Translations under genes and position numbers: made by a program | The notes under the pieces: model-generated | Databases searched by the model: none | The model's input: the letters and a program-made list of their open reading frames with translations, nothing else | What the model was told of the DNA's origin: nothing | In this document: positions 1-64,000 of the stretch, piece after piece | How the letters are laid out: the number at the start of each line of letters is the position of its first letter | Numbering within the stretch: the stretch's first letter is position 1 | From: Escherichia phage vB_EcoM-Ro121c4YLVW | Length of the DNA: 64,000 bases | Strand: one strand, 5' to 3' | Sequence record: NC_052654.1

Positions 1-1
1 A

Positions 2-904
2 GAAAAATATGATGGACGATTCAACCTTGGAGTAGTTTCTATCAATTTACCTCTGATTGCTGCGGAAGCGAGAAGTAAAGGAGAATCTTTCACCGACCTC
101 CTTAATAAACATATGGAGATAGCCTACGATGCTCACATGTTACGTGTAAACCGTATTAGGCATACCAAAGCATCTGAAAACCCTATTCTTTTCATGGAAG
201 GGGCTTTAGCGCGTTTAAATGCCAATGATGAAATTGGTGTTTTGTTTGAAGGTGGCTATGCTTCTATTAGTATTGGTTATGTAGGTCTTGCCGAAGCTTT
301 GGAAATCCTTTATCCAGAGGAAAAAGATAAAAAGGAACTAGGTAAAAACATTCTGCAACATATGAAAGATGTGTGTGCTGTGTTTAAAGAACGATCTAAG
401 TTGGCATTTAGTCTTTATGGAACTCCAGCAGAATCCTTGTGCTATAAATTTGCAACAGCTTTAAATGAAAAATATCCAGGTCTGGTAGAAAGAGACTATC
501 TTACTAATTCTTTTCATCAACCTGTATGGTTGGTAACAAATCCTTTTGAAAAATGGGATTATGAAGCAGGTTTTGCACAGATTAGCAATGGTGGTAACAT
601 AAGTTATGTCGAAACACCAAACTTAAAGAATAACTTAGAAGCTTTGGAGACTTTAGTAGACTACGCTTATGAACATATTCACTATTTTGGTATTAATCAG
701 CCCGTGGATCAATGCTTTAAGTGTGGTTTTCATGGAGAATTTAAGGCAACGGCTAAAGGGTTTGAGTGTCCTAATTGTGGCAACCATGAAGAAGAAACTA
801 TTTCTGTAGTTAGACGTGTATCAGGGTATCTTTCTGCCCCTAATTCACGGCCTTATAACAAAGGTAAAATGCAGGAAGTTTTGCAAAGGGAGAAACATCT
901 TTGA
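2..904 (+). CDS. nrdD: Anaerobic ribonucleoside-triphosphate reductase, C-terminal part (5' end outside window)
   Basis: The frame is open from base 2 (EKYDGRFNLGVVSINLPLIA...), so the M at 113 is internal. C-terminal Zn ribbon CFKCG...CPNCG is followed by the glycyl-radical motif RRVSGYL. The activase gene follows directly. Confidence 0.9.
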   Translation, partial: EKYDGRFNLGVVSINLPLIAAEARSKGESFTDLLNKHMEIAYDAHMLRVNRIRHTKASENPILFMEGALARLNANDEIGVLFEGGYASISIGYVGLAEALEILYPEEKDKKELGKNILQHMKDVCAVFKERSKLAFSLYGTPAESLCYKFATALNEKYPGLVERDYLTNSFHQPVWLVTNPFEKWDYEAGFAQISNGGNISYVETPNLKNNLEALETLVDYAYEHIHYFGINQPVDQCFKCGFHGEFKATAKGFECPNCGNHEEETISVVRRVSGYLSAPNSRPYNKGKMQEVLQREKHL

Positions 905-1371
905 ATTTTGCAGGATATGAACCTGTAGATCTTATTAATGGTGAGGGAGTTAGGTGCTCCCTCTGGGTTAGTGGTTGTAGCCACGGTTGTCGTGGCTGTT
1001 TTAACCAGAAAGCCTGGTCTTATTCTTATGGGAAACCGTTCACTAACGAAAATGTAGAGCAAGTTTTAAAAGATTTGTCAAGACCGTTTGTAAAAGGTTT
1101 AACAATTTTAGGAGGAGAACCATTAGATCCGCAGAATATTTACAATGTTAAAAACCTTATAGAAAAGGTTAGAGACGTTTATGGGTCAAGCAAAGATATA
1201 ATGGTGTATACAGGATATACTTTTGAGGAAGTGCCTTTGTATATTAAAAATCTTGTTGACATTATTGTAGACGGAAAGTATGAAATAAACAATCCAACCA
1301 CAAAACCTTTCAGAGGGTCAGATAATCAAAGATTATGGACCAAAACGGCGAGTGGTTGGCAATCAGATTAG
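901..1371 (+). CDS. nrdG: Anaerobic RNR activating protein (radical SAM)
   Basis: TTG start overlaps the nrdD stop. CSHGCRGCFN matches the CxxxCxxC radical-SAM cluster, and a GGEPL motif is present. Size is about 156 aa and it sits next to nrdD. Confidence 0.9.
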   Translation: MNFAGYEPVDLINGEGVRCSLWVSGCSHGCRGCFNQKAWSYSYGKPFTNENVEQVLKDLSRPFVKGLTILGGEPLDPQNIYNVKNLIEKVRDVYGSSKDIMVYTGYTFEEVPLYIKNLVDIIVDGKYEINNPTTKPFRGSDNQRLWTKTASGWQSD

Positions 1372-1384
1372 CGTAGGAGGTTTT

Positions 1385-1576
1385 ATGGTTACATATTTTG
1401 CTGTAGGAGATAGGGTAGGGACGGCAGGAGAACTTTTGAAGAACAGTGATCGGGACGTTAAGGACATTCTTGCAACCCTTGTGGATATTTTACAAAGAAA
1501 AGAGTTGCTTTCTGATCGAGATGTTGCTAAATTACTTGATATCGGAGGAGATGAACTTCAAAGACTTCCATTTTAA
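1385..1576 (+). CDS. Hypothetical small protein
   Basis: ATG at 1385 is preceded by gtaggagg, so the track start at 1352 is probably an upstream extension. No recognisable motif. Confidence 0.4.
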   Translation: MVTYFAVGDRVGTAGELLKNSDRDVKDILATLVDILQRKELLSDRDVAKLLDIGGDELQRLPF

Positions 1577-1591
1577 GTGAGGAGATAAGTA

Positions 1592-2197
1592 ATGCAACAT
1601 AGTGTAGTAGTCAACATGCCGAATAGTGGGGATAAATCTTTTGGTGTCCCTGCTAAAAAAGTGTGGAAAGCCCATTTTCATCTTACTTTATCTAACGTTA
1701 GTTCTGAAGAGTTGATGAAAGCAGCTAAGATTATTGGTGCCAAATGCACAACAATTGATTTACATCGGGATACAAAGTCTCAACGTGATCGTATGTTAAC
1801 AAAGTATCAAAGCGATCTCGACACTACTTTAATGTTGCAGTGTGTAGAAAAACTTGAGAATGCAGGTTTCAATGTTGTTCGTTACAAACTGGAACGAATG
1901 TTTAAACATGTTGCCTGTGTTCTTTTCATGGATCTAAGTAAAGAAAATTACGGAGAAGTTCACATTAAGACTTCAGCAAGTGATCCCGAAGTAGAAACAA
2001 ACTTCTTCCGTATTTCTTCTAATGCTGAAGAAATTGATTACCGATTTTATAATGCTCGCTTATATTCCGCAGAAGATAAGTTGCGTTTCAATGAAGCGTA
2101 TGATATGCTCTTGAACAGTGGGATACAGATAAAAGGCTACCACATAGAACAAGTGGTAGTGGACAGTAATCTTAACTTAGACGCATGGTGGGCTTAA
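1592..2197 (+). CDS. Hypothetical protein, first gene of the HAD/PRTase/macro operon
   Basis: RBS gaggag lies upstream and the stop is 1 nt before the HAD gene start. A single HLTL (H-x-T-x) motif is not enough for a family call. Confidence 0.6.
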   Translation: MQHSVVVNMPNSGDKSFGVPAKKVWKAHFHLTLSNVSSEELMKAAKIIGAKCTTIDLHRDTKSQRDRMLTKYQSDLDTTLMLQCVEKLENAGFNVVRYKLERMFKHVACVLFMDLSKENYGEVHIKTSASDPEVETNFFRISSNAEEIDYRFYNARLYSAEDKLRFNEAYDMLLNSGIQIKGYHIEQVVVDSNLNLDAWWA

Positions 2198-2198
2198 T

Positions 2199-2855
2199 AT
2201 GACTATTAAACATATCTCTTTTGATGTATGGAACACACTGATCACAGCAAACTCCAATTACGCAGACATGCGAGCCTGGACTATCGCAAAATATGGAGAT
2301 ATTACGGAAGTGGAAGCAAGAGCAGCTTATAAAAAGATCAAAAAGGAACTGGATAATGCAGCACTTCAAGGCAAAGCCGAGTGTGCAGCATACGCTTGGG
2401 AAAGACTTGGTTCTGAACTTGGGATAACGCCTTGGAAGTCTGCAAAGCTTCGTTTCGAGTGTGAACAGTGGTTCCTTAAGTTTCCACCACACGTAGCCGT
2501 GGATCTGCCGATGTACTTGCTGTATCTTTCGGGGCGTTATGATTTGAGTATTAAGAGCAATACCAACTTCATATCAGGGGATATCCTGCGTCGTGCTTGT
2601 AAGTTTGATAGTTGGAATTGTTTTGAGTTCACCCATTTCTCGGATGAAGCTTTACTTTGTAAACCAGATCCGCGATTCTTTGCTCGCACGCTCACGTATT
2701 CTCCGGTCCCTCTGTTAGGGCACGAAGTATTGCACGTAGGCGATAGTGAAGAATATGATGGAAAATGTGTTGACTTAGGATTTAACTTCTGTCATATTAA
2801 GAACCCTAACGACTTACTAGAGAAACTTAAAAGAGGAGAAATTGTAAATGCGTAA
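2199..2855 (+). CDS. HAD-superfamily hydrolase/phosphatase (haloacid-dehalogenase-like subfamily)
   Basis: Four HAD motifs are present: motif I FDVWNTL (compare FDxYGTL), motif II SIKSNTN, motif III CKPDPRFF, motif IV HVGDSEEYDG. Confidence 0.85.
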   Translation: MTIKHISFDVWNTLITANSNYADMRAWTIAKYGDITEVEARAAYKKIKKELDNAALQGKAECAAYAWERLGSELGITPWKSAKLRFECEQWFLKFPPHVAVDLPMYLLYLSGRYDLSIKSNTNFISGDILRRACKFDSWNCFEFTHFSDEALLCKPDPRFFARTLTYSPVPLLGHEVLHVGDSEEYDGKCVDLGFNFCHIKNPNDLLEKLKRGEIVNA

Positions 2856-3675
2856 TCAAACTCAAATTTTTGCAAATAAATTTGATGACCTGGAAACTGC
2901 TACTTTTGATATCAAAGATTATTCAAAATTGAAATTTGGTAGTAACCAAGCTGCGCGTCGTATGGGTAAAGAATTGGCACTTCAGTTTTTTGCTCAAGTG
3001 GCAATGAAACATATTGGGGAACAATTTGTTATCATCCCTTCTCCTTATAACCATGTGCATAATGCTGCAACAATGATGACAGATCATTTTATTAATTACT
3101 TTAATATGTTGCAAGCACAATATGATCAAGGTCGTTCAGCAGAACTGGATATTATTCATCGTAAAGTTAGCTATATCAACGATTATGGTTTCTTGGATAA
3201 AGCTAGTCGTAAGAAACTTATTGATGGGGATACATTCTACTGCAACAAAGAATTCTGGGGTGATAAGAAGCTTGTGTTCATTGATGATGTAAATATCACC
3301 GGAACTCATGAAGACAAACTGATTGAGATTCTTGATGAAAATCAAGTTAAAAATGATGTTTACTTCTTGTATTTTGCAAAATATGAAGGTAATCAAGCAG
3401 ATACTGAAGCTAAACTGAATTTTAACTACATCAATACACCAGAAGCGTTTGTTAAAATGATTAATGAAGAACGTGATGCACAGTGCCTTGTTCGTCCTAT
3501 TAAGTATCTTATGGGCCAAAATCACGAAGACTTCAAAATCATTCTTAGCCAATTGCCACACTACTATGTAGAGCAACTTTTCTTTGGATGTTTGGGAGAA
3601 GGTTACAACCGAATTTCAAAGTATGCTGAAAACTTTGAATTCTTGGATCGTTACACAAAACAACATATTCTGTAA
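2848..3675 (+). CDS. Phosphoribosyltransferase (type I PRTase fold, Ter-associated/ComF-like type)
   Basis: PRPP-binding loop KLVFIDDVNITGTHEDK (hydrophobic-DD-x-x-TG-T). The ORF overlaps the HAD gene by 8 nt. Confidence 0.8.
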   Translation: MRNQTQIFANKFDDLETATFDIKDYSKLKFGSNQAARRMGKELALQFFAQVAMKHIGEQFVIIPSPYNHVHNAATMMTDHFINYFNMLQAQYDQGRSAELDIIHRKVSYINDYGFLDKASRKKLIDGDTFYCNKEFWGDKKLVFIDDVNITGTHEDKLIEILDENQVKNDVYFLYFAKYEGNQADTEAKLNFNYINTPEAFVKMINEERDAQCLVRPIKYLMGQNHEDFKIILSQLPHYYVEQLFFGCLGEGYNRISKYAENFEFLDRYTKQHIL

Positions 3676-3688
3676 TAAGGAGCTAAAA

Positions 3689-4162
3689 ATGCTTAAAATG
3701 AAAACAGGTAATCTTATTGATGCCGCTAAAGCAGGAGAAGTAACTGTTATTGCTCATTGTTGCAATTGTATGTGTAATATGGGAGCAGGAATTGCTCCGC
3801 AAATTAAACGAGCATTCCCTTATGCATATGCGGCAGATTTAGACACAATGGCTGGTGATCAAAGTAAGTTAGGTTCTTTTAGTTTAGGGGTGCCAGACGA
3901 ACAATCAGACCCTTTGGTATATAATCTATACGGACAATACCGTTACGGATACAATGCTAAAGGTCGTCAGTTGGACTATGATGCACTTTACGATGCACTA
4001 ATAGCTATGGCTAATGATTTGCTTCTCCGTGACCAAAAATGTAAGATCGGCTTACCTATGATTGGCGCTGGATATGCTGGAGGTAATTGGGCTATCATCC
4101 AAGTGATGATTGAAGAAACTTTAGTAAAAACAGGTCACGATGTGACTATTTATAAACTTTAA
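3689..4162 (+). CDS. Macro-domain protein (ADP-ribose binding/processing)
   Basis: Start re-set to the ATG at 3689 (RBS aaggag, after the PRTase stop at 3675). Motifs: GNLIDA...VIAHCCNC...GAGIAPQIKRAFP and GLPMIGAGYAGGNW. Confidence 0.8.
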   Translation: MLKMKTGNLIDAAKAGEVTVIAHCCNCMCNMGAGIAPQIKRAFPYAYAADLDTMAGDQSKLGSFSLGVPDEQSDPLVYNLYGQYRYGYNAKGRQLDYDALYDALIAMANDLLLRDQKCKIGLPMIGAGYAGGNWAIIQVMIEETLVKTGHDVTIYKL

Positions 4163-4174
4163 GAGGAGATTAGT

Positions 4175-4396
4175 ATGGGTGTTTTTGCAGGTATTGTTGC
4201 AGTGGTAAGCTTTTTTGTTATTGCTTTTATGCTTAGTTTGATTCCAGCTTGGTTACTGTTGCTGGCTTACAACTATGTTGCTGAAGTTATGGGTCATGCA
4301 GATATCACTGTCCCAGTAACCTTCTGGACCGTGGTTTGTGTTTCGTTTATTCTGGCGGTATTACGAGGAATCTTTTCCTCTCATTCAACAAAATAA
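4175..4396 (+). CDS. Small membrane protein with two predicted TM helices
   Basis: RBS gaggag. The 73-aa product is almost entirely hydrophobic (VFAGIVAVVSFFVIAFMLSLIPAWLLLLAY; FWTVVCVSFILAVL). Confidence 0.55.
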   Translation: MGVFAGIVAVVSFFVIAFMLSLIPAWLLLLAYNYVAEVMGHADITVPVTFWTVVCVSFILAVLRGIFSSHSTK

Positions 4397-4399
4397 GTG

Positions 4400-4427
4400 T
4401 TGACATAGTTCTTAAAAAGAGTAAGAT
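4400..4427 (+). promoter_or_regulatory. Sigma70-like promoter upstream of the TerC gene
   Basis: TTGACA (4400-4405), about 16 nt spacer, TAAGAT (4422-4427). Confidence 0.5.
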
Positions 4428-4439
4428 ATATCACATGAA

Positions 4440-4458
4440 GCGGGGAATAGTTCCCCGC
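4440..4458 (+). promoter_or_regulatory. 5'-UTR stem-loop in the TerC leader
   Basis: GCGGGGAA-tag-TTCCCCGC forms a perfect 8-bp stem. There is no U-tract and the RBS gagaggag follows. Confidence 0.5.
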
Positions 4459-4475
4459 AAAGAGAGGAGAAAAGA

Positions 4476-5447
4476 ATGCAACTCGGTTTCCCAATTATTG
4501 ATGTAGTTGTTTTAGTTGGTATTTTGGCATTGTCTATTGGTATCGATTTCTTTGGTCATAAAGAGAATAAAGAAATTGGAATTAAATCTGCTTTGCTTTG
4601 GTCTGTTTTTTGGATTGCTTTAGCTTTAGGATATTACGCATTCATTTGGGTAGAGCATGGTAAAGAGTTTGCCGCACTTTTCCTAAGTGGATATGTGTTG
4701 GAAAAGAGTCTTTCTGTAGATAACCTAATGGTGTTCATGGCAATTTTTGCAAGCTTTGGAATTAAGAGCACACATCTCCAACATAAGATTTTACTTTGGG
4801 GTATTGCAGGTGCCATTGTCTTCCGAGGTGTTTTTGTTGCAGCAGGGACAGCTTTGTTTAACCTGCATTGGTCGGTCCAAGTGTTGTTCGGTCTGATTGT
4901 AGCTTGGTCTGCCGTTGCTATTATCAAAGGTGGTGACGAAGAAGATATTGATTACTCTAAACATTGGGCTGTTCGTTTAGTAGGTAAAGTTCTGCCTGTG
5001 CACAACGCACTGGATGGTGAAAAGTTCATTACCATTAAGAATGGTATTAAATATGCAACTCCTGCTCTTCTTTGTGTGTTTGTTATTGAGCTTACAGATA
5101 TTGTGTTCTCTTTTGATTCAGTTCCGGCTGTTATTGGTGTGACACAAGAACCTCTGCTAGTTTATTCTGCAATGCTGATGGCTGTTCTTGGTTTACGTGC
5201 ACTTTTCTTTGTGTTAAGTGTAGCTGTGAAATATCTGGTTCACTTAGAGAAAGCTGTTGCTGTGGTTCTGGTGTTTGTTGGTGCTAAACTTATGTATCAC
5301 CCGTTCGGTGAAACACTTCATGCCAAGTGGTCATTCCTCCCGCATGATATTTCCCCTAACGTAAGTCTGATGATTGTTCTAGGCACATTAGCTCTTGGTG
5401 TTATTGCAAGCTTTATCTTCCCTGAAAAAGAAGAAGCTGCTGTTTAA
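4476..5447 (+). CDS. TerC/Alx-family integral membrane protein
   Basis: Polytopic hydrophobic protein carrying the TerC signature GYVLEKSLSVDNLMVFMAIF, and a second half with FSFDSVPAVIGVT. Confidence 0.9.
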   Translation: MQLGFPIIDVVVLVGILALSIGIDFFGHKENKEIGIKSALLWSVFWIALALGYYAFIWVEHGKEFAALFLSGYVLEKSLSVDNLMVFMAIFASFGIKSTHLQHKILLWGIAGAIVFRGVFVAAGTALFNLHWSVQVLFGLIVAWSAVAIIKGGDEEDIDYSKHWAVRLVGKVLPVHNALDGEKFITIKNGIKYATPALLCVFVIELTDIVFSFDSVPAVIGVTQEPLLVYSAMLMAVLGLRALFFVLSVAVKYLVHLEKAVAVVLVFVGAKLMYHPFGETLHAKWSFLPHDISPNVSLMIVLGTLALGVIASFIFPEKEEAAV

Positions 5448-5453
5448 TAGATG

Positions 5454-5477
5454 AGCCTCCTTCGGGAGGCTATTTTA
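5454..5477 (+). terminator. Rho-independent terminator
   Basis: AGCCTCC-ttcg-GGAGGCT followed by attttat. Confidence 0.75.
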
Positions 5478-5489
5478 TAGGAGAGACTT

Positions 5490-5840
5490 ATGAGTAATTT
5501 TGATGAAATTCAAAAACTTGTTTGGGATTTACCTGATGATGTTGATTACGTTTCAGATTATCTTTCAAAAGTTTACCCTGGGGTAAGCGTTATGATTGTG
5601 ACCAAAGATCCAATTAATTTGCCTCCTAATGTGGTAGCTTGTTGTGGGAGTGGTTCAGGGGAAGTGGAGCCTGTATCCCGTTGGGAATTAACTAAAGCTG
5701 TTTCAAAACGAAACGGTGAAGTTTTGAATATTGATATCGAGCAAATATGGACTTCTCCAGCAGCTAAATGGAATGATCCGAATGGTTGGGACTTGTTCTT
5801 CTGGGATAATGAAACTGATGATGAGGTATTTTTAAAATGA
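5490..5840 (+). CDS. Hypothetical protein
   Basis: RBS aggagag. 116 aa with no recognisable motif. Confidence 0.55.
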   Translation: MSNFDEIQKLVWDLPDDVDYVSDYLSKVYPGVSVMIVTKDPINLPPNVVACCGSGSGEVEPVSRWELTKAVSKRNGEVLNIDIEQIWTSPAAKWNDPNGWDLFFWDNETDDEVFLK

Positions 5841-6082
5841 AATACTTGTTGGTTGTGTTTGAAAATATTTGTTTTGCAATAGGGTTGTTTGTTGTAATTT
5901 TTGTATTGACAAGCGTAATCAACGGCAGTAAAGTGAGTTTATACCGAGATGGAGAGCAACTTTATTGCTTCTCTGGAGATTTCAAACACAGATGTATTAA
6001 TAGCCAAAACGAGGAAAGCAAATATGAAAAAACTAGCCCTGATTTTAATTGGTTGTATCTTTTTAACAGCTTGCGAGGATGA
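5837..6082 (+). CDS. Possible small membrane protein (uncertain)
   Basis: ATGA overlap with the upstream stop and a hydrophobic N-terminus. However, it overlaps the lipoprotein gene start by 59 nt and contains a promoter-like site. Confidence 0.3.
   Translation: MKYLLVVFENICFAIGLFVVIFVLTSVINGSKVSLYRDGEQLYCFSGDFKHRCINSQNEESKYEKTSPDFNWLYLFNSLRG
5906..5934 (+). promoter_or_regulatory. Sigma70-like promoter upstream of the lipoprotein gene
   Basis: TTGACA (5906-5911), 17 nt spacer, TAAAGT (5929-5934). Confidence 0.4.
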
Positions 6083-6461
6083 AACAAATCCTGCACAATA
6101 CCAACAACCTCCTCAACAATACGCTCAACAAGGATCTGACGGAGATACAACTATTATCAACAATGGTGGCGGTTCTAGTAGTAGCGGTGTTGGTGAGTTT
6201 GCTACAGGTATGTTGTTAGGGCATATGATGAGTGGCGGTAGTAATCGTAGCAGTGGGGATTATAACGATAACAGAACGATTATTAATAAGCATTATAATA
6301 CACCTAAACCGAAAACTAATTTTTATAGTAAGCCTAAACAAGAGATAAAAACTTATGAAAAGCCGAGACAAACTTTTAAAACAAATAGTAGCTATACAAC
6401 TCGTAAATCTTACAATAGCCCTTTAAGTAAAAAGAGTTCATCTCGTAGCAAGCGACGTTAA
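6024..6461 (+). CDS. Lipoprotein with a Gly/Ser-rich middle and a Lys/Ser-rich basic tail
   Basis: Start re-set to the internal ATG. MKKLALILIGCIFLTAC is a signal peptide with a lipobox (LTAC). The RBS is gaggaaag. Confidence 0.7.
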   Translation: MKKLALILIGCIFLTACEDETNPAQYQQPPQQYAQQGSDGDTTIINNGGGSSSSGVGEFATGMLLGHMMSGGSNRSSGDYNDNRTIINKHYNTPKPKTNFYSKPKQEIKTYEKPRQTFKTNSSYTTRKSYNSPLSKKSSSRSKRR

Positions 6462-6475
6462 TAAGGAGAAAAACA

Positions 6476-7069
6476 ATGACAATTTCTATTCGTACTTCCA
6501 TCGTAGGTGTTAAAAGGTTGCCTAATGCTTTGCAAATCACACGCGCTTTGAGGGATACATTCTCTGCTGTGGACGAGCATAAGATGCTTGATAATCTTTC
6601 AAATTGGCCCTATTTCCATTATTTTAAAAATGAAGATGACGAGTTTATAGACGCTGTTTCTTATGGTTATGATTTCGGTAAGGAGGTTTCTGCTGAAGAA
6701 TTTGTAGCTATGGTGTTCCCAAACGGTTTGCCTACTCGCAGTAAACGTAAAAAAGGACCAAAAAACAAGAAACGTGCTACTAATAAAGCTACCATTTTCT
6801 TTACTGATGGCACACAATATACGATTAAAGATTTTGAAGAGGTATCTTATACAGCAGGTGGGAATCTTTCTTTCTACACCATCAAAAAACAAAACTCTAC
6901 GTTCAGCCATGTTTCTAACATGATTGAAATGTTAGTAGAAGATATTGAAAGCGTAGCTGTGTTAGGTATGCATAAAAGCTTTTTAATTACAAATATTTCA
7001 GATTTCAGTGCACGTTTATCTGGTCCTGATTTTGAAACCACGACCACGCATTTCACTTTTAAGGTGTAA
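6476..7069 (+). CDS. Hypothetical protein with a basic patch RSKRKKGPKNKKR
   Basis: RBS aaggagaa. 197 aa with no family motif recognised. Confidence 0.55.
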   Translation: MTISIRTSIVGVKRLPNALQITRALRDTFSAVDEHKMLDNLSNWPYFHYFKNEDDEFIDAVSYGYDFGKEVSAEEFVAMVFPNGLPTRSKRKKGPKNKKRATNKATIFFTDGTQYTIKDFEEVSYTAGGNLSFYTIKKQNSTFSHVSNMIEMLVEDIESVAVLGMHKSFLITNISDFSARLSGPDFETTTTHFTFKV

Positions 7070-7072
7070 GTT

Positions 7073-7663
7073 ATGTATACCGAGAGAGACTTGCAACTCT
7101 TGTGGTGGGAAGTGATGCAGGAAATAAAAGAAGATTTTCCTGTTTACTACAACATGTTACGTGAAGCAGGATATAAAGCTTGTGTTAGAAACAAAGTGAA
7201 TAACTCTTTCGGTTGGTGCAACTACCGAGATAAAATTGTTGTTGTAAATTGGCACTTGCATAAGAACTCTACAAGAGATATGATCGTGGATACAATGAAG
7301 CACGAAATTGCTCATGCTATTGATGGTTGTATGGGTAAGTTTAGTAGACACGGTGCTCATTGGCAAAAACTGGCAGCAGAGTTAGGGGCTAATCCTAAAG
7401 CCACTTCCAAAGAGCCGTTGAACCACGAATATAAATATGTTCTTGTTCTGGTAGATAGGTTTGCGACAAGATGTGTTAGAGGTTATAATCGTAAACCTAA
7501 TCGCATGTACCCAGGTAAGCAACCTAATATGTGGTTGAAATCAGATAAAGAAGGGACCGAAGGAAAATTATGGTTGTATAAATGGGACGATTGGGTTAAA
7601 GTAGCTAAAGAGTACGGTGTTTCACCATATATAAGAGATGCAGAAGAGGAGAATGAAGAATGA
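7073..7663 (+). CDS. SprT-like zinc metallopeptidase-domain protein
   Basis: MKHEIAHAIDG...HGAHWQKLAAELGANP contains the HExxH motif plus a downstream His, typical of SprT-like domains. Confidence 0.75.
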   Translation: MYTERDLQLLWWEVMQEIKEDFPVYYNMLREAGYKACVRNKVNNSFGWCNYRDKIVVVNWHLHKNSTRDMIVDTMKHEIAHAIDGCMGKFSRHGAHWQKLAAELGANPKATSKEPLNHEYKYVLVLVDRFATRCVRGYNRKPNRMYPGKQPNMWLKSDKEGTEGKLWLYKWDDWVKVAKEYGVSPYIRDAEEENEE

Positions 7664-8772
7664 CAAGTCCATTTTTAAAAGCAGCTACTGGCGGTCAGAA
7701 GAAGCCTGAAATGAGCGTATTTGCTGCAACAACAGATGCAAGTAAATCTGTATTCGCTCCAAGCGTGTTAGATGCCAGTCCTGTTTATGCACCAGCGGCA
7801 CCGCAAGAAGTTCCAGTTTTGCCTTCTATGACCCGACAAGAGATCGAAGAGATTGGGGCAGAGGCAGGAACAACCTTGCGTTCCTTGAATGCCGAGGTAT
7901 TAAAACATCAACGTAGTAATCAAGGCGATCAGATGAGTGAACGACTCACAGCTTTGATTAAACAGGCAAAACAACTTGATCCAAACTCTATTAAACAAAG
8001 CAAGGGTATTACTAAACTCATTAAAAAAGTTATGGGTATGAAAGAAGATCTGTTTGGGGAGTTTGATAATGTTAATAACCGTATTGAAGAGTTGGTAAAA
8101 AACCTTCAAATGGATATTCGCAAAGAAGAAGATTCCTTGGTATATCTTGAAAAGCTACATCAAGCTATTGGACAATATGCTGCAAGTTTGAACCGAGATA
8201 TGCAGCTTCTAACAGCAACCTATGAAAAAGAAGAACAAGCTTTGGCTGCTCTTCCAGAAGATGCAGTAGAACAGCGACAAGTGATCCGAGATACTTTGGA
8301 TCTTCTGGAGATTCGTATTGCAGATTTAAAAGCATTGCGCCTACTGTGTGTCCAAATGGGACCGCGTGTACAAGGTATGCAAAAAGTTTCTGCAAGCTTA
8401 ATGCGATCTGCGCGTAACATAGTAAATAATGTTATTCCTGCTTACTCTGCTAACTTCTCAATGTATATCGAGAGCTTACGTCAAATGAAAGCAGCAGAGA
8501 CGCAGAATAACGTTCTTGATGAATTTAACCTGGCAATTAAACTGGGTAGCGATCTTGCCACACAGAATCAGATAGAAGCAGCAGCACTGGCTAACCGTCA
8601 AGTGTTGGATATTGAAACTCTGCGTCACGATCAGGAAAACTTGGTTAAGATGTTGGAAGAAACTAACCGCATCAATACGGAAGCCCGTGCTGCTCGTGTT
8701 GATTATATTAATGAAGTTCAATCTTTGGAAGACGGGATGGTAGCTGCTGTGAAACGAGGGCTTGGTAAATGA
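7660..8772 (+). CDS. TelA-like (toxic anion resistance) protein
   Basis: ATGA overlap with the SprT gene. The 370-aa product is all-helical with a layout like TelA/KlaA/YceH: an N-terminal disordered region followed by long helices, e.g. LTALIKQAKQLDPN, NRIEELVKNLQ. Confidence 0.7.
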   Translation: MTSPFLKAATGGQKKPEMSVFAATTDASKSVFAPSVLDASPVYAPAAPQEVPVLPSMTRQEIEEIGAEAGTTLRSLNAEVLKHQRSNQGDQMSERLTALIKQAKQLDPNSIKQSKGITKLIKKVMGMKEDLFGEFDNVNNRIEELVKNLQMDIRKEEDSLVYLEKLHQAIGQYAASLNRDMQLLTATYEKEEQALAALPEDAVEQRQVIRDTLDLLEIRIADLKALRLLCVQMGPRVQGMQKVSASLMRSARNIVNNVIPAYSANFSMYIESLRQMKAAETQNNVLDEFNLAIKLGSDLATQNQIEAAALANRQVLDIETLRHDQENLVKMLEETNRINTEARAARVDYINEVQSLEDGMVAAVKRGLGK

Positions 8773-8966
8773 GAATCCGTATCTATATAATTGATGAGGA
8801 CATTGGTGTCCGTTATGATGACGAAAAACGATTCGCACCAATGGGAGGCATATATCCCCCAAGTGTTCTAGCAGTTTGTCGTGATTGTTATATTTATGAA
8901 GGTTGTCGTAACTTCCGTAAATTCCAACTCCTTGCAGATATTGACTTCAATGAGGAGGAGGAGTAA
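8769..8966 (+). CDS. Hypothetical small Cys-containing acidic protein
   Basis: ATGA overlap with the TelA stop. Contains CRDCYIYEGC and an acidic tail NEEEE. Confidence 0.45.
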   Translation: MRIRIYIIDEDIGVRYDDEKRFAPMGGIYPPSVLAVCRDCYIYEGCRNFRKFQLLADIDFNEEEE

Positions 8967-9139
8967 TGAAAATATTACGAGTGAATATTGAAACTGCTTG
9001 GTGTGGATGCAATGAGGTTGTGGATATCGAAATTGAAGATGATATGTCTCAAGAGGATATAGAAGATCTTGCCCACGAAACCTTTCAGGACTATTGTAAT
9101 TACGGGTTTCATATTTTAGAGGAGGAAGAAGATGTTTAA
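8966..9139 (+). CDS. Unlisted 57-aa strongly acidic ORF (below the track length cutoff)
   Basis: TAATG overlap with the upstream stop, and its own stop overlaps the next start (9132). Translation by hand: MKILRVNIETAWCGCNEVVDIEIEDDMSQEDIEDLAHETFQDYCNYGFHILEEEEDV. It fills an otherwise empty gap. Confidence 0.45.
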   Translation: MKILRVNIETAWCGCNEVVDIEIEDDMSQEDIEDLAHETFQDYCNYGFHILEEEEDV

Positions 9140-9335
9140 CTACGATAACGATCCTAATATTATCCAGTTAACCCGACAAGAACTGATCACAATCATTGAA
9201 GATGCTTTTATTGATGGTTGGAATACACAAGATAATGACTGGGGTGGACCCGAAGCTTTTCTGGAACATCATAAAGCTTATGGAGAATTTTGTGAAACCA
9301 CTGTAGCTCTTGATAATCTGAAGGAGGGTTTGTAA
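9132..9335 (+). CDS. Hypothetical small acidic protein
   Basis: RBS gaggaggaag. 67 aa. Confidence 0.5.
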   Translation: MFNYDNDPNIIQLTRQELITIIEDAFIDGWNTQDNDWGGPEAFLEHHKAYGEFCETTVALDNLKEGL

Positions 9336-9898
9336 TGGGTTGTTTTAGTTTTTTGTGCAAAGAATCGGGCAAAGCTGCCCTTTCTACTTCTTTCGACGGA
9401 TCACCTTGCTACCTCTTTCTTTTGAAAGACGGTGTTGTTATTGAAGAGATGTATGGCAACTATGATAGTTATGGTTGTGTTTTCTCTGGAAAAGAGGATG
9501 AAAATGGCGTTCGTGAACGGTTCGAATGGGCTATGGATTGGGGTAAGGTTTGTGATTTAATGCATTCCTCAAATCCAAGGGACGGTATTGCTATGGTGCT
9601 GGAAGAGTACTTTACAGGTGAAATCCCTACAGAACAATCTGACGGAGATCCTAATCAAGGTTGGGGTGATGGTGAAGAAGATCCAGATTGTTTTTTCAGC
9701 ACAGAAAAGAATAAGTTTAAACGTGTTGACAACCCTTATCACAAAGTGCATAATACTCTCATTGAAACAGAAGATGACAAGATGGAAATTGAAGAAGATG
9801 ATCCTCTTGTAACACTTCCTATAAGTGAGTTACAAAAGATCACTAAGGAAGCTTACGATTTGGGCTTCAAAATTGGTAGAGGAGGTATGCGTGTTTAG
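9335..9898 (+). CDS. Hypothetical protein
   Basis: TAATG coupling to the upstream ORF. 187 aa with an acidic middle region. Confidence 0.6.
   Translation: MGCFSFLCKESGKAALSTSFDGSPCYLFLLKDGVVIEEMYGNYDSYGCVFSGKEDENGVRERFEWAMDWGKVCDLMHSSNPRDGIAMVLEEYFTGEIPTEQSDGDPNQGWGDGEEDPDCFFSTEKNKFKRVDNPYHKVHNTLIETEDDKMEIEEDDPLVTLPISELQKITKEAYDLGFKIGRGGMRV
9726..9754 (+). promoter_or_regulatory. Internal sigma70-like promoter upstream of small paralog A
   Basis: TTGACA (9726-9731), 17 nt spacer, CATAAT (9749-9754) with TG just upstream. Confidence 0.4.
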
Positions 9899-10169
9899 AT
9901 TCAATATTCAAGAAGAAAAAAGTCAGGATTTACCTATTGCTTTCGAAGATCTTGACGTAGGGGCCACATTCATGTATTATGATGCCTATGAAGACGCAGG
10001 GTTGGATACCTACCGTAACTTGGTGTTCATTAAAAATTCCACAAACAGTGCGATTTGTATTAATGGATCACTAGCACAACGAGGCTATACTCATTGCATC
10101 CCACCAGATACAAATATGGTGGAAGTAGATTTAGAAGTTACCAATATTACACTTAAGAAGGAGAAATAA
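9891..10169 (+). CDS. Small beta-rich protein, paralog A (precedes the vWA gene)
   Basis: Start re-set to the GTG at 9891, 5 nt after ggagg. It aligns with the 11191-11460 product: F.I.E.K...DLDVG.TF.Y..A....GLD....V..K ... .VE.L.VT.ITLK. Confidence 0.6.
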   Translation: MFRFNIQEEKSQDLPIAFEDLDVGATFMYYDAYEDAGLDTYRNLVFIKNSTNSAICINGSLAQRGYTHCIPPDTNMVEVDLEVTNITLKKEK

Positions 10170-10170
10170 T

Positions 10171-10965
10171 ATGTCCGAGAAAATCAGCCTGAAAAAACGT
10201 CAAGAAAACCTTGCTTTCTCTCTGAAAAAGAATAAGAACCTGAATGAAGGTAAGATTGTTCTTCGTGTAGCATGTGCTCTAGATATTTCTGGTAGTATGC
10301 ATGGTCTATATTCTAGTGGGGTAGTGAGTGATTTTGTAGGTAAACTGCTTCCTTTTGGTATGCTGTTCGACGATAATCAACAAATTGATATGTGGGCCTT
10401 CAATACGAGTTCCCAAGAGCTTACTCCAGCAACAGCAGACGTTTACGATGACTATGTTGGTAAATGTATGCGTAATGTTCGTATCGGAGGTGGAACAAAT
10501 TACGCCCCTGTAATGGCAGATATCTACGATGAGTATTTTGGCACTGTTACCAAATATATTACCACTAAACAAGTGGTACAAGAGGAGGCTCCAAAGAAAG
10601 GCTTCTTTAATCGTCTGCTTGGTAAAACTGAAACAGTGTCTGTAGAGCGTGAAAAAGTTGTAGCTGTATCTGAACCAGGTGCTGACGTTACCCCTGGTGT
10701 TGTATTCTTCCAGACGGATGGTGAGAATGGTGATCCTAGTGCTGTTCGTCGTCTTATTGAAGAGAATAAGAATAAACCTATTTATTGGTTCATGGTTGGC
10801 GTTGGTAATGAGAAGTTTGGCTTCCTGAAAGAACTGGCAAATGCTTATGATAATGTTGGTTTTATTGGCATTAAAGATTTAGACTTGACAGATTCAGAGC
10901 TTTATGACAAACTCTTATCTGAAGAGTTCGGAGAGTGGGTTGTTAAAGTAGGTGCTAAAAAATGA
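10171..10965 (+). CDS. von Willebrand factor A domain protein (TerF-C-terminal-type vWA)
   Basis: MIDAS motif ACALDISGSM, downstream GGTNY, and the FFQTDGENGD motif. The N-terminus EKISLKKRQENLAFSLKK mimics the first strand of TerD domains. Confidence 0.8.
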   Translation: MSEKISLKKRQENLAFSLKKNKNLNEGKIVLRVACALDISGSMHGLYSSGVVSDFVGKLLPFGMLFDDNQQIDMWAFNTSSQELTPATADVYDDYVGKCMRNVRIGGGTNYAPVMADIYDEYFGTVTKYITTKQVVQEEAPKKGFFNRLLGKTETVSVEREKVVAVSEPGADVTPGVVFFQTDGENGDPSAVRRLIEENKNKPIYWFMVGVGNEKFGFLKELANAYDNVGFIGIKDLDLTDSELYDKLLSEEFGEWVVKVGAKK

Positions 10966-11210
10966 TCGACGAGCTTGCCTCTCAAGTCGTAGAAAATTAT
11001 TGGCGCGAGAGAGAAGCTTTCATTATGCGCAGTCTCAAAGAGTATTTCATTGGGACTGTGCGAATGGAAGATATTGTAAGTAGAGTAGAGATTCATGTAT
11101 GGCCCGATTATGAAGAATGGGTTGACAAAGAAAATGAAAATGCTATAATTCTTCGTATATACAAACCGGAGATAACATTAGGAGGAAGAAGTGTTAAACT
11201 TCGAAATTGA
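10962..11210 (+). CDS. Hypothetical protein
   Basis: ATGA overlap with the vWA stop. 82 aa. Confidence 0.5.
   Translation: MIDELASQVVENYWREREAFIMRSLKEYFIGTVRMEDIVSRVEIHVWPDYEEWVDKENENAIILRIYKPEITLGGRSVKLRN
11122..11149 (+). promoter_or_regulatory. Internal sigma70-like promoter upstream of small paralog B and TerD
   Basis: TTGACA (11122-11127), 16 nt spacer, extended -10 TGcTATAAT (11141-11149). Confidence 0.5.
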
Positions 11211-11460
11211 TGAGCAAAAAGTAAATAAACGATGCCTTACCATTAAAGATTTGGATGTAGGAGATACTTTCGTCTATGAAAATGCATTTGACGAAAATGG
11301 TTTAGACCTTAGTGAAATCATTGTTTATTTAAAAGTAGATGATGGGGAAAATGATTATTCTGCTGTAGAACTAAACCATCATGCACAATTAGTATCAATC
11401 CAAAACACATCTAAGCTTTTGGAAGTAGAATTGACTGTAACTGGTATTACACTTAAATAA
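11191..11460 (+). CDS. Small beta-rich protein, paralog B (precedes the TerD gene)
   Basis: GTG start after ggaggaag. Paralogous to 9891-10169. Confidence 0.6.
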   Translation: MLNFEIDEQKVNKRCLTIKDLDVGDTFVYENAFDENGLDLSEIIVYLKVDDGENDYSAVELNHHAQLVSIQNTSKLLEVELTVTGITLK

Positions 11461-11475
11461 TAGAGGAGACAAAAG

Positions 11476-12078
11476 ATGACTGATAAAATTTCCCTGAAAA
11501 AAGGCTCTAGCGAAAAAATTTCCCTGAAGAAAGTTGCTCCGGCTCTGAAAGAACTGCGCCTGGAATTCTCTTGGAAATCTGATTCTAAACTGGATCTGGA
11601 TGTAAGTGCACTGGTTTGTCGTCATAATGCCGCTGGCAATCCTGAAATGCTGTCCGCACGTCATCTGGTTTGCTATGCTAACAAGTTTGATCCTGAACGT
11701 TCTACCTTCGCTGGTGACGATGTTCGTGATGGGACTGGCAGCATGGAGCAGATTGATATTACTCTGGCTAAAATCTCTCCTGATGCACAAGAGATTGCCT
11801 TTGTTCTGACCATTGATGATGATACAGGTCTGAAACGTTTTGGTCATGCTTCTGAAGGTATGCTTAAAATCTTCGACTCCGAGCGTAATGTGGAAATTCT
11901 GGATTTTGACTTCCTGGCTCCTGAAGTAGCTGGCAACACAATCTGCCACGTGGCTTCCCTGGTTCGTGAAGATGGAGAATGGAAGCTGAAAGCATATGGT
12001 GTAGGTAAAGCTGGTCTGGATATTTGCGATGTGGTGATGGCCTTCGGTGGTAAAAAAGAATGGTATGAATGTCCATAA
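11476..12078 (+). CDS. TerD-domain protein (tellurium-resistance TerD family)
   Basis: DKISLKKGSSEKISLKKVAP...LDLDVSALVC and the Ca-binding-type loop FAGDDVRDGTGSMEQIDITL match E. coli TerD (VSLSKGGNVSLSK...FDLDASAF...GDNRTGEGDGDDE). 18 of 19 Leu codons are CTG. Confidence 0.9.
   Translation: MTDKISLKKGSSEKISLKKVAPALKELRLEFSWKSDSKLDLDVSALVCRHNAAGNPEMLSARHLVCYANKFDPERSTFAGDDVRDGTGSMEQIDITLAKISPDAQEIAFVLTIDDDTGLKRFGHASEGMLKIFDSERNVEILDFDFLAPEVAGNTICHVASLVREDGEWKLKAYGVGKAGLDICDVVMAFGGKKEWYECP
11485..11528 (+). repeat. 14-nt perfect direct repeat (aaaatttccctgaa) 30 nt apart, encoding the duplicated KISLKK strand
   Basis: Copies at 11485-11498 and 11515-11528, read directly from the sequence. 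Confidence 0.9.
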
Positions 12079-12096
12079 TAATTAACAAATGATTTT

Positions 12097-12116
12097 GAGG
12101 GGGAGAAATCCCCCTC
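12097..12116 (+). terminator. Stem-loop terminator after the TerD gene
   Basis: GAGGGGGA-gaaa-TCCCCCTC, with only a short T run after it. Confidence 0.55.
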
Positions 12117-12145
12117 TTGCAATAAAGCCTCTATCGTGTTATACT
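12117..12145 (+). promoter_or_regulatory. Sigma70-like promoter for the hydrolase gene
   Basis: TTGCAA (12117-12122), 17 nt spacer, TGtTATACT (extended -10, 12137-12145). Confidence 0.5.
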
Positions 12146-12177
12146 AGAAGTTCGTTAACTTAAAAAGGAGGCAAAAT

Positions 12178-12699
12178 TTGCTGATAAAAAACTTTGTAAC
12201 AGTTGCGTTACTATCCTTAACTGCTTTTACATTTACACCTGTTGTGGCGAAAGCCGAAGCTGCAAACGTAAAAACCGCTAAAGTAGTTCACAAATGTACA
12301 AAGCAATATAATGATAAAATTCTATTAGCTTGTGCAATTTACGCAGAAGGTCGCGGTCTGGGTAAAAAAGGAATGAATGCCGTTGGGAATGTGGTAATCA
12401 ACAGAAGAAATGATGCCTACTTCCCTAACACAGTCAAGGGAGTCTTGTTCCAGAAAGGGCAATTCTCATATGCGAAAACTTTTAACGTGACAGAGAAAGA
12501 TAAGTGGCAGGAAGCAAAAGCAATAGCGGAGCGTTTACTTTATTTAGAGAAACATTTTCCTGAATTGCGGTCTGTTTTAGATGTTACTAAAGGTGCTCTA
12601 TACTTCAAGAAACGGAATATAAGGACACACTGGGAGCGTGATATGCGTCTTGTTTATCGAGATAAAGTGCATGGTTTCTATCTACCAAAGGGGAGTTAA
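12178..12699 (+). CDS. Secreted cell-wall hydrolase, SleB-like (candidate endolysin)
   Basis: TTG start after aaggagg. N-terminal signal or SAR-like segment LIKNFVTVALLSLTAFTFTPVVAKAEA. Core motifs: CAIYAEGRGLG..GMNAVGNVVINRRND.YFPNTVKGV..QKGQFSY. Confidence 0.75.
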   Translation: MLIKNFVTVALLSLTAFTFTPVVAKAEAANVKTAKVVHKCTKQYNDKILLACAIYAEGRGLGKKGMNAVGNVVINRRNDAYFPNTVKGVLFQKGQFSYAKTFNVTEKDKWQEAKAIAERLLYLEKHFPELRSVLDVTKGALYFKKRNIRTHWERDMRLVYRDKVHGFYLPKGS

Positions 12700-12700
12700 A

Positions 12701-12985
12701 ATGCAAGAAGATAATACTGTTGTTGTAGCAAGTTACCTGGTTGTCGGTCTTACCGAAGAGGACGTATACTACACCCGTAAACATTTGGAAGCATACACTA
12801 CTTTGTTTATGGAAGATGAAAAAGATGTAGATAAATATAGCATTGATATGATCAACGACAGTATTTATCCTTGTATGGTTCTTAAAGTAGATGCTGTGCT
12901 GTGGGAGCGTTTTGCAAGGACTCATGATGCTGTAGAATGCTCCGCAGTAATGTCTCAAAACAACATTTTAGGGGAGATTCACTGA
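12701..12985 (+). CDS. Hypothetical protein
   Basis: Start re-set to the ATG at 12701, 2 nt after the hydrolase stop (RBS ggggag). The track extension from 12638 overlaps the hydrolase gene. Confidence 0.5.
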   Translation: MQEDNTVVVASYLVVGLTEEDVYYTRKHLEAYTTLFMEDEKDVDKYSIDMINDSIYPCMVLKVDAVLWERFARTHDAVECSAVMSQNNILGEIH

Positions 12986-13215
12986 TGGGAGAAGTCATTG
13001 AAGTAAATTTTCGCACTAAACAAAAAGTGCAAAAATATGTTGTTATTAAAAACATTTGCGTTGTCTGCTTCAATACTGTAATATACGATTCACGACGCGG
13101 AGAAAACGAAAATGAACCTTACATTGAAATTTCTAAGAACAAAGGTCAATGTATTTGTAAGAACTGTGCAGTAGCTATTAAGGAGGTTGTAAATGAAAAC
13201 GCTTGGGACCAATGA
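12985..13215 (+). CDS. Small zinc-ribbon-like protein
   Basis: TGATG coupling at 12985. Contains CVVCFN...CICKNC (CxxC...CxxC). Confidence 0.5.
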   Translation: MGEVIEVNFRTKQKVQKYVVIKNICVVCFNTVIYDSRRGENENEPYIEISKNKGQCICKNCAVAIKEVVNENAWDQ

Positions 13216-13384
13216 AACTGGCGAGATCTCTCTTCAAGAAGTGACAAACGACAAGCTGATTAAACTACGGGATGTAGCTCGTGACCATCTCCAAGAATCT
13301 TTTAAAGAATATATGGAAGCACGAGATCGTGTCATCCAAATCCAACAAGAAATGATTAAACGTGGGATTGTAGCTGACAGTTAA
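13193..13384 (+). CDS. Hypothetical small helical protein
   Basis: RBS aaggaggt. 63 aa. Confidence 0.45.
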   Translation: MKTLGTNETGEISLQEVTNDKLIKLRDVARDHLQESFKEYMEARDRVIQIQQEMIKRGIVADS

Positions 13385-13400
13385 TATAACGGAGGGGAGA

Positions 13401-13964
13401 ATGATTTATTATATTACTCCCTATCTGACAGGAAATATCGGCAAGGCTATCAATGAAGCTATTGCCGTTCTTCCAGATGATAGTTGGGTGTGCTTAAGAG
13501 ATACCGATACAATGTTCCTCCTGCCTGATCAACCATCTATGCTTGAAGAGCTTGTTATGTCAAACCCGCCTTTTGATGTAATAGGTGCAACTTGTAACAG
13601 GTTAGGTAGTGGTTATCAGCTTTTCTCTAACCAAATTAACGATGATCCAGATATTCTAAACCATATAGAATATGCTAAGATTGCAAGAGAATATCATAAA
13701 GTGAGTGTTGAAGAAGTTCCTTTCGGAACACCTCTGGCAGGTTTCTTTTTGCTTTTTAGAAAATCATTGTGGAATGAAATTCCTTTCGAAGAAAAATCTA
13801 TCCAATTCGACCTAATTTTCTCTCGCACTTTACATGAAAAAGGAAAGAGGTTAGGATTGATGCGGGGAATGTATCTGTTTCACATTTACAGATTAGGTCA
13901 AACAAATCCTCAACGGTCTATACATCATTTATTACACTGTCACGATCACAGTAAAACTATCTAG
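13401..13964 (+). CDS. Putative GT-A-fold glycosyltransferase
   Basis: N-terminal IYYITPY...NEAI..LPDDSWVCLRDTDTMF has a Rossmann-like start and a DxD-type motif (DTD). Confidence 0.5.
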   Translation: MIYYITPYLTGNIGKAINEAIAVLPDDSWVCLRDTDTMFLLPDQPSMLEELVMSNPPFDVIGATCNRLGSGYQLFSNQINDDPDILNHIEYAKIAREYHKVSVEEVPFGTPLAGFFLLFRKSLWNEIPFEEKSIQFDLIFSRTLHEKGKRLGLMRGMYLFHIYRLGQTNPQRSIHHLLHCHDHSKTI

Positions 13965-13972
13965 GAGAGAAA

Positions 13973-14656
13973 ATGGAAAATATTAAAATCGGAGTGGGTG
14001 TTATCACTGTAGGTGTCCGTCCACTTAAAGACTATCTTGTAACAGATCCACATGCAGATTTTCGAGTATTCAACGATCCAGATCGTAAAGGTGTAGCTTA
14101 CGCCAGGAATGAACTTATGCACCAGTTTTATGAAGAAGGTTATGATTATTGGTTTATTTTTGACGACGATTGCTACCCAATCATGGAGGGATGGGAAACA
14201 TATTTTGTAGATCAAGCTGTCTCTGGAAGATGGGATTTCTTTGGTATGCCGGAGTATTTCAAAGATAAAGTTGTTGGGAGTAAAGGAGAAGTTATTCTCT
14301 GGGAACTTGCAATGTGTCAATTTGCAATGTATTCTCGTGCCGTTGTTGAGAAGATGGGTTATTTCCGCCCTTACACTCACGGCTATGGTTTTGAAGATGC
14401 TGAATGGGTACACCGTTTGAAAGCTGCTGGTTTGAATCAGGGTATTCAGGCAATACCTTGTCCACTTCGTATCATGGCTTATATCCACCCAGACGATGTT
14501 TTTGGAAACAATCCTATGCCTTTTGCTAATCTGACAAAAGAAGAGAAAGAAGCTGCTATTGGCATTAACTGGGAAGAATATAAAGCGTCTTTAGAAGATA
14601 TTAAAAATGGGAAAATCCGAATTTCTTATGAGGAGGCACTGGCACATGTCAAATAA
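13973..14656 (+). CDS. Family-2-like glycosyltransferase (GT-A)
   Basis: IGVGVITVG...GVAYARNELMHQFYEEGYDYWFIFDDDCYP (DDD motif)...FEDAEW. Confidence 0.6.
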   Translation: MENIKIGVGVITVGVRPLKDYLVTDPHADFRVFNDPDRKGVAYARNELMHQFYEEGYDYWFIFDDDCYPIMEGWETYFVDQAVSGRWDFFGMPEYFKDKVVGSKGEVILWELAMCQFAMYSRAVVEKMGYFRPYTHGYGFEDAEWVHRLKAAGLNQGIQAIPCPLRIMAYIHPDDVFGNNPMPFANLTKEEKEAAIGINWEEYKASLEDIKNGKIRISYEEALAHVK

Positions 14657-15593
14657 AAAATGGACTAAACTGAAAATTGATGCAAAACCTCACAGTGGTT
14701 GTGATTATCATCGTATTGTTATACCATTTAACAACAATAATTTTCAGCCTAAGAAAGATGTTGTCGTGTTTAACCGTATTCATTCTAAAGGTGCAGAATA
14801 CGTTTTATCTTTGAAACGTCAAGGTGTTAAGATTGTTGTAGATTTAGATGATTTCTACCAACTTAATCCAGAACATTATTTAGCAAGTCTATACGAGTCA
14901 AACACTCATGCTATTGTAGCTATGGTTAAGCTTGCTGATGTGGTTATTGTGACTACGGAATATTTAGCATATAAGATCCGTCACTTAAATAGGAATGTTG
15001 TTGTGATCCGAAATGCACTTCCTTTTGATAGCGGACAATTCACTTTGTCAAATGATCGTTCATCCGGTACCCCTGTTGTATGGGCTGGCGGTGCTAGTCA
15101 CGAACCAGACTTACGACTAGTCTCTAATACTTTCGATGATGAACTTCTTACTATTGCGGGATATGAAGCATCACAAAGCATCACGGGACAAGAGTGGATT
15201 AAGATTCGCAGAAATTTACCAAATGCCAAATATAAAGCCGCCGTAAAAGATTTAGATAATTACATGAGTGTTTACGAAAGTCATGCTATTGCTATAGCTC
15301 CTTTGGTAGATAATGATTTTAATAATTGTAAAAGTAATCTCAAAATCCTGGAAGCTGGAGCAAAAGGTATTCCGATTGTTTGTTCTAAGGTATTACCTTA
15401 TTTTAACCCTGTAGATGCTCGCGCTGTTGCTTACGCAGAGAATAAAGCAGAATGGCATTACGAAATTGTTAAGCTTCTTCGCAATCCAAACTATCGGGAA
15501 GATCGTGGCTTGTTCTTGGCTGAACATGTTCGAACACATTATAATCTGGCAGATGCAAACGAGTTGCGACGCCAGGTTATTGAAAGTTTGTAG
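14646..15593 (+). CDS. GT-B-type glycosyltransferase, paralog 1
   Basis: Start re-set to the ATG at 14646 (RBS gaggagg). Shares CDYHRIVIPF, VVWAGGASH and SNLKILEAGAKGIPIVCS with the next gene. Confidence 0.6.
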   Translation: MSNKKWTKLKIDAKPHSGCDYHRIVIPFNNNNFQPKKDVVVFNRIHSKGAEYVLSLKRQGVKIVVDLDDFYQLNPEHYLASLYESNTHAIVAMVKLADVVIVTTEYLAYKIRHLNRNVVVIRNALPFDSGQFTLSNDRSSGTPVVWAGGASHEPDLRLVSNTFDDELLTIAGYEASQSITGQEWIKIRRNLPNAKYKAAVKDLDNYMSVYESHAIAIAPLVDNDFNNCKSNLKILEAGAKGIPIVCSKVLPYFNPVDARAVAYAENKAEWHYEIVKLLRNPNYREDRGLFLAEHVRTHYNLADANELRRQVIESL

Positions 15594-15600
15594 GTGAAGT

Positions 15601-16545
15601 ATGGGACAAATAATTCTTGACAATCGTAACGGAATCAATTATAGTGTCTGCGATTTCCATAGGGTAGTGCTGCCTTACTCAAGGCAGTTCTCTTCACAAC
15701 CTAAACACAACGTTTTCGTTTTTAACGGAGTGCCAACAAAAGGTAAAGAGGGCTTTTTAGCCCTTAAAAACCTGGGCTTTAAAATGGTTATGGATTTGGA
15801 TGACTCTTTAGTTATTCCAAAAGGACACATGTTAGAAGGTATTTTTGAATCAGGTATTCGTGAACATTTAAAATGGTTTTTAGAGCACAGTGATCTTGTT
15901 ACAACTACGACACCTGCCTTGCAAGTTGAACTTTCACAATACAATGATAATGTGCACATAATCCCTAATGGACTTCCTTATGATGAAGGTCAATTTGTGT
16001 TGACCCGTGATCGCTACTCCAAAACTCCATTAGTCTGGGCTGGAAGTGAAACACATAAACAAGATTTGGCTATCTTGCCCGATTTTGGTAAAGATCTTAC
16101 AATATGTGGTTTTCGTAGGGATTCTGAAGTTTTAAGTAGTCGTGAATGGTCTGTAATTAGAGAAAATGTAGCACCAACTAGTGTTTATGAAGGTGTAAGA
16201 CCATATGCCAACTACATGGAATCTTACGATGGTCATCAAATCAGTCTTGCACCATTGGTCGATAACGTGTTTAATAATGCAAAAAGCAATCTTAAAATTC
16301 TTGAGGCAGGTGCTAAGGGTTTACCTTTAATCTGCTCTCCTCGTGAGAATTATCATACGCAAGAGTTTAAAGATTTGTTATTCTTTGCTGAAACACTTTC
16401 CGAGTGGAAAGATATTACGGAATACTTATTAAGTGCTCCCGATGTTTGCATGGAGAAAGGATTAGCATTAGCTAAGTATGTCAGGACTCATTATCACATT
16501 GATGTGTTGAATGAGCGTCGTAGACTTTTATTTGAGGAGCTATAA
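15601..16545 (+). CDS. GT-B-type glycosyltransferase, paralog 2
   Basis: CDFHRVVLPY, LVWAGSETH and SNLKILEAGAKGLPLICS. It is a tandem paralog of 14646-15593. Confidence 0.6.
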   Translation: MGQIILDNRNGINYSVCDFHRVVLPYSRQFSSQPKHNVFVFNGVPTKGKEGFLALKNLGFKMVMDLDDSLVIPKGHMLEGIFESGIREHLKWFLEHSDLVTTTTPALQVELSQYNDNVHIIPNGLPYDEGQFVLTRDRYSKTPLVWAGSETHKQDLAILPDFGKDLTICGFRRDSEVLSSREWSVIRENVAPTSVYEGVRPYANYMESYDGHQISLAPLVDNVFNNAKSNLKILEAGAKGLPLICSPRENYHTQEFKDLLFFAETLSEWKDITEYLLSAPDVCMEKGLALAKYVRTHYHIDVLNERRRLLFEEL

Positions 16546-16823
16546 TGATTAACACTTTTGATTTTGAATACACCACTCGTAACGGGAAAGCCTTGGTTGT
16601 GGAGGTGGATTACTATTATGAAGAACCTAATCCACTTTCTCGTGAAAGCGATTGGGATTACCACGGAGGGCTTTTAATTGACGGTATTCGTTTTTATGAA
16701 GGATCTACAGAAGTTTTTGAAAAAGATTTAAATGTAACTGTAGCAGAAATTGCTTTCCAATTTAGAAAGCACATGGAAGAACTAGAAGCAGAATATATGA
16801 TGGAGACTAACGAACCATTTTAA
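16545..16823 (+). CDS. Hypothetical protein
   Basis: TAATG coupling to the upstream gene. 92 aa. Confidence 0.5.
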   Translation: MINTFDFEYTTRNGKALVVEVDYYYEEPNPLSRESDWDYHGGLLIDGIRFYEGSTEVFEKDLNVTVAEIAFQFRKHMEELEAEYMMETNEPF

Positions 16824-16835
16824 CAGGAGAACAAA

Positions 16836-18614
16836 GTGTCGCACATTATAACTAAATATGGATTTGATGTTGATCTTAGCAAGGAAGGGCATACAGGTTG
16901 TCCGCGCTGCATGAAAAATGGCAAGGATCGCTCTCGTAATAACCTGATGGTTTATGGATTAGATTCTAATGGAGAGCATAAAGGTGCTAAGTGCTTTGCG
17001 TGTGAATACACTATTCCTAGCGTAGAATGGTTACGAGAAAATGGTGAAGTTTTAGAAGAAGAGGAGGAGATTGTGGGTTCGGAATTTAATAAACAGATTC
17101 ATCGTAAAATTGTTCAAGAAACATCAACCAACCCACGTGGTTATCGAGGCATTAAAGAAAAAGTTTCATCTTTCTATGGTGTTCGTTATGAATACCGTCA
17201 GGAAGGGGATCAGATGGTAGTAGAAAGTTGTTTATATCCGACTACCATCGGTAAAGAATTGGTTGGTTTTAAGCGTCGTATTCATCCTAAAGATTTCAGT
17301 AAACCTATTGGTCAAGTAGGTAAAGATGTAGATCTTTTTGGACAAATTCGTTTTGCAGACCGTTCTCATACTGTGGTAATTACAGGTGGTGAACACGATG
17401 CTCTGGCAGCTTATCAAATGCTGTCTGAAAACTTGGACAACAAATATGAACTTCCAGCAGTAGTTAGTGGCACAACTGGTGAAACCAGTATGTATAAACA
17501 AGTTCAGGCACAATATCCTTTCTTTGAAAAATTTAAGAAGATTATTGTTTGCATGGATAATGACAAAGCAGGTAATGAGGCATTTGAAAATATTGTTAAG
17601 GTGCTACCTCGTAACAAAGTCTACCGTATGCAGATGGATCTTAAGGATGCCAATCAGTATCTGGAAGAAGGTCGTGCAAAGGATTTCGTAAAGGCTTTTT
17701 GGAGTGCTCGTCTATACACCCCAGCAGGTGTTTATGCTTCTAATGTCTTGTATGAAGCTGCATTAGAATGCTTGGAATCCAAGATGATTACCTTGCCTCC
17801 TTTTATGCGTGTTGCTGCAAATATGCTGGGTGGTGGTTTAGTAGAGGAAGAGATTACAGTCATCCTAGCAAAGACCAGTATCGGTAAAACTTTGATGGTG
17901 AACGAGATCACCAAACATATTATTGTTGCGCACCCAGAACATACCCTAGGTATTCTGTCATTGGAAGCAACTTATAAGAAATATTCTCGTAACCTGTTGT
18001 CCTCGTTCCTGCATATTCCTCTACATAGGAAAACACCGGAAGAGAAATTTCAAATCTTGGAAGAGAATAAAGAAAAAATCCTAGATTTTTACGAAAGAGA
18101 AGATGGATCACCACGTTTTTATGTGTGTGATGATCGTGGAGCAGATGTGGAGTCTATCAAAGAAAAAGTTTTGGAGATGATCATCTATTTTGGAGTAACA
18201 ATTCTTGTTATCGACCCTTATTCTGATTTGCTTTCTGGTATGGATGTTCAAGCCCAAGAAGAGTTAGCAACATGGTTGAAGCGTATCATGAAAGAGTATG
18301 CTATAACTATTATCGTCATCTCACACGTTAAGAAATCGGCTAATGGTGGCAATGAACACTTAACAGAGGACGATGCAATGGGTAGTAGTTTCTTGGCTAA
18401 AGGTGCTGGTATTACCTTGGCTTTGGAACGAGATAAAGCCGCTGAAGACCCTGTAGAACGCAATACGACTCATTGCTTTATCCTAAAAAACCGTGAGTTC
18501 TCGGAGACTGGTCCGGCAGGGCAGTTTTACTATGACATTAGAACTGCAACTCTGCATGACAAAGAGCAGTATTTCAACAACCCTGCTAATTTGCCTACGG
18601 ATAGCAACTATTAA
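16836..18614 (+). CDS. Bifunctional DNA primase-helicase (T7 gp4-like)
   Basis: GTG start after caggagaa. Zn finger CPRC...CFAC, TOPRIM region VITGGEHDALAAYQ...CMDNDKAGNEA, Walker A AKTSIGKT, Walker B LVIDPYSD. Confidence 0.9.
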   Translation: MSHIITKYGFDVDLSKEGHTGCPRCMKNGKDRSRNNLMVYGLDSNGEHKGAKCFACEYTIPSVEWLRENGEVLEEEEEIVGSEFNKQIHRKIVQETSTNPRGYRGIKEKVSSFYGVRYEYRQEGDQMVVESCLYPTTIGKELVGFKRRIHPKDFSKPIGQVGKDVDLFGQIRFADRSHTVVITGGEHDALAAYQMLSENLDNKYELPAVVSGTTGETSMYKQVQAQYPFFEKFKKIIVCMDNDKAGNEAFENIVKVLPRNKVYRMQMDLKDANQYLEEGRAKDFVKAFWSARLYTPAGVYASNVLYEAALECLESKMITLPPFMRVAANMLGGGLVEEEITVILAKTSIGKTLMVNEITKHIIVAHPEHTLGILSLEATYKKYSRNLLSSFLHIPLHRKTPEEKFQILEENKEKILDFYEREDGSPRFYVCDDRGADVESIKEKVLEMIIYFGVTILVIDPYSDLLSGMDVQAQEELATWLKRIMKEYAITIIVISHVKKSANGGNEHLTEDDAMGSSFLAKGAGITLALERDKAAEDPVERNTTHCFILKNREFSETGPAGQFYYDIRTATLHDKEQYFNNPANLPTDSNY

Positions 18615-18631
18615 GGGCTTCGGCCCTTTTA
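18614..18631 (+). terminator. Rho-independent terminator
   Basis: AGGGC-ttcg-GCCCT followed by tttatt. Confidence 0.75.
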
Positions 18632-18644
18632 TTAAAAATACCTG

Positions 18645-18673
18645 TTGACAACTTTGCGGAAGGGACTTATACT
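18645..18673 (+). promoter_or_regulatory. Near-consensus sigma70 promoter
   Basis: TTGACA (18645-18650), 17 nt spacer, TATACT (18668-18673). Confidence 0.65.
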
Positions 18674-18706
18674 TGTCTCATCAACCAAACAAGAGGAGAA
18701 GTAAAA

Positions 18707-19138
18707 ATGCGTATGACAATCGATTTGAATGCAAAAGTTAAAGCTGCTGGTGCTCTGGGTGCTGGTGTTATTAAACACAAACAAGCGTTGGCATTTGCCA
18801 TCCCACATATGATTGTTGAGGATCATCCTGAAGAGTTTGCTGTAAAAGTTGTTGAGAACAATGTTTCTGTTATTGAACATATCCCAACTGGACGTTCTTA
18901 CCGTGTTGTTTCTTCTAAAGGTTTCCGTTTCGATGTAAGCCCTTCTTTCACAAAAGGTGCTGGTCGTAGTAAAGTGGGTATTCTTTCTTACAAATATTAT
19001 ATCGATAAAGTTGCAGATGGTGTTGCATTCTGTCGTGTAAGTGAAGGTAAAGTAGATATCATCTTTAAAAATACTAAAAACATGGTTATTTCTGATGATG
19101 GTAAAGTTGACCTCACTATTGAGTTCGCTAACAACTAA
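18707..19138 (+). CDS. Hypothetical protein with its own strong expression signals
   Basis: It has its own near-consensus promoter, the RBS aagaggag, and a codon choice rich in cgt/ggt/gct. No family motif recognised. Confidence 0.7.
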   Translation: MRMTIDLNAKVKAAGALGAGVIKHKQALAFAIPHMIVEDHPEEFAVKVVENNVSVIEHIPTGRSYRVVSSKGFRFDVSPSFTKGAGRSKVGILSYKYYIDKVADGVAFCRVSEGKVDIIFKNTKNMVISDDGKVDLTIEFANN

Positions 19139-19147
19139 GGAGGACTA

Positions 19148-19942
19148 TTGAGCAAGTTGAACACACTTGATCAATATTACACTAACCCCGCTTATGCGGG
19201 GTTCTTATGTGATAAGATCAAAGAAATTTTTGGAGAGGAAGCTAACTACGTAGAACCATCTGCGGGAGAAGGAGCTTTCTCTTCTTGTTTTAAAAACATA
19301 ACTTCTTTTGATATTGACCCTAAGTTTGAAGATTGTATTGAGGCAGATTTTTTAGCTCAATCTGTTGAGTCTGTTGGTAGCGTAACTGCTTTTGTCGGTA
19401 ATCCTCCATTTGGAAAAAATGCTAGTCTTGCCATTAAATTCTTTAACCATTGTGCTGAAATGCTGGATAACGAAGGTGGTATTTGTTTTATCTTGCCTCG
19501 CACATTTCAAAAAATCTTTTTTGCACACAAACTAAATCCCCATATGCATCTTCTTTACGAAGAAGAATGTCCAAAAGGATCTTTTATTCTTCATGGAGAA
19601 CCTTGGGATGTTCCTTGTGTATTCCAGGTATGGATTAAACGCAACGAGAAGCGTTCTCCCGTTGTTTTAGGAGAGAATCGACTATTCGTATTAGGTAACA
19701 GTAAAGACTACGATATAGCTGTTAGGAGAGCGGGAGCAAGTGCAGGTAGAGTGTTATCAGAAGAAGATTCTTTATCTGAAGCATCTACCTATTTTTTAAA
19801 AGCCTTGACTTCTGATCTTAAAACGCGTATCATTGAGGCTTACCCGTTACTTAAAGCTGAAGCTAGTAAAACTGCGGGAGTAAGAAGTTTAAGTTTAAAA
19901 GAACTTCAGTGGGTTCTGGAGAACATTAGAAAGGAGGAATAG
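19148..19942 (+). CDS. DNA N6-adenine methyltransferase
   Basis: TTG start after aaggagg. Motif I VEPSAGEGAF and motif IV GNPPFGKN (NPPF). Confidence 0.8.
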   Translation: MSKLNTLDQYYTNPAYAGFLCDKIKEIFGEEANYVEPSAGEGAFSSCFKNITSFDIDPKFEDCIEADFLAQSVESVGSVTAFVGNPPFGKNASLAIKFFNHCAEMLDNEGGICFILPRTFQKIFFAHKLNPHMHLLYEEECPKGSFILHGEPWDVPCVFQVWIKRNEKRSPVVLGENRLFVLGNSKDYDIAVRRAGASAGRVLSEEDSLSEASTYFLKALTSDLKTRIIEAYPLLKAEASKTAGVRSLSLKELQWVLENIRKEE

Positions 19943-22900
19943 TGAGTAAGTTTACATGGGATATTGAAGCAAACGGATTGTTGAATAATGACACTATTGA
20001 TTATTTAGCTAGTCCTTATCGTCTCAAAGACACATTTCAAATGCACTGTATTGTCTTAGAGAACCATGAAACAGGAGAAATAGTAGCTTTCCACGATGGC
20101 CCTAAATACATCTTTGATGGGCGTCCTTATGAAGAGTCAGATGGTAAATACACATATGTTCTTAAAGAGTATGTGGCGCAAGATTACACACATTTTCAAC
20201 TAAAAGATTTCCCAGACTTTATTAATCATGAAGGTTATTTTAAAGATAAGCCTGAATATCTGGTTGAAATGGCTGTGGCTCACAACGGTATCAACTACGA
20301 CTGGTTGGCTACAAAACTGTTTTATGGATTAGATTACAGTGTTAAATATAATACGTGGGGCAAAAATAAGGTAAAACTTATTGACTCCTTGATTTTGAGT
20401 AAAGTGTTAAACCCAGATCGAAAGATTGAGGGCAAATCAGGACATAGCTTGGCAGCACTTTCTCGAAAAGCAGGTGGTGATGTAAAAATAGATTTCCGTA
20501 AAGAGATTCCAGAAGAAGATCGATTTAAGACTTTTGCTGCGGATATGCTTTATTACTGTATCTATGACAACAAAGCCAATACGAGCGTATATAATTACCT
20601 TATGGAAGAATGGGGCGATTATGATAAATGGGAAGGTCCATTTGAACTTGAACAACGTGTAGCAGACATTATTACACGCCAGGAACACCGTGGGTTTGCT
20701 TTTAACATGAAGCAAGCAGAAGAGAACCTTGCTTTTTTGGATGCAGAAATGGAGCGTCTTCGTTTACTCGTTGAGCCTATTTTGCCACCTAAACCAGCAA
20801 CAAAAGGTTATCTTAAGGCTTTTATTCCACCTAAGTTGCAAATTAAAAAGAACTTAGAGCCAACTAACCATATGATCAATTTTGCTAAGAAACATGATGG
20901 TCATTTGGAAGAGAGGGATGGCGATTGGTGGTTAGTTATGTTGGGGAAAGAGTGGAAACTGCCAGTTGCAGCAGATGAGCCTCTATGTGATCCTAACATC
21001 CCTGCAACATTGAACGATACAACCCATATTAAAAACTGGCTCGTAGGATTAGGTTGGGTACCGTCTGAATATAAAGATAAAGACTTGACGCTTAAATCTG
21101 GCACCAAAATTAAAAAGAGCGAGGAAGAACTTCAGAAAGGTATTAGAGCTTACGTTGAGCAAACTCTATCTTCTAATTTTTGTCAGGATCGTTGTGATCA
21201 TCTGGAGTGCACACCGGAAACTTTGGAAAGGAAGATTCAAGAGCGTATAGCAAAAGGTAAAGGTCGCGGTCTTAAAGTATTGACTAACCCATGTTTTACC
21301 AAAGGTCAGGAAAAAGAAATTTGTCCTAACCTGCAAGCTTTGGGTGAGAAATTTCCTTATGCTACACAGATTGTAGAATACTTAACGTATAAGCATCGTA
21401 GGAACTCTATTTTAGGTGGCGGTGCTGATTGGGAAGAAGATGAAGAAGATCAAGAATACGATAAAGGTTTCTTAGCCGCAGTAAGGGCGGATGGGCGTAT
21501 TCCTACACCAGCCGCTACATGTGATGCTGCAACCTCTCGTATGAAACATAGATCTGTAGCTAATATTCCTCGTGTCACATCTTTGTTTGGATGGGAGATG
21601 CGTAACTTGTTTGGTGTAGAAGTTCCTAAATACTTCCAGATCGGTTATGACTTCGACTCTTTGGAAGCAAAGATTGAGTCGCATTACTGTGTGCCGATGG
21701 ATGCTCAAGCTTTGACTCGTAAAGGTTGGGTAGGATATCACGACCTGAAGGAAGGGGATGAGATTTTAGGGTACAATGCTGAAACAGGTATGAAAGAATG
21801 GACTAAAGTAAAAGGTAAGGTCTTCTATAAAAATAGTAAGACGTTTGAGATTAAAGGGAAATCACACACTTACCGTGCAACAGCAGATCACCGTTGGTAT
21901 GTTAATACCCGTAGTAAAGGGAATACTTATGTGCCTAAAGTCAGAACAACTGCCGAGCTTTGCACAGGAGATAATATTATTTGTAATGCTCCATTTAACA
22001 TGGAACAAGATCAGGTAAATAGTTTAACTTCTGTTCAACAAGGTAAATGGGATGTTCCGTGGGTAGAGCGTGTAGTTAATATGTCTCATGCCGAGCGTGT
22101 AGCTTTCTTGGAAGGTTTCTTGATTGCAGATGGTTACTGGCATGAACATAAACAAAAACCTGTTTGGCGTTGGGCGCAGAACCCAGGTGAACTTTTTGAA
22201 GCAGCTTTAACTGCCTCGTACCTGGTGCATGGAGGCAATATCTCTGTAGCTTTCAATACAAAAGAGCAGAAAGTAAAAGTGGCAACATTGACTAACCGCT
22301 CTCACATTCCTGTTCAAAGTTTGACTATTGAAGAGTGGGGTGTAGAGGATGTTTGGTGTCCACAAACAGAACTTGGTACGTGGGTCATGCGTCAGAAAGA
22401 CTGCATTACCATCACAGGAAACTGTTGGCGCTACGAACCGGAGCCTCATGAATACTGTAACGCTCTCTTGTTAGAGAAGCCTAACGATGTTCATACCATG
22501 ATGGCAAAACGTATTACAGATACTATTGGGCGTAAATTTGAACGTAGTCCGGCGAAATCTGTTAAATACGGGATCACTTATGGTGCACAAGCAGACAAGG
22601 TTGCTAAAACAATTGGTAGCGATAAATACACAGGGCAACTGGTGTTCGATGCTTTCTGGGAAGCTGCATTCCCACTGGCGCGTCTTAAAGAACGTTTAAA
22701 CGATTTCTGGGTTAAGACTGGTAAACAGTATGTTTTGGGTATTGACGGTCGTAAGGTTCCTACTCGTTCTGCTCACGCGATTCTTAACTCTCTGTTCCAA
22801 AGTGGTGGGGTTATCTGTGCTAAACGTGCAATGGTTATTTATGACGACATGATCGAAGAAGAAGGGCTAAGTGTTGACTTCTTTAAAGATGACTGGAAGA

Positions 22901-23274
22901 ATAAAGACTTCGTGCAACAAATGATTGCATATCACGATGAAGCCCAGCTTGAAGTTTCTCGTAACCTTGTAGAATTTAAATGGTTTTCACCTGAATCATT
23001 AGGTTGGAAGAAAGTAGACGATCCTGAAGAACAAAAGAAAATTGATAAAGAATGCCTTGCTAAAGTTGAAGAATGGAAACATAATAAGGAAAAAGAGACA
23101 GGGCAAATTTGGGCTAACATTCATGAATCTCCCAAAGGTGGATGGTTTACAGCCTATAGTCGGGCAGGTGAACTTGCTGCTTTAGCTGTTACTAAGGCTG
23201 GAGAATTTTACAATCTTAATGTTCAGCTTACTGCCGGATATGATGTGGGTAACTCCTGGGCGTCCTGTCACTAG
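19942..23274 (+). CDS. Family A DNA polymerase with 3'-5' exonuclease domain, interrupted by an intein
   Basis: Exo I FTWDIEANGL, motif A GYDFDSLEAKIESHY, motif B RSPAKSVKYGITYGA, motif C AYHDEAQLEV. The extein junction HY|CWRYEPEPHEY is colinear with T7 DNAP LAHF-MARFDNGEY. Confidence 0.9.
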   Translation: MSKFTWDIEANGLLNNDTIDYLASPYRLKDTFQMHCIVLENHETGEIVAFHDGPKYIFDGRPYEESDGKYTYVLKEYVAQDYTHFQLKDFPDFINHEGYFKDKPEYLVEMAVAHNGINYDWLATKLFYGLDYSVKYNTWGKNKVKLIDSLILSKVLNPDRKIEGKSGHSLAALSRKAGGDVKIDFRKEIPEEDRFKTFAADMLYYCIYDNKANTSVYNYLMEEWGDYDKWEGPFELEQRVADIITRQEHRGFAFNMKQAEENLAFLDAEMERLRLLVEPILPPKPATKGYLKAFIPPKLQIKKNLEPTNHMINFAKKHDGHLEERDGDWWLVMLGKEWKLPVAADEPLCDPNIPATLNDTTHIKNWLVGLGWVPSEYKDKDLTLKSGTKIKKSEEELQKGIRAYVEQTLSSNFCQDRCDHLECTPETLERKIQERIAKGKGRGLKVLTNPCFTKGQEKEICPNLQALGEKFPYATQIVEYLTYKHRRNSILGGGADWEEDEEDQEYDKGFLAAVRADGRIPTPAATCDAATSRMKHRSVANIPRVTSLFGWEMRNLFGVEVPKYFQIGYDFDSLEAKIESHYCVPMDAQALTRKGWVGYHDLKEGDEILGYNAETGMKEWTKVKGKVFYKNSKTFEIKGKSHTYRATADHRWYVNTRSKGNTYVPKVRTTAELCTGDNIICNAPFNMEQDQVNSLTSVQQGKWDVPWVERVVNMSHAERVAFLEGFLIADGYWHEHKQKPVWRWAQNPGELFEAALTASYLVHGGNISVAFNTKEQKVKVATLTNRSHIPVQSLTIEEWGVEDVWCPQTELGTWVMRQKDCITITGNCWRYEPEPHEYCNALLLEKPNDVHTMMAKRITDTIGRKFERSPAKSVKYGITYGAQADKVAKTIGSDKYTGQLVFDAFWEAAFPLARLKERLNDFWVKTGKQYVLGIDGRKVPTRSAHAILNSLFQSGGVICAKRAMVIYDDMIEEEGLSVDFFKDDWKNKDFVQQMIAYHDEAQLEVSRNLVEFKWFSPESLGWKKVDDPEEQKKIDKECLAKVEEWKHNKEKETGQIWANIHESPKGGWFTAYSRAGELAALAVTKAGEFYNLNVQLTAGYDVGNSWASCH
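21688..22422 (+). mobile_element. Intein (245 aa) with a LAGLIDADG-type motif, inserted just after polymerase motif A
   Basis: It starts at Cys (CVPMDAQALTRKGW.., Hint block A). Block B is TADH, the endonuclease-like motif is FLEGFLIADGYW, and it ends ..DCITITGN followed by a +1 Cys. Removing it restores a contiguous motif A to motif B region. Confidence 0.85.
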
Positions 23275-23291
23275 TTAACTCATTGTTTTAT

Positions 23292-23310
23292 AAGGGGCTT
23301 CTGCCCCTTT
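23292..23310 (+). terminator. Rho-independent terminator after the polymerase gene
   Basis: AAGGGGC-ttct-GCCCCTT followed by t. Confidence 0.65.
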
Positions 23311-23322
23311 ATAGGAGGAGAT

Positions 23323-23514
23323 ATGCATTACGATTTAGATTGTCTTGGTATGCCTTATCTACCAGATGAATTTGAAGGTGAAGAAGAACGTGAATGGGAC
23401 GATGGGGATATCCGTTGTTGGTCTTGTGGTAAAGATATGTCCTATGAACAACATATGCACAATGATGGTTTCTGCATACATTGTTATAATGAAATTGATC
23501 TGGAGGAAGATTAA
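23323..23514 (+). CDS. Small acidic zinc-ribbon protein
   Basis: RBS aggaggag. Contains CWSCG...CIHC. Confidence 0.5.
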   Translation: MHYDLDCLGMPYLPDEFEGEEEREWDDGDIRCWSCGKDMSYEQHMHNDGFCIHCYNEIDLEED

Positions 23515-23681
23515 TGGGAAATGGTATCATGATTTGCTATAAAATTGTGCGTATTGTCGGAGACGAAGTTATCACTCGGTATTTTATGATAGAGTCTCAA
23601 GCCGATGAGGTTTACAATGACTGGCTTGAAAAAGGTGGATACGATTTTGTATCTAAAGAAACTTTCCGTTTAGAAGTATAA
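23514..23681 (+). CDS. Unlisted 55-aa ORF (below the track cutoff)
   Basis: TAATG coupling to the upstream stop. Hand translation: MGNGIMICYKIVRIVGDEVITRYFMIESQADEVYNDWLEKGGYDFVSKETFRLEV. It fills the gap up to the RBS of the next gene. Confidence 0.4.
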   Translation: MGNGIMICYKIVRIVGDEVITRYFMIESQADEVYNDWLEKGGYDFVSKETFRLEV

Positions 23682-23691
23682 GGAGAAAACA

Positions 23692-23910
23692 ATGCGTAAA
23701 TTAGTGAGCTTTAATGTTTCAATTCTTGTTGATGAACAAAATGAAGATGTTATTAAAGGTCTTGCAAATAAGATTGCAGGTGGAATGACGGAAGCTGAAG
23801 TGTGGGAAGAATGTGCTCGACTTTATGAGGAAGGTGTTATTGAGGTCTTGGGGGATGAGATTAATATGGACGATGTTGTAAAAGTAACTGTGGAGCGTAT
23901 CCATGACTAA
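23692..23910 (+). CDS. Hypothetical small acidic protein
   Basis: RBS aaggagaa. 72 aa. Confidence 0.5.
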   Translation: MRKLVSFNVSILVDEQNEDVIKGLANKIAGGMTEAEVWEECARLYEEGVIEVLGDEINMDDVVKVTVERIHD

Positions 23911-24496
23911 ATCAAAACAAATCAATATTGCCAAAGAAATTCTTACCGTATTAAAGATTGCTGATCCTAATTCTGTCTTGGCTGGCGGCGCTGTTCGTGA
24001 TTGGCGTATTCTTGATATTGCTGGACGTGATCTGGATTTTTACACGTCTCTTCCTGCACATCGATCAGAAGAGCAAATACAAGAATTGATTGCATCTGCT
24101 TTGATGGGAACTAATGTTCGTAAATTAGGAAACAAAGAGGCTTCTGACAATTATGAAGGTGTTACTGGTCTTAAACACGTTTTTGAGTTTGAACGTGATG
24201 GTCAGCTTTGCAACCTTATGATTATGGAACCAAGCGTAATGACAACCTTTCTAAATGAGTTTGATCTGTCCATCTGCCAGGCTGCATTTGATGGGAAGGA
24301 TTGTTATTACTCTAAAGATTTTGAAACAACTTTGGAAACAGGGATCTGCTTCTTGCACAAAGATGTTAGAGAAGATGCCAAACACGTTATTAAAATTGCT
24401 ACACGTTTCCCATATCTTCGTTTTGTGAAAGAGGTTAAGGTTCCACGTCCACCTCAAGTAGATACCAGATTGGAAGAAGATGATATTCCTTGGTAA
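23903..24496 (+). CDS. Minimal Pol-beta-superfamily nucleotidyltransferase (CCA-adding/poly(A) polymerase head-domain type) with an SSB-like acidic tip
   Basis: LAGGAVRDWRIL...GRDLDFYT matches GGxVRD...DxD of class II CCA/PAP enzymes, and EFDLSICQAAFD resembles the RRDFTINA region. The C-terminus is RLEEDDIPW. Confidence 0.65.
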   Translation: MTKSKQINIAKEILTVLKIADPNSVLAGGAVRDWRILDIAGRDLDFYTSLPAHRSEEQIQELIASALMGTNVRKLGNKEASDNYEGVTGLKHVFEFERDGQLCNLMIMEPSVMTTFLNEFDLSICQAAFDGKDCYYSKDFETTLETGICFLHKDVREDAKHVIKIATRFPYLRFVKEVKVPRPPQVDTRLEEDDIPW

Positions 24497-24503
24497 TTAA
24501 AGC

Positions 24504-24533
24504 TTGACAATATTAAACATTTTATGATAGGAT
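24504..24533 (+). promoter_or_regulatory. Promoter-like element
   Basis: TTGACA (24504-24509), about 18 nt spacer, TAGGAT (24528-24533). The -10 assignment is uncertain and lies very close to the ATG at 24542. Confidence 0.35.
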
Positions 24534-24541
24534 AGCATTCA

Positions 24542-24934
24542 ATGACTGAACGTTCTAAGATAGCTGTTGAAACTGTTTATGGAAACTACACCAGTTTGAC
24601 ACTAGTTGAGAAAAATGTTGTAGGTCTTGACAACTCTTTTTATTTTCAAATTTTGGTTATTCAAGGTGGAAACAAGAAGCTAACTGCTCGTGTCGAAACA
24701 TCTGAAATAATTGAAACCACTGTTACAAACAAAGAATTCATTTCACTGCAAGATACAATCCGAAACGTTATAGACGAAGAAGGCAAAGCTGCCACAATTA
24801 AACTCGGAGGTTTCCCAGTGCAAATAGTTCATTTTCCTAATGGTGAAATTGGAGTTGGAATAGGTAAAGGTAAATACCTGTTAGAGCAAGATGATATGGA
24901 AAGACTCCGCTCTTTCTGTGCAAAATTAATGTAA
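24542..24934 (+). CDS. Hypothetical protein
   Basis: 130-aa ORF between the promoter-like element and the SSB gene. Confidence 0.55.
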   Translation: MTERSKIAVETVYGNYTSLTLVEKNVVGLDNSFYFQILVIQGGNKKLTARVETSEIIETTVTNKEFISLQDTIRNVIDEEGKAATIKLGGFPVQIVHFPNGEIGVGIGKGKYLLEQDDMERLRSFCAKLM

Positions 24935-24950
24935 TGTAGAGGAGATAATA

Positions 24951-25838
24951 ATGTCCGTAATTAATACTGAAACTGATCGTAAAGGCAAAACCGTAACTTA
25001 TGCAACTGGTATCGTAGACTACGTTAAACTGGATAAATTCGCTGAACCTAAAACTTTTCATTGGGAAGGAAAAACGATTGTTTCAACTCACCGAGCCTCT
25101 CTTGTTCTGAAAGAGAAAGGTGCTAAACCAGATGAGAAAGGTGTTTGGATTTCTCTTGGTGACATTGAACTGAAAGAAGGTTATGAAAACCTGCAAGTCA
25201 AAGAAGGTGATAATTGGATCACTATTGAAAAAGGTGTAGAAGTAAGTATTGATATTGATCGCGTTGATAATAAAGGCGGTAAAACTTACTACAATACTAA
25301 AAAATCTCGTATTACAGTATTGTCTACCGATGGTGTTCAGAAGTCTAACAAATCTTCTGGTAATAAAGGTTCCAACGATGCTGCTCCTAAGCAGTCCTAT
25401 AAAAAACGTGATACTGTAGGTCTGGAAACTGGTCACGCAGTAAATGGTGCACTGGAACTGATTCGTAATGGTGTTAAAGGCGATGCTTTCGATATCGCTG
25501 GGGTTGTTCAATCTGCAACTGTCACGCTGAAATCTGAAATTGCTGAATCTCGTGGCGTTGATATTAATGATTATGATCTTGGGGCATCTGTTGGTCACGC
25601 TATTCTCAATGCTTGTAAAGACCATACCATTAAGACTGTCTCTGTAGAAGATCTGATTGATTCTGCTCGTAAAGTTCTGGCTCTGTCTGATAAAGTTGCT
25701 GCTGCCATTCGTGGTTCCGCAGAACAGCCTAAGAAAGAAGAGAAGAAAGAAGTTAAGAAACCTGAACCACAACCAGAACCAACTCCAAGTAATCAAGAAG
25801 AACCTCCAATGGACTTCGACGATGATATTCCATTCTGA
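24951..25838 (+). CDS. ssb: Single-stranded DNA-binding protein
   Basis: RBS gaggag. The N-terminal part is beta-rich, followed by a Gly/Ser/Lys/Pro-rich linker. The C-terminal tip PPMDFDDDIPF is identical to the E. coli SSB tip. Confidence 0.75.
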   Translation: MSVINTETDRKGKTVTYATGIVDYVKLDKFAEPKTFHWEGKTIVSTHRASLVLKEKGAKPDEKGVWISLGDIELKEGYENLQVKEGDNWITIEKGVEVSIDIDRVDNKGGKTYYNTKKSRITVLSTDGVQKSNKSSGNKGSNDAAPKQSYKKRDTVGLETGHAVNGALELIRNGVKGDAFDIAGVVQSATVTLKSEIAESRGVDINDYDLGASVGHAILNACKDHTIKTVSVEDLIDSARKVLALSDKVAAAIRGSAEQPKKEEKKEVKKPEPQPEPTPSNQEEPPMDFDDDIPF

Positions 25839-25870
25839 TCTTATTGATTTATAAAGAGTTTTTATAAAAG

Positions 25871-25900
25871 AAAAGGGAACCTTTGCGGGTTCCCTTTTTT
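25871..25900. terminator. Bidirectional rho-independent terminator between the convergent early and late blocks
   Basis: aaaaGGGAACC-tttgcg-GGTTCCCtttttt, with an A-run on one side and a T-run on the other. Confidence 0.85.
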
Positions 25901-25901
25901 A

Positions 25902-28577
25902 TTAGTCGTAATATTTCAAACCTGTAATGAACTTCGATCCCCAATCCGCACTTGCGGCGGTGAACGTCAACATCCAAGTTGTAGCTGTACCAGTGAAGAC
26001 CTCTCGTTGCACAGTACCATCAGTGTGGTAAATGTCCACGCCAGTATGTCCATTCTTAGGAATAGTGAAGGTAACAGCACTGGTAGTGTCTCGTGCATAA
26101 GAACAAACAAATGGTGTCCCCGCCCAAACTGGATTTGTCATATCACCCATCTCAAGCTGTGGAACCCAAGCAATAAGACCTGCCGTACCATCTCCTGCGA
26201 AAGTGTCTGATCCACTTGCATTCAAAGCTATAATCTCATAGGTTATAGATGCTTGTTTGGCAACTGTCACTTTGTGTAGAATTACACGATACCAACCATT
26301 CCCCATATCGATTATGTTTGCATCTGCACCTGTAAATGTTCCAGCTACAAGATCATAAGTCCCTTCGTTAATCTCATCTCCTGAAGTCAATTTGAGTTTC
26401 ACTTTAGTGATCCCATCTGGCTTCAAGAATACGGATGCCGCCCAGTGCTTACCTGCTGTAATATCAGAAGCTGTATTCACTGCTGATAAAATATGTTGTC
26501 CTGAAGTTGTAGAAGGTGTTAACTTGTAAGTGTTAGCCGTAGTTCCAACCGGAGAGTTGATTGTTGATGCTGTGACTGTCAAGTTCGTCTTCAACCACGG
26601 GGAAGCTGTTGTCAAGTTATTGTTGATAAAGATATGTGTACGGTTGGCTGCTACAACACGTCTACCTTGTGGAGTTGTACCAACATATTCTAAAGGTGCT
26701 ACGGGAGCAGAACTCTCTGTAGGTACAAGGATATCTCCAGAAGCCCTGGCATAACGGTTACTCCTATTGACCTTTACATCCGTTGGAATAGTTTCTTGCG
26801 TCAAATCATAGTCCATCACAATCACCACAGCATTCACTGCGAGATAAGAACTATCTTCGGCAGTTACCACACCTTGATAAGTTGCTCTACAACCGATACG
26901 ACAATCACCATCAGCAACCGCTGTAATAACGCCTGTAACGGGGTCAACTGTTGCTACCGTAGGGTCATTAGAGAAATACTCAACAACCATACCAGGTAAG
27001 CTTGCTGCCCCTGTTGGCGTTATTTCTGCTACCATTGTTTGTGTTGTTCCTACTTCCATCGCAGATAAGCTAGGAGTGTAAACGCTCAATGTTGAAGCAT
27101 ATCCTCCAGAGGTATCTGATAAAGTTGTTCCTTCAGCGTTTAAGGCTGTCATACCTGCATCAAAACCACCTTCTGCATGGAAAGTCATTAAACCAGTAGA
27201 TGATATTGTCATGTTTGCAGGGGCAGAAGAAGTGTATTTAATATTGAAAAGTTTACCTCCTTCTGGGCTAACAGAATGTGTCAACTGTTTAGTTCCGCCT
27301 ACAATACAAATTCCTAAAGAATCTGTAGTTAAGCCAGTTGCCAGAATATCACCCGTAATCACGGAGCTTGCTATTGGTGTGAATTTATTATAGTTTAGAC
27401 CACTATTGAACAGATACGAGGCTTTCCCATCTTTCCAAATACCGGAATAATACATATCTCCATTATAAACGAAAAAGGTTCCTTGATAACCTAATTGGTT
27501 AGTAACATCCATATTCAGCGTATGAACGCTTGTGAGCTTGTTTATATCCCAAGAACCCACTCCTTCAGGTTTAACTGGTTTTCCCACCTGGAGTGGATCT
27601 CCGCTCGCAGAATCATACCCCAAACCTAAGTTTGCAGTGTAGTTCTTACCAATAGCCCACAAGGAATTATTGATCCCAACGAAAAAAGAGTGGCGGCTTG
27701 GTGGAAATTTCCATGTTGAAAAACCTGCTGCAAAGGTGTCCAGTTTAGTGTAGGTTGTTTCTGTATTAGACCTAACATACAAGTAGTTTACCGTACCCGT
27801 ACCACCGGAGGTATCTCCTACAACTATTGTCTGGGAAACTGTATTGATGTAATCTTTGACATACACTGTTTCAGTAGCGGATATCTTGGCATTGACAAAA
27901 GCTGTTGTTGTGTTATTATTACCTGCTAAACCTTTACTGGCTCCACAAACACGCAAGGTTCCCACATTGTTGACATAAGAACATTGGTTGTAACCTGCAT
28001 CAAAAGCAACTGCTGCGCTTGTTATCTGACGAGGAGTAGAAACTTCGTTAGTAGTGCTTGCACCTAAACTGCCTACTGTATTTTGACCCGATCCATAAAG
28101 AACACCACTATTCATTAACCAGAGAGTATTGTTATACCCTCCTTTAACCTCTTTAAGATTGGCTAAAGAAATAGTCCCTGTTATTACAGATGGAAAGCTG
28201 GTCCAAGTAGTTACACATGCATCCGTACCACCTGCTGCTATAGATCCTACCAACCCTGCTGTCAATCCTGAATATTGCCATCCCCCACTGTTAGTTTTAA
28301 TAACAAAACAACGATCTGCGGTAAACACATCTGCTACTACAGTAGAAGCTAAGTGGAAATTATTGAATCGTGCACTACGAGTTCCATCTGCAATCTCACC
28401 AAAAAGGTTTGCGCCTTGAGTAAACAATCTACCATCATTAAGCAAAATTGCTAAACTGCTATTAGAATTACCAGCATTATCTGGGTAATCTAAAGTGATT
28501 ACTTTTTTAACAATACCTGCTGGCAGAGGAACGACACCAGTGCTGGTCATAATAGTAAATATTGGAATTGGAAACAT
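25902..28577 (-). CDS. Tail fibre/receptor-binding protein with Gly-rich propeller-like repeats and a Big_2 Ig-like domain
   Basis: Repeats of the type GANLFGEIADGT, GSGQNTVGSLGAST and GKNYTANLGLGYD. Big_2-like segment TQTMVAEITPTGAA...FSNDPTVATVDPVTGVITAVADGDCRI. It lies at the distal end of the fibre cluster. Confidence 0.7.
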   Translation of the reverse strand: MFPIPIFTIMTSTGVVPLPAGIVKKVITLDYPDNAGNSNSSLAILLNDGRLFTQGANLFGEIADGTRSARFNNFHLASTVVADVFTADRCFVIKTNSGGWQYSGLTAGLVGSIAAGGTDACVTTWTSFPSVITGTISLANLKEVKGGYNNTLWLMNSGVLYGSGQNTVGSLGASTTNEVSTPRQITSAAVAFDAGYNQCSYVNNVGTLRVCGASKGLAGNNNTTTAFVNAKISATETVYVKDYINTVSQTIVVGDTSGGTGTVNYLYVRSNTETTYTKLDTFAAGFSTWKFPPSRHSFFVGINNSLWAIGKNYTANLGLGYDSASGDPLQVGKPVKPEGVGSWDINKLTSVHTLNMDVTNQLGYQGTFFVYNGDMYYSGIWKDGKASYLFNSGLNYNKFTPIASSVITGDILATGLTTDSLGICIVGGTKQLTHSVSPEGGKLFNIKYTSSAPANMTISSTGLMTFHAEGGFDAGMTALNAEGTTLSDTSGGYASTLSVYTPSLSAMEVGTTQTMVAEITPTGAASLPGMVVEYFSNDPTVATVDPVTGVITAVADGDCRIGCRATYQGVVTAEDSSYLAVNAVVIVMDYDLTQETIPTDVKVNRSNRYARASGDILVPTESSAPVAPLEYVGTTPQGRRVVAANRTHIFINNNLTTASPWLKTNLTVTASTINSPVGTTANTYKLTPSTTSGQHILSAVNTASDITAGKHWAASVFLKPDGITKVKLKLTSGDEINEGTYDLVAGTFTGADANIIDMGNGWYRVILHKVTVAKQASITYEIIALNASGSDTFAGDGTAGLIAWVPQLEMGDMTNPVWAGTPFVCSYARDTTSAVTFTIPKNGHTGVDIYHTDGTVQREVFTGTATTWMLTFTAASADWGSKFITGLKYYD

Positions 28578-28590
28578 TTAAACCCTCCAT

Positions 28591-28614
28591 AAAAAGAAAG
28601 CCCCTTTCGGGGCT
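28591..28614 (-). terminator. Stem-loop with a T-rich tail after the collagen-like fibre gene
   Basis: Minus strand reads AGCCCC-gaaa-GGGGCT followed by ttcttttta. Confidence 0.6.
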
Positions 28615-28618
28615 TCTG

Positions 28619-30643
28619 TTATCGTGTTACAACAACCATGTCCACGATATCACCCACACCAGGATACGTTAATTGCAAAATTGTTACTGCGTTAGCAGTA
28701 GTTGCTATTTCTGTATCATTTAGTGCTCCATAAGACGCATCTAGTGTAACCGTGTGTCCCGTTGTATCTTGAATCAAATAAATCATTGCTGAAAACGCTT
28801 TAGGTTTTGTAGAGCCAGTGACACCAGGCCATGCTCCAACTGTCAGAGCGTCAGTTACTGTAACAACATACATATTGGAAGTTCCAGAAGGAGTCCAAGA
28901 TGCTCCAGAGTTGGCAGTAGTTGTTTCAAGTTCCATGAAACCTGCTGTAACTTTAGTTGGTGTTATAGCTTCCGTAGGATCTGATCCTGATATTTCGATC
29001 CAGTTTCCATCAGACCGACCATACGTCAAGCCGTCTTGAGGGGCTTCTGGTATACTAGGAAGAGTGCCTATAAGCGTCCACGTAGAAGAATCTGTTTTCT
29101 TAAACACTGCTCCAGTGGTAGTATTGAAGGCGTAATCATTGATAACACCGTCTCCTGTGACTGGATTAGTTGTTGCTACAAACCACTGTGCGCCATCCTT
29201 ACCGTTGGTCCCATCAGTACCGTTGGTTCCGTTTGTTCCAGGATCACCCTTATCTCCTTTATCCCCTTTTTCACCTTTGTCGCCTTTAATACTTCCCATG
29301 TCAACAAAAGATGCGGAATTGGTGTCTTGATCGTAGGTATAGATGTAAAGATTACTAGTGTCTTCAGTTAAGTAAGCATCACCATAGTTATTGTAAACAG
29401 GGAGAGCTTCACTGTTCGGAACATGACCTTTAGCTGTAATTGATGTTCCTCCAAGACTGCCAACATTCATCCATTCCGTAGCATCTTGGACCCAAACATA
29501 TAAATCATTATTAATTTTATATGCGTCACCTACTTCTCCAGTAGGAGGAAGTTCAGCTTCACTGTTCAGAACCCCGATAATCTCTAAGCCTGATCCTGTT
29601 GCACCCACTGGTCCTTGTGGACCTAGTTCACCTTGTGGACCTCGCTCTCCTTGATCACCCTTGTCTCCTTTTGGACCTTTAAGTGAGGCAATAAAATCTA
29701 CTTCTGTCCCTTCATTACCAGCATCCAGCCAACTTTGATATGCAGATTTCCCTTCATCTCCATCTGTTCCATCAAGACCGTCTTTACCTGCCTCACCTTG
29801 TGGACCTTGAGGACCAACAATATTACCCATGTTGACCCAAGCTGTCCCATTAGAGACATAAAGATTACCATTGATAGAATAAGCTTGGCTTACGTTTTCA
29901 GAGTTAGGTTGTGGTAAGTTACTTGTAGAAGGTAAATCCCCACGATAATCAAAACCGTTGGCGTTAACACCAGGTGCTCCCTGTGGCCCTGTAGGACCAA
30001 CATCACCTTTATCACCTTTTATAGAGGTAAGAAAGTCATAAACAGATCCTGTATTACCATCTGCCAACCATACCTCATAAGCTGATTTCCCTTCTGGTCC
30101 AAGAGAAGAAATAAGTTTCCAAACAGAACCATCCCAAGCGTAAATCACATCACCTACGATATAACCATCTCCTGCGATGTTACCTGTAGATGGTAGTTCA
30201 CTAGTGCTTGCTAATGATCCCTTAATATTAAGTTGAGCACCAGTATCTCCTTTCAAAGAAGCAAGCCACTGGGCTTCTGTTCCAACAAAACCATTATCAA
30301 GTGCGATCTGATAAGCCGATTTACCAGCTTCAGGTATTGCTTCTGACAAATCATTAATCTGTTGTTGCACTGCCGTAAACTTGGCATTGATAATTGCTAT
30401 ATCATCAGCGGTCCCAACATTTTGCCATGCAAGGGAAGAAATACCACCTGTGGTGGCTGGCGTAGAGTTTGCTGGAACTACTTTAGGAAAAGTTCCTTTC
30501 CATTGGTAATAATTCCCTTCTGCTGCTAACAGCAAAACTTCACGGGAATTACGTAATGTAAAACCTGCCTCAAAGCTGCGACGTTTTCGATAAGTAGCTT
30601 CTACCAGATCGGCTATCGCACTATTAGGTCTTGTTAAATTCAT
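28619..30643 (-). CDS. Tail fibre with collagen-like G-X-Y tracts
   Basis: G-X-Y tracts: GDKGDVGPTGPQGAPG, GPQGPQGEAGKDGLDGTDGDEG, GPKGDKGDQGERGPQGELGPQGPVGATG, GDKGEKGDKGDKGDPGTNGTNGTDGTNGKDG. There are three GKSAY(Q/E)..L..G...(F/W)..S(L/I)KG modules. Confidence 0.8.
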   Translation of the reverse strand: MNLTRPNSAIADLVEATYRKRRSFEAGFTLRNSREVLLLAAEGNYYQWKGTFPKVVPANSTPATTGGISSLAWQNVGTADDIAIINAKFTAVQQQINDLSEAIPEAGKSAYQIALDNGFVGTEAQWLASLKGDTGAQLNIKGSLASTSELPSTGNIAGDGYIVGDVIYAWDGSVWKLISSLGPEGKSAYEVWLADGNTGSVYDFLTSIKGDKGDVGPTGPQGAPGVNANGFDYRGDLPSTSNLPQPNSENVSQAYSINGNLYVSNGTAWVNMGNIVGPQGPQGEAGKDGLDGTDGDEGKSAYQSWLDAGNEGTEVDFIASLKGPKGDKGDQGERGPQGELGPQGPVGATGSGLEIIGVLNSEAELPPTGEVGDAYKINNDLYVWVQDATEWMNVGSLGGTSITAKGHVPNSEALPVYNNYGDAYLTEDTSNLYIYTYDQDTNSASFVDMGSIKGDKGEKGDKGDKGDPGTNGTNGTDGTNGKDGAQWFVATTNPVTGDGVINDYAFNTTTGAVFKKTDSSTWTLIGTLPSIPEAPQDGLTYGRSDGNWIEISGSDPTEAITPTKVTAGFMELETTTANSGASWTPSGTSNMYVVTVTDALTVGAWPGVTGSTKPKAFSAMIYLIQDTTGHTVTLDASYGALNDTEIATTANAVTILQLTYPGVGDIVDMVVVTR

Positions 30644-30680
30644 TTATCTCTCCTATCATTAGACCATTCTATTGGAAGAA

Positions 30681-30697
30681 GAGGGGGAATCCCCCTC
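30681..30697 (-). terminator. Stem-loop downstream of the tailspike gene
   Basis: GAGGGGG-aat-CCCCCTC. The T-tract on the minus strand is weak. Confidence 0.45.
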
Positions 30698-30704
30698 TAT
30701 TCCA

Positions 30705-33700
30705 TTAGGTTGTTGGCACATCTACTACTGGCGTTGGGCGAATAACCGCAGTATTACCTACAGAAACATTACTGGAATCATTAGGTATGGTTTTAATTCT
30801 AACTCCAGCACTTGTAGGCGTTACAATTGGATCTGCAATGTCTATTTTAACTGGGTTAGTCCACGTATCATTATCTTGATAAGGTGCACGAGTAATAACT
30901 GTGTCCAAATCTGCTCCACCTACGCCAGCACCAGGAATACGGATACGTGTCCCTGCTGACAGAGGGTAATGATACAACCAAGAAGCATTTGTTGCTGTCC
31001 CGTTAGGAGTCAAGTTCTGTGTCAGGAAGGTATCTCCTGCCTGTGTAGCTCGAATACCGAAAGCTGGGATATCTGGAATATATGCCCCACTTGTTGTTAC
31101 AAGGAAGAACGTATTATCCGCCTTGACTATCATATCACCTTTGTCAAACTCTTTCCCTGTTGGGAAATGCATTCCATCAATGTTTCGACTAGGATTAGGT
31201 TCTAAGTAATAAACTTTGCCCGTTGTCCCTACAATAGCTCCAATACCACCTGCGATATTGGTATACATATTAGCTTCAACATTACAGTTGACACGATGAA
31301 TATCCGAGTAACGGCAACGGCTCCACTGTGGACGACCAGTAACCATCGTCTTGCCATCTGGGTAACAGTTCACGTTAACCATTTCAAGAACAGATTTTTC
31401 TCTACGGAAGAATCCATCATAAAATGTCCCTGGACCAGATTCAGGTTGACCAACACAATCGAAGATATTACAGGTGATGTTAGACATTGAAAGCCAAGAA
31501 GCTATACCGAACAACTGCAATGCAGCGCAACGAATATTTTCAAAGCTAACTCTGTTTTCATAACCTGGCCCAGCGGAAACTCCTGCAAAAACACGCCCAG
31601 TTTTGGTGTGAATATTACGAACAGAATAGTTAAAGCATGGGTTTGAAGGTCTACCCTGTGCCGGAACTACCGGATTACCCTCTTCGTCCAGAACTGCGTT
31701 AGTTCCCCACTCCAAATAAATCATACGGATATTACTTGCAAGTGTGCTACCGTCTGTTTTAGGCTCTCCGTAAACACCGTCAATCGTAAAATCTTTACTT
31801 CCATACATTACAACTGCGCCAGTTGCCAAACCTGTCCCAACAGATACAGTCTGGTCTGGATCGCCATGAATGTTTTCGATAGAGATATTACGACCAACTT
31901 CTACGTGGACAATCTGACGACAACGTTTTGCAAAAACGTTACGAATTGTAATATTCTTGCAATATTGATCATCAGGGATTCCGTAACCATATGGTCCTTT
32001 ACCAGCTACACCGATACCGATACCCCAGTTGGACAGAGGAATAGGAGCGTTAGTCCCATCGATATTAGACAGGTAAATATTCTCAATCACACAACCATCG
32101 TCATAATGTTTATTGATGACGTTCAGTTCTATTGCATCACCTTGCATATCCATGAAGGTAAGGTTACGGAAGACACCACGTGTTACTGGTTCCCCTGTTC
32201 CTTGTTGAAGGATGCCATACAACCCGTTTTTAAAAGTACAATTATCAATTTCAAAAGTACCTGATATTGGGTTGCCTTGGAATACCAAGCTACCAACTTG
32301 ACCTGCGCGAGGAGCACCGTCCCACAAACAATCGAACATGCGCACAGCACCACCCCAATACATAACACGAGAGTTACGGAAAGTTGTGCCTTCTACTGTA
32401 GCATTTTGCACACGATAGTCGCGTTGACCACGGAACACACCCCCACGCAAAGTGATACCTTGAATATCAAAAGAGCTTGTCGTGAAAGTCATATCGCAAC
32501 CGTAAGCATCGAGAATCTTGCTTTTCGAAGCTTTTGCTGCTAACAGTGCCGCTTGGAAAGCTGCTTCTGGTGTGGTATATGTTGTTGTGTTGTTAGCAAA
32601 TTCTGACAAGTAGACAACATCGAATAAATCGTTGTATGTTCCACCACGAGGGGTTAACAGTCCTTCTGTATTGGTCAGAACCCATGCATTTGGACCTAAT
32701 CCACCGCTTGTCTCCAATGTATCGGAGGCCAAAATACTTTTTGGTAAACTTCCAGCCCAACGATAACGACCAGCACCACGTCCAATCGTCTGATTTTTAG
32801 CTGTCAGAGTTACGTTATTACCAAAGCTTGTAGGCAAATGAACAAACTGTCCACGTTCAACAGCTAGTGCAGAAAGATCTACAGACCCCCCAGAATAAGT
32901 CATTACTCCAGAAACAGACAAGGATGTTAAAGTTCCTGTGATGTTAGGAGGTAATGTGTAGGAAGACTGTGCTACTGGATCATACAGAGCTTTAATCCCT
33001 GTTAATGATTGACCTGCTGTTGCGTAAGCCACCTCATCATCTAACAAACCATATTTACGAGCAATAGTTTGCAGAGGGACTTTATCCATGCTTTCTGTTA
33101 GTTCTTCCGTTTTTGTTTCTAAACTAACAAGACGGTTCTCTAGATTAGGATCTGTATCTGCTGAAGCTACGATTTTACCAATATAAGCAAAAAGCTTGTT
33201 TGGTAGTCCTGTTGCAGGATCGTGTCCCAAAGGTTCAGATAAGATGATCTTACTATCTTCTATACGGAAAGCTTCCCCCAGAACCTGAATAACACCATTG
33301 ATCGTAACAATAGCACTATCAAAGATGTAAGGAGGACTAATTACTGTTTCATAACCCGTTGCACCAGAGTATACCCACGGGGTGACTTCTGTTGCTAATT
33401 GTTCTGTTTTCAGTCCCCACAATACCCAGTTGTTATCTCCTACTGGAGTCCCTTGCATAGGGATTGGGTTAACCAATGTAGCGTTAGGGGCATAGTAATA
33501 ACCGCTCAATACTCCATTCTGGAAATAACGAAGTTGGTTAAAAACTGTTTCGTTTGTGCCTTGCGCCCAATCCAATGGGCTTTTAAAGAAAAAGTTGTCA
33601 ACAAGGGCTTTTCTCAGGGTTGGTATCAACCCTGATTCTGTTTCAATACTCTCTGTAGCACTTCCATTAATAACATCATGGAGTTGGTTAGATGAGAAAA

Positions 33701-33758
33701 TAACCAGGTCTACGCCCTGTTCGAGAGACGTTGCTGGATATGTTGGGAATGTTGCCAT
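30705..33758 (-). CDS. Tailspike with a beta-helix-type (pectate-lyase-like) central region
   Basis: 1017 aa. An N-terminal anchor is followed by an internal docking module (residues about 229-361, ..IARKYGLLDDEVAY...GGSVDLSALAV...YRWAGSLPK...SGGLGPNAW). After that come long repetitive N/G/V-rich beta-strand repeats, e.g. NITIRNVFAKRC and ISIENIHGD. Confidence 0.75.
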   Translation of the reverse strand: MATFPTYPATSLEQGVDLVIFSSNQLHDVINGSATESIETESGLIPTLRKALVDNFFFKSPLDWAQGTNETVFNQLRYFQNGVLSGYYYAPNATLVNPIPMQGTPVGDNNWVLWGLKTEQLATEVTPWVYSGATGYETVISPPYIFDSAIVTINGVIQVLGEAFRIEDSKIILSEPLGHDPATGLPNKLFAYIGKIVASADTDPNLENRLVSLETKTEELTESMDKVPLQTIARKYGLLDDEVAYATAGQSLTGIKALYDPVAQSSYTLPPNITGTLTSLSVSGVMTYSGGSVDLSALAVERGQFVHLPTSFGNNVTLTAKNQTIGRGAGRYRWAGSLPKSILASDTLETSGGLGPNAWVLTNTEGLLTPRGGTYNDLFDVVYLSEFANNTTTYTTPEAAFQAALLAAKASKSKILDAYGCDMTFTTSSFDIQGITLRGGVFRGQRDYRVQNATVEGTTFRNSRVMYWGGAVRMFDCLWDGAPRAGQVGSLVFQGNPISGTFEIDNCTFKNGLYGILQQGTGEPVTRGVFRNLTFMDMQGDAIELNVINKHYDDGCVIENIYLSNIDGTNAPIPLSNWGIGIGVAGKGPYGYGIPDDQYCKNITIRNVFAKRCRQIVHVEVGRNISIENIHGDPDQTVSVGTGLATGAVVMYGSKDFTIDGVYGEPKTDGSTLASNIRMIYLEWGTNAVLDEEGNPVVPAQGRPSNPCFNYSVRNIHTKTGRVFAGVSAGPGYENRVSFENIRCAALQLFGIASWLSMSNITCNIFDCVGQPESGPGTFYDGFFRREKSVLEMVNVNCYPDGKTMVTGRPQWSRCRYSDIHRVNCNVEANMYTNIAGGIGAIVGTTGKVYYLEPNPSRNIDGMHFPTGKEFDKGDMIVKADNTFFLVTTSGAYIPDIPAFGIRATQAGDTFLTQNLTPNGTATNASWLYHYPLSAGTRIRIPGAGVGGADLDTVITRAPYQDNDTWTNPVKIDIADPIVTPTSAGVRIKTIPNDSSNVSVGNTAVIRPTPVVDVPTT

Positions 33759-33761
33759 TAA

Positions 33762-34097
33762 TTACCCCTTATTCTGTGTACGTTTAACTATGTCATCTAG
33801 CATCATTTGGATAGTCGCATTCTTGAGGTCCATAATCTTTTCAATTTTTTGCTCAAGGGTGTTATTATTTGCCATTAATGTAGAGTTAATTTGATTTAGC
33901 ATCTGGGTAAGTTCGGCTTTAGTTGCATAAGTTGATTCAACAAAGACCAACTTCTTCTCTAGCTCTCGACTTTTCTCCTCCATTTCCTCAAGATCAGAGC
34001 CGAATTTATCCATTTTTTGTTTGAAAAAGAACCAGATGACTCCGATTAAAGGGATTATTGCATCCTTTGCAAGTCCCCATGCTTCTTGAAATTCCAT
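33762..34097 (-). CDS. Small protein with one N-terminal TM helix followed by a coiled coil
   Basis: The TM segment is AIIPLIGVIWFFF. It is followed by heptad-rich EEMEEKSRELEKKLVFVE...LEQKIEKIMDL. Confidence 0.5.
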   Translation of the reverse strand: MEFQEAWGLAKDAIIPLIGVIWFFFKQKMDKFGSDLEEMEEKSRELEKKLVFVESTYATKAELTQMLNQINSTLMANNNTLEQKIEKIMDLKNATIQMMLDDIVKRTQNKG

Positions 34098-34106
34098 AGT
34101 GATCCC

Positions 34107-34652
34107 TTATTCTGTCGGTAATGTAGGCCAATCTATAGCGTAAGGATAGTCTTTTTGGAGCGGAACACGATTTAGTTTAACTACATAAACTTGAAGATTT
34201 TTAAGATAAGCTAATTCGTCTTCAGTAGCCATTTCTAAATCTTTAGCATACTGTAAAGGTGTTATAAGTGCTACCGCTGTTTCTTGTAAAGAGCGAATTT
34301 TTGCACTAGCTTGTGTCATCAACTCTTCACGGGAATACTCTTTATCCTTAAGAGTTAAGGTTTCTAAATCCAGAACCTTGTTCCTAATATCCTCAAAAGT
34401 ATCTATATTAAAGTCTACTTGTGCTATAGAAAGATCTTCAGGGCAAAGTAGTGTAGGATCAGTATTCCAAAACACAATACGATTTTGATCATCAAAAACG
34501 ACTTTCATTTTATCGTTATTGAATTCTGTGCTACGTAAATCATACCAATCGTAACCTTGATCGCAACGAAGAAAAAGAATGTTCTCTGCTTCTACCAATT
34601 CTTTTAGTTCAGGGTCTTCAGGAATATATTTTTTAAAGTTTGTAAATATCAT
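34107..34652 (-). CDS. Tail fibre assembly chaperone (Tfa family)
   Basis: C-terminal PLQYAKDLEMATEDELAYLKNLQVYVVKLNRV....YPYAIDWPTLP is the typical Tfa signature. It lies immediately downstream of a fibre gene. Confidence 0.85.
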   Translation of the reverse strand: MIFTNFKKYIPEDPELKELVEAENILFLRCDQGYDWYDLRSTEFNNDKMKVVFDDQNRIVFWNTDPTLLCPEDLSIAQVDFNIDTFEDIRNKVLDLETLTLKDKEYSREELMTQASAKIRSLQETAVALITPLQYAKDLEMATEDELAYLKNLQVYVVKLNRVPLQKDYPYAIDWPTLPTE

Positions 34653-35714
34653 TTAGCCTCCAATATCGTACCAGTTTCCGTTAACGTTGCGCTGGAGGCG
34701 TTTGAAGTAAACCCCACCGATGTTATCCGCAGAGCTACGTCCTGTTTCCTGTACGATAATACCAGAAAGAACATAACCAGAAGAACAGATATAAGTCCAA
34801 GAAACCTCGTTCCCTGGTGGATAATACACACCTTGGCTAGTATAACGAATATCTCTTACAAAGGTTCCGTTAGCATAGTTGTAGTTATTTGTAATCTGAC
34901 TTTGATGATTACTTTCTACATTGTTTATACGAGAAGAGAGGTTGTTGTTAACATTATTCAAGTTGTTTTGAACACTGTTAATATTCGTCTGCAATGTGTT
35001 CTGAAGGGAAGTCAAACGAGAGTTCAGATAATCTAAACGAACTAAAGCATTTCCGTTAGAAGTATCTTGTCCACTGTTCGATCTTGGATTATCTATTAGA
35101 ACATAACCTGCATCATATAAACGAACACCTGCCGATATACTACCTGTGCTAGGATTTCTACGATAGATGTAAAGCTGACCTCCGCTTTGATACTCGGCAG
35201 AAATCTCACCATTTGTTTGTCCTGCAAAGTTTTTGAAGAACAGTGTTGCAGGATCTGTTGTGGAAGTACCGTTAACATAAACATCGCCACCATAAATAGC
35301 ACCACCCGCATCACGTTTTACCAACACGTTTGGTGTTACTGTTGAACTAGTGGCATCTGTAATGTTTGCCGACAAGTGATTATGACTGTTATCTTGAACC
35401 TGGATAGATAAAGTAACTTCTTTGTTACCGTTCCAAGTAGCCTCACCCGTAGCATCACCTGCCATTGTAATCTTAGTTCCCACTAAAGGCAAGTAGGTAT
35501 TAGGTAAAGTTGGAAGAAAGTCATCCACCAAATAGCGAATCCATAAACCGATATTATTAAGAATCCAGTTCATTTCTTCGCAAGTCATGATTTGACCATA
35601 ATCCATACCAACTGTGCGGATGGTTTCTTTAGGTCTAATTTTGTTTGTGTTTAAAGTTCCTGGGAGCGTTACAGTTTGTGTAGCCCAGTCAGGATAATAT
35701 ATTGGCTTCGCCAT
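34653..35714 (-). CDS. Tail fibre protein (P2 gpH-like position)
   Basis: N-terminus YYPDWATQ...MNWILNNIGLWIRYL, then a repetitive Asn/Ser/Thr-rich shaft. It is followed by the Tfa gene. Confidence 0.8.
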   Translation of the reverse strand: MAKPIYYPDWATQTVTLPGTLNTNKIRPKETIRTVGMDYGQIMTCEEMNWILNNIGLWIRYLVDDFLPTLPNTYLPLVGTKITMAGDATGEATWNGNKEVTLSIQVQDNSHNHLSANITDATSSTVTPNVLVKRDAGGAIYGGDVYVNGTSTTDPATLFFKNFAGQTNGEISAEYQSGGQLYIYRRNPSTGSISAGVRLYDAGYVLIDNPRSNSGQDTSNGNALVRLDYLNSRLTSLQNTLQTNINSVQNNLNNVNNNLSSRINNVESNHQSQITNNYNYANGTFVRDIRYTSQGVYYPPGNEVSWTYICSSGYVLSGIIVQETGRSSADNIGGVYFKRLQRNVNGNWYDIGG

Positions 35715-35723
35715 TTAAACTCC

Positions 35724-36353
35724 TTAATCTATTTGCTTGAGAAGCGTACACATGCGTCCTGTTTCATCCCCAGTAGATTCCATGTACAGGGAACCTAAAC
35801 CACCAATACCATGAGGCGGTTTGGTAGCATAATAAGAACTAAAACCAAAAGCTGATCCTGCTTTTGCTCCAAGACGGTAGCTACTAATAATAGGGAAAAC
35901 ACTTAGCAACTGCTCTAAAGCTTGATCAGATTGAAGACACAGGTTGTAGAAAAACACATCAAAGGTTTTATTCAAACCTACGTAAGTATTAAGCGTTTCA
36001 CGCTCTGTTCCTGTGAAACGGGCGAAGATATCAATTATGTCACCACGAGTCCCCGATGAGGCTACGCGGTAAGCCCTGATTTTTAATATTGTTCTATACT
36101 CTTCATCATCAGAGCCATTACGTTCGATCCCCATTTCTTCCCCTAGAATATCTAAGTATTTGCCTGTGGCTGTAGAGATCAAGCGGTGTTTAGCAAGATA
36201 GATCATTGCCTGATCTATCTTTTGCTTTTCACTGGATACGATGTAGAGGAGCTTGACAATGTTAGGAGAAGATTTAAAATCTTCAATCAGAAGGTTTTTA
36301 ACATCTTCATTGATACTGGCCCAAGTTGTTACATGGTCAACACTCACTGCCAT
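35724..36353 (-). CDS. Baseplate wedge protein (P2 gpI-like position)
   Basis: It follows the J-like gene. Contains the GKYLDILGEEMGIERNG.DDEEYR..LK motif. Confidence 0.55.
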   Translation of the reverse strand: MAVSVDHVTTWASINEDVKNLLIEDFKSSPNIVKLLYIVSSEKQKIDQAMIYLAKHRLISTATGKYLDILGEEMGIERNGSDDEEYRTILKIRAYRVASSGTRGDIIDIFARFTGTERETLNTYVGLNKTFDVFFYNLCLQSDQALEQLLSVFPIISSYRLGAKAGSAFGFSSYYATKPPHGIGGLGSLYMESTGDETGRMCTLLKQID

Positions 36354-36355
36354 TT

Positions 36356-37843
36356 TTACACTCCATACTCGTAAGAAATGTTATCAAGGTCAAAAGAAGG
36401 GACAACATTATAAGCAGGAACTATATTATTCTCTGTATATTTACTGTCATCCTCAGTATTAAGTTTAACATAAACACGAAGAGAAGTCAAGCGTCCAAAA
36501 GCAAGTGCTGCATAAATAACACCTTTGATTTGATCGTTCGTTACTGAAGAACCTAATTCAAAGTAAGCTTGCAGGTTTTGTAAAGCTTCTACAATGTTTT
36601 GTTTTTCTGTTCCACTTAAAGTTGTTCCGTTGACAGTTTGATAAACAAGTTTTACGGAATACATAGCAGAAGCACCAGGAGAGAAGCGAATAATTTCTTG
36701 TCCTCCATCTTCTGTTGTAACTGTTATGTTAGTTGTTCCGTGTGTCAAAGTGTTGATTGGTTTGGTTTTATAGATAACATTTGCAATTTCTTCTGCACTG
36801 CCACCATAAACTATAGTCTGGAAAGTCATAGCTGGAGCGTGTTCTTGATCATGTAACGTAGGGTTATCATAAATCTTCACCTTAGTGACACCATCTGTAA
36901 GTAACAGAGCTTTCACAATAGCTGCTCGTGTCCCTGCGTTAGCTTCGTCAACGTTGTCATTGAAACGAGAGCGGAATTCTGCATCTGTCTCAACATCTCG
37001 ACCAGGAGAAAATGAATAGAAGTTACCACTGTCAAGATAACCTGTAAAGGTAGAAGATATCCCTGTAATAGACTCCACACCAACAGGATTGTATCCTTTC
37101 TCTGCTGCAACTACCGGAATCTCACTCCATTTGGTTCCAACCGGAACACTAGCATAAAATTTAATAGGAGTTACCAGCCCCACTGGAGTATCACTGGTTA
37201 AAGAAGTAAAACCAATTGATAAGTTACCTGAATCAGAAAATACAAGACTACGATCAGCTTCTGTTAAATTTGCCTTGATAAAAGTTTCAAGATCGGTTAT
37301 AAATGTAGAAGAACCAGGTGCAAGTGTTTTACTGTTTAGTCCTCCATCGACCGCACTTTGTGCATAAAAAGTAATATTCGGAACACCTGTAGCAGTTGCA
37401 TTAGCACGAGAGATTTGATAAGCTGCAATCTTAGCATTCAACATAGTTGGTGTGCTAACATAGTAGTTCATATCACTATCAGAGTTGAAGTAAATATCCG
37501 TGCCTAGCTCATAAGTCCAAGCTGCTTTGTTATTACTCTTAACATATGCATAACCTGTACTTGCTGCTGCACCTGCTCGATAGAAACCGCGTTTAGAAAA
37601 GATTTCATCAAGATAAATACCTTCTGCACCATCCAGTGTTTGAGTATTATAAACACCTTGCATACCTTCCCACAATGTGTAATCTGTGTATGCAATTATT
37701 CTAAACAGTTGTCCGATCACAGTATCTTCCGAAGTGGCTGCATCTGCACCAAATGTGTTTTTTACTGCTGTCATGTAGTTGTTTAAAACATCGTCAAAAG
37801 TCGGGATTACAAATCCCGCATCTGTCAAACCATATTCGTCCAT
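36356..37843 (-). CDS. Baseplate J-like protein
   Basis: 495 aa. The N-terminus GFVIPTFDDVLNNY...AEGIYLDEIFSKRGFYRAGAAASTGY fits the Baseplate_J pattern. Confidence 0.75.
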   Translation of the reverse strand: MDEYGLTDAGFVIPTFDDVLNNYMTAVKNTFGADAATSEDTVIGQLFRIIAYTDYTLWEGMQGVYNTQTLDGAEGIYLDEIFSKRGFYRAGAAASTGYAYVKSNNKAAWTYELGTDIYFNSDSDMNYYVSTPTMLNAKIAAYQISRANATATGVPNITFYAQSAVDGGLNSKTLAPGSSTFITDLETFIKANLTEADRSLVFSDSGNLSIGFTSLTSDTPVGLVTPIKFYASVPVGTKWSEIPVVAAEKGYNPVGVESITGISSTFTGYLDSGNFYSFSPGRDVETDAEFRSRFNDNVDEANAGTRAAIVKALLLTDGVTKVKIYDNPTLHDQEHAPAMTFQTIVYGGSAEEIANVIYKTKPINTLTHGTTNITVTTEDGGQEIIRFSPGASAMYSVKLVYQTVNGTTLSGTEKQNIVEALQNLQAYFELGSSVTNDQIKGVIYAALAFGRLTSLRVYVKLNTEDDSKYTENNIVPAYNVVPSFDLDNISYEYGV

Positions 37844-38085
37844 TAGTCATCCTCTTTGGTAGATTGTGATCTGCCCCAGCGTAAATCAATAAGATTTTTC
37901 ATGAGGCGAGAAGGAGTTATCATGAAAACAAAAGCCCAACCCATCCATTCAGGAATTTCTTTTTCTATTCCTAAAAAGATAAACATGCCTGTCATAACCG
38001 ACATGCCTACAGCGTTCCAGACTTTCGTAGAACTGACTTTATTATCAGGATATGTACAGAACATACCTATTAAAAATTTTCTCAT
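37843..38085 (-). CDS. Small two-TM membrane protein (holin-like topology) inside the baseplate operon
   Basis: Hydrophobic segments VWNAVGMSVMTGMFIFLGI and WMGWAFVFMITP, with a charged tail RWGRSQSTKEDD. There is an ATGA overlap upstream and a TAATG overlap with the J-like gene start. Confidence 0.5.
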   Translation of the reverse strand: MRKFLIGMFCTYPDNKVSSTKVWNAVGMSVMTGMFIFLGIEKEIPEWMGWAFVFMITPSRLMKNLIDLRWGRSQSTKEDD

Positions 38086-38390
38086 AGTGCGTTCTCATTA
38101 CTTTTTAAATCACAAGATATAGCTAATTCCCCAAGGTCTACAGAACCCGCTGAATGCACAAGTACAGCAGCACTAAGACTAATGGCAGTAGTACCTGGGG
38201 CAATATCAGCAGGTAGGGAATACGCCCTTTGCGTCTCCTTATCATAGATAACCTTATACCCACCCAAATCCACACCAACTGAGAAGTAAACAACCTCAGA
38301 TTGTTTAACTCCAAAGTGACGGGCTACTGCTTGTTTATTGGTTAAGATTCCGGTTGAACCTTTACCACCTTGGGAGAACATTTCGTTCAT
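38082..38390 (-). CDS. Stand-alone tailspike N-terminal docking-domain protein (102 aa)
   Basis: NKQAVARHFGVKQSEVVYFSVGVDLGGYKVIYDKETQRAYSLP...HSAGSVDLGELAI aligns with residues about 229-300 of the 1017-aa tailspike in this window. It stops where full-length spikes continue. Confidence 0.6.
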   Translation of the reverse strand: MNEMFSQGGKGSTGILTNKQAVARHFGVKQSEVVYFSVGVDLGGYKVIYDKETQRAYSLPADIAPGTTAISLSAAVLVHSAGSVDLGELAISCDLKSNENAL

Positions 38391-38414
38391 AACAACCTCT
38401 TTGTTTTTCTAAGT

Positions 38415-38436
38415 AAGCCCCTCTTTGGAGGGGCTT
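38415..38436. other. Strong stem-loop in the 249-bp non-coding gap
   Basis: AAGCCCCTC-tttg-GAGGGGCTT. There is no U-tract on either strand. It sits about 25 nt upstream of the 102-aa ORF start. Confidence 0.5.
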
Positions 38437-38617
38437 GCAGTGGTAGTGACAACACTTTGAGTTAGTACGATAGTAACTAAAGACAAGATTAACCCTGCTA
38501 CGATATGTTTTCATCATTTTATCACATGGCGATGACATGCACTTGCAGGACATAGCTTGTGTGGATTGTGCTGAATGCAATTTTGGCCTATTGTCATCAG
38601 TAAGAAAGCATTCATTC

Positions 38618-38638
38618 CCCCGCCGAAGCGGGGTTTTT
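38618..38638 (+). terminator. Hairpin plus T5 run, oriented as a plus-strand terminator and abutting the stop of a minus-strand tailspike gene
   Basis: CCCCGC-cgaa-GCGGGG followed by ttttt on the plus strand. The same core recurs at 50051-50066. Confidence 0.45.
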
Positions 38639-38639
38639 G

Positions 38640-40928
38640 TTATATAACTGAAGTAACAACACCATTGATTGTTGCTTTTATCTGTGCAGTTGGATGAGGT
38701 CTAACATTAATGGTTCCTCTATTGCTTGATGCCCCAATGAATACATCATACCCTGAAGTTGCGTTGAAATCCGAGAACAGGCTAACCGGGCTTGCATTCT
38801 GAGTGGCAGGCACAGCAGATGATGTTCCATAACGCTTCAGGATACCTGGTGTTGCTAAGGATGATGCAGCATCGCGACGGCAAGTAACGTCAAGATCAAA
38901 TGTGTATCCATCAAACCCGTATTGTGTTGAATCCTGATAAAGTTTCATTACTTCTACTGTTGAACCTCCGACAGAAGAGTTATGGTTAAGTCCTGTGAAC
39001 TTCATTCTGGTAAATCGATTGTCCTGCGCAACTGTATCGAATGTCTTTTCAATTTTAAGGCTGCTTAAACCATATACACCGTTCAGAAGTATAGGGTTCT
39101 GAACACGCGTACTCATGCTTATATCAATAGTCGGCGCGTTATACAGGTCAATCCTGTCACCAATGGAACCTGAACGATCTTTGATATTTACGGCAATAGA
39201 AAATGTAGCATCATTATTATCAATTTTTATTGTCGATCTCTTATCTACCTCTATTGTCATAGATGGAGATGACTCTGCTACTGAAGTTCCTGTTATTGTC
39301 AAAGAACGTGGATATTTAGTTACATATATTTTTGCTTCTTCGCTATAGTTTCCCGCCACAAAGGTTGCCTGGCTGTCTCCTATGCGTATTTCACCAGTTT
39401 CAACAGTTGCAGCAATAACAGACGTTCCAATAATCGGAACCTCTACTTTAGTTCCGGAAGGGAAATCAGATGTCATTGCTCGATCAAGAGTAATGACGTT
39501 TCCCGATATTGCTGTAATTCTTCGAGTCTCAACACCGCCAGTCGAGTTTGTAAAAGCAATCTCAAACCAGGTATCAAAACCAGAGGCATCTGCAACAGTA
39601 ACAGTGTTGTCATTGATAGATGCTGGCGATGTTAGTGTGGTGCTCATACCCTCAATAGACAAAGTACATTGGGCTTTGTCACTACTACCAATGTAACCCA
39701 TCAACTTGATGGAGTTATTACGAACTCGAACACCGTATTTAGTAGCCGTCGAGCCGTTTTTTGTTCCCTGTGAGTGTCCATACCAATACATAACAAGATG
39801 TAAAAGATCGTAGTTGCTGATACGGTGATCAATTGATTTATTACGAACAGTAGCATAAGGCGCAGTATAGATAGCTCTGGCTGCTGCGCTGGCACCATTA
39901 TTAGAAATGTTGCCATTTACGGTGAACCCTTCGACGGTTTGGTGCCAGTGGAAACGGTCACGGTTCCTGTCACGCGGATCAATTCCGACATGGTGCAGTG
40001 AAATGTCAGATGACGTTGACATGATTATTGTTGCGTCATTTCCGGCACCGGAAAAAGTAAATCCTCGACGATCAACATCAAGGTTGATTGTATTTGATAG
40101 ATAACTTCCGGAAGGGAATGATAACTTAGATATTATACTGTTAGCCCTTGCAACCCTGTTTGCTTCATCTATAGCAACTGAGTTTTCATCTGCGTCTGCA
40201 CCGCCAAAACCGAATTCATCATACCCCATGCTCTCTCTTACAATTAAGTTGGCATTAAACCCGCCCGCTATTGGGATTGAGTATGTATCATCATTTTGTG
40301 TTGTTGATATTAACCATTCTGACTCAGATCTTATTCCATGTTTGTTTTTATATGTTTTTACAGTCATCCCTTCGCTGAATGTGGCACCATCCCCTGATGG
40401 CAGAATTCCAGATATTAACTCTGAAACGCTATTAAATATTATAGTTGTGTTTTTATTAACCCACAATCTCAAAGAAGCATCGCCAACACTAACCCACGCA
40501 CTAGGACCAACGCCACCAGTTGATGTAGGGGTTGATTTAGGTGGTACATCTTTAGGGAAACCAGACCCCCATGTGTAGCACTGAGCACCCGCTATGTACC
40601 AGACAGCATCAGTTACACTGCCCACTGTAGCCCCTTCTTCAAAACTACCATCAACAAGAGTTAACCCAGCCTCGGCAAGACTACGACGCCACTGTTCACG
40701 ATCATTAAGAAGATTGTTATTCAACTCTTCCTGAACAGTATTACCATTTGAGGATTGTATTAAATCTGCTCCATCTGTATCTTTCAACTGGGTGGCTAAA
40801 ACCACCCCAGTGTCAGTAAGAAAGTTGGAAACTGTGCTTTTAACAGTCTTATCAGGTTGGTCTAAAACCAGGTAATCAGAACCATTAACTTTTGATGTTT
40901 CGGGTAAATTAGTAATTGTAGTTGACAT
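38640..40928 (-). CDS. Tailspike/tail fibre protein
   Basis: N-terminus ITNLPETSKVNGSDYLVLDQPDKTVKSTVSNFL is a fibre attachment motif. It is followed by RRSLAEAGLTLVDGSFEEG...YTWGSGFPKDVPPKSTPTSTGGVGPSAWVSVGD and then a beta-rich body. Confidence 0.75.
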   Translation of the reverse strand: MSTTITNLPETSKVNGSDYLVLDQPDKTVKSTVSNFLTDTGVVLATQLKDTDGADLIQSSNGNTVQEELNNNLLNDREQWRRSLAEAGLTLVDGSFEEGATVGSVTDAVWYIAGAQCYTWGSGFPKDVPPKSTPTSTGGVGPSAWVSVGDASLRLWVNKNTTIIFNSVSELISGILPSGDGATFSEGMTVKTYKNKHGIRSESEWLISTTQNDDTYSIPIAGGFNANLIVRESMGYDEFGFGGADADENSVAIDEANRVARANSIISKLSFPSGSYLSNTINLDVDRRGFTFSGAGNDATIIMSTSSDISLHHVGIDPRDRNRDRFHWHQTVEGFTVNGNISNNGASAAARAIYTAPYATVRNKSIDHRISNYDLLHLVMYWYGHSQGTKNGSTATKYGVRVRNNSIKLMGYIGSSDKAQCTLSIEGMSTTLTSPASINDNTVTVADASGFDTWFEIAFTNSTGGVETRRITAISGNVITLDRAMTSDFPSGTKVEVPIIGTSVIAATVETGEIRIGDSQATFVAGNYSEEAKIYVTKYPRSLTITGTSVAESSPSMTIEVDKRSTIKIDNNDATFSIAVNIKDRSGSIGDRIDLYNAPTIDISMSTRVQNPILLNGVYGLSSLKIEKTFDTVAQDNRFTRMKFTGLNHNSSVGGSTVEVMKLYQDSTQYGFDGYTFDLDVTCRRDAASSLATPGILKRYGTSSAVPATQNASPVSLFSDFNATSGYDVFIGASSNRGTINVRPHPTAQIKATINGVVTSVI

Positions 40929-40936
40929 TTTTACTC

Positions 40937-43090
40937 CTATATATAAAATTTTTGTGTTGTTACTAAATCTTCTCCAGATTTAGTAGCTAATGTAATTCCA
41001 CTTATGGTAGCAATCTCAACATTTGCTTGTTTAAGAGTGATATCTTGCAAATAACAATTCAAAGGCACATTACCCATATAGAAAACTTGGGATTGAGAAT
41101 TAACTACCGTGATGGAATCATGCATTATTTGAGGATAGGCCCATATATATTGTGTAAGCCCATTGAACTTATTGGCGTTCAACACTATATTACCTATAAT
41201 CATTTTCCAAAGATACGTGCGGTAGTTTGATTCAGGATCGAAGCCATACAAAGGTGCAAGAGTAGCATCTGGAACAAAACCCGAAAGATAGTGAATATCA
41301 GAATATTCAAAACCTAATTTTTCATGTGGTATGGTAATTGCATCGAATGCTTTCATCATTTTACCTTCCAGAAGCCAGTCGTAACACTCTGAACAGTAAA
41401 AATCAAAAGTTTCAGGAATGTAGTAATCAGACGGAAAGTTAACTTTCTCCATCAAACCGTTGCCAATAATTGACGGTAAGAACGGAAGCAATGTTACTTT
41501 AGCCCCTGGATAAGTTGCTCTGGTGTCTGTTGCAAACTTTGTAACTCTTAACCCTAGTTTACGAGACAAAAATGCATAGTATTCGTCAAATGGTGTTCCT
41601 GTTTTATAATTATCTATTGTTCCTGCATCTTGTGCAAATAAGCCTGTTTCTGTATTGAATGCCAGTTTGGTAGTGTAATCATATATACAAGGCATTTTAC
41701 TTGCTGTATTATACCACCACCAAGGTTCACCAATTTGAATGACGACTGGAATATTGTTAGCTTGAGAAATAGATGCTATTTTGTTAATAACATTTTGCAA
41801 ATATTCCATGCCTTCGTCAATAGTTGGAGACAACACGTAACTAGGAGGCTTATACCCTGTTGCTGCAAGAGCATCGTTCCAATCATGCTGGACCCATTCA
41901 ACAGGACAAACTGTGCTCATCAACTCAAAACTTAAAGAGTTCATTATTGTGTAACCCTTCTCGTTCGCTATAGAATGGAAACTATTTAGCCAAGCTTCTG
42001 TAGCTGGATTCAGGAAGACAGATCTATTTAAAGCCCAAGATGTTCCGTTCCATGAGAACTCATAATAGTGAGACATTCCGTTGTAATGGTTAATCATTCC
42101 ACGATAACCTAGTGCATATGTATTATAAATAACTCTCTCTGGAGTCAGGTTATACATATCATCATAAGATGTGCACATGCGAATATCATGTTCAGGCTGG
42201 ACAAGGTTGCTGACTTTCATCATACTGTAACCAGAAGTAGGTTCAAGAAGAGTGAAAGTAAACCAAGCCTCTTGACTGGCAATAGGTACAATCTCTTCTA
42301 TTTCTTCATACCTTGCTGTAATCAAAGAGAAGAAAATATTATCTACAGCACTCATATCCAAAGGAATATCATTATTAGGGCCAGAAAAGATATTACCAAA
42401 ATCTAACTTTATTGTGGCTGTTTTACCATCTTCTGAAATATCTGAAGCGTAGAATCCTAAACTGACATAATGAACACTTTTATCCAGGAGAGTTACAGTC
42501 AAAGTCGGCACCAAAGGTTCTTCTTTAAAACCTGGCATGTTTTGACTAATTTCCATTTTAAACCAAAGTTTCTCTGAACTTAAATCTGTGTGAGGCAAAT
42601 ACCCAACACCTTTATGGTCATATTTGTCAACTGTGCTCCAAATAACCCCTGCCAAACCTGCTGTTGTTCTGTTTACAAATCTTGCAGTAAAAGAGTCTCC
42701 ATGAGATACAATAGAACAACTTTCCGTTGCTTGAGAATCTATTGTCCAATACATAGGAGAGAACATTTTAACGTCTTTTGTAGTCCAAGTTATTGGAGTA
42801 GTATTTTCTTGGATAGTAGTTATAATACAATTGATGGTTGTTTCAACCATCATGTTATTTTGACTAATCCCTGAAACTTGGAGGGAGAAGTTAAGATCTA
42901 TTGAGTTCTTTGGTCGTTCAAATACTTCAACCACAATAGTAGCAGAATCAGCATCATCAGGGAACACAAGTGTTCCCGATTTTGCAATATAATCTCTACC
43001 AGCGACTGCTGTTCCGTCAACAGTCGTGTAGTTAAATGAACTCGCATTTACTCTCTTGTCTCGCGTGACAGTAAATATAGCTTGTTTCAT
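40937..43090 (-). CDS. Tail-associated protein with an N-terminal Calx-beta domain and a glycosidase-like (TIM-barrel-like) body
   Basis: FTVTRDKRVNASSFNYTTVDGTAVAGRDYIAKSGTLVFPDDADSATIVVEVF fits Calx-beta. The later segment NIPVVIQIGEPWWWYN and its surroundings suggest a TIM-barrel enzyme, but that is tentative. Confidence 0.6.
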   Translation of the reverse strand: MKQAIFTVTRDKRVNASSFNYTTVDGTAVAGRDYIAKSGTLVFPDDADSATIVVEVFERPKNSIDLNFSLQVSGISQNNMMVETTINCIITTIQENTTPITWTTKDVKMFSPMYWTIDSQATESCSIVSHGDSFTARFVNRTTAGLAGVIWSTVDKYDHKGVGYLPHTDLSSEKLWFKMEISQNMPGFKEEPLVPTLTVTLLDKSVHYVSLGFYASDISEDGKTATIKLDFGNIFSGPNNDIPLDMSAVDNIFFSLITARYEEIEEIVPIASQEAWFTFTLLEPTSGYSMMKVSNLVQPEHDIRMCTSYDDMYNLTPERVIYNTYALGYRGMINHYNGMSHYYEFSWNGTSWALNRSVFLNPATEAWLNSFHSIANEKGYTIMNSLSFELMSTVCPVEWVQHDWNDALAATGYKPPSYVLSPTIDEGMEYLQNVINKIASISQANNIPVVIQIGEPWWWYNTASKMPCIYDYTTKLAFNTETGLFAQDAGTIDNYKTGTPFDEYYAFLSRKLGLRVTKFATDTRATYPGAKVTLLPFLPSIIGNGLMEKVNFPSDYYIPETFDFYCSECYDWLLEGKMMKAFDAITIPHEKLGFEYSDIHYLSGFVPDATLAPLYGFDPESNYRTYLWKMIIGNIVLNANKFNGLTQYIWAYPQIMHDSITVVNSQSQVFYMGNVPLNCYLQDITLKQANVEIATISGITLATKSGEDLVTTQKFYI

Positions 43091-43098
43091 TTTACCCC

Positions 43099-45975
43099 TT
43101 ACTCGGTAACGTCCACACTAATGTTTGCCATTGTCAAAACAGTAAGTGCAGGAATATTGCTCGAATCCAAAACAGGTAATGCATTTTGGGGATTAAGTTT
43201 TTTGTATAAAGCATACAACCCAAAACCACGTAACAACTCTCCAGCGTGGAAGCCAAAGAAGACTCCGTTATCACTGTCTGGTCTAGGAGCAGCACTCCAA
43301 CAACCATTCATAACGTGATTAGGACCAAGAACAATATAGTTTTCCTGAATAAGTTCAAAACAGCGGTCTGCTACTATTTTAATGTTAGGAATTTCTGAAT
43401 CATATCCAGCCATCCCCATTATAGCACATCCCGCCATAAAGAGCGCAGACATGTGACTTGTAAAATCATCTACAGGCGCAGCCACTTCTCCATTGGGATA
43501 AAATATTGTTGGTGTTCTTCCTTCGTTGTTATCTTGGAACCACTTCAGATAGTTGATCCAGTTTTTACAAACTGTTAAAAGTTTTTCAGGAACTTCTGCT
43601 CCTCGTTGTTTCAGTTCGTATACTGTATGACACGCACAGAAGAATGCTCGTGCTTCATAACCATCCCAAGCTTTATCGTTCCAATGATACATTGTGAACT
43701 CATTCTTGTTTCCGTATTTATGAGCATCCCAACGATCCCAAACATAAGCTTGTGCCATTGGCCCAGGCATCACAGGGGCAAACTTATTATAAAACCACAT
43801 TTGTGAATCATATAAAAAGTCTATACTGTTGTTCATACGAACCCAGTCAATATCTCTCCCTTTAAAACAATATAAGGATGGGTATTGATAACCTGGGTAA
43901 GGAATACCACGCCAACCGTCATATAATGCTGTGTTAGGATCACTAATATTGGAAAATGGAATGATTCCTGGAGTATAATTCAAACTGTCAAGTTTATAGT
44001 CCAGTATTGTACAATCTCCAAGTTTTGCTGTATAAGGATTTTCAGATGAAACTGTAACCCTGAAATACATTGTGTAATCATCGCCAGCGGCTGAAGAATA
44101 CAAAGATGGGATATCGTTAACGCAATAAAAGTCGATTGCCCCTGTCAAGCCATTTGCAGGTTCAGAATCCAATGCAATGTTGATCTGATCAACAGTAGTC
44201 AGGTTTATTGACGAAGGTTTTGTCTCTGTGTCATTGTGATTAGGTTGCCAAGTGCTTAATTTGAAATCAGCAGGACTTAAAGCTTTAGTAACCCATGCAG
44301 AATTTGTTTTTTCTAACATGGCCCACCATCTCCAACCTGCGGAATCCGTAATAGTGATGTTAAAATCATCTGCGTATGAACGATATGTAATAGATTTTAA
44401 ATTGGCTGTTTTAGTTGGTGTTAACCAAAACCCAACAGTAAAACCACCATCTGAATCCATATTAGCAGAAACTATCTGATCACTATTTGTCCCAGCAATA
44501 CCAGTTGCATATTTATATTGTATCACAGTATTGCTTCCCCAGTCAACAATAATTCTGGGTTCAGCAATAATATATACACCACCTCCAGGAGGTTCGGTGC
44601 GCATAAAACTAGATAAAGGTATATCCATCTTAGTCATATTAGCTGCACCAAGAGGTAAGCCACAACGATATGTCACTGTGTCTGTTTCACTCTTAGTTTT
44701 GCTTAATTCTAGCTCTGGACGGAAAAGAACACCTTCCCCTGCATCATCTACACCTTGAAACTCAATACGCAGTTTTGAATTCTGATCTACTCTGAACCAA
44801 ACTGCCTGTTGTTCTAGAGTTGTTTGTGCTGAAACATCTTGGCGAATTACTGTGTATCCTAATTCGTCACGAGAATATTTAGGTATTGCTGTAGATGGGT
44901 ATGAGTAATCATACGAGATACCATCTGTAAAAGGAATTATTGCTGTCGTAGATCTACGGAAGAATTTATCAAACATATCGATGTTTGAGTAGTCTTGACA
45001 CAACAATAAAGAAGATTGCCAGCAAAGCCAGTATTTTCTCTCTCCTGTGATCTGATACATCAAGTAGTTTGCATCACACCACCACGTTTCAGCATCGGAA
45101 GCATTATCTTGATAGCCTAACTCTACCGGAACGTTTACAGGACGGTTATGCCACATCTCATTACGCTTAAGCAGATATCCACCGTGTTCTACAGGATTGC
45201 ATGTAGCGTAGTTGAATTTATAGTCCCCGTTCACAGAAGCATTTTTAAGTTGCACTGTTCCATATTCTGCAAAGCTATGACCAGTAGATAAAATGTTACC
45301 ATCCCAATCAACTTTACGTCCTAGACGGTCTATAATCCATTCAACGTCCCACTGATCTCCATATTCTTTCCAGTTGGTTGAACCATCTGGGTTAGTTGCA
45401 TAAACTGTTGCGTTAACGGAGTTCCAACCAAGATTGCCATTGAAAGCAAACCAAGCTTTATCTAAGTATTCCCCCCAATGCGGTGCACCTTTAGGAATAA
45501 CAGTCCTTCCGTTAATCCAAGTCATCATGCTACCTTTGAACCCGCCGTGCGTAGGATACCCATCATCTGTGAGAGGGTAATGTGCTAAACGTGGTTCTTT
45601 ACCATTGATGATCCAGTTGGGACGATATTTAGCTGGAGGATCAGGAATAGGTTGGCCCCCGAAGAAGTGATCTATGTAGGCTTGCCAATACTTCTCGGCA
45701 GATTCAAGATATTTTTTATCCCCTGTAGCCAAATATGTATAAGCAAAACCAGTGATAAGCACAGATTGACCTTCGGTAGTAGCGTCACCGTTTGGTTGCC
45801 CTTCCTGCGCTGTCCAGTTAATAAAGTGTCTGTTGTTCGCCAATACGTTTTGTGGGTTGATAATGTAATGCTGAACCGTAGGATCTATGGTAAGCCCAGT
45901 ATTTCTTTCCAAAAACTGAACCAACCCTTCAATCAACTGAAACGTGTTGTCAATATTGTGCTTAACTTTTGACAT
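43099..45975 (-). CDS. Large tail-associated protein, possibly an alpha/alpha-toroid polysaccharide-degrading enzyme
   Basis: 958 aa. Helical repeat signatures are GFAYTYLATGDKKYLESAEKYWQAY and ALFMAGCAIMGMAGYD...GFHAGELLRGFGLYALY. Only its position in the baseplate/fibre block supports a structural role. Confidence 0.45.
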   Translation of the reverse strand: MSKVKHNIDNTFQLIEGLVQFLERNTGLTIDPTVQHYIINPQNVLANNRHFINWTAQEGQPNGDATTEGQSVLITGFAYTYLATGDKKYLESAEKYWQAYIDHFFGGQPIPDPPAKYRPNWIINGKEPRLAHYPLTDDGYPTHGGFKGSMMTWINGRTVIPKGAPHWGEYLDKAWFAFNGNLGWNSVNATVYATNPDGSTNWKEYGDQWDVEWIIDRLGRKVDWDGNILSTGHSFAEYGTVQLKNASVNGDYKFNYATCNPVEHGGYLLKRNEMWHNRPVNVPVELGYQDNASDAETWWCDANYLMYQITGERKYWLCWQSSLLLCQDYSNIDMFDKFFRRSTTAIIPFTDGISYDYSYPSTAIPKYSRDELGYTVIRQDVSAQTTLEQQAVWFRVDQNSKLRIEFQGVDDAGEGVLFRPELELSKTKSETDTVTYRCGLPLGAANMTKMDIPLSSFMRTEPPGGGVYIIAEPRIIVDWGSNTVIQYKYATGIAGTNSDQIVSANMDSDGGFTVGFWLTPTKTANLKSITYRSYADDFNITITDSAGWRWWAMLEKTNSAWVTKALSPADFKLSTWQPNHNDTETKPSSINLTTVDQINIALDSEPANGLTGAIDFYCVNDIPSLYSSAAGDDYTMYFRVTVSSENPYTAKLGDCTILDYKLDSLNYTPGIIPFSNISDPNTALYDGWRGIPYPGYQYPSLYCFKGRDIDWVRMNNSIDFLYDSQMWFYNKFAPVMPGPMAQAYVWDRWDAHKYGNKNEFTMYHWNDKAWDGYEARAFFCACHTVYELKQRGAEVPEKLLTVCKNWINYLKWFQDNNEGRTPTIFYPNGEVAAPVDDFTSHMSALFMAGCAIMGMAGYDSEIPNIKIVADRCFELIQENYIVLGPNHVMNGCWSAAPRPDSDNGVFFGFHAGELLRGFGLYALYKKLNPQNALPVLDSSNIPALTVLTMANISVDVTE

Positions 45976-46448
45976 TAAATAACTCCTGCTAAAACTAAGC
46001 TACCTGTCCAAGTTGCTCCATTATCATAACTGATAAACTCAAAAGTGTCTGTTGCACCTTGACGATAACTCAAAACTGGGGAACGACCAAAACTCCATTT
46101 TACAGAAGAAGGCCATACGACTTTATTTGCACCACTTCCTTGACGCAAAGCTAAAGTAAAGTTTAAAACTGCATTTGTTGCTACTGGAATATTAGTAAAA
46201 CTAATTGTGCACGTTGCAGAAGATAAAGTTGCTGAAAAATATTCTGCCGAACTAATATCTAATGCCAGGGTGCTAGTTACTGTTCCCCGTGCATTCAGAC
46301 GGTTTCTAGTTACCCCTGCACCACTCAACAACACTTTCAAAGAAGTTTTCTTTGTTATTCCAGCCTGATCTGTTACAAAGAAATCTGTATCAGACACAGA
46401 GGTTGTTTGTGTAAGATCAGAAATTTTGATCGTAGTTAAATCTGCCAT
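45975..46448 (-). CDS. Small fibre/adaptor protein
   Basis: N-terminus IKISDLTQTTSVSDTDFFVTDQAGITKKTSLKVLL matches the same attachment motif as the 38640-40928 product. Confidence 0.5.
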   Translation of the reverse strand: MADLTTIKISDLTQTTSVSDTDFFVTDQAGITKKTSLKVLLSGAGVTRNRLNARGTVTSTLALDISSAEYFSATLSSATCTISFTNIPVATNAVLNFTLALRQGSGANKVVWPSSVKWSFGRSPVLSYRQGATDTFEFISYDNGATWTGSLVLAGVI

Positions 46449-47074
46449 TACTCTTCTACTCCTGTCATAGCTGTTATACCGAAATTATTGTTTGTAGCTA
46501 ATGCATCACCTTTTTCGTTAACCATGATTCTTTCCACTGCTGACTCTGTAGACCATTCATTCCACCAAGTAGAGTAGGTATCACGTGGCAAACCAACAAA
46601 GTTGATAAAGCGATAAAGTCTATTCGAATTCTCAACAATACTGTAAGCTTCACAAATGATCGCTGCATTGTCTTCACCAGCTTCAGGGTAAATAAACTCT
46701 TCAGAAGGTTGAGTATTGAATATAGATGTTACTGTATCTGCTCCTACTGTTACCATAACTGTCATTGAGTAATAACGTTGATCCATATCATAAGCAGATT
46801 TATAACTGTTTATTGTATCTATGTAAACGTTTTTGGCAATCTCTGCTAAAAATATTCTGTCTACAATATCTTTCTTTCTAGCAACACCAATAATCTCTTG
46901 TAAGTAAGGAACACCGAAGTTAGTATTTAAAAACCACTCCCCACGATACGTGTTCAGAGTTATCCCAAGAGTTTGTGCTGCAATTTCTGTTCTGGTTGTA
47001 GTGAGGACCAAATCCCCATCATCCATGATGAGGTCGTTGTTTGGCCCAAGTTTTAAGTCAAAAGGGATTCCCAT
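46448..47074 (-). CDS. Baseplate wedge protein, gp25/gpW-like
   Basis: GIPFDL....GDLVL......IAQTLGITLNTYRGEWFLNTNFGVPY fits the GPW/gp25 pattern, and there is an additional C-terminal extension. Confidence 0.7.
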   Translation of the reverse strand: MGIPFDLKLGPNNDLIMDDGDLVLTTTRTEIAAQTLGITLNTYRGEWFLNTNFGVPYLQEIIGVARKKDIVDRIFLAEIAKNVYIDTINSYKSAYDMDQRYYSMTVMVTVGADTVTSIFNTQPSEEFIYPEAGEDNAAIICEAYSIVENSNRLYRFINFVGLPRDTYSTWWNEWSTESAVERIMVNEKGDALATNNNFGITAMTGVEE

Positions 47075-47075
47075 G

Positions 47076-47810
47076 TTAGGCTCCTGTTGGTTTTAAGGAC
47101 TCGGCACTTGAGTTACCGCTCTGAATGTTACGAACCGTGTGCGTGTGAGTATGGAATCCGATGCCATTACCATCTGTCATCAAACCGTTCTGATCTATTT
47201 TAAGACCATTGATATCTGCCACGCCGCCTTTGAAAGTTAAATTACCACCTTTTAGATCCAAAGTCCCTATGCCATCTGTAATAGTAATACCGGAGGTAGT
47301 AATATCTATTTTCATCCCTTGACTATTCCATATTGAAATATTACCTGTAGGGTCGAAAGAAGCGTACGTGTTTTTGTTATTAGAAATAACTACCTTTTCA
47401 GAATCTACAGCTTCTGTTGAATCTGTTCCTGTAGCTATTTTGGGAATAAAACAAATAGGGTATAATCCACAAGGCTGCATAAAAGTGGATGATGAAGAGG
47501 TTTCTCCACTAGTTTGCAGTGCATTAGAAGGATCTCTTTCAGAAAATATAACAGTTCCTAAATCGCCAGCTTTAATAGGGAATGAGATTCTTCCTGTCCC
47601 ACCCCCATTAACCATAAAAGGAACATCTTCAAAAGTAGGATAATCTATTTCATCTTCACTAGATCGTGTGTTTTTAACAATAGATTCTAAAGTGACAGTT
47701 TTAGCACCATAATTAACGCCAGTCACACGGACTGGCAGGGCTGTATGGACTTCTGCTAATTGTTCTGTCATTAAGCCACGCATTGCTGTGACAAAATTCA
47801 ATGCATCCAT
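47076..47810 (-). CDS. Central baseplate spike (P2 gpV / phi92 gp138-like)
   Basis: An N-terminal OB-like region, then beta-helical repeats (ITITDGIGTLDLKGGNLTFKGGVADINGLKID), and an apex motif GFHTHTHTV (HxH repeats). Confidence 0.75.
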   Translation of the reverse strand: MDALNFVTAMRGLMTEQLAEVHTALPVRVTGVNYGAKTVTLESIVKNTRSSEDEIDYPTFEDVPFMVNGGGTGRISFPIKAGDLGTVIFSERDPSNALQTSGETSSSSTFMQPCGLYPICFIPKIATGTDSTEAVDSEKVVISNNKNTYASFDPTGNISIWNSQGMKIDITTSGITITDGIGTLDLKGGNLTFKGGVADINGLKIDQNGLMTDGNGIGFHTHTHTVRNIQSGNSSAESLKPTGA

Positions 47811-48820
47811 TATTTCTCCTTAGTCATTATTTCAGACACGGATACACATTCCACTTCAGTAACCCACTCTTTACCTTCTTTATCTCCGTTGTGAGAAACA
47901 GAAACTACTTTAAATGGACCATCATAATCTCGGCTTTTTAACCAGATTGTTTTTTCTGGTAATATTGCACCATTCATTTGGCATTTGAATTTAACACCAT
48001 CTGTAGGTTTCTTTGCCTTCTTAGAGGACTTGGTAACTTTTTTAGTAGGTTTTATATCGTTGTGGAATGGTTCTGGACTTCCTATCAGACCAGTTTCAGG
48101 GCTAATATAGGCGCTACGTGCACTAGACATTTGTGAACGAGGAGTGACATAAACAGATCCATCTTGTATTGACACATTGTGATCAATACTTTTACAAATA
48201 TGTTCTAGGTAATGTGAAGTGTTTCCACACATAGCTGTTGCTGAGGATAAGGTTTGATCATTATCTACGTGTATATTACCTTCTGTAGTTCCTAAATCCT
48301 TTACCAAATCTGTCACAACACGTTTGATTTTAGTTCCTTTTGGATAACTGCGGCTTGTTCTTGCTTCTGCAATGTTAATACCGCCATCCAAACAGTGTAA
48401 AGTGGTTTTCCTGTCTACCGAGTCAAAAGTGTCACTAACCCACTGGATAGTTCCTTTGAAGACCATAACCAACTCTTCACCTTCGTATCCTACCGCTAAA
48501 GCAACAGCCAAGTTATTTCGGATACCACGGTTTATATAGTTAACAGTATCATCCGAAAGGTTATAAACTACAATCTCTGCTTGGTTAGGATCTTTGTTAT
48601 TATCTTTCTTAATACTGAAGGTTATTTGATGGTCTTGCAACAAATACAAATTAGAAGAGGATTTTTCTGTTGTTCCTAACTTGGTATCCAAATCTACTGT
48701 AGATTTAAATGCCGAGTTCTTAGTTCTCTTCTGTATTGTGTTTGTGGCAGAACCAATTAATAATTTGTATGCCCTGTTTAAATTAGGGGCAGGAGCTTTT
48801 GTATACTCTCTTTCTGCCAT
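47810..48820 (-). CDS. Baseplate hub protein (gpD/XkdQ-like position)
   Basis: 336 aa, immediately upstream of the spike gene with an ATGA-type junction. This is mainly a positional call. Confidence 0.5.
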   Translation of the reverse strand: MAEREYTKAPAPNLNRAYKLLIGSATNTIQKRTKNSAFKSTVDLDTKLGTTEKSSSNLYLLQDHQITFSIKKDNNKDPNQAEIVVYNLSDDTVNYINRGIRNNLAVALAVGYEGEELVMVFKGTIQWVSDTFDSVDRKTTLHCLDGGINIAEARTSRSYPKGTKIKRVVTDLVKDLGTTEGNIHVDNDQTLSSATAMCGNTSHYLEHICKSIDHNVSIQDGSVYVTPRSQMSSARSAYISPETGLIGSPEPFHNDIKPTKKVTKSSKKAKKPTDGVKFKCQMNGAILPEKTIWLKSRDYDGPFKVVSVSHNGDKEGKEWVTEVECVSVSEIMTKEK

Positions 48821-48829
48821 ATTATCTCC

Positions 48830-49243
48830 TTACGCCTGATTAGGTTTGTTATCAATATAAACCAATACAAAACGTTTATCTCGACCTGTAGTTGTATACC
48901 CAGGACGACCATTAATCTTAACTGTATCTACTATATACAATTGACCATCTGGCACACTTTCAAGATATTTATAAGGTTTAAGAAGATCTAAACCATTTGT
49001 AACTTTGAAACTTATACTTGGATCATCTCCAGATAATCCTATCTGACATTGCCAAGACTCGTCCCTCGTGTTCCACCTTAAACGAATGTCATAATCAACT
49101 CCATCCAATGTAACTGTATATGTTTGATCAGGGTACTCTTCAGTTTTCAGATACCATGCAAAATAAGTAGAATGGTCCTCCAGATAAACTGCACTGTAGC
49201 CAGTATTACTTGTAGACCTTGTTGTTTTAGAATAAGTTGTCAC
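48830..49243 (-). CDS. Tail/baseplate-associated protein, function unassigned
   Basis: Lies between the tape measure and the hub genes. 137 aa. Confidence 0.45.
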   Translation of the reverse strand: MTTYSKTTRSTSNTGYSAVYLEDHSTYFAWYLKTEEYPDQTYTVTLDGVDYDIRLRWNTRDESWQCQIGLSGDDPSISFKVTNGLDLLKPYKYLESVPDGQLYIVDTVKINGRPGYTTTGRDKRFVLVYIDNKPNQA

Positions 49244-49245
49244 TA

Positions 49246-49947
49246 TTAACCTCCGTTGTTTGTTGGGGTATTAGTAGCTTCAGCAGTTCTTACTGTAATA
49301 TCTGACTTAGGACCATTAGAAGCGACTTGACCTTTCACATCACCACCAGTTGACTTATTTGGTGCTGTTTTTACAGCAATAGCATTAGTAGTGGCCTTAG
49401 AGACTAGACGAATTTGTTCGAACTCTAAATCAAATTGCATAGCAAATTCAGATTTATAATCATAAGAGTAGCCTTTCAGAATAACATTTTCAAAAGTCCT
49501 GTGTTCTGTCAAAAGAACTATTGGTTGTCTTGACTCAAATATTTGATCTAGATATTCTATTGCTTGAGAAATCCTTGCCCCATTTACACCTGCACTGTAT
49601 AATTGATCTCGCATAAGCCGAATTGGTGTTTCGGTAATTATACCTGAAAGTTTAAATCTGTTGTTTTTTATTTGAACGTGGTCACTTACATCCGATCCTG
49701 ATTCTACTGGAAAACTTGTAACATCTGCCTCACGAGTTACACCTACTTCAGGGACCGAATCGAAAGTAATTGCTTTAAAGTTTTGAATGTATTGATCACT
49801 TGAACTATTATAAACACTTGCTAAAATGCAGAAACCATTATCACCCTTTACAGTAGATGCCGAGGTATTTTTATTCTCGGTAGAGTTGATTTCCTGTTCT
49901 GCCTTATAGACGGCTCTCACCGACTGTTGTGGAGTCATTGCTGCCAT
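49246..49947 (-). CDS. Tail/baseplate-associated protein, function unassigned
   Basis: It is the first gene after the promoter that follows the tape measure gene. 233 aa. Confidence 0.45.
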   Translation of the reverse strand: MAAMTPQQSVRAVYKAEQEINSTENKNTSASTVKGDNGFCILASVYNSSSDQYIQNFKAITFDSVPEVGVTREADVTSFPVESGSDVSDHVQIKNNRFKLSGIITETPIRLMRDQLYSAGVNGARISQAIEYLDQIFESRQPIVLLTEHRTFENVILKGYSYDYKSEFAMQFDLEFEQIRLVSKATTNAIAVKTAPNKSTGGDVKGQVASNGPKSDITVRTAEATNTPTNNGG

Positions 49948-50006
49948 GATAACCTCGTAGTAATGATAATGCCAAAAGGAAGATGCAAGATCTTCCCATA
50001 TTGATT

Positions 50007-50036
50007 ATTGTAACACATATAGAAACTTCGTGTCAA
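50007..50036 (-). promoter_or_regulatory. Sigma70-like promoter for the baseplate operon
   Basis: Minus strand reads TTGACA (50036-50031), 18 nt spacer, TGtTACAAT (-10 at 50012-50007). Confidence 0.55.
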
Positions 50037-50044
50037 GGGAAACG

Positions 50045-50067
50045 AAAAAACCCCGCCGAAGCGAGGT
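50045..50067 (-). terminator. Rho-independent terminator after the tape measure gene
   Basis: Minus strand reads ACCTCGC-ttcg-GCGGGGT followed by tttttt. The stem has one mismatch. Confidence 0.65.
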
Positions 50068-50073
50068 ATTTTA

Positions 50074-52062
50074 TTAACCACCAGTGTTAGATTGTCCACT
50101 TAGAGTTGAAAGAGACAAACGTTGGAAAATGCTATTTCCGCTATTTTGAATTCTTGCATCAAGAATATTTCCAAACTCTGAAGAAGGGCTGATCGTAACT
50201 TTGATAAGATCACTTGGTATTGCTACCGTATTCTCAACAACAGGTTGATTACGAGCCAAACTTACGTTAGGTGTATAGGCTGATTCACGTAAATCTTCAA
50301 GAGGATTACCAAATCCAAAAGCACGTGTCCTTGTTTGTTCTCCTCTCCACATACGACCAATGTCTTGTGTATCAATACCTGTTAAATTGTACAACCAATC
50401 TGCTACAGGATTGCTGTCTCCACTTTGCGTTGCCTCGTATGCTTTTTGTGCCATAGATTTATTAGGATCTGTGTTGTCTCCGAATGTATCTGGGAATGTT
50501 TCTTTAAGCCAATTGGTAAAAGATCCGAAACCATCTCCCAACTCTTTAGCAAAACCTCCTAATTGAACTGTTGTCTTACCGAGTTCTTCACCTAAATCTT
50601 TGGCAAACTGATCTAGCACTTTAACGTTATCCAACCAAGAATCATCTTTAGGTAAGGCTTTCACAAAACCCTCTAAGAAGTGGTTCTGCATACCTTGACC
50701 TACAAGCTGAACTGTTGCAGCAAAACGAGTAAACTCTTTAGAAGCATCTATTTGTTCTTGAGTTAATGTTGCACCTGTTCTTTGAAGCATTTTCAATACT
50801 TCATTATACCCTTCGCCGTTTTTACTAAACATACGTTGGTAGTGCATAAGGTCATCACCAAGGTTTTCAAGAAGTCGCCCGATTTGAGCAGAGTTCATAC
50901 CTCGACGCTCACCTTCATTAACAGTAGCCTGAATAAAAGCTAAAGGATCGTTCTGTAAAGGTTTAAGCTGTTCTGGATTCCATCCAAACAAGTTCATAAT
51001 GTCATTTATGCCATTATCACCGCCTTTCCACTTCCCTTCTTTTTCATTCCACTTTGCAGCTAAAACGGTATTACCAAGACGTTCACGAACGTCTTTAATA
51101 TTATCTATTGATTTAATAATATTTGCAGAGTCTACACCGTTCTGTTCACCCCAAGCCGTCATTGCCAAAATAGCGTTGGCGTTTGTCTGAACGTTTTCAG
51201 CACCACGGCTTACAAGTTTAATTCTTTCGTTAGTATTCATCAACGTGTTACCAACTACAGAACCACCTGCAAACAGACCAGCACCTATCAAAGAGGATGC
51301 AATCATACGTGGATTAAGACCTGCTGCACCTTCTTTTAATTGTCCGTATCTACGATCACGATCACGTTTCTGTTGAGCTAATTCACGCTTACGGTTGCGT
51401 TCTATATCTCTAAGTTCACGATTTCGCATACGTATACGCATTTTAGCTTCTGCTTCTAGCTCTCTACGAATACGGCGACGACCGCGAACCTCGTCTTCTA
51501 TTTCAGCATTCTTTTCACGATGAGATCTGCGTAAAGCATCCAACTGGTGAGCAAGAGCTTGGTTCATACGTTGAAGAGTTATTTCACCCTTTTTGTATTG
51601 CTCTACAGCTTTACCCATAACGTCCCTAGCTTCTTGCATAGCGCCAGGACTGGCTTTACTAAATGCTCTTGCTCTGTAGTTAAAGTTCTGCAAACGAAGA
51701 TTACCTAAATCTTCCCTACGTGCTGCTGCTTTAGCTTCGCGTTCAGCAGCTTTACGAGCTTTTTCTTCTTCTCTTCCTTGCGGGGTTTTAGGAGTTCTAG
51801 GTCTACCAGATCCTCCTACAGGAGCACCCGCTCCAGCGGGAGTAGGTGCTCGCATAGGTTTTTGACTTTGAGTTTGAGCTTTCTTAAGTTCACGCTCAAT
51901 CTCTTTCATTTGTTGTCTAAACTTGGTCATGTTCATAGTGGGTTGCATTTTATTTGCAAACTTCTGAACACTCAACACGGCATCTTTTGCTTCCTTGAGA
52001 CTGTTCTTGTCCACCTTAAACGTAACCACGTTACTAATTTTGGAGGCGTTAATTTCTAACAA
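50074..52062 (-). CDS. Tail tape measure protein
   Basis: 662 aa. It has a long Arg/Lys/Glu-rich coiled region and a hydrophobic segment (MIASSLIGAGLFAGGSVVG). It sits after the chaperone genes. Confidence 0.85.
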   Translation of the reverse strand: MLEINASKISNVVTFKVDKNSLKEAKDAVLSVQKFANKMQPTMNMTKFRQQMKEIERELKKAQTQSQKPMRAPTPAGAGAPVGGSGRPRTPKTPQGREEEKARKAAEREAKAAARREDLGNLRLQNFNYRARAFSKASPGAMQEARDVMGKAVEQYKKGEITLQRMNQALAHQLDALRRSHREKNAEIEDEVRGRRRIRRELEAEAKMRIRMRNRELRDIERNRKRELAQQKRDRDRRYGQLKEGAAGLNPRMIASSLIGAGLFAGGSVVGNTLMNTNERIKLVSRGAENVQTNANAILAMTAWGEQNGVDSANIIKSIDNIKDVRERLGNTVLAAKWNEKEGKWKGGDNGINDIMNLFGWNPEQLKPLQNDPLAFIQATVNEGERRGMNSAQIGRLLENLGDDLMHYQRMFSKNGEGYNEVLKMLQRTGATLTQEQIDASKEFTRFAATVQLVGQGMQNHFLEGFVKALPKDDSWLDNVKVLDQFAKDLGEELGKTTVQLGGFAKELGDGFGSFTNWLKETFPDTFGDNTDPNKSMAQKAYEATQSGDSNPVADWLYNLTGIDTQDIGRMWRGEQTRTRAFGFGNPLEDLRESAYTPNVSLARNQPVVENTVAIPSDLIKVTISPSSEFGNILDARIQNSGNSIFQRLSLSTLSGQSNTGG

Positions 52063-52082
52063 AGTATGTTCCTCGTGTTGGA

Positions 52083-52831
52083 TTAAACAAGTTTCTTAAA
52101 CAAATCTGACATTTTATTTGTCTGGTTTTGATGTTTTCTCTTTATTGAAGTGTCTTTAACATACATGGCTTCAACATACTCTTCGTATGTTAAATACTCA
52201 TATAGTTTTAAAAGATAATCTACACCGTAGTTATCCAATGTTTTCAGTGTTTCCGAGGTATCTTTAACGACTTTGCAAAGAATAACCTCATACCACTTCA
52301 AAGTAAGGGTTTTCGTTGCTGTGTCGATAGCATGTTCAATCGCAGGTGTTAATTTGCTGCTAAACTCGTCATCGCCTGAAGCTGTGTGAACAGTTTTCCG
52401 AAACCTCGTTTGAAAAAAGGGCCGTAGTTTACCTCCAGAACTTTAGCAGTAAGATCTAACACTAGTTCTGGGTGAGCCATAAATAATTCATCAAAATTTT
52501 CTGCAACGTTATAACCGTCTTGCGTATAAACCTCATCTAAAATTTTACGCAAAAAGACAGTTAAATTCTTTTCTTCCAAACCTGCAAAAAGTTGGATCAG
52601 TGCCATAGCAATACGTGACTCAAGGTCTTCGTCTGCCGACATTGTTGCTGTGCTATACATAGTCATAGGAACAACCAGAACACTACCCAATTCTGGAATC
52701 CTGTCAAACACTTTAGATGGACTCCACTTCATAATACGGAAAGTAACAGATCTGTTTCCATCTAACGGAATCTCAACTACTTCTTCTGGTCGAGCATATT
52801 TTTGAATTGTGTTATCTTGTTCTTGTGACAT
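52083..52831 (-). CDS. Tail assembly chaperone, long form made by a programmed -1 frameshift (GT-like)
   Basis: The -1 frame is open from the slippery site (52418-52412) through the 52301-52083 ORF, with no stop. The downstream ORF has no RBS and only a TTG start. Confidence 0.6.
52349..52831 (-). CDS. Tail assembly chaperone, short form (G-like)
   Basis: 160 aa, between the tube and tape measure genes. RBS gagaggaa. Confidence 0.7.
   Translation of the reverse strand: MSQEQDNTIQKYARPEEVVEIPLDGNRSVTFRIMKWSPSKVFDRIPELGSVLVVPMTMYSTATMSADEDLESRIAMALIQLFAGLEEKNLTVFLRKILDEVYTQDGYNVAENFDELFMAHPELVLDLTAKVLEVNYGPFFKRGFGKLFTQLQAMTSLAAN
52412..52418 (-). other. Slippery heptamer T_TTT_TTC (X_XXY_YYZ) for -1 ribosomal frameshifting
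   Basis: Minus strand reads GGC CCT TTT TTC AAA in frame 0. A shift to -1 reads ..TTT TTT CAA ACG AGG..., which continues into the next ORF. Confidence 0.6.
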
Positions 52832-52849
52832 ATTTTCCTCTCTAATGAT

Positions 52850-52870
52850 AAAAAGGGCATTTCTGCCCTT
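52850..52870 (-). terminator. Rho-independent terminator after the tail tube gene
   Basis: Minus strand reads AGGGCA-gaaa-TGCCCT followed by ttttat. Confidence 0.7.
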
Positions 52871-52876
52871 TATTTA

Positions 52877-53356
52877 TTATTGAATTGTCAGAGCAGAGAT
52901 TGAGTTAAGGGTGCTCAAACCTACACCAACTTCATTACGCAGAAGGCTTGCATCTTTAAGACCAATAACCCATTGGTTCTCTGTAATCATTTCGCCAATA
53001 GTATCTTCAGGCTGACTTTGAATCCATCCAATCGTGCTAATGTAATAGCCACGTGGGTCTTCCAAGTAAACACTGAATGCTACTTGACGAGTAGAATACA
53101 TTGTTTGTGCATATGTTGCAAGTACTTCGTTAGCTGGAGATGTGCGTTGCAAAGACATTGTGAGTGTTCCCAAACGGTTACGACTCAAAGCTAGTGAAAC
53201 GTCGCCATCAGTCCCTGAATAAGGGTTGATAATATCGTTAGATTTAGCAATAACGATTTTAGTATCAGCCGCAAAACCCCACGGTTCCCAACCACCTAAT
53301 GAAAGGATAACTTGAGATGGGTCGTAGGCCATTACGCCAGTAAGCATTTTATCCAT
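52877..53356 (-). CDS. Tail tube protein
   Basis: 159 aa, directly after the sheath gene. Motif: ILSLGGWEPWGFAADTKIVIAKSND...GTDGDVSLALSRNRLGTLTMSLQRTSPANEVL. Confidence 0.75.
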   Translation of the reverse strand: MDKMLTGVMAYDPSQVILSLGGWEPWGFAADTKIVIAKSNDIINPYSGTDGDVSLALSRNRLGTLTMSLQRTSPANEVLATYAQTMYSTRQVAFSVYLEDPRGYYISTIGWIQSQPEDTIGEMITENQWVIGLKDASLLRNEVGVGLSTLNSISALTIQ

Positions 53357-53380
53357 TATAGATCCTCTTTATTTTGATAA

Positions 53381-53397
53381 CGGGGGCTTAACCCCCG
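53381..53397 (-). terminator. Stem-loop after the sheath gene
   Basis: CGGGGG-cttaa-CCCCCG. The T-tract is weak. Confidence 0.4.
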
Positions 53398-53402
53398 CCG
53401 TA

Positions 53403-54776
53403 TTAGTTTGCAGTACGGTTAGTCAGGACGTTGACCTGAACTTTAACGTAATGGAAGAAGCCAGCGTAAACATATTCAATCTTCATCCCATCAACCAGAC
53501 GAGCATTGATTTGCGCATCAGTCATATCGGCACGAGAAGGAATATAAACAATAGGTTTCAGATCGACACGCAAACCAGTCTCTTCAGAAGTAACAACTTC
53601 ATTAGCGATGGAACCGTTGAGGATACCTACTTGGATCGGGTTAGCCAGAACAGCTTGTCGAATCAAAGCCAGACCGTTTGAAGTAGCACGAACACCACCA
53701 CCCAGCATAGACTGTTGTTTAAACAGTGTAAACAGTGATTCTTCTGTGCGAGCTTTAAACCACAAAGCATGAACAACATAGTCAACAAAGAAACCGCTAA
53801 CCATCAATCCGTCACGATAGAACAGAGTTCCATGCTCTTTACGATAGATGTTACCGTTCTGTTGAACAATATTGTTTTCCGAAGTCTGATCCAGTTTCTC
53901 GATCTCTACACCTACCAGTGTTTTACCGTGAAGAGTAGTCAAACCAGGTTGACGAGAACAGATTGCACCAACAACTGCTGCTTCTGGGAATACAGAATCT
54001 GCATCGGTCATCCACAAAGCAAAGCAAGTGTTATTATAACCGAGGTCATTCAGTCGTTCCAGAACGTTGTCTTCTGCTTTCGTTTTAATTCCAGGTTCAG
54101 AGCTAGAGAAGAAGTAAACTTTATCATTCTCTTCTACCCATGCAGCCAAAGCTAGAACATCTTCTGTTTCATGGGAATCTGAAAGGGTCCAGAACCAGCT
54201 ACTATCAATATCATGCAGAGCAGCAATATCTTCCGTAATAGCATTAGCATAGACAGTTTCTTGAGTGAAACCTGTGCTGTCAATAGAACCAAACTTACCT
54301 TCTACTGGAGTGAAAGTCATTGCAGCGCCGTTGTTAGCTACTGTAAACAGTGGGCCATAAACAAGATCTGCATTGATCATTTCAGTCAGACCAACTACAA
54401 TCTCTTGTGCAGTTGCAGTGTCATCAGCAATGAATTTAAATTCTTTTTTCTTGGTACCATTTTTGATGGTAATTGTGTAAGTTGCACTATCTTCTACGAT
54501 TGGAGTTAGAGTAAAGTTTGTAACTTCACGCTTACCAACCATGACTTGATCTGGTGGGAACAAACCGTTAAACAGTTTGACTGCCATAATATACGCTGGA
54601 TCATTTAATCCATAACCTGCTTCCAAAAGTGCATCGGAAGAAGAGTAATATTGAATCGCTTCGCCAGTTACGTTCTGACCTGTAAGGATCAGAGGAATAT
54701 CGAACTGGGTTTCACGAATTGATGTAGCACCATACAGTAAAGTTACGGTTGCTACCTTTTCACGAAAAGTTGCCAT
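53403..54776 (-). CDS. Tail sheath protein
   Basis: 457 aa, upstream of the tube gene. The codon usage is typical of highly expressed genes. This is a call based on position and size. Confidence 0.8.
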   Translation of the reverse strand: MATFREKVATVTLLYGATSIRETQFDIPLILTGQNVTGEAIQYYSSSDALLEAGYGLNDPAYIMAVKLFNGLFPPDQVMVGKREVTNFTLTPIVEDSATYTITIKNGTKKKEFKFIADDTATAQEIVVGLTEMINADLVYGPLFTVANNGAAMTFTPVEGKFGSIDSTGFTQETVYANAITEDIAALHDIDSSWFWTLSDSHETEDVLALAAWVEENDKVYFFSSSEPGIKTKAEDNVLERLNDLGYNNTCFALWMTDADSVFPEAAVVGAICSRQPGLTTLHGKTLVGVEIEKLDQTSENNIVQQNGNIYRKEHGTLFYRDGLMVSGFFVDYVVHALWFKARTEESLFTLFKQQSMLGGGVRATSNGLALIRQAVLANPIQVGILNGSIANEVVTSEETGLRVDLKPIVYIPSRADMTDAQINARLVDGMKIEYVYAGFFHYVKVQVNVLTNRTAN

Positions 54777-54810
54777 TTATGCTCCTGTTAGAAACTTAAT
54801 TCCAATGAGT

Positions 54811-55470
54811 TTATTCGGTAGGGTTGTTAAATAATGATCCATTTTGATTAACTGACGAGTATTCGCCTGGAACCAAAGTAATTGCATAAACCCTGTTTAG
54901 AATTAAATCTAAAGGGATAGGATCATTGTAACTATCTCTGAATGAACGGATGTGCATGTTGATTGCTTCTATTGGTGTAGTAGCAATATCTTCAATACTC
55001 ATACGAGTGTTGAACGTCATAACCATACGCGCTCTTAATTCAGTCTTATCTCCGTCTACAATCGTATTGGCTTGAGCTATATTAGAGGCTCCTAAAAAAC
55101 CAAGACCTTTAGAATAGAGATGTTTGTATTTTAATTCCTCTGCACCACGGAGAGCAGCCAGAACATAGCTCATCAAAGTGGTAGGTCTTCCACGATAGGC
55201 TACAAGTTCAATCTCGTAGGTATTATCCATCTCGTAGGAATACATATCATTTTGAATAGAGCTTCGGTAAGACCAACCTCCAGAATCGCTGGAAGTGATA
55301 ATACGTAGTGCTAGGTAAGGAGTATCCGGTTTAATGAATGGCTTATCCATAACATAGACTGGCAACCCCACTAATTCTTGAAGGAAGCCACCTATATTTA
55401 AGTAGATGGCATTTTCGTATGCTTCTATTTGTTGGTAAATATTAGCCAAAGTTTCCTCCTTCTGTTCCAT
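54811..55470 (-). CDS. Neck/tail-completion protein (positional)
   Basis: 219 aa, between the head-completion genes and the sheath gene. Confidence 0.4.
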   Translation of the reverse strand: MEQKEETLANIYQQIEAYENAIYLNIGGFLQELVGLPVYVMDKPFIKPDTPYLALRIITSSDSGGWSYRSSIQNDMYSYEMDNTYEIELVAYRGRPTTLMSYVLAALRGAEELKYKHLYSKGLGFLGASNIAQANTIVDGDKTELRARMVMTFNTRMSIEDIATTPIEAINMHIRSFRDSYNDPIPLDLILNRVYAITLVPGEYSSVNQNGSLFNNPTE

Positions 55471-55891
55471 AAGACCAGGAGTTGTTTTGATCGTCTAATA
55501 TTGCAACACAGTGATGATGGACTAAGAAAGATGTTCTGGTCCAATCTTTAAGGGAATAAACAGAATACCATTTACCATCTATCAATATCTGATCTGATAA
55601 CTGTTCTGTTCCTTGTTGTAACCCCTTCATTTCTGTTTTAGTCCAGAAACTATATTGAGCCTTAGATCTGTAACCTTCAGGTAGTGCATTCAGTGTTTTA
55701 CCAGATATCGGTTGTAAGCTTGCCGCTTCAATAGTAAATGGTTCATATTCTACACTACTGTCTAAGTTAGCAATAACTGAATCAACTGCCTCTTTGTAGA
55801 TTCGTCTACGACCTTGGTATTCAGTTAGATCAAGGAGAGTAAATTGATCTAGTAACACTTGTATCTCCTTTTTAGTATACATCAAAAACAA
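55442..55891 (-). CDS. Neck/tail-completion protein (positional)
   Basis: 149 aa. It overlaps the next gene by 29 nt. Confidence 0.4.
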   Translation of the reverse strand: MFLMYTKKEIQVLLDQFTLLDLTEYQGRRRIYKEAVDSVIANLDSSVEYEPFTIEAASLQPISGKTLNALPEGYRSKAQYSFWTKTEMKGLQQGTEQLSDQILIDGKWYSVYSLKDWTRTSFLVHHHCVAILDDQNNSWSYGTEGGNFG

Positions 55892-55903
55892 AGTTTATGC
55901 AAG

Positions 55904-56392
55904 TTATTTTTTAGACTTGCTTTTTGTGATTTTTGTTTCGATTGCATTTATCATGTGTGCCGTATCTATTAAGATATGATTAGAATAGTTGCCTTTATCT
56001 TGTCGTATCTTAATTGTCACAGGAGATAAAGGACGATAACGTTGCATTGCAATCGCTTGAGCTATTCCTTCTCTAGAGGCTCTCGCTATAGGCTCAAAAA
56101 CAGCTAACCCGACATTATTCATTAAGTAATTTGCAAACACCTGCTTCATCTTTTTAGCGATATTGTTCTGTGAGATAACAGCGCCATCTGTTATAAAAGG
56201 GCGAGCAGGTATGTTATTTGTTTCATTACCATATTGTTGAATAGCTGCTATTGCAGGAATAGTGAGATCTGATTCAGGATGCCTTTTGTTTGTTAAAAAA
56301 CCAGCTTCGATTTGAACTTGTTCAAGGTCCATCATCTTTTTGATAATGGTTTCCCAATCCGTATCATCACCTGGTAAGATCTCACTTTCCAT
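55904..56392 (-). CDS. HK97 gp10-like head-tail joining protein
   Basis: AIAAIQQYGNETNNIPARPFITDG fits the gp10-family motif (..yG...iPaRPF.). Confidence 0.55.
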   Translation of the reverse strand: MESEILPGDDTDWETIIKKMMDLEQVQIEAGFLTNKRHPESDLTIPAIAAIQQYGNETNNIPARPFITDGAVISQNNIAKKMKQVFANYLMNNVGLAVFEPIARASREGIAQAIAMQRYRPLSPVTIKIRQDKGNYSNHILIDTAHMINAIETKITKSKSKK

Positions 56393-56940
56393 TATTTGTC
56401 CCTACGATAAAAAGAAACAGGTCCATAATTTCGCAAATAATTAACGTTGCGTGTATTACGATCAACACTTGCAACATTACCAAGACCATTTACAGAGTTA
56501 GGATCACTGTTTACTCGATCAATCTCACGAGCATCAACACCACCAATAAGAACTTTACTGGTTGCTCCTCGTCCTGCCGTGCACCCAGGAATGACCATAA
56601 GACCATTTAAATAGTTATGATAGATATCTTCCCACGGAGATTTATAAGTGACTTGACCGTTGTTAAATTTAACTTCAACTTCGACTTCACCCATCTTTTC
56701 TCTGCGGGACATAGCTCCTCCTGTTTGAGTACTGTTGTTAAGAACATCGTTGTTCCATAAATACTCTAAAACAGAAATCAAGCTGTTCCACAATACTGCA
56801 CACTTATCCTTATCTTCATTCCCTATAATATCAATCCAAGTTTGGATGATCTGAATCAGCATCGCATCTGGCAATACTTCTTGAGAAGGGTTATAAACAA
56901 GAATTCGGATCAGTGGTGCCAACTCTACCGCATTCAGCAT
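56392..56940 (-). CDS. Head-tail connector/adaptor protein (positional)
   Basis: 182 aa. Its start/stop is coupled to the next gene. Confidence 0.45.
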   Translation of the reverse strand: MLNAVELAPLIRILVYNPSQEVLPDAMLIQIIQTWIDIIGNEDKDKCAVLWNSLISVLEYLWNNDVLNNSTQTGGAMSRREKMGEVEVEVKFNNGQVTYKSPWEDIYHNYLNGLMVIPGCTAGRGATSKVLIGGVDAREIDRVNSDPNSVNGLGNVASVDRNTRNVNYLRNYGPVSFYRRDK

Positions 56941-56949
56941 AAGCCCACC

Positions 56950-57294
56950 TTATTTTTTACGAAGGGAACGTTTTTTAGCTGGAGTGTCTACCGCTTCTAC
57001 TTTTAAAACTTCTTCTTTGATTTTTACAGGTGCATAGTCTTCGTAACTTACAAGATAGTAACCCATGTGTTCTTCACTTGCAAAAGGATGCACAAGAATA
57101 CCTGTTTCTTCTCTCAAACGCGTGAGGAAGTGAATGAAGTTTCCACCTAATGCAATACGACCATCTTTCAGATAGAAAGACATTGGTGGCGCAGATACTA
57201 ATGTTTTATCAGCATCAATCAGTGGTGAAAGCGATTCGAAATCACGAATCATTTCGTGATAACTAAAGTAACGTTTCAATTCTGGGTTTGACAT
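56950..57294 (-). CDS. Hypothetical head-associated protein
   Basis: Start re-set to the ATG at 57294 (RBS gaggag). The track start at 57348 lies inside the capsid-gene terminator hairpin. Confidence 0.45.
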   Translation of the reverse strand: MSNPELKRYFSYHEMIRDFESLSPLIDADKTLVSAPPMSFYLKDGRIALGGNFIHFLTRLREETGILVHPFASEEHMGYYLVSYEDYAPVKIKEEVLKVEAVDTPAKKRSLRKK

Positions 57295-57326
57295 ATCAAT
57301 CTCCTCGTTGTAAACTCTTATTGTAA

Positions 57327-57358
57327 ACAGAAAAGGCTCGCCCATCACGGACGAGCCT
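57327..57358 (-). terminator. Rho-independent terminator after the major capsid gene
   Basis: Minus strand reads GGCTCG-tccgtgatggg-CGAGCC followed by ttttctgttt. Confidence 0.6.
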
Positions 57359-57378
57359 CTAATCTTAACAGAGTTCTA

Positions 57379-58380
57379 TTAAGCCGTAGTCAGTTTAACT
57401 ACCAGTTCTGGACGGGTGTTAACTGCGAGCAGCGAGAATTCAGACTGAAGCTGAATAGTGCGGTGCTGGCTGATCATGAAGGTATACAGTTCACGAGCCT
57501 GGGTGTTAGCCAGTTCTGGAGTATCCGCAGGAGCGTAGTGCGCCTGGAACATACCTTCGATACCCATAGGCAGAACATATGCTTCACCAGCAGGGATGTT
57601 ACCGTGGATATCTTCAATGTAAGTTACACCATTCCATTCAAACACCTGAACATCCATGTTACCGCTAAGGCGGTCACGCAGAAGGTTAGGAGTTCCCTGG
57701 AAATACTGATATGCCTGGCGAACAAATGGAGAGTTAACCAGAGATGCGAAAAATTCACGAGAACACAGAGCTACGATACGAGTAGCGGTAGAGCCATCTT
57801 GTTTAGTATCGATGATGTAAGCACGAGCTTCTTGCTCGATAGTGGCTGCTGGAGAAACAGTGGTAGAAGCAAAGTCTACAGCAACAGATTTCTGGGTAGC
57901 ATTCCACTCGGTATACCAGTTGTATGCAGAGTTAGCTGCACCACCTACGCCGTTATAGGCACGACCCATAACTGCTTCTGCAAAGATTTTCTCTTTGGTT
58001 TTTGCTACGTCACGCAGAATCTGGGACATATAGCGGTTAACAACTTCAGCGTCTGTGCGCAGAGAGTCATTGATTCCTGCCATTGCAAAGCTACGGAAAG
58101 ATTGAATATCTTGAGCTTTGATGTTTTTATCCAGAGGGAAGAACGGAATGCGGAACGCTTTCAGTTCTGGATTTTTCATGGTCAGGAAGTTACGCTCACC
58201 ACCACGCTCACGAGCGGAGATCAGAGCATCTTCAGCTTTTTCTTTACCGATTTCAATAGCGGTAGTTGAATGATAGTCAACACTGAACAGATTCAGGCTG
58301 GCAATCAGTGTATCAGGGGAATCCTGAAGTTCGATCATAGGGCTGAAATCTACAACCTGATCTAAAATTACTGCTGGCAT
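57379..58380 (-). CDS. Major capsid protein (lambda gpE-like family)
   Basis: 333 aa with strong codon bias. The segment KAFRIPFFPLDKNIKAQDIQSFRSFAMAG and the overall layout resemble Phage_cap_E proteins. A D-like decoration gene lies upstream. Confidence 0.85.
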   Translation of the reverse strand: MPAVILDQVVDFSPMIELQDSPDTLIASLNLFSVDYHSTTAIEIGKEKAEDALISARERGGERNFLTMKNPELKAFRIPFFPLDKNIKAQDIQSFRSFAMAGINDSLRTDAEVVNRYMSQILRDVAKTKEKIFAEAVMGRAYNGVGGAANSAYNWYTEWNATQKSVAVDFASTTVSPAATIEQEARAYIIDTKQDGSTATRIVALCSREFFASLVNSPFVRQAYQYFQGTPNLLRDRLSGNMDVQVFEWNGVTYIEDIHGNIPAGEAYVLPMGIEGMFQAHYAPADTPELANTQARELYTFMISQHRTIQLQSEFSLLAVNTRPELVVKLTTA

Positions 58381-58401
58381 TATATTAATCTCCTATTAAA
58401 A

Positions 58402-58800
58402 TTAAGAAGTGAAAACGACTTTTTCGGTCAGTTTCAGATCATGTGTTTCCAGTGCTGCTACGCCAGCGTCATCTACCAGGGAGCCATCTTTGTAGTATAC
58501 TGCAAAGCGGTTCAGAGTAAGATCACGTACGCCAACAACTGCGGTGAAAGTGTCACCTACTGCTACATCGTCAATACCGAACAGAGCATCAGTCCAAATC
58601 AGAACTTTAGCAGCATCGGCAGCTTCAGCTTTAGCAGCTTCAGTGTTGTCAGCTTTCAGGATAGAACCAATTTTCATGGTTGCTGTTTTAACCAGGTTAA
58701 CTTCACGTACACAGTGTCCAAGGTCAGAGCTAAACACTCCACCCAGAACCAGGTGTCCGAATTCCTGGCGAGAGTTAGATAAAGTAATTCCTTTAGCCAT
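58402..58800 (-). CDS. Head decoration protein (lambda gpD-like position)
   Basis: 132 aa, immediately upstream of the capsid gene and codon-optimised. Confidence 0.55.
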   Translation of the reverse strand: MAKGITLSNSRQEFGHLVLGGVFSSDLGHCVREVNLVKTATMKIGSILKADNTEAAKAEAADAAKVLIWTDALFGIDDVAVGDTFTAVVGVRDLTLNRFAVYYKDGSLVDDAGVAALETHDLKLTEKVVFTS

Positions 58801-58819
58801 TTAATTTAATCTCCTAAGA

Positions 58820-59935
58820 TTATTGTTTCTGGGCTTTTTTAAGTTCAGCAGCTTTCTGACTAATCAGTTCAGAAGAAGATTTAGCTACAGGTTGAGTATT
58901 GATCACATCAACACCACGTTCTGTTCCAAATTCTTTCTTAACTGCGTCCACTTCTGCACGTGCTTTTTCGAATGCTTTGACGATAGTTTCAGCGATATCT
59001 TTATTGTCTACCAGATATTTAACGAGAGCTTCAACTTTGTCTTCTTCTACGAAAGAATAGGATTTAACAACAGTTGTATATTCTTCTTCGATACGAGCTT
59101 GTTCAGCTTTACGAAGTTCTTCTGCTTCCTGTTCTGCCTTAGCGATTTTTTCCTGTGCTTCAAGTTCTGCGGCTGCACGTGCATCTGCGGCTGCTTTTTC
59201 TACAGCTTCAGCGATCTGTGCTTTCATCAGTTCTTGGAATTCAGCAGATTTCAGGAATTCTTCTTTGTTGATATTTTCCAAAGGGGTTTCTCCTTTATTG
59301 ATTCCAGTTGTGTTTGCAGATTTATCACCTGCGGGGTTAGCCTCTGCATCCACAGAGTTTGTATTAGCTTTAGCGTGAGCTTTCACTAAATAATCTTTAA
59401 CTTGACTTTGTTTCAAGGAACTCTTAACGAGATTACTCAAAGCATCGTCTAAAACGTCCTCAAAGAAATCAATGGAGATCATTACATCACCATCAACAAC
59501 TTGATAATCAGTAACACGAACAACAGGTTTAGCAACCTCTTCAACTTCAACATTCAGTCCGTCAACTTTAAAGCCAACAGAGAACATACCGTTATCTGAA
59601 CAGAAAATTGCAACGTTCGCATCGAAGTCAGCATCAATAACGTAAACCCAATCCCAACCAGCTTCAAATTTTTCACGCACTTTTTCAGAAATGCGATCCA
59701 TCACTTGTTGAATATAGCTTTTACGTAACTCTGTAACATCTTCTCCCATTTTAGTGAGAGCTTCTAACTTTTCAAAAGTTATGTCTGGAGATCCGTCTGA
59801 CTTAAATAAAAGGGGGGTATTGTAACCAGATGCCGCTCCACCTTGAAAATCAAAAGTGTAAGCAATATGAGCACCTAGTGACTCTTCCGTAGCTTTTCCA
59901 GAAAAGTCTACGTTAGTTAAATATGTATTTGCCAC
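58820..59935 (-). CDS. Scaffolding protein
   Basis: 371 aa. The C-terminal half is Ala/Glu/Lys coiled coil (AEAVEKAAADARAAAELEAQEKIAKAEQEAEELRKAEQARIEEE). It lies between the protease and the decoration/capsid genes. Confidence 0.65.
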   Translation of the reverse strand: MANTYLTNVDFSGKATEESLGAHIAYTFDFQGGAASGYNTPLLFKSDGSPDITFEKLEALTKMGEDVTELRKSYIQQVMDRISEKVREKFEAGWDWVYVIDADFDANVAIFCSDNGMFSVGFKVDGLNVEVEEVAKPVVRVTDYQVVDGDVMISIDFFEDVLDDALSNLVKSSLKQSQVKDYLVKAHAKANTNSVDAEANPAGDKSANTTGINKGETPLENINKEEFLKSAEFQELMKAQIAEAVEKAAADARAAAELEAQEKIAKAEQEAEELRKAEQARIEEEYTTVVKSYSFVEEDKVEALVKYLVDNKDIAETIVKAFEKARAEVDAVKKEFGTERGVDVINTQPVAKSSSELISQKAAELKKAQKQ

Positions 59936-59937
59936 GA

Positions 59938-60417
59938 TTAGTCCTTCTTGACTTTAACGCCCATTGCGCCTATACTCAAACCTTTAAGAACGCCGTCTTT
60001 ACGAGCTTGATATAATTCAGGGTCGTTGAATTGGATTTTAACGAGGGGAGTTCCTTCCACAACGAGTTCGTCACCAATGTAACAATCGACTTCATTTACC
60101 CAAGCTTTAATTGGAGAAAACTTATCGGTGTTCTTCATGTGACCAAGATTACCACTAATATTGGTAATATTCTCATTGAAGTTGTCAACCATCTTCCTGA
60201 TTTCCAAATCAGACATGCGCTCTCCGTGGAGATCGTCTTCTTCAGGTGGACAATACAAGACCTCAATAACCTGCATCTTTTCTTCATCAAATTTATTTTG
60301 TTTGACTAGAGTTTCAGGTTTTTGAGATGGTATAGAATCTTGTTGGGATTCAGAATTCTCTTTAAAACCAGCGAAGGTTTTGAAGAGTTCCCACAGTGTA
60401 TCTTTATTGAGTTCCAT
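59938..60417 (-). CDS. XkdF-like putative prohead serine protease
   Basis: DLHGERMSDLEIRKMVDNF...GHMKN....IKAWVNE...GTPLVKIQFNDPELYQARKDGVLKGLSIGAMG matches the XkdF-type pattern. Confidence 0.6.
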   Translation of the reverse strand: MELNKDTLWELFKTFAGFKENSESQQDSIPSQKPETLVKQNKFDEEKMQVIEVLYCPPEEDDLHGERMSDLEIRKMVDNFNENITNISGNLGHMKNTDKFSPIKAWVNEVDCYIGDELVVEGTPLVKIQFNDPELYQARKDGVLKGLSIGAMGVKVKKD

Positions 60418-60453
60418 TTGAAACCTCTTAAAAACAGATATCCCATAAATCTT

Positions 60454-60482
60454 AGTCTACAGGATATTTGTTGTTTTGTCAA
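60454..60482 (-). promoter_or_regulatory. Sigma70-like promoter upstream of the protease/scaffold/capsid genes
   Basis: Minus strand reads TTGACA (60482-60477), 17 nt spacer, TAGACT (60459-60454). Confidence 0.5.
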
Positions 60483-60510
60483 TAGAAAAATTAAAAAATA
60501 TTAAATATTT

Positions 60511-62076
60511 TTAATTCGACAGGTTTTGTGCTGAAGGATCTAAAGCAGAAACAGTATCAGATGTTCCAGTTCCCGCTGTAGCTAAACCATCTCCTGATCG
60601 TGAAGTTTTATCAGGCATATAGTTATCCATGAATTCAAAGAATTTCTCTTTATTGGCAACAATATCGTCAGGGATGCGATATTCAAAACCAATTTTTTCA
60701 AGGAACTCGTTAATAACTTCTGGGGTTAAAGGTATTGCACCAGAGGCTACCAACTGCTGAATAGCTTTAGCATTTACTTCAATATCAGGATCACCCATTT
60801 CACCACTGACAAACTTAGGCATATCTTCATCAGAAAGGAAGATATTGTTTAGTCGTAGTGTTTGAGGGATCAGTTGAGAGTTTATAGCTTCTACAACAAT
60901 ATCTACATCTCGCTCAATAAAATGAGACAATAGTGTTTGTTTGTTGTCAGAAAGCGCAAAACTTCCTGCATCACCATCACCCATAATCAACACACCCGCA
61001 CCAAAGCGGTTATAAATATCTAGCTTGCGTTGTTTGATTAGTGCTTGAGTGTCAAACTGTTTACCCGTGCCATCAACACCTTGGAATACAAGATCGTATT
61101 GACGCATCACTGTGCCTTCATAAACGTCTGAAGGCAATACCATGTAGGCTTGCTCACCAGAGTGCAGGTTAGCGATGTTGGCTTGGAGAACTCGAAGAGA
61201 TTGTGCTTCATCCCCAGCAGGATCTAAAGATGCCCTGTTTAGAATGTCACTTGGAACCTTAAGAACTGGCATACCGCCTAAATCTTTAGATACCCCAATA
61301 ACCTCAAATTCCTGAATAAGAGATTTTTCACGCCAGCTACGATATACAGCTAAAAGCGGACTAACTCCTAGTGGGTTATTCTCTGTAATGTTACTACCAA
61401 CAAATAAAACTTTACTGAAAGGAATTTCTTTAATACCAGTTTCTAAAGTTGTATTACCTGGAGCTAACATCGTATTGGTGATATTCTGGTTAACAGATAG
61501 AATAGAACGTCCGTCTGCCGAATATGTAAAAGGTTGAGCCATGTGAAGAGTGTCTTGTGGTCTAAAAGCCAGTTTGGTCAATCGCCAATACCCAAAGTAA
61601 GGACTTTTAGGATCTTCATCCAACTCATAAACTTTCTCTGCGAATGCAAAACCATATTGCTTATATGTCAAAAGTGATCTAACATATTGACGTAGAGGGG
61701 CTTGCATATTGCGTAACATGTAATCAATAAACTTAGCAGCTTTTCTTGACTTTGCCGAGTTTACATTGTATTTTATCTTGAAATCAAAGAATGCTCTATC
61801 TACAAAGATATATGTAGCGTCAAGAGCAGTAGCTACATCAGGGTCTTCACCCATCTCTTTAAAAGTGCGAATACATTCTGGGAAACGAGTCTCATAAGGT
61901 TGCATGAAATTCGTAAATGCTTTGATTGAGTTTAATCCGATCGTTCCTATTTCAGGTGACAGGAGTAACGTTTTCTCTTTCTCTGCCTCTTTTGTTGGAG
62001 AGAGAGCAGCTTTATTTGCAGCACCTTTGTCCCAGTATTCTGACTTTTTAGTGTACGTTCTTTTTCCTGTTGACAC
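60511..62076 (-). CDS. Portal protein
   Basis: 521 aa with a GTG start, directly downstream of the terminase large subunit and upstream of the protease. Confidence 0.8.
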   Translation of the reverse strand: MSTGKRTYTKKSEYWDKGAANKAALSPTKEAEKEKTLLLSPEIGTIGLNSIKAFTNFMQPYETRFPECIRTFKEMGEDPDVATALDATYIFVDRAFFDFKIKYNVNSAKSRKAAKFIDYMLRNMQAPLRQYVRSLLTYKQYGFAFAEKVYELDEDPKSPYFGYWRLTKLAFRPQDTLHMAQPFTYSADGRSILSVNQNITNTMLAPGNTTLETGIKEIPFSKVLFVGSNITENNPLGVSPLLAVYRSWREKSLIQEFEVIGVSKDLGGMPVLKVPSDILNRASLDPAGDEAQSLRVLQANIANLHSGEQAYMVLPSDVYEGTVMRQYDLVFQGVDGTGKQFDTQALIKQRKLDIYNRFGAGVLIMGDGDAGSFALSDNKQTLLSHFIERDVDIVVEAINSQLIPQTLRLNNIFLSDEDMPKFVSGEMGDPDIEVNAKAIQQLVASGAIPLTPEVINEFLEKIGFEYRIPDDIVANKEKFFEFMDNYMPDKTSRSGDGLATAGTGTSDTVSALDPSAQNLSN

Positions 62077-62145
62077 TTGTTCCTCCAGTCAGGTATAAAA
62101 TCGTTAAGGCAAGGCTGTATTATATACAACCTCACCTATCTAGTT

Positions 62146-62174
62146 ATAATACACTTTAAAGTGACTTTTGTCAA
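62146..62174 (-). promoter_or_regulatory. Sigma70-like promoter upstream of the portal gene
   Basis: Minus strand reads TTGACA (62174-62169), 17 nt spacer, TATTAT (62151-62146). Confidence 0.5.
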
Positions 62175-62177
62175 CAA

Positions 62178-64000
62178 TTATCTTTTACGGACACTATACG
62201 GTTGGTGAAATCCGCTGTTCATTCTACTGTATCCTGTAGGAGCATTTGTTGTTGCAGGGATAGCTACTGCTTTGAAAGTATTCTCTTTTGACAGAGTATT
62301 GAAACAAGAAGCAGCAGCATCGGGAATGTCATCTTTAATAGTGGCTGTAGATCTTTCACCATTGAAAGATTCCAATTCTTTATAAAAGTGGGTTAAAGTT
62401 TCCACATTAGGGAAAGAATCTTCAACAATATAAACAAAACCGTTTTGACACGCACTACTAAAAGGCATAAAACGCTGAAGCTTTTTCTTGTTGCCTGGCA
62501 TAGCATCTGGTTTAACAACAAAACCCTCTAGAATAAGTTTCTTTGCAGACTCTGTATATTCTATTGTCCCAGCACCAGATGGGTCTTTAGGAAGAACTAC
62601 TGTAACTTCTGGTCCATCAATCTTACATTGATTTAGAATCAGGTTATCCCTTTCCCCAGGTAATCTTCGAAACCTTCCGAAAATTTTACTTTTCTCATCC
62701 ACAGCATCATAATCATAGTCACCAAAGATGTAGATATTACCATCTTGGTCTTTACCCATTTTGACAGATGTTGTATAGTCTGGATAACGATAAGTTTCTG
62801 TAGGAACTGAAACAGCTTTATCCCATGCTCGCATTAGTTTAAGATTATTAGGAACATCTTTATAAGATATCTTATGCAACCATTCACGTTGGAAGAAAGA
62901 CTCTTTCTGTATACGTGCAAACCAACAGCCGTCCAAGAGTTGTGCTCTTTTGATTGCTGTTTGTGATTTAAGCTGTGCTAAATAATTAGGGTTAAGCCTA
63001 ATCAATTCTGGGTTATCAAATATTGTCCCACCGATAAATACGAAAGTTTGTGGTTCAATAACAACTGTCTCCCCTGTATTAGGGTTTTCCATGAAACAGT
63101 TTTCTGGATATTTTTCTTTCAGTTCTTCAGGTGTGTCAGCAAAAACAGGTTCATCGTTAACAATGATGAAATATTTTTGTTTACCACACATATCTTCTCT
63201 AGGATAACCGCCCTCATCGAGATAAGGTAGTACCCAATTCAAAACCCAACTATCTGCATCGGGGTTACATGTGCACAACATGAAGCTTGTTTCTGATTCT
63301 GAACGCATACGTCCCAGAAGATAGAGCATTTCATACTGTGTGAAGTGGGTTAACTCGTCAAAACCTACCATTGAATACTGTGTACCCTGATGGTTTGTTT
63401 CTGCGGTTACGTTATCGTTTTCCAAATGGTCAAATTTGAGGGTTCCGCCGCCAGTGGCTTCAAAAATGATATCCATTGTACTTTCTTTTACGTGTGGTTG
63501 TAAAGGAAGATACAAACGTTTTGCTTCTGTAAACAGACCACCTGGTTTACGGTGAGCAGTGGTGTTCTTACGGAAAAGTATTCCACCAAACAAAGGGTCT
63601 TTGTAGGCGTATTTTAAAGCTTTCAGCAATAGCAGACGAGACTTGCCGCTATTCCCAGTAACGAAGCAGTGATCGCCACGTCTAAAGACAATATAGCTGC
63701 TTGGAGTCTCAAAACAATATTTCTTATCATCTGTTGAAATAACCTCGTGTATTTTTAAGTAAGTGCTCTTTTTACCAGGTATGTTAAAAGGAACACGTTT
63801 ACCGAATGGATTTTCTACATAACCTTGCAGGGGTTTTCCTATTTGCTGTAATGCAATAAGATCTCCTACAAGAATCTCGAAATGTTTCTTTGATTTCTTT
63901 TTCTTATAGAATACAAAACGGTGTTCCATACTAAGTTCTTGGAACAATCCTACACCATTTGTTATTCTGTATAGATTATCTCCATTTAAATCGTATTCTA
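62178..64000 (-). CDS. Terminase large subunit (5' end outside window)
   Basis: P-loop ..SGKSRLLLL, Walker B MVGFDELTHF, coupling motif CTCNPD, and a C-terminal nuclease half. The frame stays open upstream of the track's TTG (63947) to the window edge. Confidence 0.9.
   Translation of the reverse strand, partial: EYDLNGDNLYRITNGVGLFQELSMEHRFVFYKKKKSKKHFEILVGDLIALQQIGKPLQGYVENPFGKRVPFNIPGKKSTYLKIHEVISTDDKKYCFETPSSYIVFRRGDHCFVTGNSGKSRLLLLKALKYAYKDPLFGGILFRKNTTAHRKPGGLFTEAKRLYLPLQPHVKESTMDIIFEATGGGTLKFDHLENDNVTAETNHQGTQYSMVGFDELTHFTQYEMLYLLGRMRSESETSFMLCTCNPDADSWVLNWVLPYLDEGGYPREDMCGKQKYFIIVNDEPVFADTPEELKEKYPENCFMENPNTGETVVIEPQTFVFIGGTIFDNPELIRLNPNYLAQLKSQTAIKRAQLLDGCWFARIQKESFFQREWLHKISYKDVPNNLKLMRAWDKAVSVPTETYRYPDYTTSVKMGKDQDGNIYIFGDYDYDAVDEKSKIFGRFRRLPGERDNLILNQCKIDGPEVTVVLPKDPSGAGTIEYTESAKKLILEGFVVKPDAMPGNKKKLQRFMPFSSACQNGFVYIVEDSFPNVETLTHFYKELESFNGERSTATIKDDIPDAAASCFNTLSKENTFKAVAIPATTNAPTGYSRMNSGFHQPYSVRKR
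63651..64000 (-). mobile_element. Possible C-terminal part of an intein inserted in the TerL P-loop (hypothesis)
   Basis: ..KYCFETPSSYIVFRRGDHCFVTGN|SGKS aligns without gaps to the polymerase intein end ..VWCPQTELGTWVMRQKDCITITGN|C, with 8 of 24 residues identical including the terminal TGN. A Ser is at +1 and the GKS of Walker A follows directly. Confidence 0.4.

Follow-up and report, generated by a model that had tools for sequence, protein, structure and literature searches.

A tailspike head-domain reading frame in a Phapecoctavirus is probably a gene stump left in a recombination seam

Introduction

The free-standing 102-amino-acid open reading frame (ORF) at positions 38082–38390 of the sequence analysed here is probably the leftover first domain (D1) of a CBA120/G7C-type tailspike gene, that is, a gene stump lying in a recombination seam. 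The sequence, which we call the window, is a stretch of 64,000 nt from Escherichia phage vB_EcoM-Ro121c4YLVW (NC_052654.1), a Phapecoctavirus (phi92/phAPEC8-like coliphage, 150-kb myovirus). Compared with all its functional homologues the ORF is cut short, unrelated sequence following at the break, and it is decayed or absent in viable close relatives, as befits a gene remnant. The locus represents ordinary phage mosaicism, with gene exchange among three phage families and no new mechanism.

The initial annotation had described the ORF as either the decapitated remnant of an exchanged spike or an adaptor acting in trans, situated at an apparent recombination seam. The seam is borne out by a single truncation point, decayed sister copies, and a mobile block shared in part with a podovirus from a different family. 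The ORF is likewise probably a remnant, but the image of decapitation is wrong: it is the head that survives and the body (D2, neck, and beta-helix) that is gone. Coordinates of the features discussed below are collected in Table 1.

Table 1. Features of the stump locus and of related elements in the window
Feature	Position	Strand	Description
D2-only N-terminus of 674-aa collagen-like fibre	30413–30610	−	Residues 12–77; phi92 gp151 homologue
Contiguous D1–D2 head of 1017-aa colanidase spike	32676–33074	−	Residues 229–361
80-aa membrane protein, phi92 gp144 homologue	37843–38085	−	phrog_1322, E = 2e-27; position as phi92 gp144
Out-of-context tail	38082–38108	−	8 codons (DLKSNENAL) and TGA stop
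D1/TD1 head domain (stump)	38109–38390	−	ORF codons 1–94; CBA120-TSP1/G7C-gp63.1-type tailspike
Block shared with U1G (N4-like podovirus, Gamaleyavirus)	38238–38575	−	90.8% DNA identity over 338 nt
Leader with Shine-Dalgarno (SD) sequence	38391–38413	−	AGAGG at 38396–38400; CTTAGAAAAACAAAGAGGTTGTT-ATG
Hairpin, 9-bp stem	38415–38436	−	Degenerate counterpart of the inter-spike terminator before D1-type spike genes
Terminator hairpin of 762-aa spike gene	38618–38639	−	AACAAAAA-CCCCGCTTCGGCGGGG; downstream U-run missing
762-aa tailspike, variable "phi92 gp143 slot"	38640–40928	−	Anchor 1–54, D2 93–150, then receptor-binding part
Canonical terminator behind tape-measure gene	50051–50066	−	GCTTCGGC core and T6 run, coding strand

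Sequence and fold of the ORF

The ORF shares sequence homology with the D1 domain, also termed TD1 (residues 1–96 of CBA120 TSP1; PMC8432352), over the whole domain, as well as its fold, an N-terminal helix and a small beta-sheet domain. It is about 90% identical to residues 1–93 of TSP1, and a phmmer search of the PDB matched it to 4oj5 (CBA120 TSP1, residues 1–94, E = 4e-49), 4qnl (G7C gp63.1, residues 1–93, E = 2e-43), and Gp48 of Shigella phage B2 (9d84). Kuttervirus spikes are 90–92% identical to it over residues 1–92 (tblastn), and in Kuttervirus SenALZ1 the DNA itself is 86.8% identical from 25 nt 5′ of the ATG through codon 94. An AF2 model folds residues 17–93 with pLDDT of 76–88, and all 18 Foldseek matches of this model in the PDB at E ≤ 0.001 are D1 domains (TSP1–4, gp63.1, and B2 Gp48), these top 18 having a query-normalised TM of about 0.7. 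The resemblance to an internal segment of the 1017-aa spike reported in the initial annotation is confirmed by blastp (ORF 20–91 against spike 230–300, 41.7% identity over 72 aa, E = 1e-14), and its assignment of the contiguous arrangement to the N-terminal region of Det7/CBA120-class tailspikes proved right, the PDB matches being TSP1, gp63.1, and B2 Gp48 for D1 and TSP1, TSP3, TSP4, and gp63.1 for D1–D2.

What the ORF lacks is the part of a functional tailspike that lies beyond D1. No D2, neck, or beta-helix follows D1, and the frame stops 8 codons later; it matches neither PF18668 (Tail_spike_N) at E ≤ 0.1 nor any other Pfam family. A Nei-Gojobori comparison of nine intact stumps and three full-length genes gave about 4 non-synonymous against 3 synonymous changes over codons 1–90 among close copies, too few to be decisive. 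The ratio carries little information because near-identical copies barely differ, while the differences of divergent copies come from recombination with functional alleles.

D1 and D2 in the other spikes and the fibre

The 1017-aa spike was originally described as holding a two-part module, one part of which recurred as the 102-aa ORF. D1 and D2 are instead two autonomous, mutually homologous tandem domains rather than halves of one, and CBA120 TSP2 is naturally D1-only (PMC8825819). The presumed second part is D2 (PF18668), which is present in the 674-aa protein (residues 12–77, E = 2e-19), the 762-aa protein (93–150, E = 1e-14), and the 1017-aa protein (302–361, E = 2e-9).

Residues 226–399 of the 1017-aa spike match the D1–D2 heads of TSP1, TSP3, TSP4, and gp63.1, and phi92 gp150 carries a shorter, unrelated segment in place of this head. 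Before it, residues 121–178 form an XD-like stretch with weak similarity to XD2 of CBA120 TSP2 (6w4q 18–71, E = 0.015) and, also weakly, to a tail adaptor protein; this stretch could in principle bind a D1 head, a consideration that tells against a mere stump. The 674-aa fibre is 60% identical to phi92 gp151 over its full length and 75% at the N-terminus. The 762-aa spike is 94% identical to phi92 gp143 over residues 1–54 only, which constitute a slot-specific anchor. Its D2 lies at nt 40479–40652 (residues 91–157 match TSP1 99–163), and the DNA coding for it shares 76% identity with the gp66-like genes found in U1G and G7C. In the phage collection, the spike's receptor-binding (3′) part is near-identical in one other record only, that of vB_EcoM-P3322.

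The truncation point and the 3′ junction

Past codon 94 all homology to spikes ceases, at the DNA as well as the protein level, and AF2 predicts residues 94–102 to be disordered (pLDDT < 50). The junction at this codon is identical in every relative that has the stump, and it is where homology to SenALZ1 ends in all Stephanstirmvirinae copies. Equally constant across these relatives are the tail, DLKSNENAL or DLKSNENAP, and the overlap of the stump's stop with the start of the gp144 homologue (ATGA, 38082–38085). Residues 90–93 and 102 hold most of the amino acid differences among otherwise near-identical copies, and from codon 91 onward comparisons of such copies mostly give 0 synonymous against 1–4 non-synonymous changes. 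The leaders of stump-free gp144 homologues established no source for the last 8 codons. The gp144 homologue marks the right-hand boundary of the mobile region. In all frames examined, the downstream DNA codes for this protein and the baseplate J protein, with no capacity for a D2 or a beta-helix.

Forms of the stump in relatives

Across 24 related loci, including loci from IMG/VR, the stump takes several forms. It is intact (101–102 aa) in 11 and reduced in another five to 49 aa by a common in-frame deletion of residues 10–62. Two are chimeras with a replaced 5′ end, namely, SKA64, in which a foreign N-terminus is fused at residue 39, and ALITA (63 aa, new start). Two more are start-less or frameshifted: ESCO9, where a deletion from mid terminator loop to codon 58 leaves no start, and a frameshifted IMG/VR contig. 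The assembly of EcoM_01 has Ns at the stump. The stump is absent from phi92 and nine IMG/VR loci. Protein clusters add the frameshifted forms P0023 and P0031 and an N4-like gp63::stump fusion, P0034; intact forms make up 13 clusters of 62–98% identity and are always 101–103 aa long. Both the 11 intact copies among 24 and these 13 clusters could reflect selection for the protein, which would speak against a stump.

Wherever the stump starts with ATG (19 loci, EcoM_01 having Ns), its stop overlaps the gp144 ATG. The frame still runs to the ATGA after each of three independent rearrangements, namely, the 49-aa deletion, the SKA64 fusion, and the ALITA start. This retention hints at some constraint, perhaps on translation instead of on the protein.

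Mosaicism across genera and families

The 5′ halves of the stumps are TSP1-like, TSP3-like, gp63.1-like, or very distant (P0030) alleles, all joined to one 3′ half. The joins fall around the SLPADIAPGTTAISLS motif, which corresponds to the GTTAVSL site, a proposed recombination point (PMC8432352). Comparison of the window with PD06 and PD114 (Justusliebigvirus) reveals sharp discontinuities in nucleotide identity, which is 75–78% in the baseplate gene and 83% in the gp144 homologue, versus 98–100% in the stump (96–100% against Justusliebigvirus phages) and 100% in the stump-proximal half of the gap. On these identities, the stump and the adjoining part of the gap are a block that moves horizontally between genera.

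Exchange reaches further still. The block shared with U1G consists of about 185 nt of non-coding DNA (95% identity) and the first ~50 codons of D1, and in U1G it extends from the DNA before gp80 into that gene, itself the first piece of a fragmented gp63.1-like spike. In ZCKP1, a G7C-like gp63 fragment (93% amino acid identity) stands directly upstream of the same block. The block yielded no Rfam family, no protein match in three frames, and no minus-strand promoter of consensus type. Megablast matches break off at scattered points over 38205–38637. The phage collection yielded neither a full-length ancestor at the stump position nor, for the window and KKP 3954, a contiguous donor of the receptor-binding part, intergenic DNA, and D1 start, which counts against the stump explanation.

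The intergenic gap and its hairpins

The gap at 38391–38639 (249 nt) had been taken for the only long non-coding stretch of the window. It is the largest intergenic stretch within the tail-fibre module, but equal or longer ORF-free stretches exist elsewhere in the window, part of these being a product of the ORF settings used. At its stump-proximal end lies a leader with near-identical counterparts upstream of G7C gp63.1, the SenALZ1 TSP1-like gene, and U1G gp80.

Both hairpins described initially are present. The 9-bp stem at 38415–38436 is followed by an interrupted U-tract (CUUACUU). The equivalent position is occupied by CCCCGCTTCGGCGGGG and T in G7C, KKP3954, PaulScherrer, and anhysbys, and by CCCCTCTTCGGAGGGG and T5–6 in SenALZ1, nieznany, and KMB37; the stem of this inter-spike hairpin is preserved across phages through paired changes, and in an alignment the two classes of hairpin are offset from each other by one base. 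The second hairpin (38618–38633, CCCCGC-CGAA-GCGGGG, then T5 on the plus strand) was at first read as a plus-strand terminator. It is instead the terminator of the minus-strand spike gene, from which the coding-strand U-run has been cut away: SenALZ1 has the same 24-mer and then T5 after its TSP1-like gene, and in G7C this stem stands behind both gp66 and gp63.1. In the window, GAATGAATGC comes directly after the stem on the minus strand, placing a junction right behind it, and the sequence up to 38637 is common to PD06 and PD114, whose receptor-binding domain differs.

The minus-strand sequences behind the two hairpins, GAAUGAAU and CUUACUUAG, contain no U-run, and neither hairpin is thus an intrinsic (rho-independent) terminator as it stands. 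Homologous hairpins in SenALZ1, G7C, and nieznany carry T5–T6. Both are spike-gene terminators now deprived of their U-tracts. As the initial annotation observed, the hairpin core recurs after the tape-measure gene (GCTTCGGC at 50055–50062); GCTTCGGC occurs five times in the window against 0.59 expected.

The gap RNA folds with z = −2.7, owing to the two terminator-type hairpins. Only chance-level matches, far under gathering scores, came from an Rfam scan of 38250–38750 (E ≤ 1), and a sigma-70 scan returned no minus-strand promoter, although visual inspection alone picked out an extended −10-like string, TGTGATAAAAT, on that strand. No coding remnant emerged when the gap was translated in all six frames or when G7C gp63 and U1G gp77 served as tblastn queries, and a 72-aa ORF starting with TTG (38362–38580) looks spurious.

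Discussion

Origin and present state of the locus

In the presumed donors, G7C-like podoviruses and Kutterviruses, the gene order is spike gene, terminator hairpin, TTAGAAAAACAAAGAGG leader, and D1-type spike gene. A phi92/phAPEC8-like myovirus would have taken up donor spike DNA by recombination in its variable gp143 slot, with the left crossover probably through D2, given that the D2-coding DNA is ~76% identical to gp66-like genes. The exchange would then have overrun the donor spike's stop and crossed the intergenic hairpin and the leader to enter the gene behind them, ending by illegitimate recombination at codon 94, immediately before the gp144 homologue. The gene order of G7C-type donors explains how a 5′ fragment could have come along. 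The gap is stitched intergenic DNA, composed along the minus strand of the resident spike's terminator without its U-run, the non-coding block shared with U1G, a degenerate inter-spike terminator, and a donor-type ribosome-binding leader.

The stump DNA may now act as a right-hand homology arm whenever donors of this kind recombine with the locus again, which would account for its constant 3′ half, the patchwork of donor alleles in its 5′ half and in the gap, and the scattered breakpoints. The reading frame would usually survive because homologous crossovers occur in register. With a good SD sequence, two upstream terminators devoid of U-tracts, and a stop that overlaps the gp144 ATG, the stump is probably still transcribed and translated, and its translation may feed ribosomes to gp144. 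We infer that the virion has no need of the D1 protein as such. On the other side of the ledger, a good SD sequence in a late structural operon implies that a D1 polypeptide is probably made.

Alternative explanations

It is possible, if somewhat doubtful, that selection keeps the ORF as a leader, ribosomes terminating at the ATGA re-initiating on the gp144 homologue, with the D1 fold irrelevant. Such a role, proposed here from sequence features, is compatible with the stump explanation and would give the remnant a function in cis. It agrees with the stop–start overlap persisting in the 49-aa, SKA64, and ALITA forms, with the weak SD sequence of the gp144 homologue itself (only GAG, 9 nt before the ATG), and with the AAGGA or GGAG found before the gp144 ATG in stump-free lineages. 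However, gp144 persists in ESCO9 and in one IMG/VR contig, where the ORF is missing or ends 13 nt short; moreover, homologous recombination by itself predicts in-frame outcomes, and the independent events are few (3–5).

A working free D1 head is improbable. The protein would act as an adaptor or plug on a gp10-like XD, for which residues 121–200 of the 1017-aa spike are the only candidate docking site, or would make up in trans what the D2-only proteins lack. The D1 of TSP1 does bind XD3 of TSP4 (PMC8825819), the intact ORF is preceded by an SD sequence and folds in silico, intact forms of 101–103 aa are common, and the 1017-aa spike offers its weakly matching XD-like stretch. Yet phi92 has a D2-only gp151 (75% identity) and an XD-like gp150 N-terminus with no D1 in its structural module, leaving the proposed adaptor in trans unsupported, and the autonomy of D1 and D2 means that nothing needs completing (PMC8825819). 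Five phages lack residues 10–62, and their 49-aa products cannot fold as D1; in others the N-terminal helix or the start is missing. Binding was modelled as trimer on trimer, and the head constructs studied by AUC, in which Zn promoted trimerisation, comprised D1, D2, and neck (PMC8825819); the stump has neither D2 nor neck. Furthermore, it is near-identical across genera, whereas its putative partner proteins are only about 75–80% identical. A literature search for Phapecoctavirus virion proteomics found nothing relevant, and fibre attachment is not resolved in a 2026 cryo-EM paper on phi92. The 102-aa ORF is very probably not a working adaptor.

More improbable still is a free D1 head that is made in infection and acts on other phages or, alternatively, caps the empty XD site of the phage's own colanidase spike. 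Were it a decoy, its ~90% identity to the docking domain of TSP1/gp63.1 could allow it to occupy XD3 on TSP4/gp66, and spike assembly of a co-infecting Kuttervirus or G7C-like phage could be poisoned; as decoy or cap, its near-identical spread over two genera would signify benefit instead of hitch-hiking. Lastly, an artefact, in which a full-length spike gene was frameshifted by a sequencing error or wrongly assembled, is scarcely credible, although fragmented spikes of this type are on record (e.g., U1G gp80/79/78), considering that the same 309-nt ORF and junction occur in more than 10 independently sequenced genomes and that no D2 or beta-helix is encoded downstream.

Comparison with known spike systems

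We therefore return to the gene stump as the preferred explanation. Its closest known relatives are the TSP1 (ORF210; PDB 4OJ5) of CBA120 and the TSP1/TSP3 of Kutterviruses, with ~90% amino acid identity over residues 1–93, 87% DNA identity including 25 nt of leader, and the same predicted fold; the truncation point falls at the domain boundary of TSP1, near residue 96 (PMC8432352). TSP1 is a trimeric receptor-destroying enzyme with D2, neck, beta-helix, and C-terminal domain, whereas the stump is D1 and 8 junk codons. G7C gp63.1 and B2 Gp48 (4QNL, 9D84), which dock on gp66/Gp49-type fibres, resemble the stump in N-terminal domain, upstream hairpin, and leader, but are full-length esterase/hydrolase spikes of N4-like podoviruses; the stump resides in a myovirus, where any gp66-type XD2–XD3 partner would be putative. 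U1G gp80 (107 aa) is likewise a short D1-only ORF, although there the rest of the spike follows as gp79 and gp78, a frameshifted or fragmented full gene; the stump, by contrast, is joined through a deletion to a gene of the baseplate module.

The gp143 (endosialidase) slot of phi92 provides the counterpart of the locus without a stump, having the same position, a 54-residue N-terminal anchor, and the neighbours gp142 and gp144–147, but a single spike with gp144 48 nt later, no long gap, and no D2 on gp143. A laboratory parallel is the recombinant S117-tsp4-tsp5, whose truncated tsp4 illustrates how readily acquisition of a spike cassette by multi-spike phages leaves truncated genes with N-terminal assembly domains only; the AD-XD1-XD2 retained there is needed to hold the complex together, and no such need is evident for the stump (PMC11414711).

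Implications

The many 101–103-aa entries annotated as "tail spike protein" in such genomes are stumps and not receptor-binding proteins, a warning for annotators. More broadly, the locus constitutes a clear, datable trace of exchange among phi92/phAPEC8-like myoviruses, N4-like Gamaleyavirus podoviruses, and Kuttervirus, three unrelated groups whose common hosts are E. coli and Salmonella. It places the crossovers within two head domains, D2 and D1, and within the terminator and leader that separate spike genes, sites that are useful for engineering spike swaps in broad-host-range "Swiss-army-knife" phages.

Placement and gene map

Megablast places the phage in the genus Phapecoctavirus (Stephanstirmvirinae), the top match being Escherichia phage vB_EcoM-P3322 (98.4% over the queried 901 nt). 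All tail genes of the window are carried on the minus strand, and their protein correspondences (see the table) were read off the annotated phi92 genome and from direct comparisons. In that genome gp144 lies 48 nt beyond gp143, the variable tailspike position; the 102-aa ORF is missing, as is any long gap.

Tail genes and intergenic elements in the window
Feature	Coordinates	Strand	Counterpart or content
958-aa protein		-	phi92 gp141
717-aa protein	40937-43090	-	phi92 gp142
762-aa spike	38640-40928	-	variable phi92 gp143 slot
Gap (249 nt)	38391-38639		
Gap, part 1		-	TAA-C-AAAAA-CCCCGCTTCGGCGGGG, terminator of the 762-aa spike
Gap, part 2		-	block common to window and U1G
Gap, part 3	38415-38436	-	9-bp hairpin
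Gap, part 4		-	leader CTTAGAAAAACAAAGAGGTTGTT-ATG, common to G7C gp63.1, SenALZ1 and U1G
72-aa TTG-started ORF	38362-38580	-	spans gap, overlaps stump start
102-aa ORF (stump)	38082-38390	-	
80-aa protein	37843-38085	-	phi92 gp144 (membrane protein)
495-aa protein		-	phi92 gp145 (baseplate J)
209-aa protein		-	phi92 gp146
353-aa protein		-	phi92 gp147
181-aa protein		-	phi92 gp148
111-aa protein		-	phi92 gp149
1017-aa spike	30705-33758	-	phi92 gp150 (colanidase)
674-aa fibre		-	phi92 gp151
GCTTCGGC hairpin cores	290, 12253, 18617, 38622, 50055		UUCG tetraloop

The gp142 homologue carries the N4 'non-contractile tail sheath' Pfam domains (NCTSP_N and TIM barrel, E=2e-78) together with a Calx-beta domain; a receptor-binding module of podoviruses is thus present in a contractile-tailed phage. 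Record MG065650.1, a 150.7-kb entry titled 'Campylobacter phage B15', shares 98% identity with the E. coli Phapecoctavirus locus studied here, and its given host, Campylobacter jejuni, looks doubtful.

Domain identity of the stump and spikes

Among solved structures, the stump matches residues 1-94 of the CBA120 tailspike TSP1 (E=4e-49), as well as G7C gp63.1 and Shigella phage B2 Gp48. The CBA120 literature recognises two spike head domains, D1/TD1 (the one matched by the stump) and D2/TD2, which are autonomous, arranged in tandem and homologous to each other; TD1 comprises TSP1 residues 1-96, TSP2 naturally possesses D1 only, and the D1 of TSP1 binds the gp10-like XD3 domain of TSP4 (PMC8825819, PMC8432352, PMC11414711). 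In the AF2 model of the stump, residues 17-93 are folded and residues 1-16 and 94-102 disordered, and its sole significant structural neighbours are D1 domains. The likeness to the 1017-aa spike that the initial annotation had drawn by eye is borne out by alignment (residues 230-300, 41.7% identity, E=1e-14), and the second part of its proposed module corresponds to D2 (PF18668), present in the 674-aa (12-77), 762-aa (93-150) and 1017-aa (302-361) proteins; a Pfam search found no PF18668 in the stump. Compared with solved structures, the module inside the 1017-aa spike resembles the heads of TSP1, TSP3, TSP4 and gp63.1, and the 762-aa protein has a match only to residues 99-163 of TSP1.

Within residues 1-454 of the 1017-aa spike, residues 1-215 are common to phi92 gp150 (75%); the next 240 or so, the D1-D2 head among them, correspond in position to a shorter stretch of gp150 that is unrelated. 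A weak similarity to CBA120 TSP2 XD2 and to the tail adaptor of a podovirus is seen at residues 121-178. Given this head and the XD2-like residues, the spike looks, judging by sequence, TSP2/TSP4/gp66-like in layout: anchor, XD, D1, D2, enzyme. The 674-aa fibre encoded next to it, with its D2-only N-terminus, may dock on the XD-like part.

Variation among relatives

Across 24 Stephanstirmvirinae loci and 34 protein clusters, the ORF is found in varied states. It is intact (101-102 aa) in 11 loci, and five (UP17, KMB37, alia, J-01, W22) share an in-frame deletion of residues 10-62 that leaves 49 aa, not a possible D1 fold. In ALITA it has a new start (63 aa), in EcoM_01 it is obscured by assembly Ns, and in ESCO9 a deletion from mid-loop of the preceding terminator to codon 58 removes the start. 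It is frameshifted in one IMG/VR contig and in metagenome clusters P0023 and P0031, and fused to an N4-like gp63 N-terminus in cluster P0034; the position is empty in phi92 and nine IMG/VR loci. In SKA64 (locus L023, oriented 3357-3701), a hydrophobic 38-residue foreign N-terminus, likened to coliphage K1F gp37 by the record's annotation, is joined in frame to stump residues 39-102 as a 114-aa chimera, downstream of a spike whose body has 68% DNA identity to the G7C gp63.1 esterase.

The 3′ end is identical in every copy: DNA homology to the Kuttervirus gene ends at codon 94, followed by eight unrelated codons (DLKSNENAL/P) and a stop codon that overlaps, within an ATGA, the start codon of the gp144 homologue. 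Almost no variation occurs in the 3′ half (SLPADIAPGTTAISLS...); the 5′ half exists in TSP1-like, TSP3-like and gp63.1-like forms and also in very distant ones, the switch falling near a motif of TD1 at which Sørensen et al. suggested that recombination takes place (PMC8432352).

Architecture of the gap

Both hairpins previously reported in the gap are present, and the claimed recurrence of the GCTTCGGC core was found at 50055-50062. The 24-mer of the 762-aa spike terminator also occurs in Kuttervirus SenALZ1, where it precedes T5; in the window it precedes GAATGAATGC, which places a junction right after the terminator stem, and the remnant consequently has a T-run on the plus strand only. The 9-bp hairpin occupies the exact place of the inter-spike terminator in G7C, Kutterviruses and other relatives; its stem is preserved by paired changes (CGC/GCG, CTC/GAG), and its U-run is broken in the window. 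The U1G-shared block yielded no Rfam match, coding remnant or consensus promoter.

The GCTTCGGC core occurs five times in the window (0.59 expected) and seems to represent the usual terminator of this phage; such terminators also separate spike genes of G7C and Kutterviruses. The 72-aa ORF is Cys/His-rich, its DNA is non-coding in U1G, and it is most likely spurious.

Exchange across genera and families

Between the window and Justusliebigvirus PD06/PD114, nucleotide identity is 75-78% in the baseplate J gene and 83% in the gp144 homologue, and rises to 98-100% in the stump and 100% in the gap half nearest it. This step indicates a recent movement of stump and gap between genera, with its right-hand boundary at the gp144 start. 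In other relatives, megablast breakpoints are spread over 38205 to 38637. Positions 38238-38575 (about 185 non-coding nt and the first ~50 D1 codons) share 90.8% identity with a block of the N4-like podovirus U1G that lies ahead of a fragmented gp63.1-like spike gene and includes its start. In ZCKP1, a piece of G7C-like gp63 (93% aa identity) lies directly upstream of the same block.

The U1G spike (Gamaleyavirus; locus L018, 5186-7070) is annotated as three ORFs (gp80, 107 aa; gp79, 266 aa; gp78, 177 aa), reflecting either true fragmentation or sequencing frameshifts in the record. The Klebsiella phage ZCKP1 piece (locus L020, oriented 3317-3482) is a 166-nt stretch of N4-like gp63, junk between spike and stump, with 91.6% DNA identity to G7C gp63 residues 38-92; it probably corresponds to the 52-aa ORF annotated as 'hypothetical protein'.

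Proposed history and possible roles

In G7C-like podoviruses and Kutterviruses, the donor-type order is tandem spike, terminator, leader, D1-type spike. In the simplest history, a spike cassette would have been imported into the gp143 slot, with the left crossover within D2 homology (the 762-aa spike shares ~76% identity with gp66-like genes across its D2-coding DNA) and the right end running into the next donor gene, to be joined illegitimately upstream of gp144. Subsequent exchanges with similar donors, crossing over inside the stump or gap, would account for its constant 3′ and mosaic 5′ halves; since homologous crossovers preserve register, the frame would stay open without need for selection.

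The stump is probably translated, given its good SD, the lack of U-runs on either upstream terminator and its ATGA end. A cis role through translational coupling to the gp144 homologue is plausible, since the latter's SD is weak in stump-bearing genomes. Attachment of a free D1 to the XD-like part of the 1017-aa spike is improbable, and its attachment to the spikes of a co-infecting Kuttervirus or G7C-like phage still more so. The earlier suggestion of an adaptor completing the D2-only proteins in trans is unsupported: D1 is a domain separate from D2, leaving nothing to complete; the N-terminus of phi92 gp151 is likewise D2-only (75% identity), yet no D1 is encoded in the 50 kb searched of the phi92 structural module; several viable phages have stumps incapable of the D1 fold; and the stump lacks the D2 and neck included in the head constructs of CBA120 binding studies (PMC8825819).

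The feature is real and was correctly spotted, and its reading as a remnant with a recombination seam holds. The locus is another case of a known process, modular exchange of tailspikes with a truncated gene left behind, useful as a well-resolved example of exchange across families and as a caveat for annotation.

Follow-up and report, generated by a model that had tools for sequence, protein, structure and literature searches.

A putative programmed −1 frameshift at a conserved T_TTT_TTC heptamer in the tail assembly chaperone locus of phAPEC8-like phages

Introduction

Frameshifting of the G/GT type in tail assembly chaperone genes is widely conserved in long-tailed phages, with the system of lambda and other long-tailed phages described in a series of studies (Levin 1993; Xu, Hendrix and Duda 2004, 2013, 2014; reviewed in PMC5009743). 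The lambda gpG/gpGT pair is encoded by two ORFs between the major tail protein and tape measure genes. Shifted by −1 relative to the first ORF, the second overlaps its 3′ end and has no start of its own; a canonical heptamer (G_GGA_AAG) lies in the overlap, and the two products share their N-terminal part. The lambda frameshift is not known to need a 3′ RNA structure. By comparison, the A_AAA_AAG site of Escherichia coli dnaX, the subject of work by Larsen in 1994, reportedly combines a 3′ hairpin with a Shine–Dalgarno-like (SD-like) stimulator located 10 nt 5′ of the site.

Chaperone frameshifts also occur in phages with contractile tails, among them the P2 E/E+E′ and Mu-type systems (cited in PMC5009743). 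Most recently, a −1 frameshift at a conserved GTTTTT in the chaperone locus has been argued for in two families, Vandenendeviridae (Pakpunavirus Adele) and Andersonviridae, which were placed as relatives of Vequintavirinae and Stephanstirmvirinae (PMC12846349, December 2025). The chaperone-locus analysis in that study did not include Stephanstirmvirinae or Vequintavirinae, which are the subfamilies compared here.

Results

The window, the whole stretch of 64,000 nucleotides that was analysed from Escherichia phage vB_EcoM-Ro121c4YLVW (NC_052654.1), was assigned to Phapecoctavirus and shares 99.4 % identity with the phAPEC8-like phages ESCO13, Schickermooser and phAPEC8_ev052. On the minus strand the genes are ordered as tail sheath, tail tube, the ORF pair under study (52831–52083) and tape measure (Table 1). 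The initial annotation had placed the pair between the tube and tape measure genes, and this order was confirmed by the family matches of the neighbours. Against PF11681 (KPP10_Orf10) the tube gene scored 24.4 bits, slightly below the 25-bit cut-off, and its counterparts in the records of relatives are named as major tail or tail tube protein. The tape measure gene starts with TTG, preceded by GAGG.

Table 1. Coordinates of genes and sequence elements at the chaperone locus (positions within the window)
Feature	Position	Strand	Remarks
Tail sheath gene	53403..54776	-	phrog_205 tail sheath, E=3e-100; PF11863 DUF3383, E=7e-20
Tail tube protein gene (upstream neighbour)	52877..53356	-	phrog_280, E=3e-35
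Terminator-like hairpin	52852..52871	-	AAAGGGCA gaaa TGCCCTTT then TT; between tube and chaperone genes
GAGG Shine–Dalgarno sequence	52837..52840	-	5 nt before chaperone ATG; read from sequence
Zero-frame tail assembly chaperone gene ('G', TAC-N)	52349..52831	-	160 aa, 18.2 kDa
GGAGG, candidate SD-like stimulator in the elongating ribosome	52432..52436	-	13 nt 5′ of heptamer
Overlapping second heptamer C_CCT_TTT	52415..52421	-	a slip here would give the identical fusion protein
Slippery heptamer T_TTT_TTC	52412..52418	-	P-site TTT (Phe139), A-site TTC (Phe140); proposed −1 site
−1 extension ('T', TAC-C)	52083..52412	-	109 codons (QTRFRK...FKKLV) + TAA
47-nt 'intergenic gap'	52302..52348	-	predicted coding in −1 frame (..LTPAIEHAIDTATKTLT)
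Nominal TTG start of 72-aa ORF	52299..52301	-	listed by ORF finders
Tape measure protein gene (downstream neighbour)	50074..52062	-	phrog_16051 tail length tape measure protein, 1248 bits

The chaperone ORF consists of 160 codons from the ATG at 52831 to a TAA at 52351–52349, and the records of ESCO13 and phi92 show a ribosome binding site where the GAGG lies here. Reading in the −1 frame meets no stop between 52442 and the TAA at 52085–52083, and this open frame overlaps the chaperone ORF by 94 nt (52442–52349, stop counted). It had been proposed from the letters of the sequence that a −1 slip at T_TTT_TTC (52418–52412) joins the two ORFs in a G/GT-type arrangement, and the parts of this proposal stood up when recomputed. 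The heptamer is in exact X_XXY_YYZ register, the zero frame reading GGC CCT TTT TTC AAA. The post-slip frame (CAA ACG AGG TTT CGG...) remains open for 109 codons and runs through both the 47-nt gap, which separates the chaperone stop from the TTG at 52301, and the nominal TTG ORF. Two products of 160 and 249 aa are predicted, computed from sequence, with their first 140 residues in common, and the absence of a Shine–Dalgarno sequence for the downstream ORF was borne out, with no SD core found between −16 and −4 (13 nt) relative to the TTG. Position, protein family, in-register site, missing start and conservation all hold for the G/GT-type reading.

The predicted long product has a mass of 28.8 kDa, and the predicted tryptic peptides are VLEVNYGPFFK for the short form and VLEVNYGPFFQTR for the junction of the long form. 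The second heptamer, C_CCT_TTT, is an addition to the initial annotation and was found in Stephanstirmvirinae-like sequences only, Vequintavirinae having TGT in place of CCT. A +1 frameshift was ruled out because the +1 frame closes after 7 codons.

The following lambda G/GT features recur at this locus: the two ORFs between tube and tape measure genes, the second ORF in the −1 frame overlapping the 3′ end of the first and without its own start, the canonical heptamer in the overlap, and the two predicted products with a common N-terminal part. As in lambda, no obligatory 3′ structure is evident. The locus differs from lambda in having no detectable similarity to G or T, the family here being PF21822/phrog_3840, and in its heptamer, which encodes Phe-Phe. 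It also belongs to a ~150-kb phage with a contractile tail and a DUF3383-type sheath. The order of sheath, tube, chaperone pair and tape measure in a myovirus, and a proposed −1 slip shortly before the first ORF ends, are shared with P2 and Mu, although protein family and slippery sequence differ from theirs. Vequintavirinae relatives have TG TTTTTT C, which contains the GTTTTT of the Adele study (PMC12846349), whereas in the window a C precedes the run (CCC TTTTTT C) and creates two overlapping heptamers, unlike the GTTTTT site.

The chance expectation was surveyed over the ~59 ORFs (19,327 codons) of the window, counting in-register heptamers with Y = A or T. There were 59 such heptamers, and following any given codon the −1 frame stayed open for a median of 5 codons; runs of 109–110 open codons followed just the two overlapping chaperone heptamers among these 59. 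The combination of heptamer and long open −1 frame at the chaperone gene is more than chance. The only other long −1 ORF following a heptamer (5490–5840) is an ordinary ATGA stop/start overlap.

The first ORF matched Pfam family PF21822 (Phage_TAC_15; E=1.3e-23, 84 bits against a cut-off of 22 bits) and phrog_3840, tail assembly chaperone (E=2.8e-55). On these profile matches it is a member of the tail assembly chaperone family, the family names being annotations. Two PHROGs families of unknown function were matched by the −1 extension: phrog_16039 at E=1e-44 and, more weakly, phrog_10409 at E=4e-9. A search of 5.8 billion proteins with the 249-aa fusion returned 41 homologues, each of 158–175 aa and covering the G part alone; no separate match to the T part was obtained from this query, and none of the 41 was a single-ORF G+T fusion. 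A profile of 16 chaperones gave nothing better than E = 0.16 against PDB sequences, and a single-sequence AlphaFold2 model of the fusion, with a mean pLDDT of 40, was unusable.

In-register T_TTT_TT[C/G] was present in 10/10 analysed GenBank relatives from Stephanstirmvirinae and Vequintavirinae, with chaperone identity down to ~26 %. It was also present in 47/47 IMG/VR loci, covering both subfamilies and uncultured lineages, a sample biased towards a partly retained T run because one of the two peptide patterns used for fetching included ..NYG[PC]F. Conservation of the G/GT arrangement extended to 57/57 relatives, in which both heptamer and −1 ORF were kept down to 24 % identity, but these counts are not independent events since the compared sequences are phylogenetically related. 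Across the 57, the heptamer lies 22–36 codons before the chaperone stop and the −1 ORF extends 51–92 codons beyond it.

The codons of the heptamer were TTT in 47/47 and TTC in 45/45 (47 distinct sequences), and the third base of the codon before them was T in all 47 while the residue of that codon alternated between Pro and Cys. At two invariant control Phe columns TTT and TTC varied freely (26/21 and 14/33). Judged by these invariant synonymous sites, selection acts on the nucleotides of the heptamer and not on the residues. The more distant Vibrio phage S4-7, the sole such relative inspected, is without T_TTT_TTC and has A_AAT_TTT in the overlap.

The −1 extension comprises an RFR motif, a variable linker and a conserved C-terminal domain, and its translation aligns across the two subfamilies with R, F, A, W and E residues invariant. 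In comparisons with nine relatives, substitutions in the gap were distributed over the three −1 codon positions as 48/34/84, so that third positions are in excess just as they are across the body of the ORF (249/153/373), and an A-I-x-x-A-x-x-x-A motif encoded in the gap is conserved among relatives. By these measures the gap evolves as −1-frame coding sequence. The TTG at 52301 is probably not used as a start, to judge from the alignments and records: it is poorly kept, the aligned codon encoding Phe in several relatives, and 7/18 relatives have no ATG, GTG or TTG before the conserved Trp. In the phi92 and ESCO13 records ribosome binding sites are marked for the neighbouring genes and none for the downstream ORF.

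The initial annotation had also suggested looking for an RNA structure downstream of the site. This lead was not supported, as the single-sequence fold of 52440–52320 gave z = −0.30 and the RNAalifold consensus of 11 relatives contained 0 pairs. An invariant GGTTTCG, 9–12 nt after the heptamer, was rejected as an RNA signal; it is unnecessary because dual coding explains the sequence (Gly-Phe in frame 0, Arg-Phe-Arg in frame −1).

On the 5′ side, GGAGG lies 13 nt upstream of the heptamer, a candidate parallel to dnaX, and a partial SD core (at least 4 nt, ending 13–14 nt upstream) occurs at the same spacing in 34/47 distinct sequences, GGAGG itself occurring in 12/47. The Glu codon within this region is GAG in 34/41, versus 35 % GAG elsewhere in chaperone genes. 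Unlike in dnaX, no 3′ hairpin was found here, the SD core is missing in 13/47, and slippage would be expected at a level of a few per cent, compared with ~50 % for dnaX. Because the element overlaps the conserved Leu-Glu-Val codons, we take GGAGG as a hint of a possible stimulator.

A reporter study in E. coli bears on how shift-prone the site may be: U_UU.C ranks second among A-site tetramers in its tendency to shift and all-pyrimidine heptamers are prone to frameshifting, although tetramers alone were barely shifty and unstimulated heptamers gave just 2–10 times background (PMC4066793). Since no 3′ structure was detected and unstimulated heptamers are weak, the efficiency of the chaperone frameshift may be low.

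Discussion

The reading we favour, with a probability of about 0.88, is that a single start would yield a short and a long chaperone through a programmed −1 ribosomal slip at T_TTT_TTC. The anatomy of the sequence, the protein family, the order of the genes, the conservation of both site and −1 frame and the missing start of the second ORF are shown above, whereas we infer the slip itself, its ribosomal nature, its efficiency and the roles of both proteins. Most ribosomes starting at the ATG at 52831 would continue to the TAA at 52349 and produce the 160-aa chaperone, while a minority, when tRNA-Phe occupies both the P-site TTT and the A-site TTC (52417–52412), would move back by one base onto TTT TTT. 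Both tRNAs would re-pair fully, because E. coli has a single tRNA-Phe, with anticodon GAA, which pairs with either TTT or TTC. The slipped ribosomes would then read CAA ACG AGG... to the TAA at 52083, giving 249 aa, of which 140 are shared with the short form and 109 make up the extension. Extrapolating from lambda gpG/gpGT, the N-terminal part common to both products may coat the tape measure protein and the extension may recruit the tube protein, and both products would be needed for tail assembly but leave the finished tail; the ratio of short to long form would be set by a fixed slip frequency.

A one-base insertion in the T6 run would yield exactly the same protein (..GPFFQTR..), and a minority of mRNAs might carry such an insertion if the polymerase added an extra U, a form of transcriptional slippage on which certain IS elements and genes for type III secretion rely (PMC5009743). 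Sequence alone, protein data and ORF conservation cannot separate the two kinds of slip, since the ribosomal and polymerase fusions are identical. The properties of the run nevertheless make polymerase slippage improbable: it is just six T long, none of the 47 distinct sequences departs from exactly T6 with C or G next to it, so that no drift towards lengthening is seen, and in a fold of the region no hairpin abuts it or lies immediately 5′. Productive slippage sites known from bacteria have longer runs, or shorter runs after a nascent-RNA hairpin (see also Penno 2015, cited in PMC5009743). The heptamer is moreover a canonical ribosomal motif that has proved shift-prone in E. coli experiments (PMC4066793).

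Translation of the downstream ORF as a separate small gene, from the TTG at 52301 (72 aa) or an ATT at 52340 (85 aa) and perhaps coupled to chaperone termination, would involve no recoding, and it would agree with PHROGs, which keeps this ORF as its own family (phrog_16039), and with the public records that annotate it, which list a separate hypothetical protein. We regard such a gene as highly improbable, given that no SD core precedes any candidate start, that the TTG is not conserved among relatives, and that coding-type substitution and conserved −1-frame residues continue upstream of it, gap included, with no relative in which a stop interrupts the −1 frame between there and the heptamer; nor would a separate gene account for the way the heptamer is conserved at synonymous sites. 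Some sequencing chemistries are error-prone at homopolymer runs, and the split might be attributed to such an error (a true T7), to a recent frameshift mutation or to a chance open frame. The same T6 and split are, however, found in 63 near-identical independent genome records and in every divergent relative, and the lengths of the 41 homologues (158–175 aa), with 0 single-ORF fusions, speak against this reading as well. So do the conserved 20-residue zero-frame tail of the short form and substitutions in the overlap that follow the G frame. On these comparative data, artefact and decay are effectively refuted.

Ribosomal slippage at this site could be part of a wider pattern, in which T_TTT_TTC would be a single ancient, 'frozen' signal of a ~90–150-kb myovirus superclade formed by Stephanstirmvirinae and Vequintavirinae, compared here, with Andersonviridae and Vandenendeviridae (PMC12846349). 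This signal would work without 3′ structure, helped by the 5′ GGAGG; phages of the phAPEC8/phi92 branch would have further help from a tandem C_CCU_UUU_UUC that raises the ratio of long to short form. We consider this extension doubtful.

As read here, the locus is one more case of a device familiar from many phages, though unannotated in public records of this phage group. Neither a joined CDS nor a long chaperone was present in three or four dozen records of this and sister genera (21 in full, the rest by feature names), in which the −1 C-terminal part was given as a separate 'hypothetical protein' with an arbitrary start (ATT 52340 or TTG 52301) or was omitted. No description of a chaperone frameshift in phAPEC8-, phi92- or rV5-like phages was found in the literature searched, the nearest being the Adele paper on the sister families (PMC12846349). 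The finding changes no concept, and its main value lies in annotation, namely a correct proteome for phAPEC8-, phi92- and rV5-like phages, which are now in therapy and biocontrol. With a corrected annotation, phrog_16039 and phrog_10409 would also acquire a function. The study of recoding gains a well-conserved all-pyrimidine heptamer without detectable 3′ structure, and the site would be a clean natural test of what determines how efficient low-level frameshifting is in E. coli.

The terminator-like hairpin between the tube and chaperone genes (Table 1) probably lowers the amount of transcription that continues into the genes for the chaperone and the tape measure protein. Terminators also appear in the records of other phages: that of FBKp34 has one annotated between the tube-equivalent and chaperone-equivalent genes, and that of Schickermooser has two somewhere under its 4.8-kb match to the window.

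The proposed frameshift site and its reading frames

The 4.8 kb around the site shared 99.4 % identity with Escherichia phages ESCO13, Schickermooser, phAPEC8_ev052 and dozens of others, all of genus Phapecoctavirus, subfamily Stephanstirmvirinae. The 160-aa protein of the zero-frame ORF matched Pfam PF21822 'Phage_TAC_15' (84 bits, cut-off 22) and phrog_3840 'tail assembly chaperone' (E=3e-55), and the extension in the -1 frame matched solely the unknown-function families phrog_16039 and phrog_10409. Tail sheath (phrog_205, DUF3383) and tube protein genes (phrog_280; KPP10_Orf10 match just under its cut-off) lie upstream of the chaperone, while a tape measure gene (phrog_16051) and then Dit-like, plug and hub genes follow the ORF pair. 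The slot between tube and tape measure genes is the usual position of the G/GT chaperone pair in long-tailed phages (PMC5009743). A sequence search found no solved-structure relative of the chaperone, and a single-sequence structure model of the fusion was unusable (pLDDT 40).

Around the site the zero frame reads ...AAC TAC GGC CCT TTT TTC AAA CGA..., with two overlapping heptamers in the run CCC TTT TTT C; a slip at either would give an identical fusion protein. Past the slip, the -1 frame reads CAA ACG AGG TTT CGG... for 109 codons, passing through the 47-nt gap between the zero-frame stop and the nominal TTG start of the downstream ORF. The predicted products of 160 aa (18.2 kDa) and 249 aa (28.8 kDa) have 140 residues in common. 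The initial annotation had proposed a -1 frameshift here, and its in-register heptamer, open frame running through the gap into the downstream ORF and predicted product sizes were all correct on the sequence. A +1 frameshift was rejected, as the +1 frame shuts after 7 codons.

Features of the chaperone locus and of other sites in the window
Feature	Position	Strand	Remark
Chaperone ORF	ATG 52831 to TAA 52351-52349	minus	160 codons, read from sequence
GAGG ahead of chaperone ATG	52840-52837	minus	read from sequence
GGAGG	52436-52432	minus	ends 13 nt 5' of T_TTT_TTC
C_CCT_TTT	52421-52415	minus	second heptamer, overlaps T_TTT_TTC
T_TTT_TTC	52418-52412	minus	exact X_XXY_YYZ register
GGTTTCG	52402-52396	minus	9 nt 3' of T_TTT_TTC
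Open -1 frame	52442 to TAA 52085-52083	minus	read from sequence
Nominal TTG	52301	minus	start of 72-aa ORF according to ORF finders
Tape measure TTG start	52062-52060	minus	GAGG ahead
Terminator-like hairpin	52852-52871	minus	AAAGGGCA gaaa TGCCCTTT then TT
Hairpin and T-run	50067-50050	minus	directly past tape measure stop
Sigma-70 promoter match	50036-50007	minus	11/12, extended
Region of T_TTA_AAA	5490-5840	plus	last codons of ORF; rejected

Off-frame stops are frequent in the window because its G+C content is only 39 %, and the median -1 open run after an arbitrary codon was 5 codons (about 59 ORFs, 19,327 codons). In these ORFs, 59 heptamers fitted X_XXY_YYZ in register with A or T as Y, and only the two at this site were followed by an open -1 frame of 109-110 codons. 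The only other heptamer with a long -1 frame, T_TTA_AAA, was rejected as a candidate; it lies at an ordinary ATGA stop/start overlap, and the next gene has its own GAGG.

Conservation and selection

The locus was compared with 11 divergent GenBank loci found by tblastn, namely phiWec186, PD06 (phi92-like), FBKp34, 24-2-1 (Avunavirus), rV5, SPLA5a (Seunavirus), KB57 (Mydovirus), CB7 and CR9 (Certrevirus), pEp_SNUABM_01 (Henunavirus) and Vibrio phage S4-7; a twelfth, UPEC06, was left out. A further 47 IMG/VR loci were added, for which one of two peptide search patterns held ..NYG[PC]F and so favoured part of the T run, a bias from which the GenBank set is free owing to its retrieval by tblastn. 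The claim that the arrangement is conserved was borne out: counting T_TTT_TTG variants, which replaced T_TTT_TTC in three distant loci, the in-register heptamer was present in 10/10 Stephanstirmvirinae and Vequintavirinae GenBank relatives and in 47/47 IMG/VR loci, with chaperone identities as low as 24 %. In all of these it lay 22-36 codons ahead of the zero-frame stop, and the -1 frame reached 51-92 codons past that stop. The outlier was Vibrio phage S4-7 (KX507046.1), which kept the ORF pair and -1 overlap and lacked T_TTT_TTC; its overlap holds a single in-register heptamer, A_AAT_TTT (1800-1806), and a relocated or altered slip site in this lineage is possible.

Among 47 distinct sequences, the Phe139 codon was TTT in 47 and the Phe140 codon TTC in 45 of 45, the remaining two having TTG, in comparison with TTT/TTC ratios of 26/21 and 14/33 at two other invariant Phe columns. 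The residue ahead of the T run was Pro (CCT, 19) or Cys (TGT, 28), and the third base of this codon, the first X of the heptamer, was T in 47/47. A fixed T despite the Pro/Cys swap is predicted by a slippery-site constraint and not by ordinary coding. These patterns indicate that selection acts on the heptamer bases, beyond the residues. GGTTTCG was also nearly invariant (GGT 45/47, TTC 40/47) in relatives whose proteins share about 30 % identity, but a special signal is unneeded, since it encodes both Gly-Phe (frame 0) and Arg-Phe-Arg (frame -1), each of them conserved.

Differences between the window and nine Stephanstirmvirinae-like relatives were tallied by -1-frame codon position. The 15 codons from the zero-frame stop to the TTG gave 48/34/84, a third-position excess matching that of the 72-codon body (249/153/373), so the 47-nt gap, on this evidence, codes in the -1 frame. 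The overlap gave 99/65/50, the zero-frame pattern, which indicates that the constrained reading there is the tail of the short protein and that the -1 reading is a variable linker. Translations of the -1 frame could be aligned between the two subfamilies and fell into three segments: FF-x-x-RFR directly following the slip, a linker rich in Gly/Ser and variable in length, and a conserved C-terminal domain that begins upstream of the nominal TTG with ..P-x-I-x-x-A-x-x-x-A-x-K-x-x-S-L-x-W...

The downstream ORF had been described as lacking a Shine-Dalgarno (SD) sequence and as having a merely nominal TTG, and the relatives agreed. No SD core was found at candidate starts in 18 relatives, seven of which had no ATG, GTG or TTG before the conserved Trp, and the TTG codon was Phe in several relatives. 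The phi92 and ESCO13 records mark ribosome binding sites for neighbouring genes and none for this ORF. Public records start it at ATT 52340 or TTG 52301, or omit it; RefSeq ESCO13 (NC_047770.1 72966-73223) has the ATT start (85 aa), with TTG (72 aa) elsewhere. Such discordance suggests that gene callers detect no genuine start, and the comparison indicates that the nominal TTG is probably not one.

Mechanism and alternative explanations

We consider it highly probable (about 0.88), from sequence comparison, that programmed -1 ribosomal frameshifting at T_TTT_TTC or the overlapping C_CCT_TTT yields two chaperones, the 160-aa form in excess and the 249-aa form as a minority. A ribosome holding tRNA-Phe on P-site TTT and A-site TTC would slip back one base and read the 109 further codons to the -1 stop. 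By analogy with lambda (PMC5009743), the tape measure protein would be bound by the N-terminal part common to both products and the tube protein recruited by the -1 extension, and neither product would remain in the finished tail.

Transcriptional slippage on the T6 run would produce the same fusion protein, but is improbable given a run that is short, exactly T6 in every lineage and abutted by no hairpin. Independent initiation of a separate small protein from the downstream ORF is somewhat less probable still, being contradicted by selection on the heptamer bases and by the coding gap and unconserved, SD-less start. Sequencing error or decay can be practically dismissed: 63 near-identical independent genomes keep the split, as do all divergent relatives, and 41 database homologues are all 158-175 aa, none a single-ORF fusion.

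For ribosomal frameshifting, the downstream RNA structure that the initial annotation wanted sought was not evident, the fold of 52440-52320 being no better than shuffles (z = -0.30) and the consensus fold of 11 relatives containing no pairs. Upstream, the 13-nt spacing of GGAGG is close to the 10 nt of the SD-like stimulator of dnaX. At 13-14 nt upstream, 34 of the 47 sequences carried a core of 4 nt or more (GGAGG in 12) and 13 had none, and the Glu codon within the element was GAG in 34/41, versus 35 % elsewhere in these genes. As the element overlaps conserved Leu-Glu-Val codons and the sequences share ancestry, this is only a hint of a 5' stimulator. In systematic E. coli measurements, U_UU.C was the second most shift-prone A-site tetramer and all-pyrimidine heptamers were frameshift-prone (PMC4066793), in keeping with a shift at low level, as in lambda.

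Annotation in related phages

The G/GT arrangement is that of lambda, which Xu, Hendrix and Duda (2004) generalised. Each of its sequence-level defining features was tested and found here, as the initial annotation had claimed, and the likeness to lambda is at that level. A December 2025 paper made the same argument, with a conserved GTTTTT motif, for Vandenendeviridae and Andersonviridae, which it placed as relatives of Vequintavirinae and Stephanstirmvirinae; the latter two were left out of its analysis of this locus (PMC12846349). No joined CDS was present in 21 full public records, and about 120 further feature-name rows from phAPEC8-, phi92- and rV5-like phages included neither two chaperone entries nor a frameshift product. 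No description of this frameshift site in these genera was found in the literature searched. The finding thus corrects existing annotation, accurately and usefully, and does not represent a new type of system.

About two dozen 'Campylobacter phage' records (GenBank MG0656xx) were at least 99 % identical at the chaperone locus to Phapecoctavirus, Justusliebigvirus or rV5-like E. coli phages. 'Acinetobacter phage' ABPW7 and 'Pseudomonas phage' PsgM04F (about 77 % identical) were similar cases. On sequence grounds, the host labels of these records look unreliable.

Transcription signals were also observed in the tail module. The terminator-like hairpin lies within the 45 nt separating the tube gene stop from the chaperone ATG, and probably reduces transcription of the chaperone and tape measure genes compared with that of the sheath and tube genes. 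FBKp34 has an annotated terminator between the equivalent genes, and the Schickermooser record has two somewhere under the 4.8-kb match. The tape measure ORF has no in-frame ATG near its TTG. Past its stop, the second hairpin is followed by the promoter match before the Dit-like gene, and this stretch looks, from its motifs, like a transcription unit boundary.

Follow-up and report, generated by a model that had tools for sequence, protein, structure and literature searches.

An intein within the P-loop of a phage terminase is not in itself surprising, and inteins are common in phage enzymes. The mycobacteriophage terminase inteins are also located in the ATPase domain of the large terminase subunit (TerL), including the Walker A loop, and their splicing was shown (Kelley et al. 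2016, PMC5050341). The two P-loop sites of that set, TerL1-a and TerL1-b, are at or adjoining K/T (a slash marks the junction) in TerLs of the Terminase_1 type, and its only site of the Terminase_6 type lies in the C-motif (PMC5050341). Many of these inteins have active endonucleases, and their occurrence is sporadic. In contrast, the TerL insert described here, very probably a mini-intein, is fixed and lies at G/SGKS, three residues upstream of the K/T sites, in a TerL of the Terminase_6N type.

The nearest relative of the TerL intein is the AceL NrdHF split intein (PDB 6ZGQ; Hoffmann et al. 2020, PMC7891396), which is found in a ribonucleotide reductase, is naturally split by a GIY-YIG endonuclease gene, begins with Ala1 and is class 3 by experiment. 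The TerL intein, in contrast, is contiguous, has Cys1 as its first residue and interrupts a P-loop. Canonical class 1 mini-inteins (Npu/Ssp DnaB, gp41-1) have Asp at position F:4 and usually a penultimate His, whereas the TerL intein has Cys F:4, Gly G:6 and Arg B:11. It resembles the canonical class 3 inteins (WCT; MP-Be DnaB, Msm/Mch DnaB-1) in Cys F:4, Thr G:5 and Ser+1. The latter also favour P-loop sites in the ATPases of phages and helicases; a phage origin has been proposed for them (PMC2807308).

The window, i.e., the whole stretch of 64,000 nucleotides that was analysed, belongs to the genome of an E. coli phage, a Phapecoctavirus with 99.9% identity to phage ESCO13. Its TerL frame is open on the minus strand from 63998, at the window edge, down to the stop at 62178. 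Translation does not begin at the TTG at 63947, in line with the preliminary description, which had noted the open frame and called this codon arbitrary. Over the TerL part, the window differs from ESCO13 at 1 of 1823 nucleotides, a site within the C-extein, and the intein part is identical. The first 43 residues of the intein, together with the 42-aa N-extein, fall outside the window and are inferred from this near-identical phage. Its TerL ORF, named 'terminase large subunit' in RefSeq, continues for 253 nt upstream of the window edge and reaches ...VMIYGGAAG/CVSAETEYLTKDGW. The stretch in the window very probably covers three quarters, on the C-terminal side, of a self-excising mini-intein of 159 residues that lacks a homing endonuclease and lies in the Walker A motif of TerL. 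The features are as follows:

63651..64000, minus strand: C-terminal 116 codons of the TerL intein (residues 44-159 of 159, plus 2 nt of codon 43), based on the open frame, the ESCO13 continuation and the family profile (E 1.9e-52)
63909..63935, minus strand: intein block B, LSMEHRFVF, with Ser66 (B:7), His69 (B:10), Arg70 (B:11) and Phe71 (B:12)
63705..63722, minus strand: intein block F, KYCFET, with Cys138 at F:4 (codon 63716-63714)
63651..63665, minus strand: intein block G, FVTGN, with Thr157 (G:5), Gly158 (G:6) and Asn159 (G:7, codon 63653-63651)
63639..63650, minus strand: Ser+1, the C-extein nucleophile, then GKS, the C-terminal half of Walker A (GGAAG/SGKS)
62178..63650, minus strand: TerL C-extein with the remaining ATPase domain and the nuclease domain, stop codon included (Terminase_6N, E 5e-17)

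In ESCO13, the N-terminal junction reads ...MPEVMIYGGAAG/CVSAETEYLTKDGWKQISEY... (GGAAG/CVSAETEY...), and the C-terminal junction reads ...HCFVTGN/SGKSRLLLL. The insert of 159 aa (Cys1...TGN159) splits the Walker A motif between Gly42 and Ser202 of a 691-aa precursor. In the window, ...DDKKYCFETPSSYIVFRRGDHCFVTGN/SGKSRLLLL has its Asn codon at 63653-63651 and Ser+1 at 63650-63648, with SGKS read on the minus strand, which agrees with the earlier placement of a Ser directly before GKS. About 117 residues had been counted before SGKS; the stretch is there, with 116 complete codons in the window. Excision of the insert in silico gives GGAAG-SGKS, an intact Walker A motif.

Intein-free homologues support these boundaries. 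In the Felixounavirus TerLs, a single-piece tblastn match runs across the junction of the spliced query. The TerL of Felixounavirus HY02 reads LVLYGGAAGAGKTAALLM, i.e., YGGAAGAGKT, with Ala at the +1 position. The N-terminus of HY02 was misplaced by MAFFT in the full-TerL alignment, and its junction was read by eye and from tblastn. Moreover, the Pfam Terminase_6N match begins at TerL residue 202, right after the insert, and at profile position 8, so the first seven profile positions precede the insert. The preliminary description had conceded that FVTGNSGKS could be an odd P-loop following an ordinary N-terminal TerL domain, with no intein at all. GNSGKS superficially fits GxxGK[ST], but this reading can practically be dismissed. 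The true first half, YGGAAG, comes from the N-extein, as in the YGGAAGAGKT of intein-free homologues, and the real Walker A is GGAAG plus SGKS, split by the insert. The intervening 159 aa have a predicted HINT fold and match inteins of helicases, RtcB, NrdA and polymerases. The deviant P-loop is refuted by the ESCO13 upstream sequence, the HY02 colinearity, the profile match and the predicted fold.

The proposal of an intein in the TerL P-loop was borne out. The upstream sequence of ESCO13, which had been named as a check, supplies the GGAAG/C junction and blocks A and B; the Felixounavirus homologues, named as another, are colinear with the spliced product; a profile match and the predicted fold agree. 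No variation occurs across the TerL-intein family at Cys1, His B:10, Cys F:4, Gly-Asn and Ser+1. The nucleophile at position 1 is Cys43 of the ESCO13 TerL, outside the window. Block B has the (T/S)xxH pattern, as S-M-E-H, at 63932-63921. In block F, K-Y-C-F is invariant in a 13-sequence alignment, and Y-C-F is still invariant with more distant members. The C-terminal Asn is followed by Ser+1, as expected of an intein. Position G:6 is Gly158, replacing the usual penultimate His, a documented functional variant also present in AceL NrdHF (G145) and the Bethlehem gp51 intein.

A profile built from 15 family sequences matched the AceL NrdHF intein (6zgq_A) with an E-value of 1.5e-9 across the whole domain and Pol II inteins with an E-value of about 3e-3. 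The curated Pfam and NCBIfam intein models (Intein_splicing/Hint), however, gave no match to the insert of about 160 aa at E up to 1. Single-sequence phmmer of the insert against PDB sequences returned noise only. Block B aligns to S65-x-x-H68-R69-M70 of AceL NrdHF, Cys138 to Cys124 and Thr157 to T144, and the FVTGN/S end matches its ...SVTGN/S. The exact allele and a 79%-identical homologue were both modelled, and the exact allele is predicted to form a single HINT domain resembling solved inteins.

Between ESCO13 and EmilieFrey, the dN/dS of the intein is 0.05, and its amino acid identity is 88%, compared to 81-90% for the exteins. Against Klebsiella phage 05F01, the intein is 73% and the exteins are 62-70% identical. 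At the level of sequence, the insertion, its exact boundaries, the catalytic residues and their conservation are established, as is strong purifying selection. A degenerate or cleavage-only (BIL-like) HINT insert, with TerL working unspliced or as two fragments, is highly improbable. It would agree with the failure of the curated HMMs and the loss of the canonical penultimate His, but the catalytic positions are all invariant across genera, and the dN/dS is low. Furthermore, the +1 nucleophile is confined to intein-bearing alleles, the intein-free HY02 having Ala. The fold of P-loop NTPases does not accommodate a 159-aa domain inside GxxxxGK[ST]. The phages themselves are viable, and neither the window nor the ESCO13 locus, the regions inspected, showed a second terL. 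BIL domains lack a +1 nucleophile and mainly undergo cleavage (PMC7664689), whereas Ser+1 is invariant in the TerL-intein family.

We infer that splicing of the TerL protein takes place. In the proposed route, TerL would be made as a precursor, with a computed mass of 78.6 kDa, whose ATP-binding loop is interrupted as GGAAG/intein/SGKS. Folding of the insert as a HINT domain would draw both junctions together. The carbonyl of Gly42 would be attacked by Cys1 with the help of Ser66 and His69 of block B; alternatively, Cys138 of block F may be the attacking thiol instead of, or besides, Cys1. The N-extein would be transferred onto the hydroxyl of Ser+1. The penultimate His and the His at F:13 are both missing, so cyclisation of Asn159 needs another residue, and Arg70 (B:11) may fill this role. 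The cyclisation would free the intein (computed 18.6 kDa), and an O-to-N shift would restore a normal peptide bond, yielding a TerL with a computed mass of 60.1 kDa and an intact P-loop, GGAAGSGKS.

Studies of related inteins provide precedents for these steps. In AceL NrdHF, R69 (B:11) touches the C-scissile carbonyl and stands in for the penultimate His, the TGN/S end splices efficiently, and the G145H mutation kills activity, so that the Gly is required (PMC7891396). A penultimate Gly is known from further phage inteins, and a class 1 example splices faster than its G-to-His mutant (PMC5050341).

As Cys1 and Cys F:4 are both conserved, either may be the initiating nucleophile as far as the sequence goes, and the choice of the Cys that starts splicing is provisional. 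Chemistry of the class 3 type, in which Cys138 attacks the N-junction first to form a block F branched thioester and Cys1 is dispensable or has another role, is possible, though it is the less expected course. It concerns the mechanism alone and leaves the identity as an intein unaffected. The nearest relative in sequence and fold, AceL NrdHF, has been proven to be class 3 by experiment, and it is so despite Met at B:12 (PMC7891396). Among the sampled members of its clade, 175 of 176 have Cys F:4 and nearly all have Thr or Ser at G:5; the TerL intein itself has Cys138 and Thr157 at these positions. Class 3 inteins typically have Ser+1 (PMC2807308), and Tori et al. described three WCT-triplet inteins still beginning with Ser or Cys. 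On the other hand, Cys1 occurs in all 186 sampled clade members, which argues for its use, and the operational definition of class 3 demands no Cys at position 1 (PMC7891396). Trp B:12 is also absent, being replaced by Phe71 in the TerL intein and mostly by Val across the clade.

A more speculative and rather doubtful idea is that the clade needs both thiols, either for an acyl relay from Cys1 via Cys F:4 to Ser+1 or for a redox-gating disulfide between Cys1 and Cys F:4. If true, the clade would be a mechanistic bridge from class 1 to class 3, with AceL NrdHF descended from it by loss of Cys1. In this phage, the maturation of terminase, and with it DNA packaging, would then depend on the redox state of the host.

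The TerL intein was found in about 132 records and a close extein in about 134 (approximate numbers from separate tallies), and by those counts its presence among close relatives is not sporadic, as that of a mobile intein would be. There is no endonuclease between blocks B and F: the intein has 159 aa, is modelled as a single HINT domain and has no LAGLIDADG Pfam match. By these comparisons, virtually all of the subfamily Stephanstirmvirinae has the intein, and its divergence keeps pace with that of the host gene. An old and fixed passenger, it is maintained in working order because an unspliced TerL would not function.

The TerL intein belongs to a much larger group. On the TerL-family profile, 6,553 clusters were obtained at E up to 1e-3 and 1,241 at E up to 1e-10, and residues were counted in the best 150. 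Cys1 (186/186), Cys F:4 (175/176) and [TS]GN (169/176) recur in the sampled members, and Arg is usual at B:11. By these counts, the TGN end is a signature of a very large, mostly phage-borne intein clade. Of the sampled inteins, 70% sit in P-loops at G/xGK[ST]. Clade inteins also occupy the identical TerL site elsewhere, in mini and LAGLIDADG-containing forms; relatives of about 315 aa at this site carry the LAGLIDADG endonuclease. The curated Pfam and NCBIfam intein models miss related clade members as well. A word-indexed protein search returned 14 proteins, many of them cut short at ..NH by group I introns.

A second intein of the same phage is found in the polymerase:

21688..22422, plus strand: polymerase intein of 245 aa (Cys1...ITITGN/Cys+1) with one LAGLIDADG-like motif

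It ends in ...EDVWCPQTELGTWVMRQKDCITITGN/C at 22405-22425, and its blocks include TADHRW (B), with Trp at B:12, and VWC (F). The record of phage PaulScherrer (MZ501100.1) already labels it an intein, and the Pfam Intein_splicing model scores 17.5 bits on it, under the cut-off of 35.8. Eight identities in the last 24 ungapped positions had been reported between the two inteins. The count is correct, and only 2 of 19,767 24-mers from long ORFs of the window reached at least 8 of 24 (1e-4). With the TGN anchor excluded, at least 5 of 21 identities occurred at a frequency of 0.003. The C-terminal likeness is thus more than chance.

The preliminary description had called the shared TGN end unusual and had suggested spread within the genome. 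By the clade counts given above, this end does not link the two inteins privately. Recent intragenomic spread, the TerL intein deriving from the polymerase intein or the reverse, with TGN shared for that reason, is not supported and seems very unlikely. Both inteins do have the clade signature of Cys1, (S/T)xxHR (TxxHR in the polymerase intein), Cys F:4 and TGN. They also resemble each other specifically, if weakly: BLASTP aligns the N-terminal 32 aa with E 0.009, and the two match with E 6.8e-5 in hhalign and E 3e-4 by HMM. Nevertheless, their splicing blocks are 24% identical, the lowest value of nine comparisons, which makes the polymerase intein the most distant clade member compared. Inteins of Av-05 TerL (42%), a Vibrio phage RecD (40%), a Salmonella phage NrdA (38%), a Pseudomonas phage primase/helicase (36%) and a Bacillus phage RtcB (36%) are closer to the TerL intein. 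On the TerL-family profile, the polymerase intein scores 14.6 bits, whereas the best 150 clusters elsewhere all exceed 107 bits. It also differs in its length, LAGLIDADG-like remnant, Trp B:12 and Cys+1. In addition, it is sporadic (33 records, other records having a different intein at another site), whereas the TerL intein is fixed.

More than 130 sequenced genomes of coliphages and Klebsiella phages carry the TerL intein, including phi92, phAPEC8-type and BASEL phages, and many of the carriers are studied for therapy. The records and clusters examined are named 'terminase large subunit', 'hypothetical protein' or 'N-terminal endonuclease domain', and the intein is never flagged. According to a 2024 paper, inteins were unreported in coliphages (PMC11162368). 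Full-text literature searching within an open-access subset brought up no mention of a TerL intein in Stephanstirmvirinae. Unannotated in the records examined, the TerL intein is of a kind already known. A clade of thousands is missed by the curated HMMs, and the profile built here could recover its members. As a small, naturally contiguous and endonuclease-free relative of the fast-splicing AceL NrdHF with both Cys1 and Cys F:4, the TerL intein lends itself to studying how class 1 chemistry gave rise to class 3, and it could serve protein engineering.

A mature TerL of 60 kDa rather than 79 kDa bears on proteomics, structural work and terminase phylogenies. The predicted tryptic peptide across the ligated extein junction is QTLAMDLMPEVMIYGGAAGSGK, and the junction sequences of the unspliced precursor are ...GGAAGCVSAETEYLTK and ...GDHCFVTGNSGK.

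The feature that the preliminary description had suspected in the P-loop of the large terminase (TerL), a possible intein, is real and was correctly spotted. It is borne out by its upstream junction, intein-free homologues, a family profile, a fold search and the residues of the splicing blocks. The following features of the window are concerned:

62178-63650, minus strand: TerL C-extein (host-protein part), with the N-extein beyond the window edge
63651-63998, minus strand: residues 44-159 of the TerL intein
21688-22422, plus strand: 245-aa intein in the DNA polymerase

The right-end 1.9 kb of the window shares 99.9% identity with Escherichia phage ESCO13 and about 60 other Phapecoctavirus (Stephanstirmvirinae). 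The minus-strand gene located there is annotated as large terminase subunit, and the portal gene follows it. No stop codon interrupts the TerL frame between its first full codon (63998) and its end at 62178; therefore, the TTG at 63947, already considered arbitrary, is no real start. Since the TerL segment of the window differs from ESCO13 at 1 position in 1823 nt, located in the C-extein, the sequence beyond base 64000 was taken from the ESCO13 record, not from the window. In ESCO13, the ORF starts with a GTG 253 nt further upstream, preceded by a GGAGG ribosome-binding site, and the protein reads MAKKKAAGSLAGVDIEVKAQPGKQTLAMDLMPEVMIYGGAAG/CVSAETEYLTKDGWKQISEY...HCFVTGN/SGKSRLLLL (slashes mark junctions). 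This continuation supplies the N-terminal junction that had been sought past the window edge. The TerL peptide quoted earlier was confirmed, with the Asn of FVTGN at 63653-63651 and the following Ser at 63650-63648. The insert comprises 159 residues (TerL 43-201 in ESCO13), and without it TerL has a standard Walker A, ...YGGAAGSGKSRLLLL. The intein coding region is the most AT-rich part of the ESCO13 gene (GC 34.4%, against 38.7% in the C-extein and 42.9% in the N-extein).

It had been cautioned that FVTGNSGKS could simply be a deviant Walker A after a normal N-terminal domain. Comparison with intein-free terminases refutes this. With the spliced N-terminal 285 residues as tblastn query, Felixounavirus terminases align colinearly in one piece across the junction (query residues 17-285); the intein-free HY02 TerL has QPGSQEVFLNTNADLVLYGGAAGAGKTAALLM against the spliced QPGKQTLAMDLMPEVMIYGGAAG-SGKSRLLLL. 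At +1, the intein-free protein has Ala, and every intein-bearing one has Ser. Moreover, the Pfam Terminase_6N match begins at TerL residue 202 with profile position 8; positions 1-7 of the profile thus precede the insert.

Intein HMMs, proposed as a check, gave a divided answer. The insert is recognised neither by Pfam and NCBIfam nor by single-sequence phmmer, but purpose-built family profiles match known inteins. A 13-member profile matches the AceL NrdHF intein (PDB 6ZGQ) with E 1.3e-7, and a 15-member profile matches it with E 1.5e-9 along the full domain, the ...SVTG(N)S end included. Archaeal Pol II inteins are also matched (E about 1e-3). The Foldseek top 50 for the AlphaFold model of a 79%-identical homologue (pLDDT 80.7) are solely HINT or intein structures. 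The blocks, in intein numbering, are as follows:

Block A: Cys1 ... Thr-Glu-x-Leu ... Gly-Trp
Block B: Ser66-x-x-His69-Arg70-Phe71
Block F: Lys-Tyr-Cys138-Phe
Block G: Thr157-Gly158-Asn159, then Ser+1

Cys1, His69, Cys138, Gly158, Asn159 and Ser+1 are invariant in the family. Inteins in the ATPase domains of phage TerL, Walker A included, are well documented, as had been stated (PMC5050341; PMC2807308).

The TGN end, which had been called unusual, is common to many inteins. Among 1.84 billion representative proteins, the TerL-family profile found 6,553 clusters at E <=1e-3 and 1,241 at E <=1e-10. In the best 150 of the 6,553 clusters plus 14 proteins found earlier, residue 1 is Cys in 186/186 N-terminal halves and F:4 is Cys in 175/176 C-terminal halves, of which 141 end in TGN and 28 in SGN (169/176). 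The paired inteins of this same set have a median of 315 aa, include 23 mini-inteins, and are inserted in a P-loop at G/[S/T/C]GK[S/T] in 122 of 174 cases. The same signature occurs in inteins of a Pseudomonas phage primase/helicase, a Vibrio phage RecD-like helicase, a Bacillus phage RtcB, a Salmonella phage NrdA and an Acinetobacter phage polymerase. Thus, TGN is a clade signature and no peculiarity of this phage. Many metagenomic host proteins (P0016-P0060) carry two or three inteins of the clade per polypeptide, e.g., three of about 290 aa in P0018.

A penultimate Gly is compatible with efficient splicing, as in AceL NrdHF (Thr144-Gly145-Asn146/Ser+1). There, Arg69 (B:11) touches the C-scissile carbonyl and partly substitutes for missing histidines, and G145H abolishes activity via a clash with this Arg (PMC7891396). 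In a mycobacteriophage class 1 intein with penultimate Gly, changing this Gly to His slows splicing (PMC5050341). Both window inteins have Arg at B:11. Ordinary protein splicing, with the P-loop repaired post-translationally, is the best-supported reading for TerL; the predicted 78.6 kDa precursor would yield 60.1 and 18.6 kDa products. A class 1 start is indicated by Cys1, which is universal. The class 3 behaviour of the closest solved relative, AceL NrdHF, and Cys F:4, Thr G:5 and Ser+1, as universal as Cys1, would also allow a class-3-like start or a relay through Cys138 (F:4); that Cys138 is the initiating nucleophile is rather unlikely. Published definitions require class 3 inteins to lack a nucleophile at position 1 and to have Trp at B:12 (PMC2807308; PMC7891396), and by these the TerL intein is not class 3.

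Identity of the TerL intein is at least 99% among phapecoctaviruses; it falls to 87% in Justusliebigvirus (phi92 and its relatives) and to 72-84% in the Klebsiella phages of Stephanstirmvirinae. It is present in about 132 records, against about 134 with a closely related extein (totals compared, not record by record). Between ESCO13 and EmilieFrey, its dN/dS is 0.05, with synonymous sites close to saturation, and amino-acid identity is 88% for the intein and 81-90% for the exteins; against Klebsiella phage 05F01, the values are 73% and 62-70%. The 159-aa insert is a single domain without endonuclease or LAGLIDADG match. Together, these features mark it as an old mini-intein, vertically inherited and functionally constrained. 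Related inteins occupy the same site in more distant TerLs (Vibrio phage PWH3a-P1, Avunavirus Av-05, many metagenomic sequences), some metagenomic ones being about 320 aa long with LAGLIDADG motifs.

The polymerase intein peptide and the 8 identities in the last 24 positions were likewise confirmed. Among 19,767 24-mers from the window's long ORFs, 2 reach at least 8 identities; excluding the TGN anchor, at least 5/21 identities occur at a frequency of 0.003. The polymerase intein carries the clade signature (Cys1, TADHRW, VWC, TGN/C), and its similarity to the TerL intein is weak but specific (BLASTP E 0.009; hhalign E 6.8e-5; 14.6 bits and E 3e-4 on the TerL-family HMM, both halves in register). 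Recent intragenomic spread, as had been proposed, is not supported. Over the first 80 and last 36 residues, the polymerase intein is the least similar to the TerL intein of nine clade members (24% against 30-42%), and it scores far under the best 150 of the 6,553 clusters, from unrelated hosts, all above 107 bits. It is also sporadic (33 records); the phapecoctaviruses ukendt, nepoznato, nieznany and others have instead a 324-aa intein of another type at a second site in the polymerase. Therefore, the two inteins were acquired independently of each other, out of one shared, widespread pool. The window-type polymerase intein is inserted after motif A (...EAKIESHY/C). The second-site one has two LAGLIDADG-like motifs (KSVKYG/C...LTGN/CTYGAQADK), and the two types, 39% identical in the splicing blocks, are the closest pair of those compared.

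The TerL intein was flagged neither in the database annotations examined nor in the open-access literature searched full-text; it is unannotated and probably new, with inteins of its kind being known. Its gene is labelled terminase large subunit, hypothetical protein or "large terminase with N-terminal endonuclease domain". According to a 2024 paper, no inteins had so far been reported in coliphages (PMC11162368). GenBank already annotates the polymerase intein in BASEL phage PaulScherrer and phage SD2. In PaulScherrer (MZ501100.1), the mat_peptide "intein" (locus coordinates 2504-3238) is one codon off the Cys1...Asn boundaries (2501-3235) and would run from Val2 to Cys+1.

Introns were also encountered in TerL genes. 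A 67 kb metagenomic relative (Logan SRR30563961 contig) has a TerL with a P-loop intein and two group I introns (Rfam RF00028; locus coordinates):

5861-6111: group I intron, 86.6 bits
7173-7469: group I intron, 53.4 bits

The first lies directly after ...AEANH, before QGTQYS; the database "proteins" P0002-P0008 all end at ...AEANH because this intron begins there. In phage nepoznato (NC_052658.1, locus coordinates 3970-5034), TerL is annotated as two CDS with an HNH endonuclease ORF between them. The RNA on either side of this ORF is similar to a group I intron (47.3 bits, slightly below the gathering score of 50), and the ORF probably encodes a homing endonuclease carried by an intron within the nuclease half of TerL. 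Furthermore, a 159-aa ORF after the portal gene (window 59938-60417, minus strand) is called "DNA methyltransferase" in RefSeq ESCO13 and nepoznato. This label is probably wrong, as the ORF matches Pfam Peptidase_S78_2 (XkdF-type prohead protease; E 1.4e-11, above cut-off), in agreement with its position between the portal and scaffold/capsid genes.
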